A model generated the notes under the pieces. The model worked only from the letters and a program-made list of their open reading frames with translations. It searched no databases and was not told where the DNA came from. Source: Selaginella moellendorffii (lineage: Eukaryota; Plantae; Lycopodiophyta). Taken from it: a stretch of 10,150 nt of DNA. The DNA lies in NCBI RefSeq assembly GCF_000143415.4, contig NW_003314344.1, forward strand, positions 58,665 to 68,814. Direction: 5' to 3'. Within the stretch, counting starts at the first letter, position 1; each line of letters starts with the position of its first letter. This document shows, piece after piece, positions 1-10,150 of the stretch. The position numbers were made by a program, and so were the translations under genes.

Positions 1-459
1 TTACAAGTGAGCTACCGCCACACCTACAGGCCCGTCGCTGCTTAAAAAAAATACCTGTGAAGAACAGTTGTGCTAGGGTGTGATATCTGGCTGCTAGTAC
101 AAAACGTCCCACAATCATCTTCCACTTTCCCACTGAACCGGATATGGACTAATGCTTGGTTGTTTCAGGATTTCTAGCTGCCCAAGATGATGGAGTACGC
201 GAACATTAATGATTTTGTGGCTCCCATCCCGGCCGTGCAATCTTAGGGTCTACCAAACCTTGGTTCTCCCTCTAGATCCACCATGTTGCATATTCCTTCA
301 GAATATTCCTGCCCCACTCATAAGCCATAAGAATCGAATTGGGCTCTGATACCAATGTTAGGATTCTATCCCTTACACCCTAAGCCAACTGGCTAAAGGG
401 GTGATCACTTGATTGCAGGGCCCTTTCTTTATCCTATTATCTTGATCTGGTGCTTAACA
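1..459 (-). mobile_element. 5' end of a second LTR retroelement (short LTR about 356-459, PBS and internal sequence running off the window)
   Basis: TGTTA (356-360) and TAACA (455-459) inverted termini next to the PBS. No recognisable gag in 1-340. Confidence 0.6.
341..354 (-). promoter_or_regulatory. Primer-binding site, tRNA-iMet (TGGTATCAGAGCCC), of a second LTR element
   Basis: Perfect canonical PBS 1 nt from an LTR-like terminus (TGTTAG at 356). Confidence 0.88.
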
Positions 460-1420
460 GTGTAGTATTTCCTACTGCTCCTAGCTGCCAATAAACCAAA
501 CTACTTGGGAGAGATCTTTGCGTATGAGAAGAAGATTGCTGACAAGCTTCTTATGGTGCTAGAACATGAGGATGTAGGTGAGAATAAGAGATGCCTTTGC
601 CTCTTCCAACAAGTTGAAACCAAAGAATGGTGGCACTTTGTCTGGACACTCTTTACTGGTCAGGTGAATGATAACTAGGCTCTACTATGATATTGGATGG
701 TAAATATGGAAAAAGAACTTATAAATTTTTCCTTTGCTGAACCAATCATATGGTGCTCCCAAGAGTGCAATTGAGTCACAGGATATAAGGGCTTGTATGG
801 AAAGTGTATTGATCTGGGAAAACCACATATGGACCTCAATAATGGATTTGAGTTTCTTAGCCAAAATGCAAGATCACTCATGACCTCATCCTGTTGCAGC
901 CTAATACTTTAGAGGGAGCAAACTTAGACGAAATTGATAATGGTCAAATCATGTTTGACCCACTGGAGAACTTGAGTGGATGAAAATTCCCATTTGCTAC
1001 TACATAAATTCTTGATACAACCTCACACTGTCTCCCAGAACCACACAAGTTCTGGACACTTATAAATCCTTTAGGTTGGACATCCCCTCTAGAGACATCT
1101 AACTGAATCCTTTACTATGATCAATACAGTGGTCAAAGCAAACATGTATTGACAAGTGATATTGGAAAATTATGCTTATAAATTGGCTATCCCATTCCAC
1201 AAGACTATGGATGAGGTTTCAAACAGGCTGATATCCATAGACAATGCAACATGGATGCTTTGCTAAATGCAAAAAGCTAGAACCTTTCATAGAGGGATCA
1301 ATGTACATGGAATCAGCTTAGACCATATTGCCATTGTAATTGCCAAGGATGTGAAGGAGGAATTGTTTGGCTCAATTCCTTGTTCTAGTACATGCTAAAA
1401 AATCTGGACAAATACTAGCC
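460..1420 (+). pseudogene. Probable highly degenerate LINE (L1-like) ORF2 C-terminal remnant
   Basis: YFLLLL..RRLLTSFLW..KLKPKNGG resembles the post-RT FLW...PKxxGGLG motif. A Cys-containing stretch ending KIW near 1320-1410 resembles zf-RVT. Many stops and frameshifts. Confidence 0.4.
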
Positions 1421-1828
1421 AAACTCAAGTTTGACATCATCAGACTACTTTGCCATATTCCTGTCCTTACTCACCACCAATCCATAGATGATCCTTTAGT
1501 AGCCACTTTTCTGCAAATCCAAGAATGGATGCAAGTAGTTGCTATTGAGGTTTGCCAACCTAGATCTAGAGTTCATCCTACACAGCCAGACTAAGATGAA
1601 CATATACAAGTTCATCCCAGTCCAGTAGTACAAGTCTCCAACATCTTCATGACCTCATGGAAGTGAAAGTAATGGCTCTTTTCACCTGCACCATCTTCTC
1701 AATGCATGCCGGCACGGTTACAAGGCTTACCATTGAATCATCTGTGTGATTGCCATACTGGACAATCGTCTACCGGGGTGACTTTATAGGAGATTGGCAC
1801 ACCACCATCAATCTCCAAAATATCCGAG

Positions 1829-2361
1829 NNNNNNNNNNNNNNNNNNNNNNNNNNNNNNNNNNNNNNNNNNNNNNNNNNNNNNNNNNNNNNNNNNNNNNNN
1901 NNNNNNNNNNNNNNNNNNNNNNNNNNNNNNNNNNNNNNNNNNNNNNNNNNNNNNNNNNNNNNNNNNNNNNNNNNNNNNNNNNNNNNNNNNNNNNNNNNNN
2001 NNNNNNNNNNNNNNNNNNNNNNNNNNNNNNNNNNNNNNNNNNNNNNNNNNNNNNNNNNNNNNNNNNNNNNNNNNNNNNNNNNNNNNNNNNNNNNNNNNNN
2101 NNNNNNNNNNNNNNNNNNNNNNNNNNNNNNNNNNNNNNNNNNNNNNNNNNNNNNNNNNNNNNNNNNNNNNNNNNNNNNNNNNNNNNNNNNNNNNNNNNNN
2201 NNNNNNNNNNNNNNNNNNNNNNNNNNNNNNNNNNNNNNNNNNNNNNNNNNNNNNNNNNNNNNNNNNNNNNNNNNNNNNNNNNNNNNNNNNNNNNNNNNNN
2301 NNNNNNNNNNNNNNNNNNNNNNNNNNNNNNNNNNNNNNNNNNNNNNNNNNNNNNNNNNNNN
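1829..2361. other. Assembly gap (533 N)
   Basis: Run of N. Confidence 1.
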
Positions 2362-2709
2362 CTATCACCACACCCTCAATAACCTCTACGGTAGATCCAG
2401 CTACAATGGTATTAATATCTTCTTCAATAGGCTCATCTATCTTGCCATGAGCAGCCTCAGTAGCCAAAGATACAATTCCCCACCACCAACAACATCAGAT
2501 GCAAGTACCCCACCACTAGTACCAACAACCTTAATAACAGTAGCATCAAGATCAATTTGAGCATCCATCTCAACATCTATGTCATTGTTATGCTCTTCAT
2601 TGCCTCCAATATAATCAACAGTAAATTTATTGGATACTTAGGATGAATCTCCACTCAATCAGTCAAACCCATAGCAATCAAGGTTCCTTTTCCTAGAAAC
2701 TGAGGCCAT
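2362..2709 (-). pseudogene. Degenerate acidic, low-complexity ORF start of unknown identity
   Basis: ATG at 2709 gives MASVSRKRNLDCYGFD*LSGDSS*VSNKFTVDYIGGNEEHNNDIDVEMDAQIDLDATV..., continuing after a frameshift as ATEAAHGKIDEPIEEDINT into the gap. Confidence 0.35.
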
Positions 2710-2934
2710 TGAAGCTCACCTCAATGCTTCCTCTAAAATCCAAAGCAAAATACTATAACATTTAACTTGTAAAGTAAAGCAAACTTACGACATTATAATT
2801 TCAAGTCCCCTCTTAAAAATCCCAACTAGTCAAGCTTGATTTATATCTACTTTCACAAGAAAAGTTTGTAAGTAAAAAATGTGAAAAATAAATTGTAAAC
2901 TACAAGAAATGTAAAGAAAAAAATTCAAGTCACT

Positions 2935-3200
2935 AGGAGAGGTCAGTTCATGCAAGAACCAACCTCACTCTACCTCTCTAAATTTAGAAAATAAAATTTC
3001 TTAAGACCAAGAAGGCCTCAAAGGGAAAAGAAAAACATGATAAGAACATGGGAGAGGTTAGTTCATACAAAAACCAATATCTTTCACCTTCCTATTTTCA
3101 TAAAAAAATGCACCATTAAGTCCTTAAAATCATGAAAAAAACTTGAAGATGTTAATTCCCACAAGAATCAACATTTCTTTCTCTCCCTATTTTCTAAAAT
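2935..3200. repeat. Three degenerate copies of a roughly 58-bp motif
   Basis: GGAGAGGTYAGTTCATRCAARAACCAA...CCTATTTT-like copies at 2935-2992, 3050-3109 and 3145-3200. Confidence 0.7.
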
Positions 3201-3569
3201 ATAGAGATCTCACCCCCAACAAGAAAAAAAAAACCTAGGAAAGCTCACCTTTAGGAAAATTGATGTGATTTAGGAGCTAAAGAGAAATATCCTTATAAAT
3301 TTATTCATGAAAGTTTATTCATTAGCCAAGTGACTTTGAATAATGAACACCCTTTCATCTTTAAGATGTCAACCCTTAGTCTTGCTTCTTGTGTAAACTT
3401 TATACAACAAATGGATGTGGATGGAGATGGGGACTTGGCTAATTTCTATTTTAACCACATAATTTTAGGCTAGCCAAATATGGGAGCCTATATTTTTAAT
3501 CATAAGTAAGTGGCTCTTCATTTTTTAAGGATTCTATACTAGTTTATATTATACCTATTCTTTCTACAG

Positions 3570-4410
3570 GTCATAGTGCAACTTGACTATAGATATAACT
3601 GAATTTAACATCCAAGATTTCCAAATTTAAACCGTATTTTGGACATGTATGTTTGAGATTATTGAACAGTGAACTCGAAAGAAACCCAACTTCTGTGGTT
3701 TTATAGCAAATGTTGGTGTTAAATAGTTGGTTGTGCGGCAAGTGTTTGGAGGTGATAAAAGTCAACTATTACAAAAGTTGTGAGTTTCATTGGGCAAAGA
3801 GTGTTAACAAACATTGCCGATGCATCAAGTCTAATTTCCATCACAAGTTCAAATAGTTTTGTCGAGAGTGGATGGATGCACCCATTAAAAAGGAGCACAA
3901 AGTAAAGGCAAATGAGACATGAAGAAGATAAAGTGCCAATTGAACACCTTTCACAGATGGAGTGCTGGTTTGCATGCTGGAAAGTTCAAATATTTCATTA
4001 GAGCCATTATATTCTCTATGTAAGCTTTCTCTCAATTTCTTTCTTATCACATTCAAATGTTGCATTTTTCTTATGATCAACTATTTGATGACATTGCACT
4101 TACAGCAACAATTAATCTCTTTGAGAGCAAACATTAGAGTTGGAGAACTTTTGAAGCAAGGAAAGGAAAGGTGTCTCTCTATGAAGCTACACTCTTGGAC
4201 CTCACTAGATCTTTTGAGAAGTCATCAAAAGCTTTAGCTGCACAGAAAGTAAAGTTTGTTGATATAGGTCCAAAATTAAACAAGGTTTGAGTAGAAATAC
4301 AACACCAGTAGTAGGGTAAAAAGTTAAGATGGTGGAGGAAATTGTTGCTAGAACCACTCGGGGACATAAGGACAGTCTGTATGAAGTGTCGATAGATTTG
4401 ATGAGCCTAA
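3570..4410 (+). pseudogene. Degenerate Mutator/MULE-like transposase fragment, interrupted by the LTR element
   Basis: Manual translation across stops and frameshifts gives FWTCMFEII..KPNFCGFIAN..VRQVFG, SCEFHWAKSVNKH (CxFH motif), MECWFACWKVQIFH and NLFESKH*SW..SLYEATLLDLTRSF. These are colinear with MULE-type transposases recalled from bryophytes. Confidence 0.7.
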
Positions 4411-5563
4411 TGTAAGCCACAAATTTTTTCCTTTCCAATTTGCCAGCTTACCTTGTCTATCCGTCCAACACTGCCTTGGCTTTTGCTAAGTTCCCTCGCC
4501 AAGGTTCCCGCCTATGGTACCAGCTCTTACTTGGTCCTACTTGGTTTCAGCTACTCACTGCACAAGCAACAGTGTGTTAGCCATCCATCCACGGATTCCC
4601 AAATCTCTCTCAATCCCCCTTTCCGGGTTAGACTGGACTTAAGGTTCGGCTACACTCCCCACAAGCATAAGCAACCAAGCACACCAAGCTTTCAGGTTCC
4701 TAACATCCCTTGGTACCACAAAACTTGATTATGGGACCCTCTAAATCCCAAGTCTTAGGTGCAACACTTGCTTCGGGATGCCAGGGCGAAACACCGTGGC
4801 CTAATGGCCTAGTATGGGTACTTCTACCCCCCAACTTCCATCCCAAAGGGAAGGTCCAAGCCCCTAGGAAGGGTGAGGACTAATGAGCCGCATGGTACTC
4901 AAGTGGGGCACCACTCCACATGAGCCAGGAGCACCGCAATCGGTTTCCCTTTCAGGAGTGGGAGCTGCTCTTGAGCACTTCCTTGGATGGCCCCTCCGGC
5001 ACCAACCACGTCCATGCTCACTCCCACCCAAGGCCCCTCGGTCCCAGTCCCAACCTCAAGTCAGTTTGGAAGCTCCACTGGAGAGTTCCTTCAAAACTGG
5101 TTCCTAAACCTCATTATCCCTACTATACTTTTGGAACCCCCTACAGCCCCCCCCCCCCCCCCTGGGAGATGCACGCTTTGGGCTTTCACCCCTTGACCCG
5201 TATTAGTACTCGGACTTAGTCTCTGGCTTGATCTCAGACTCGATCTCGGATCCGACTTTGGATTCGGTCTCGGACTCAATCTCGGACTCGATCTCGGACC
5301 CGATCTCGGACCCGACCTCGGACTCGGCCTTGGACCCAATTTCGGATCTCGGACTCCGTCTCAAACTCGGTCTCGAACTCAGTCTCGAACTCGGTCTCCG
5401 AGTTGACCTTGGACTTGATTCCGGACTCTATCTCGAACTCGGTCTCCGAGTCGGTCTTGGACTCGATCTCGGACTCGGTCCCATCCGATGAACTTTTTAT
5501 CATTTTGGTCATGCTTTCGGGGATCCTTTAGCCTACAACACCTCGGGGAGTTGGTTCCTTACA
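4411..5563 (-). repeat. 3' LTR (1153 bp), termini TGTAAG...CTTACA
   Basis: 4411-4553 aligns to 10004-10135. The other end is set by CCTTACA at 5557-5563, which gives a 6-bp terminal inverted repeat with TGTAAG and directly abuts the PPT. CCTAA at 4406-4410 is the candidate TSD. Confidence 0.85.
5209..5480. repeat. CpG-rich tandem repeat, 12-bp unit about CTCGGACTCGAT (6-bp subunits), about 20 degenerate copies, in LTR U3
   Basis: Directly visible, e.g. ctcggactcgatctcggacccgatctcggacccgacctcgga. Confidence 0.93.
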
Positions 5564-5575
5564 ACTCCACCACCC
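5564..5575 (-). promoter_or_regulatory. Polypurine tract (GGGTGGTGGAGT)
   Basis: G-rich tract immediately 5' of the TGTAAGG LTR start on the minus strand. Confidence 0.75.
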
Positions 5576-5753
5576 ATAGAAGAAGTTTGATGCCCATATC
5601 GAACGTCTCTTTTTTATCCTACGACTTGTTGACCATGTCTCCGGGGGCATCCCCCCACTTAGTGGTGTGCCTAAGTTAGCCTCCCTGGCCAAGAGCCCAT
5701 AACAACGGAATATAGGTGTCCCTATACTCCTCACCTCACCACGCCCTAGTATA

Positions 5754-5807
5754 GGGTTGGGACTTGAACCCAGCCTTGCTTTACTAGGGGGTTGGGACTT
5801 GAACCCA
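5754..5807. repeat. Direct repeat GGGTTGGGACTTGAACCCA x2
   Basis: Identical 19-mers at 5754-5772 and 5789-5807. Confidence 0.9.
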
Positions 5808-5927
5808 ACCTCCGTAGAATACGTCTACGGATTCGACATCCCCACAGAGAGTCGGGCATAGTTCCCTATGCCTGGTTGACCTAGCTAACCCATGCTAATT
5901 AGCTTACCTTCGGCGCGCCTTCGGGTC

Positions 5928-6001
5928 CTAACATATGCCATTGCTCAACTTCTTAAATTGATACTTTTAATTGAACTTTGCATAAGTACATAGAGTTCTA
6001 C
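5928..6001 (-). other. Possible intron (74 nt) after the chromodomain
   Basis: CAAG|GTAGAA...TATGTTAG|GACC. AT-rich island whose first 25 nt match the 52-nt insert at 18 positions. Confidence 0.55.
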
Positions 6002-6008
6002 CTTGCAG

Positions 6009-6164
6009 AAATTCCTCCACTAGATCTCGCGTGTTCGCTAGGTTCTCCTCTGGTTCCCATGTTGCTTCGCAGTGTGGAAATCCTTTTCACTTCACATGGA
6101 ACTCTCTCACCTCGTGTTTTTGTCGCTTGCTCTTGCGCGTATTGAGGATGGCCTCAACTTCGTA
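6009..6164 (-). pseudogene. Chromodomain at integrase C-terminus
   Basis: YEVEAILN...EFHVK*KGFPHCEATWEPEENLAN...VEEF, with the conserved W mutated to TGA at 6087-6089. Confidence 0.92.
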
Positions 6165-6348
6165 TTCCTCCTCCCCTTGGATAACCTCAGGTAAAGGTCT
6201 AACTTGGTCCTTGCAAAGCGGATCCTCAAAATACAGCTTGAGTAAGTTCACGTGGAACACGGGGTGTATCTTCCCCATCTCTCGAGGAAGTTGGAGACGG
6301 TAAGCCACTTTACCGATTCGAGCCTCAATCTCGTAAGGCCCTGCGAAC

Positions 6349-6400
6349 CTGCTTAAGGAACTCAAGATCAATTCATTTACAGGAGTACATGAATTTTTAC
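6349..6400 (-). other. Putative spliceosomal intron (52 nt) before the GPY motif
   Basis: AAAG|GTAAAA...TTCCTTAAGCAG|GTTC. Removal restores KLTQRFAGPY and the frame. The unspliced sequence has an immediate TAA. Confidence 0.85.
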
Positions 6401-6818
6401 CTTTGTGTCAACTTTTGGCTGATCCCACTTAGTAGCCTAAGGTTCTTGGTGTTCAGCCACACCTTCTCCCCAACTTGGAACTCTACATCCCGGCGCTTCT
6501 GGTTCACGTACTTAGTTTGCTTTTGTTGAGCCCGTTCTAAGGAATCCTTCACTAAATTCCAAATGTTGAGTCTTTCTGCCGTGAATGCCTCTACTGCGGG
6601 TAACTCTCTATGATACTCGACCACGTCGAGTTCCACAGGACCTTCAATAGCTCGCCCATTGATGACTTCCCATGGACTCACCCCGATGCTCGAATGTGGT
6701 GAGTTGTTATAACACATTTCCGCAAGTCCCAAATGACTTACCCAATCAGTTTGGTCTCCCGAGACATAACATCGTAAATAATCCTCCAGTTGCCTATTCA
6801 CCCGTTCTGTTTGTCCGT

Positions 6819-6865
6819 CTGTTAAGAAGTGTTAGTGCCATCAATCTTGACTTAATACCCATTAC
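6819..6865 (-). other. Putative spliceosomal intron (47 nt) in integrase core
   Basis: ACAG|GTAATG...CACTAAC...TTCTTAACAG|ACGG. Removal restores HPQTDGQTERVN and the frame. Canonical CTAAC branch motif present. Confidence 0.85.
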
Positions 6866-7079
6866 CTGTCTGCGGGTGATAGGTTGTGCTGAATTTCAAC
6901 TTGGTGTGATACTGTTCTAGGAGTGTCCTCCAAAACCTATTGGTGAAGATTTTATCTCGATCTGAGATAATCTCTTACAACCTTCCCCGCACTCGAACCA
7001 CTTGTTCGAAGAACAATTTCGCCACATCTTTCACATCCACTTCCGTTGTGGTGGGTATGAAATGTGCCATCTTCGAGAA

Positions 7080-7367
7080 GAATGCTACTGGATGGTTGTG
7101 TTGCTTCAAAATTGCGCCCAACACAAAGTCTGAAGCATCCGTTTCTACCTCAAAGTCCTTACCAAAGTCCGGTAACGCTAGCACGGGAGCCTTCCTCAAC
7201 TTCCCCTGGAGGTGGACGAATGCTGTCTCGCATTCCACTATCCATACCATCTTCCCTTTTCCCGTTTGGTCCGTTAAGGGTAAGGCTACTCTCGAATAGT
7301 GTTTGATAAACTTTCGATAGTAGTTGCATAGCCCTATGAATGCCCTTAACTTGTGTACATTTGGTGG
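7080..7367 (-). pseudogene. pol: RT connection and N-terminal RNase H (truncated by internal deletion)
   Basis: LRAFIGLCNYYRKFI, APVLALPDF, ETDASDFVLGAIL and HPVAF, followed by a direct jump into integrase. Confidence 0.9.
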
Positions 7368-8255
7368 TCACTCCCAATCCTGGATCGCTTGGACCTTCTC
7401 AGGGTCCACCTTGAGCCCGTCCTTGCCCACCACATGCCCAAGAAACTTTACCTCTTGTTGAGCAAAGTCATATTTGCTCTCTTTAGCATACAGCTGGTGT
7501 TCCCTTAGTTTCTCAAACACTTTTGTCAAGTGTTTGGCATGCTCCTCTAGTGTTTCGCTATAGATCAGGATGTCGTCAATATAGACGACCACAAAGTGAT
7601 CCAAATAGGGTATAGAGATATGGTTCATCAACGCTGAAAATGTTGCCGGCGCATTGCATAGCCCAAAGGGCATCACCAAAAACTCGAAGCTCCCATACCT
7701 CGTTCGACAGGTTGTCTTCTCGACATCTTCCTCTGCTACCCTGATCTGGTAGTATCCTGACCTTAGGTCAATCCTCGAGAAGTATTTTGCCTTTCCCAAC
7801 CTATCGAACAGGTCCTCAATCCTTGGCAAAGGGTACTTGTTCTTCTTTGTATATTTGTTGAGCAACCGGTAGTTTATGCACATGTGCATAGATCCATCTT
7901 TCTTTTTCACAAATAGCACCGGCACCCCATACGGCGACTTGCTCAACCTAACATACCCTTTGTCCACCAACTCCTCTAGTTGGTGCTTGAGCTCCGCAAG
8001 TTCTTTTTCGTTCAAACGATAGGGGGGACGAACCACCGCCTCAGCACCCTCGACTAGCTCAATCTTATATTCTATTGGTCGTGCGGGGGGCAATCCCGCT
8101 GGTAGCTCATCTGGCATGGTATCCTGGAATTGGTCCAACACCCGCTGGATCACTAAAGGTACTTCTTCCGTTCCAATCTTTTTGTCACTTCTTATCGAGA
8201 GTAAGCACAAAAATGCAGCCTTGGTCCCTTTAGTGAGTTGTCCTCTCGTGGACAC
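7368..8255 (-). pseudogene. pol: Reverse transcriptase domain
   Basis: [41 protein letters not shown] (7572-7583) and FLGHVV motifs. Confidence 0.98.
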
Positions 8256-8303
8256 CGGGTTTAGGCACGAATCTTTGGCCTTGCATTGCCCTACCTTTAG
8301 ATC

Positions 8304-8696
8304 CTAGGCCTCCACCCTGGATCTTCTTCCTTGGGCATTCGCTAGTACCACAAGGTTCCTACTTTGTCCATGTAGGGCTACCACAAACCGATTGAACCAA
8401 TCCATCCCGAAGATCACGTCAAATCCCACCATGTCCAACACAGTGAAGTCCATGTTTACTATCCAAGTCCCTACTTCGCCTCTCGCTTGTCGAAGTACCT
8501 CATTGGTGCTTTGGCTACCTTGAACAAACTCTATAGTCCTTGGTTCACTTAGCCGCTGCACCGTTAGTCCGGCTTGCCGGACTATGTCTGCAGCCACAAA
8601 ATTATCCAAAGCACCCGTGTCAATAAGGATCTTAACAAAGCTACCCCTGAGCTTCCCTCGGAGGGCTAGTAGATGTCGCAAACGACTCTCTACCAA
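8304..8696 (-). pseudogene. pol: Aspartic protease domain
   Basis: ILIDTGALDNFV (DTGA at 8610-8621) and FDVIFGMDWF motifs. Confidence 0.93.
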
Positions 8697-8802
8697 AGTT
8701 GCTCGTGTAATGAGTAACTTTGAGCTAGGGACTAGATCACATACCTCAATTTGGACTTCACCCGACTTAATGGCTATATTGGCTCTGGCCTTCTTTGGCT
8801 AG

Positions 8803-9944
8803 GGACATTCCCTCAAAAAGTGTCCCGCTTCACTGCAGTTGTAGCATACGTTGTTTCCCACGCTGTTAAATGACTTGACCTTTTTATCCGTGGGTTTGTC
8901 TCTTTTTGCTTGACTCCCCCACATACTTGCTCACTGGCCACCGGATTTGCCCTTCCGGAACCCCGAGGACTCATTCTTAGAGAAACTCTTCTTGAATTTC
9001 CCTTTGCTATAAGTTCCCCTTGGTTTGGCCCCTTTGCTAAATGTGGATCCCAACCCCGTCGCGTTCCCCTTTCACAGGTTATCATTGAAATGCACCTTGA
9101 TAGCCGCATCCAACGCTTCCTTGTAGTTGGTCGGGTTCCAGTGCATCACCTCACCGCGAGCCCAGGTTTGCAAACCTGATATGAAGGCATGGAACGCATC
9201 CATATCCCCCATGTCCGTGACAAGTATCCTCTTTGCCATGAACCCATTCACATACTCCTGGATAGTTCCAGTCTACTTTAGCCTACTCAGCTTATCTCTT
9301 AGATGCAGAGTGGCATTCGGAGGAACATATGTTGCGCAGATCCTCGCTTTCATCATGTCTTAAGTGGCCACCGGTCCTTCGTTGGCCTCTGTCGTTCTCC
9401 ACCAAGACTTGGCATTATCTGCCAAGTATGGTTTTGCACATGGGACCTTCTCCGAGCTCGGTAACAACAACGCTTGGAAGTAGTCCTCCATATCGTAAAA
9501 TCAATCCTCCACCACTTTATAGTCGTTCACTCCCTTGAAGACCGGTGGGGGCTTTGGTTTGTACTTGGGCACTGCTTGTGGGACTAATTCCACTTCGGTC
9601 TATTCAACCTTGTCTGGTTTTGCCTCAATCCCTGCCAAAGGGTCTGGACCTTCTGTGCTGCCAACATCCGCAGTCTTTTGCCTTTTCTTCCGCTTCTTGT
9701 CACGCTTTAGCTTGCACACGAGAGTCTCCAGCAGGGCATTGGTCTGTGCCAATTGTCCTTCTAGAACATCCAATCGAGCCTTGGACGACCGAACCTCACC
9801 ACCGGACTCCTGTTTGGAAGTTTCCTCATTGGAGTCCTCCTCATGCAAGGATTCCTCATCCATAGCCTCTTGTTCGACCGGAGCCTCCAGCTCTGGAGGA
9901 GGTTCTGTCCCCGCCTTGGTTCGCTTCCGCCCTGCCTTTGCCAT
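8803..9944 (-). pseudogene. gag: gag region of gag-pol polyprotein with CCHC zinc knuckle
   Basis: ATG at 9944. Reading through stops gives PPVFKG..., AKSWWR, LRDKLSRLK*TGTIQEY and FISGL, then CYNCSEAGHFLREC at 8805-8846. Same frame as pol. Confidence 0.9.
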
Positions 9945-9977
9945 CTCCTAACAATCCGCCTCTATCCTTCGCTAAAA

Positions 9978-10044
9978 CTGAGGAAAAGGCTCCGATACCA
10001 AATTGTAAGCCATAAATTTTTTCCTTTCCAATTTAACAGCTTAC
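9978..10044 (-). other. Candidate leader intron (67 nt) spanning the LTR end and PBS
   Basis: GAG|GTAAGC donor in U5 and CCTTTTCCTCAG| acceptor about 33 nt before the gag ATG. Confidence 0.6.
9988..10000 (-). promoter_or_regulatory. Primer-binding site, tRNA-iMet type (TGGTATCGGAGCC)
   Basis: One mismatch to canonical TGGTATCAGAGC, 3 nt inside the LTR end. Confidence 0.92.
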
Positions 10045-10135
10045 CTCGTCTATTCGTCCAACACTGCCTTGGCTTTTGCTAAGTTCCCTCACCAAGGGTC
10101 CCGCCTATGGTACCGGTCCTACTTGATTTTAGCTA
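10004..10135 (-). repeat. 5' LTR (U5 end, partial)
   Basis: 132 bp align to 4411-4553 with 9 substitutions and one 11-bp indel. It lies 3 nt from the PBS. Similarity stops after 10135. Confidence 0.93.
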
Positions 10136-10150
10136 GTAGACTACGTGGAT

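Follow-up and report, generated by a model that had tools for sequence, protein, structure and literature searches.

Introns are expected to be stripped by retrotransposition, and the few LTR elements known to keep them (Ogre, EVADE) inform the balance between translation and replication. The stretch of DNA analysed here (the window, 10,150 nt) raises the question of whether a chromovirus can carry introns in its integrase. The evidence for the intron-like inserts comes from one copy, which is decayed and internally deleted. Its state is therefore described before the inserts themselves.

State of the element

A Ty3/gypsy chromovirus occupies the minus strand from at least position 10150 to 4411, with the 5' LTR cut by the end of the window. 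The Pfam domains lie in a single frame in the order gag (CCHC), protease, reverse transcriptase (RT), RNase H and integrase, the last two only partial. [quoted passage not shown] Overall, this is an old plant-type chromovirus copy that is not autonomous.

Only the 3'-terminal 147 nt of the 5' LTR are present (10004–10150, minus strand). They end in ...TTACA and form a direct repeat with 4411–4553, at an identity of 92–94%. The 3' LTR (4411–5934, minus strand) has a firm end at 4411 and a start tentatively placed near 5934 (TGTTAG...). It contains a 12-nt tandem array (5230–5477).

The minus-strand frame is continuous from 9947 to 6866, with zero frameshifts. The gag region (8802–9947) has its ATG at 9944 and ends in a CCHC zinc knuckle (8802–8852; Pfam zf-CCHC, E 3.3e-07). 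It is followed by an aspartic protease (8343–8642; RVP_2, E 4.2e-15), the RT (7431–7910; RVT_1, E 6.6e-37) and an N-terminal stub of RNase H (7068–7244; RT_RNaseH_2, model positions 1–64 of 100 only), all on the minus strand. The initial annotation had described a gag-pol frame that shifts only at the two inserts. Outside the inserts this frame is indeed free of frameshifts; what had been missed were 11 in-frame stops and a deletion of ~0.75 kb. Ten of the stops lie between 9947 and 6866, including six in gag and a seventh at its 3' edge (8801–8799), and the remaining one is in the chromodomain. All three kinds of stop codon are present, with no accompanying frameshift. Point substitutions are the sole mode of decay behind these 11 nonsense codons.

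The deletion is in frame, and its junction (7059–7082, minus strand) lies at a short shared F-SK motif. In relatives, 744–750 nt separate the two sides of this junction. Compared with the related elements L002–L004, the deleted part amounts to ~248 codons and reaches from the middle of RNase H to the middle of the integrase core. It took away the HHCC finger, the first catalytic Asp and the greater part of RNase H. Consistently, no Pfam H2C2 match and no match to the N-terminal part of rve were obtained for the integrase, and a complete HHCC finger with a DDE core was not found. The incomplete integrase is a defect of the present copy rather than the family. We rejected splicing as the source of the deletion, since its two sides meet at a short motif shared at the peptide and DNA level and not at a GT-AG pair. 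A deletion at a short repeated motif would be of the kind produced by template switching in reverse transcription. With 11 stops and the ~0.75 kb deletion, the copy is dead, whether spliced or not.

A reassigned host genetic code, with the in-frame stops read as sense codons and the copy less dead than it appears, would account for eleven stops of all three kinds without a frameshift. We consider this extremely improbable. The primer binding site (PBS) and the RT are of plant type, the deletion in RNase H and integrase is a sign of decay regardless of the code, and only three of the seven alignable stops fall on Trp, Gln or Arg of relatives, whose codons can be one transition from a stop. RIP was also rejected: TpA/ApT was 0.75–1.02 and (CpA+TpG)/(ApC+GpT) was 0.99–1.53. 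In the flanks, CpG is depleted and TpG/CpA is increased, and no convincing coding ORF was found there. Rfam and ARAGORN gave no matches in the window.

Intron-like inserts in the integrase

The reading frame shifts at exactly two sites in ~3.9 kb, both in the integrase and both at GT...AG inserts. This confirmed the earlier claim that the frame is interrupted only there. Insert 1 (6819–6865, minus strand; 47 nt, phase 1, GC 0.36) reads CAG/GTAATG ... CACTAAC ... AACAG/A and lies between HPQT and DGQTE. Insert 2 (6349–6400, minus strand; 52 nt, phase 2, GC 0.33) reads AAG/GTAAAA ... AAGCAG/G and lies directly upstream of a GPY/F-type motif. Both have MAG/R exon contexts, GTAA donors and CAG acceptors. 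The CACTAAC box of insert 1 is 13 nt from its 3' end; for the branch site of insert 2, there are only loose, weak matches to CTNA. The GC content of the inserts (33–36%) is lower than that of the adjoining 100 nt (43–55%). It resembles the flanks (0.35–0.42) and differs from the exons. If insert 1 is retained, a stop follows five codons in, ahead of DGQTE; retention of insert 2 leads to an immediate stop.

The coding parts around the inserts were delimited on the minus strand. Before insert 1, a remnant of the integrase core up to ...YHPQT (6866–7058) was identified by a weak Pfam rve match (positions 70–102 of 102) and the alignments of relatives; it has one in-frame stop (6977–6975). The exon between the inserts (6401–6818) is open, with zero stops, and its identity to relatives is at most ~40–49%. 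After insert 2 come the C-terminal SH3-like domain with the GPY/F region (6231–6348; SH3_Tf2-1, E 3e-16) and a complete chromodomain (6006–6164; Chromo, E 2.6e-14, model positions 1–51 of 53, stop read as X). One in-frame TGA lies in the chromodomain (6089–6087). Aromatic residues are kept at the first and third positions of its cage. Neumann et al. (2019; PMC6317226) found aromatics at these positions solely in algal, moss and club-moss chromoviruses.

For the alignment, both inserts were cut out of the integrase and each split codon was entered as X. In this form, the integrase aligned gap-free at both junctions to the intronless L001, L002 and L004. This collinearity bears out the initial view of host-like GT-AG inserts placed precisely in a chromovirus integrase. 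A strict intron-like filter found five candidate pairs on the sense strand, which share only three donors (10044, 6865 and 6400). The antisense strand gave 0 pairs and block shuffles gave 0.5 ± 0.9. Chance is an unlikely source of the two inserts.

The inserts might instead be junk from after insertion, that is, two small filler or insertion events in a dead copy that look like introns by chance. The long decay seen in the LTRs and the 11 stops leaves room for such events, and one 11-nt duplication was found in the LTR (n=1). This origin would require GT-AG ends, GTAA donors, CAG acceptors and MAG/R contexts twice, with zero coding bases lost or gained, at a joint chance that we roughly estimate as <1e-6. 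Moreover, ~3.9 kb contain no other frame-shifting indel. We regard it as very improbable. Neither copies of the inserts elsewhere in the window nor kinship between them was found. Hence, they do not stem from a local duplication or from one small transposon family, and an origin as local duplication or filler was rejected.

Seed-plant introns usually have a minimum length above 47–52 nt, which speaks against introns of this size. Selaginella has a fungal-type distribution of short introns, unlike other land plants (PMC6157073). From this distribution and the aromatic cage residues, the host is probably a non-seed plant whose introns are short like those of fungi, for example a club-moss. Both inserts would be U2-type spliceosomal introns, host-like in size as well as composition.

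The best relatives in an RT protein search were 62–65% identical and came from plants and metagenome contigs. Neither insert is present in four related chromoviruses (RT 62–64% identical), and the inserts are therefore a recent gain. Of 13 candidates from the protein search with the integrase exon, four proteins reached E ≤ 0.001, and no full-length match exceeded 39% identity. In an exhaustive search of representatives, the best identities were ~40–49% (Haematococcus and Tanacetum). Clustered proteins (5.8 billion), representatives (1.84 billion) and the JGI metagenomes yielded no sister copy; the six peptides used to scan the JGI metagenomes gave no confirmed match. None of the window ORFs has an identical protein in the searched collections, which therefore do not include the source assembly. 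We also scanned metagenomes for an integrase with a GTAA intron at HPQT/DGQTE. None of the 118 stretches obtained bears the intron: they are GACA-type repeats, except for L040, an integrase that lacks introns and is read in frame. Introns internal to pol of chromoviruses were not reported in the literature that we searched.

The missing inserts in relatives are also what would be expected from one-off acquisitions without function. Host intron RNAs would have been reverse-spliced into the element RNA and fixed by reverse transcription, or gained by template switching, in a lineage that was already non-autonomous and for which an intact integrase frame had ceased to matter. The inserts would resemble introns because they derive from host introns, and the family itself would be free of inserts. 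A deletion derivative cannot need its own integrase, and the host-like composition and the MAG/R protosplice sites fit as well. On the other hand, two independent rare events would be needed in one lineage, and good introns would tend to be spliced away before the next round of copying. We know of no precedent for such an acquisition by a retroelement RNA. We rate it as unlikely, if still worth weighing. Should the inserts be private to the present dead copy, they would be a mere curiosity of host-intron pickup by retroelement RNA.

The reading that we favour, and hold to be somewhat probable, is that the inserts are genuine short spliceosomal-type introns, inherited via unspliced genomic RNA in an old non-autonomous chromovirus. 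They would already have been present in the RNA whose reverse transcription gave the present copy, and the lineage would thus transmit introns by copying unspliced RNA.

Candidate introns in the leader and at the 3' end

Two further introns had been proposed initially, one around the PBS and one after the chromodomain. The PBS (TGGTATCGGAGCC; 9988–10000, minus strand) begins 3 nt past the LTR end, and we take it to be a match to the plant initiator tRNA-Met. The relatives L002 and L003 have TGGTATCAGAGC at this position, which differs from TGGTATCGGAGCC by one base. A candidate leader intron of 67 nt (9978–10044, minus strand; GTAAGC...TCCTCAG) spans the end of U5 and the PBS. It is a motif match that passed the strict filter. 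The donor/acceptor pair is real sequence, and the donor (10044) recurs in the 3' LTR at 4451. Coding evidence for the pair is lacking, the count is at chance level, and the 10044/9978 pair is absent from the leaders of the related chromoviruses compared.

The proposed third intron (5928–6001, minus strand), likewise a motif match, is doubtful. Its donor, GTAGAA, is weak, and there is no coding need for it: it follows a complete chromodomain, and the pol stop codon (5969–5967) lies 12 codons past the end of the Chromo match (6006). More likely, 5928–6001 is an AT-rich 3' untranslated/PPT stretch plus the start of the 3' LTR.

These results bear on the full model of the initial annotation, with three or four introns of which one removes the PBS: spliced RNA would be translatable and not primable, and only fully unspliced RNA would replicate. 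The passing of the strict filter by 10044/9978 speaks for it, and a donor in U5 would be transcribed. However, one extra candidate equals the chance expectation from the shuffles, the pair is missing from relatives' leaders, and the third intron combines a poor donor with the lack of a coding role. The model is also unnecessary for explaining intron retention. We consider it improbable.

Splicing of integrase and known intron-bearing elements

The present copy cannot produce integrase, given its 11 stops and its missing HHCC finger and first catalytic Asp. The earlier claim that a functional integrase requires splicing can thus apply to an intact relative, as the inserts carry stops, and not to this copy. 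In such a relative, unspliced RNA would give Gag, protease, RT and RNase H with an integrase truncated ahead of DGQTE, and spliced RNA would yield a complete integrase that includes the chromodomain. Integrase output would then be metered by splicing, in line with the role proposed for the Ogre intron in metering Pol.

A broader possibility would be that a whole chromovirus family, whose host is probably a non-seed plant with introns of very small size, stably bears obligate integrase introns and possibly one across the PBS. Integrase would come from spliced RNA only, and only unspliced RNA would be primed and copied. Retrotransposon RNA might then also be a natural route of host-intron gain, by reverse splicing followed by reverse transcription. 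We find this extended scenario quite unlikely. If true, obligate integrase introns in a chromovirus would extend the intron-keeping strategy to a new lineage and to a new site in the element. They would offer a handle on how genomic RNA that bears introns avoids being spliced or retained in the nucleus, and on whether reverse splicing into RNA that is later reverse-transcribed creates new introns.

The copying of unspliced RNA only had been proposed as the way in which several host-like introns could be inherited. This is standard retroviral logic and not a new principle, and splicing-dependent Pol is already known in Ogre. Retroviruses and Cer1-type elements carry splice sites and export their genomic RNA unspliced, and their introns are inherited since packaging and copying are limited to unspliced RNA (PMC10309623). 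Their Gag-Pol is likewise translated from unspliced RNA, and splicing is used for env or accessory genes. In some retroviruses, the major donor is upstream of the PBS, and spliced RNAs therefore lack it. Penelope-like elements retain introns after retrotransposition (PMC8557442), but have an unrelated RT and endonuclease and another replication mechanism, without LTR, PBS and integrase.

In EVADE, other Ty1/copia elements and Drosophila copia, alternative splicing sets the protein output and the unspliced RNA is the template (PMC5580714, PMC12786077). In EVADE and copia, splicing drops pol, with over-production of Gag as the result, and the full-length frame needs no splicing to be open, whereas the frame described here is closed unless the inserts are removed. 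The fission-yeast Tf2, a chromodomain Ty3/gypsy element, has a cryptic intron, and its RNA is a spliceosome substrate (reviewed in PMC7175516). This intron is tied to siRNA and heterochromatin formation and is unneeded for opening the frame; the present inserts close it.

Like our element, Ogre is an LTR retrotransposon with intron-like sequence inside its coding region. In Ogre (Ty3/gypsy, Tat, legumes), the intron is kept in genomic copies and the downstream Pol domains come from spliced RNA only (summarised in PMC12786077). The present inserts may represent a variant of this Ogre-type principle at a new site and in a new lineage. Splicing has been shown for Ogre; here, it is predicted from sequence. 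Ogre has a single intron between protease and RT, whereas our element has two very short inserts in the integrase, with protease and RT in one continuous frame. Finally, Ogre belongs to the non-chromovirus Tat lineage, with a second, archaeal-type RNase H and no chromodomain. In our element, Pfam gave no match to an extra RNase H, and the chromodomain is present.

Anatomy and relatives of the element

The window is eukaryotic and not human. Its element is a Ty3/gypsy chromovirus on the minus strand, which starts outside the window, past 10150, and ends at 4411. Of the 5′ LTR, the window contains the terminal 147 nt (10150–10004, minus strand), which are repeated at 4553–4411 with 92–94% identity. 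The 3′ LTR (~1.5 kb, minus strand) ends at 4411; as the window end cuts the 5′ LTR, we infer its start near 5934. The LTR pair carries an 11-nt duplication. The primer binding site (PBS), TGGTATCGGAGCC, was read from the sequence three bases past the 5′ LTR end on the minus strand and differs by one base from TGGTATCAGAGC, which two related elements carry at the corresponding position. Pfam matches, all on the minus strand, comprised gag with a CCHC knuckle, protease, RT, RNase H (only the first 64 of 100 model positions) and the SH3-like C-terminal domain of integrase. The final third of the integrase core and a complete chromodomain were found by domain match on the same strand. The expected chromovirus features were thus present, except for the parts deleted in this copy, and RT and PBS were plant-type. 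Ogre/Tat identity was rejected: the PR-RT intron is absent and a chromodomain is present.

RT identity was 62–65% to metagenome and assembly contigs and 53–61% to angiosperm chromoviruses; the best matches of the integrase exon reached at most about 49%. Four related chromoviruses were fetched for comparison (RT identity: L001 62%, L002 63%, L003 62%, L004 64%). In L003 (ENA scaffold_48_c1), the element is followed by an opposite-strand ORF (11497–12189) with a Pfam match to FAM200/ZBED5 RNase-like (hAT-type). No sister copy of the family was found in 5.8 billion clustered proteins, 1.84 billion representatives and the JGI metagenomes.

Three adjacent hairpins lie directly 3′ of the pol stop (5740–5835, minus strand; −42.3 kcal/mol, z −6.2). 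Two of them are copies of the T-arm-like unit GGTTGGG-TTCAAGT-CCCAACC. ARAGORN called no tRNA there, and the hairpins may be tRNA-derived or a structured element in U3. The 3′ LTR also holds a 12-nt tandem array of ~21 copies (5230–5477) and a run of ~14 G (about 5150–5165).

Intron-like inserts and further splice candidates

The coding sequence runs in one frame from 9947 to 6866 with zero shifts, and thereafter the frame changes at exactly two points, as the initial annotation had claimed. Insert 1 (6865–6819, minus strand; 47 nt, phase 1; CAG/GTAATG ... CACTAAC ... AACAG/A) interrupts the HPQT/DGQTE motif. Insert 2 (6400–6349, minus strand; 52 nt, phase 2; AAG/GTAAAA ... AAGCAG/G) lies directly upstream of a GPY/F-type motif. 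When the three exons were aligned with three insert-free relatives (split codons entered as X), both junctions were residue-for-residue collinear, with zero gaps and zero codons lost. All four relatives read straight through both insert sites; since they lack both inserts, these are a gain in this lineage. The GC content of the inserts (33–36%) is similar to that of the flanking host DNA, compared with 43–55% in the adjacent exons. No similarity of the inserts to each other or elsewhere in the window was found, and a pattern scan of the JGI metagenomes for an insert-1-type intron in other integrases gave noise only.

Of the sense-strand donor sites, only three passed a strict intron filter (G/GTAA, YAG, 40–90 nt, GC ≤0.40, CTNAN box); on the antisense strand none did, and shuffles gave 0.5 ± 0.9 pairs. 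By a rough estimate, two random insertions would have such ends, sit at MAG/R sites and leave the coding intact with a chance of less than one in a million. That the inserts are chance junk is very improbable. Both are real and intron-like beyond chance; frame, gap-free junctions, GC content and strict filter bear out the two GT-AG inserts originally proposed.

The chromodomain retains aromatic residues at cage positions 1 and 3, a combination that Neumann et al. observed only in algal, moss and club-moss chromoviruses (PMC6317226). Selaginella introns have a fungal-type, very short length distribution, unlike those of other land plants (PMC6157073). Together, these residues and intron lengths make a spliceable reading plausible; were the host club-moss-like, introns of 47 and 52 nt would be compatible with a plant-type element.

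The only other candidate passing the strict filter was the pair 10044/9978, while chance alone yields ~0.5. As initially described, this pair brackets the PBS; its donor lies in U5 and recurs in the 3′ LTR. However, the count is at chance level and nothing similar occurs in the leaders of the relatives, so the full initial model, in which an intron removes the PBS and only unspliced RNA is copied, appears quite doubtful. The third intron proposed after the chromodomain (6001–5928) was not upheld: its donor, GTAGAA, is poor, the chromodomain upstream is already complete, and the ORF terminates twelve codons past the chromodomain in either case. Most simply, the island is an AT-rich 3′ untranslated/PPT stretch plus the first LTR bases.

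Decay and deletion of this copy

Ten in-frame stops have their first bases at 9602, 9503, 9362, 9275, 9074, 8933, 8801, 8306, 7370 and 6977; an eleventh lies in the chromodomain (6089–6087). Coding decay was purely by substitution, with 11 nonsense codons and 0 frameshifts in ~3.9 kb (9947–5970, minus strand). This dominance is unusual and fits transition-driven loss in methylated DNA. The flank (1–4410) has 35–42% GC, a CpG observed/expected ratio of 0.15–0.21 and an excess of TpG/CpA; the ratio in the element is 0.61–0.67. These ratios point to heavy methylation of the host genome; the element either is younger than the DNA around it or was initially richer in CpG. RIP was rejected, as the decay pattern does not fit it. 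An assembly gap of 533 N occupies 1829–2361.

A stretch of ~248 codons linking the RNase H stub to the mid integrase core is absent; the relatives have 744–750 nt there. This deletion (~0.75 kb) is in frame, and its junction (7082–7059, minus strand) lies on a short motif common to both sides, which occurs in both RNase H and integrase core of the relatives. Such a motif is a template-switch or short-homology deletion signature and led us to reject a splicing product. The deletion looks like a template-switch event that gave rise to a non-autonomous derivative. Because it took out the HHCC finger, the first catalytic Asp and most of RNase H, this copy is dead and non-autonomous. Hence, the claim that functional integrase would require splicing is inapplicable here and could hold only for a hypothetical intact relative. 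The main rival explanation starts from such a derivative: on one or two occasions, functionless host introns would have become part of the RNA of a lineage that was non-autonomous by then, which we consider unlikely.

Proposed inheritance through unspliced RNA and known systems

We lean slightly towards genuine introns inherited via unspliced RNA. The two inserts would be U2-type introns already present in the RNA from which this copy was reverse-transcribed, and would be retained because, as in retroviruses, it is unspliced RNA that is replicated. Translation into insert 1 would meet a stop after five codons, and into insert 2 immediately. The unspliced RNA of an intact relative would encode Gag-PR-RT-RH with a truncated integrase, and its spliced RNA the full integrase with chromodomain. 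The evidence comes from a single, dead copy.

No report of frame-breaking introns within a chromovirus integrase was found in the literature searched. A cryptic intron is documented in Tf2 (PMC7175516), Cer1 and retroviral genomic RNAs bear splice sites (PMC10309623), and Penelope-like elements retain introns (PMC8557442). Ogre and EVADE are documented splicing LTR elements; the present element would follow the same principle as Ogre, but at a different site, the integrase, and in a different lineage (PMC12786077).

Follow-up and report, generated by a model that had tools for sequence, protein, structure and literature searches.

Two candidate introns in the integrase region of a chromodomain-bearing Ty3/gypsy LTR retrotransposon

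The window, by which we mean the whole 10,150-nucleotide stretch of DNA that was analyzed, contains a copy of a chromodomain-bearing Ty3/gypsy LTR retrotransposon in which two short stretches of additional DNA, one of 47 nt and one of 52 nt, interrupt the integrase part of gag-pol. The two stretches have the anatomy of small spliceosomal introns, their sites are unique in the window, and both are absent from the relatives that could be reached. We favor an explanation, to which we assign a probability of about one half, in which the two stretches are young U2-type spliceosomal introns that belong to the lineage of the element, have been transmitted through unspliced RNA, and gate production of a complete integrase.

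The host element and the state of the copy

The element occupies positions 4411..10150 on the minus strand of the window, and its 5' LTR is truncated by the window end. Pfam searches of this strand place a gag knuckle, protease, reverse transcriptase, RNase H, the SH3-like integrase domain, and a chromodomain in that order. Judged by its LTRs, this domain order, its match to integrase, and the chromodomain, the host element is a chromodomain-bearing Ty3/gypsy LTR retrotransposon with the following features.

10004..10150, minus strand: final 147 nt of the 5' LTR, with CA end; 129 of 146 ungapped columns are identical to the end of the 3' LTR
4411-4521 and 10004-10114, minus strand: LTR direct repeats, 94% identity over 111 nt
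4533-4553 and 10115-10135, minus strand: continuation of the LTR repeat, as direct repeats
9988..10000, minus strand: primer binding site, three bases inside the 5' LTR end, read directly in the sequence
5967..9944, minus strand: gag-pol gene, broken, delimited by frame counts, tblastn against relatives, and sequence reads
8802..8852, minus strand: gag zinc knuckle, zf-CCHC (Pfam PF00098, E 3e-7)
8343..8642, minus strand: aspartic protease, RVP_2 (Pfam PF08284, E 2.6e-15)
7431..7910, minus strand: reverse transcriptase, RVT_1 (Pfam PF00078, E 5.7e-37)
7068..7244, minus strand: front part of RNase H, covering positions 1-64 of the 100 in the profile (PF17919, E 3e-16)
6819-6865, minus strand: 47-nt stretch, candidate intron
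6231..6347, minus strand: SH3_Tf2-1, SH3-like domain of the integrase C-terminal region (PF24626, E 2.2e-16)
6003..6164, minus strand: chromodomain with one in-frame stop inside (PF00385, its two pieces separately E 7.6e-7 and 0.028)
5230-5477, no strand assigned: tandem array of about 21 units of 12 nt with 69% matches, noncoding, between pol and the 3' LTR
5147..5163, minus strand: probable polypurine tract, an A followed by 16 G, as read in the sequence
4411..5145, minus strand: 3' LTR, probably about 735 nt with TG..CA ends; the 4411 end is firm and the start is provisionally placed from the polypurine run and the TG

The chromodomain piece with an E value of 7.6e-7 exceeds the curated cut-off of PF00385. 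The primer binding site is probably of the plant initiator-Met tRNA type, as known from plant LTR elements. If the 3' LTR is placed correctly, bases 4406-4410, just outside it, would be one copy of the target duplication. Translated in some frames, the 12-nt tandem repeat would give a low-complexity peptide rich in Ser, Glu, and Asp, but the repeat is located past the pol stop. The 3' noncoding region of the element also holds a pair of 30-nt direct repeats (5747-5776 and 5782-5811) that are 87% identical and 35 nt apart.

The left 4.4 kb of the window is A+T-rich and noncoding and probably includes what is left of another LTR element. At positions 1829-2361, 533 consecutive N mark a gap in a draft scaffold, and the very low G+C content that the profile displays there is an artefact of these N. 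Searches of the flanks identified no gene, no tRNA, and no Rfam family. A second word resembling a primer binding site, presumably also of the plant initiator-Met tRNA type, is found in the left flank at about 343-356 on the minus strand; it suggests a remnant of another LTR element and hence nested or adjacent repeats.

The copy is old and dead, and its decay has proceeded almost wholly through base substitution. We judge it so because gag-pol contains 11 in-frame stops (7 in gag and 4 in pol), the front half of integrase has been lost, and the LTR ends diverge by approximately 6-12%. From the gag ATG to the 47-nt stretch, 1,026 codons can be followed in one frame that is interrupted by 10 stops (7 in gag, 3 in pol); the two alternative frames contain 62 and 55 stops over the same span. 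The piece between the two stretches comprises 138 codons without a stop, and the last piece of gag-pol, which follows the 52-nt stretch, comprises 121 codons with one stop. Comparison with six full-length relatives by tblastn resolves four collinear pieces that together contain four stops, and it places two frame changes and a single in-frame loss. That loss of about 250-300 residues has taken away the back part of RNase H along with the front half of integrase, including the zinc-binding part of the latter and its two catalytic Asp residues. The deletion, which falls within the pol gene (5967-8798), is flanked by two short, similar coding words, a pattern that would fit deletion through microhomology or template switching. 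The first-pass annotation of this DNA was silent on both the dead state of the copy and the missing front half of integrase. Across approximately 1,285 codons of gag-pol, only two events shift the reading frame, and these are the 47-nt and 52-nt stretches; comparison of pol with eight relatives disclosed no further extra run of at least 12 residues.

Anatomy of the two stretches

The first-pass annotation had drawn attention to the 47-nt stretch, describing it as an insert with GT and AG ends and a GTAATG donor, and our reading of the minus strand bears out this description. The branch-type word CTAAC that it had pointed out is present, with its A located 13 nt from the last base, and 8 of 13 bases make the tail of the stretch moderately pyrimidine-rich. 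Three-frame translations confirm that the insert splits the integrase motif HPQT-D-GQTE, the two halves of which are read in different frames. The catalytic Glu, said to follow shortly after the insert, is encoded four codons downstream; we take this Glu to be the third residue of the catalytic triad, as established for retroviral-type integrases. A 4-bp repeat had also been noted at both junctions, and indeed the same four bases immediately precede the stretch and also close it. As RNA, the 47-nt stretch folds no better than its shuffles (z +0.73).

The annotation's further statement that excision leaves the motif intact agrees with separate comparisons of the two flanking pieces, which match adjacent integrase residues. 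In BLASTP, the upstream piece of 40 residues ends at residue 983 of a relative (P0256), and the match of the downstream piece to the same protein picks up at residue 984. Because the flanks match adjacent residues, the 47-nt stretch has been added to the gene, which lacks nothing else at this position. Starting from the same motif, the downstream piece also aligns with residues 1264-1390 of the integrase chain of Ty3 Gag-Pol (7q5b_A); this similarity is distant (E 8e-9), and the motif in the yeast gene is, unlike that in the window, uninterrupted. Junction counts by tblastn against the six relatives yield about 47 extra bases at this first site. The frame that is read into the stretch reaches a stop after four codons.

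The second frame change, which falls after the integrase core and before the SH3-like domain, is likewise caused by an extra stretch, in this case of 52 nt (about 43-52 extra bases by junction counts against the six relatives). It lies on the sense strand, begins as AG/GTAA (the slash marks the junction), and ends as CAG/ after a pyrimidine-rich tail (7 of 13 bases). It contains a YTRAY word, the A of which is 19 nt from the end, and has a 4-nt repeat at its junctions. The RNA of this stretch is predicted to form a two-hairpin fold of -9.7 kcal/mol, with a z of -2.95 against shuffles.

Thus, both stretches are on the sense strand, start as AG/GTAA, end as CAG/, and contain a YTRAY word, the A of which lies 13 nt (47-nt stretch) or 19 nt (52-nt stretch) from the end. 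Their A+T content of 64% and 67%, respectively, compares with 50-56% in the surrounding coding DNA (50-53% in the coding DNA set against the 52-nt stretch), and T accounts for 30% and 35% of their bases. Both donors depart from consensus at positions +5 and +6, and the pyrimidine tracts, with 7-8 of 13 bases, match it only moderately, which counts against the intron reading.

The junctions bear on the possibility that foreign reads were stitched into the integrase of a draft scaffold during assembly. The 533-base N run does mark the window as such a scaffold; however, it sits 4 kb away, in the flank, and an artefact of this kind would have to have occurred twice, each time exactly bounded, with neighboring residues intact and with splice-like ends. 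We therefore consider an assembly artefact very improbable.

A different question is whether a dead element, in the course of ordinary decay, acquired two insertions that merely happen to begin with GT and end with AG. In a random model in which the repeated four bases are appended to a random 43-mer, GT..AG ends are cheap, arising in 6% of trials once the junction repeat has provided the AG; the fraction falls to 0.5% when GTAA is added and to 0.14% when CTAAC is added, and all features of the first stretch occur jointly in 1.3e-4 of trials. The window offers 19,050 stretches of this length, and a single one combines all of these features. Nonetheless, the features were selected after the fact and scans of many windows yield rare coincidences, so the 47-nt stretch alone is indecisive. 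In the 52-nt stretch both GT and AG are supplied by the repeated four bases, and its ends therefore carry little weight. We applied a strict filter (AG/GTAA..YAG, 40-75 nt, A+T of at least 0.60, and a branch-like word), the features of which were picked after the first stretch had been seen. On the 3,960-nt coding sense strand, the filter retrieved those two donor sites only; on the controls, comprising the antisense strand and both strands of the rest of the window (15.9 kb), it retrieved none. The second frame change was defined independently of the reader's selection, and its passage through the same filter lifts the result above chance. Taken together with the elevated A+T content of both stretches, these results make coincidence an improbable account.

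Relatives and the origin of the stretches

Under the favored explanation, other copies of the family would be expected to carry the stretches. Neither is present in the relatives within reach: the integrase motif is uninterrupted in the relatives L001, L002, L003, and P0001-P0004, and one of these (L002) reads straight through the position of the second stretch without any counterpart. The first half of the motif directly precedes the motif word in 115 of the 128 relatives that bear this word. Every relative examined, these 115 included, has an uninterrupted motif, which argues against the favored explanation. The relatives compared are all distant, their identity not exceeding 65% in reverse transcriptase or 49% in the integrase piece.

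Several searches defined the reach of this comparison. Against a word-indexed protein collection, the integrase piece returned four distant matches and no sister copy; the reverse transcriptase piece returned best matches of 55-65% identity, from flowering plants and metagenome contigs, and again no sister copy. The named best reverse transcriptase matches are all from plants, specifically flowering plants. Together with the type of the primer site and the nearest relatives, they point to a plant as host. A fungal host, which the CTAAC word and the size of the stretches might suggest, was rejected because of these plant matches and because both primer sites in the window are probably of the plant initiator-tRNA type. 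A HMMER pass over 1.84 billion representatives gave best identities of 39-49% and no sister copy, and no relative emerged when contigs from metagenomes, prokaryote genomes, and viruses were scanned for related loci. When metagenome contigs were scanned for a degenerate form of the split motif, with a gap of 47 bases between its two parts, three low-complexity chance matches were obtained, none of them integrase. One protein that starts exactly at the motif (P0235) was rejected as a case of a split motif, as it is simply truncated by the end of its contig.

The nearest relatives in reverse transcriptase, with 62-65% identity, are two Sphagnum-associated metagenome contigs (L001 and L002). Both contain decayed chromodomain-bearing elements in which the integrase frame is broken by a stop and the motif is uninterrupted. 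The origin of a near relative in a Sphagnum metagenome says only that the lineage is plant-like.

The absence of both stretches from all reachable relatives is also what would be seen if they had been inserted into this copy alone after it had landed, either as filler DNA in the repair of staggered breaks or as very short, introner-like mobile sequences with splice signals of their own, and were unrelated to expression of the element. The 4-nt repeats at the junctions of both stretches, the age and decay of the copy (11 stops, LTRs about 6-12% apart), and the GTAA start and near-identical nine-base end that the two stretches share are in keeping with such an origin. Unselected filler DNA, however, has no reason to begin with GTAA, to contain a branch-like word, and to lie in the sense orientation, and to do so twice. 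The copy has no other frame-shifting insertion or deletion anywhere. Templating from nearby sequence was rejected for want of a convincing template: the window contains no local template of at least 11 nt for the 47-nt stretch, and for the 52-nt stretch it contains a single 12-mer match, 3.8 kb away, where 0.05 would be expected. Microhomology is present at the junctions of the stretches.

Nor do the stretches behave as members of one mobile family. Only 23 of 52 columns are identical when they are aligned, so that they are too dissimilar to be copies from a single mobile or introner family; a second copy of either is absent from the window, and no terminal inverted repeats were found at the two stretches. 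With these points on either side, we regard insertion confined to this copy as the main rival of the favored explanation, though an unlikely one.

The first-pass annotation had offered an introner-like insertion as the alternative to an intron. The repeat does fit an origin by insertion, yet such an origin would explain how the introns arose and does not compete with the intron reading. Most introners are found in species that are aquatic, unicellular, or fungal, and a few land plants have them too (PMC12130899). The stretches described here resemble them in being short extra DNA within coding sequence, with terminal splice signals and with junctions marked by a short direct repeat. They differ in that introners are present as many similar copies at unrelated sites, whereas we have two dissimilar stretches from a search of the window alone, and in that the DNA they interrupt belongs to a mobile element instead of a host gene. 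New Daphnia introns with short direct repeats on either side have reportedly been attributed to the repair of breaks.

For the favored explanation, the 4-nt junction repeats of both stretches count in its favor, since they fit recent gain by insertion; part of such a repeat is expected from the splice consensus alone. As for the annotation's reading of the 47-nt stretch as an intron, the anatomy proved right and the intron reading gained weight from the second stretch, but no reachable relative has either one.

Partial splicing as a possible route to integrase

The length of the stretches counts against the favored explanation, as 47 and 52 nt fall below a practical minimum of 60 nt for plant introns and the host is probably a plant. 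The small-intron host to which the first-pass annotation took the length to point is conjectural. In Arabidopsis, a steric cut-off for introns has been placed at 60 nt (PMC11078188), and a filter used in plant annotation treats introns shorter than 60 nt as abnormal (PMC3141229). Persistence within an LTR retrotransposon poses a further constraint. Because copying goes through RNA, efficiently spliced introns should vanish from such elements; introns persist only if splicing is partial, since splicing of the packaged RNA would erase them. Some plants may have many introns of 50-60 nt.

LTR elements of plants are generally free of introns, and Ogre and EVADE are the noted exceptions (PMC12786077). 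In Ogre, a Ty3/gypsy element of the Tat/Ogre group from pea and Medicago, a partially spliced intron allows translation of the downstream pol (PMC6317226; PMC12786077). The present element resembles Ogre in having candidate introns within the coding region of an LTR retrotransposon, here one of probable plant origin, kept in a genomic copy. The Ogre intron, however, is a single, longer intron of the spacer type located between the gag-protease and RT-RH-IN frames, with spacers that average 172-274 bp (PMC6317226), whereas here two stretches of about 50 nt lie inside the conserved integrase of a chromodomain-bearing lineage. Neither stretch occupies the position typical of Ogre, that is, between the gag-protease and RT-RH-IN frames of a Tat/Ogre element; both are inside the integrase part. 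In addition, splicing has been demonstrated for Ogre, whereas the candidate introns described here are known from DNA. In EVADE and other Ty1/copia elements of Arabidopsis, which belong to another superfamily, the host spliceosome produces multiple RNAs from one genome (PMC12786077). The present stretches can be compared with these elements as further candidates for processing by a host spliceosome. Splicing of EVADE is said to yield a subgenomic RNA that favors Gag, the part removed being coding sequence and not extra DNA.

These considerations suggest a model for how the stretches may have arisen and what they might do. Each stretch would have originated through insertion at the level of DNA, accompanied by a 4-nt duplication, with some of the splice signals coming from the target site. 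Both stretches would still have been present in the RNA from which this copy was reverse-transcribed. On unspliced genomic RNA, ribosomes could make Gag, protease, reverse transcriptase, and RNase H but would halt within 0-4 codons of entering the first stretch, four codons before the catalytic Glu, such that no active integrase would be made. The rest of integrase, together with the SH3-like domain and the chromodomain, would be encoded only by RNA from which both stretches had been spliced. In this model, partial splicing would set the amount of complete integrase and would separate the pool of RNA used for translation from the pool used for copying, a principle that has been demonstrated for the Ogre intron.

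Stated in full, the proposal is that a plant chromovirus lineage recently gained two integrase introns of about 50 nt through insertions that left 4-nt duplications, that partial splicing has kept them, and that active integrase comes from spliced RNA only, copying being left to unspliced RNA. We advance this conjunction of claims more tentatively, as less likely than not.

Were the stretches private to this dead copy, they would amount to an oddity of DNA repair. If the proposal is true, intron gain would have been caught inside a retroelement, and plant LTR retrotransposons would provide a second, independent case of pol gated by splicing. The stretches, if real introns, would speak to how new introns arise, inasmuch as both still have the 4-nt repeat at their junctions; if, in addition, the host is a land plant, its spliceosome would handle introns of about 50 nt. 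It would also follow that the principle embodied by Ogre, in which partial splicing serves as a valve for pol, has arisen more than once and can fit within the conserved core of an enzyme.
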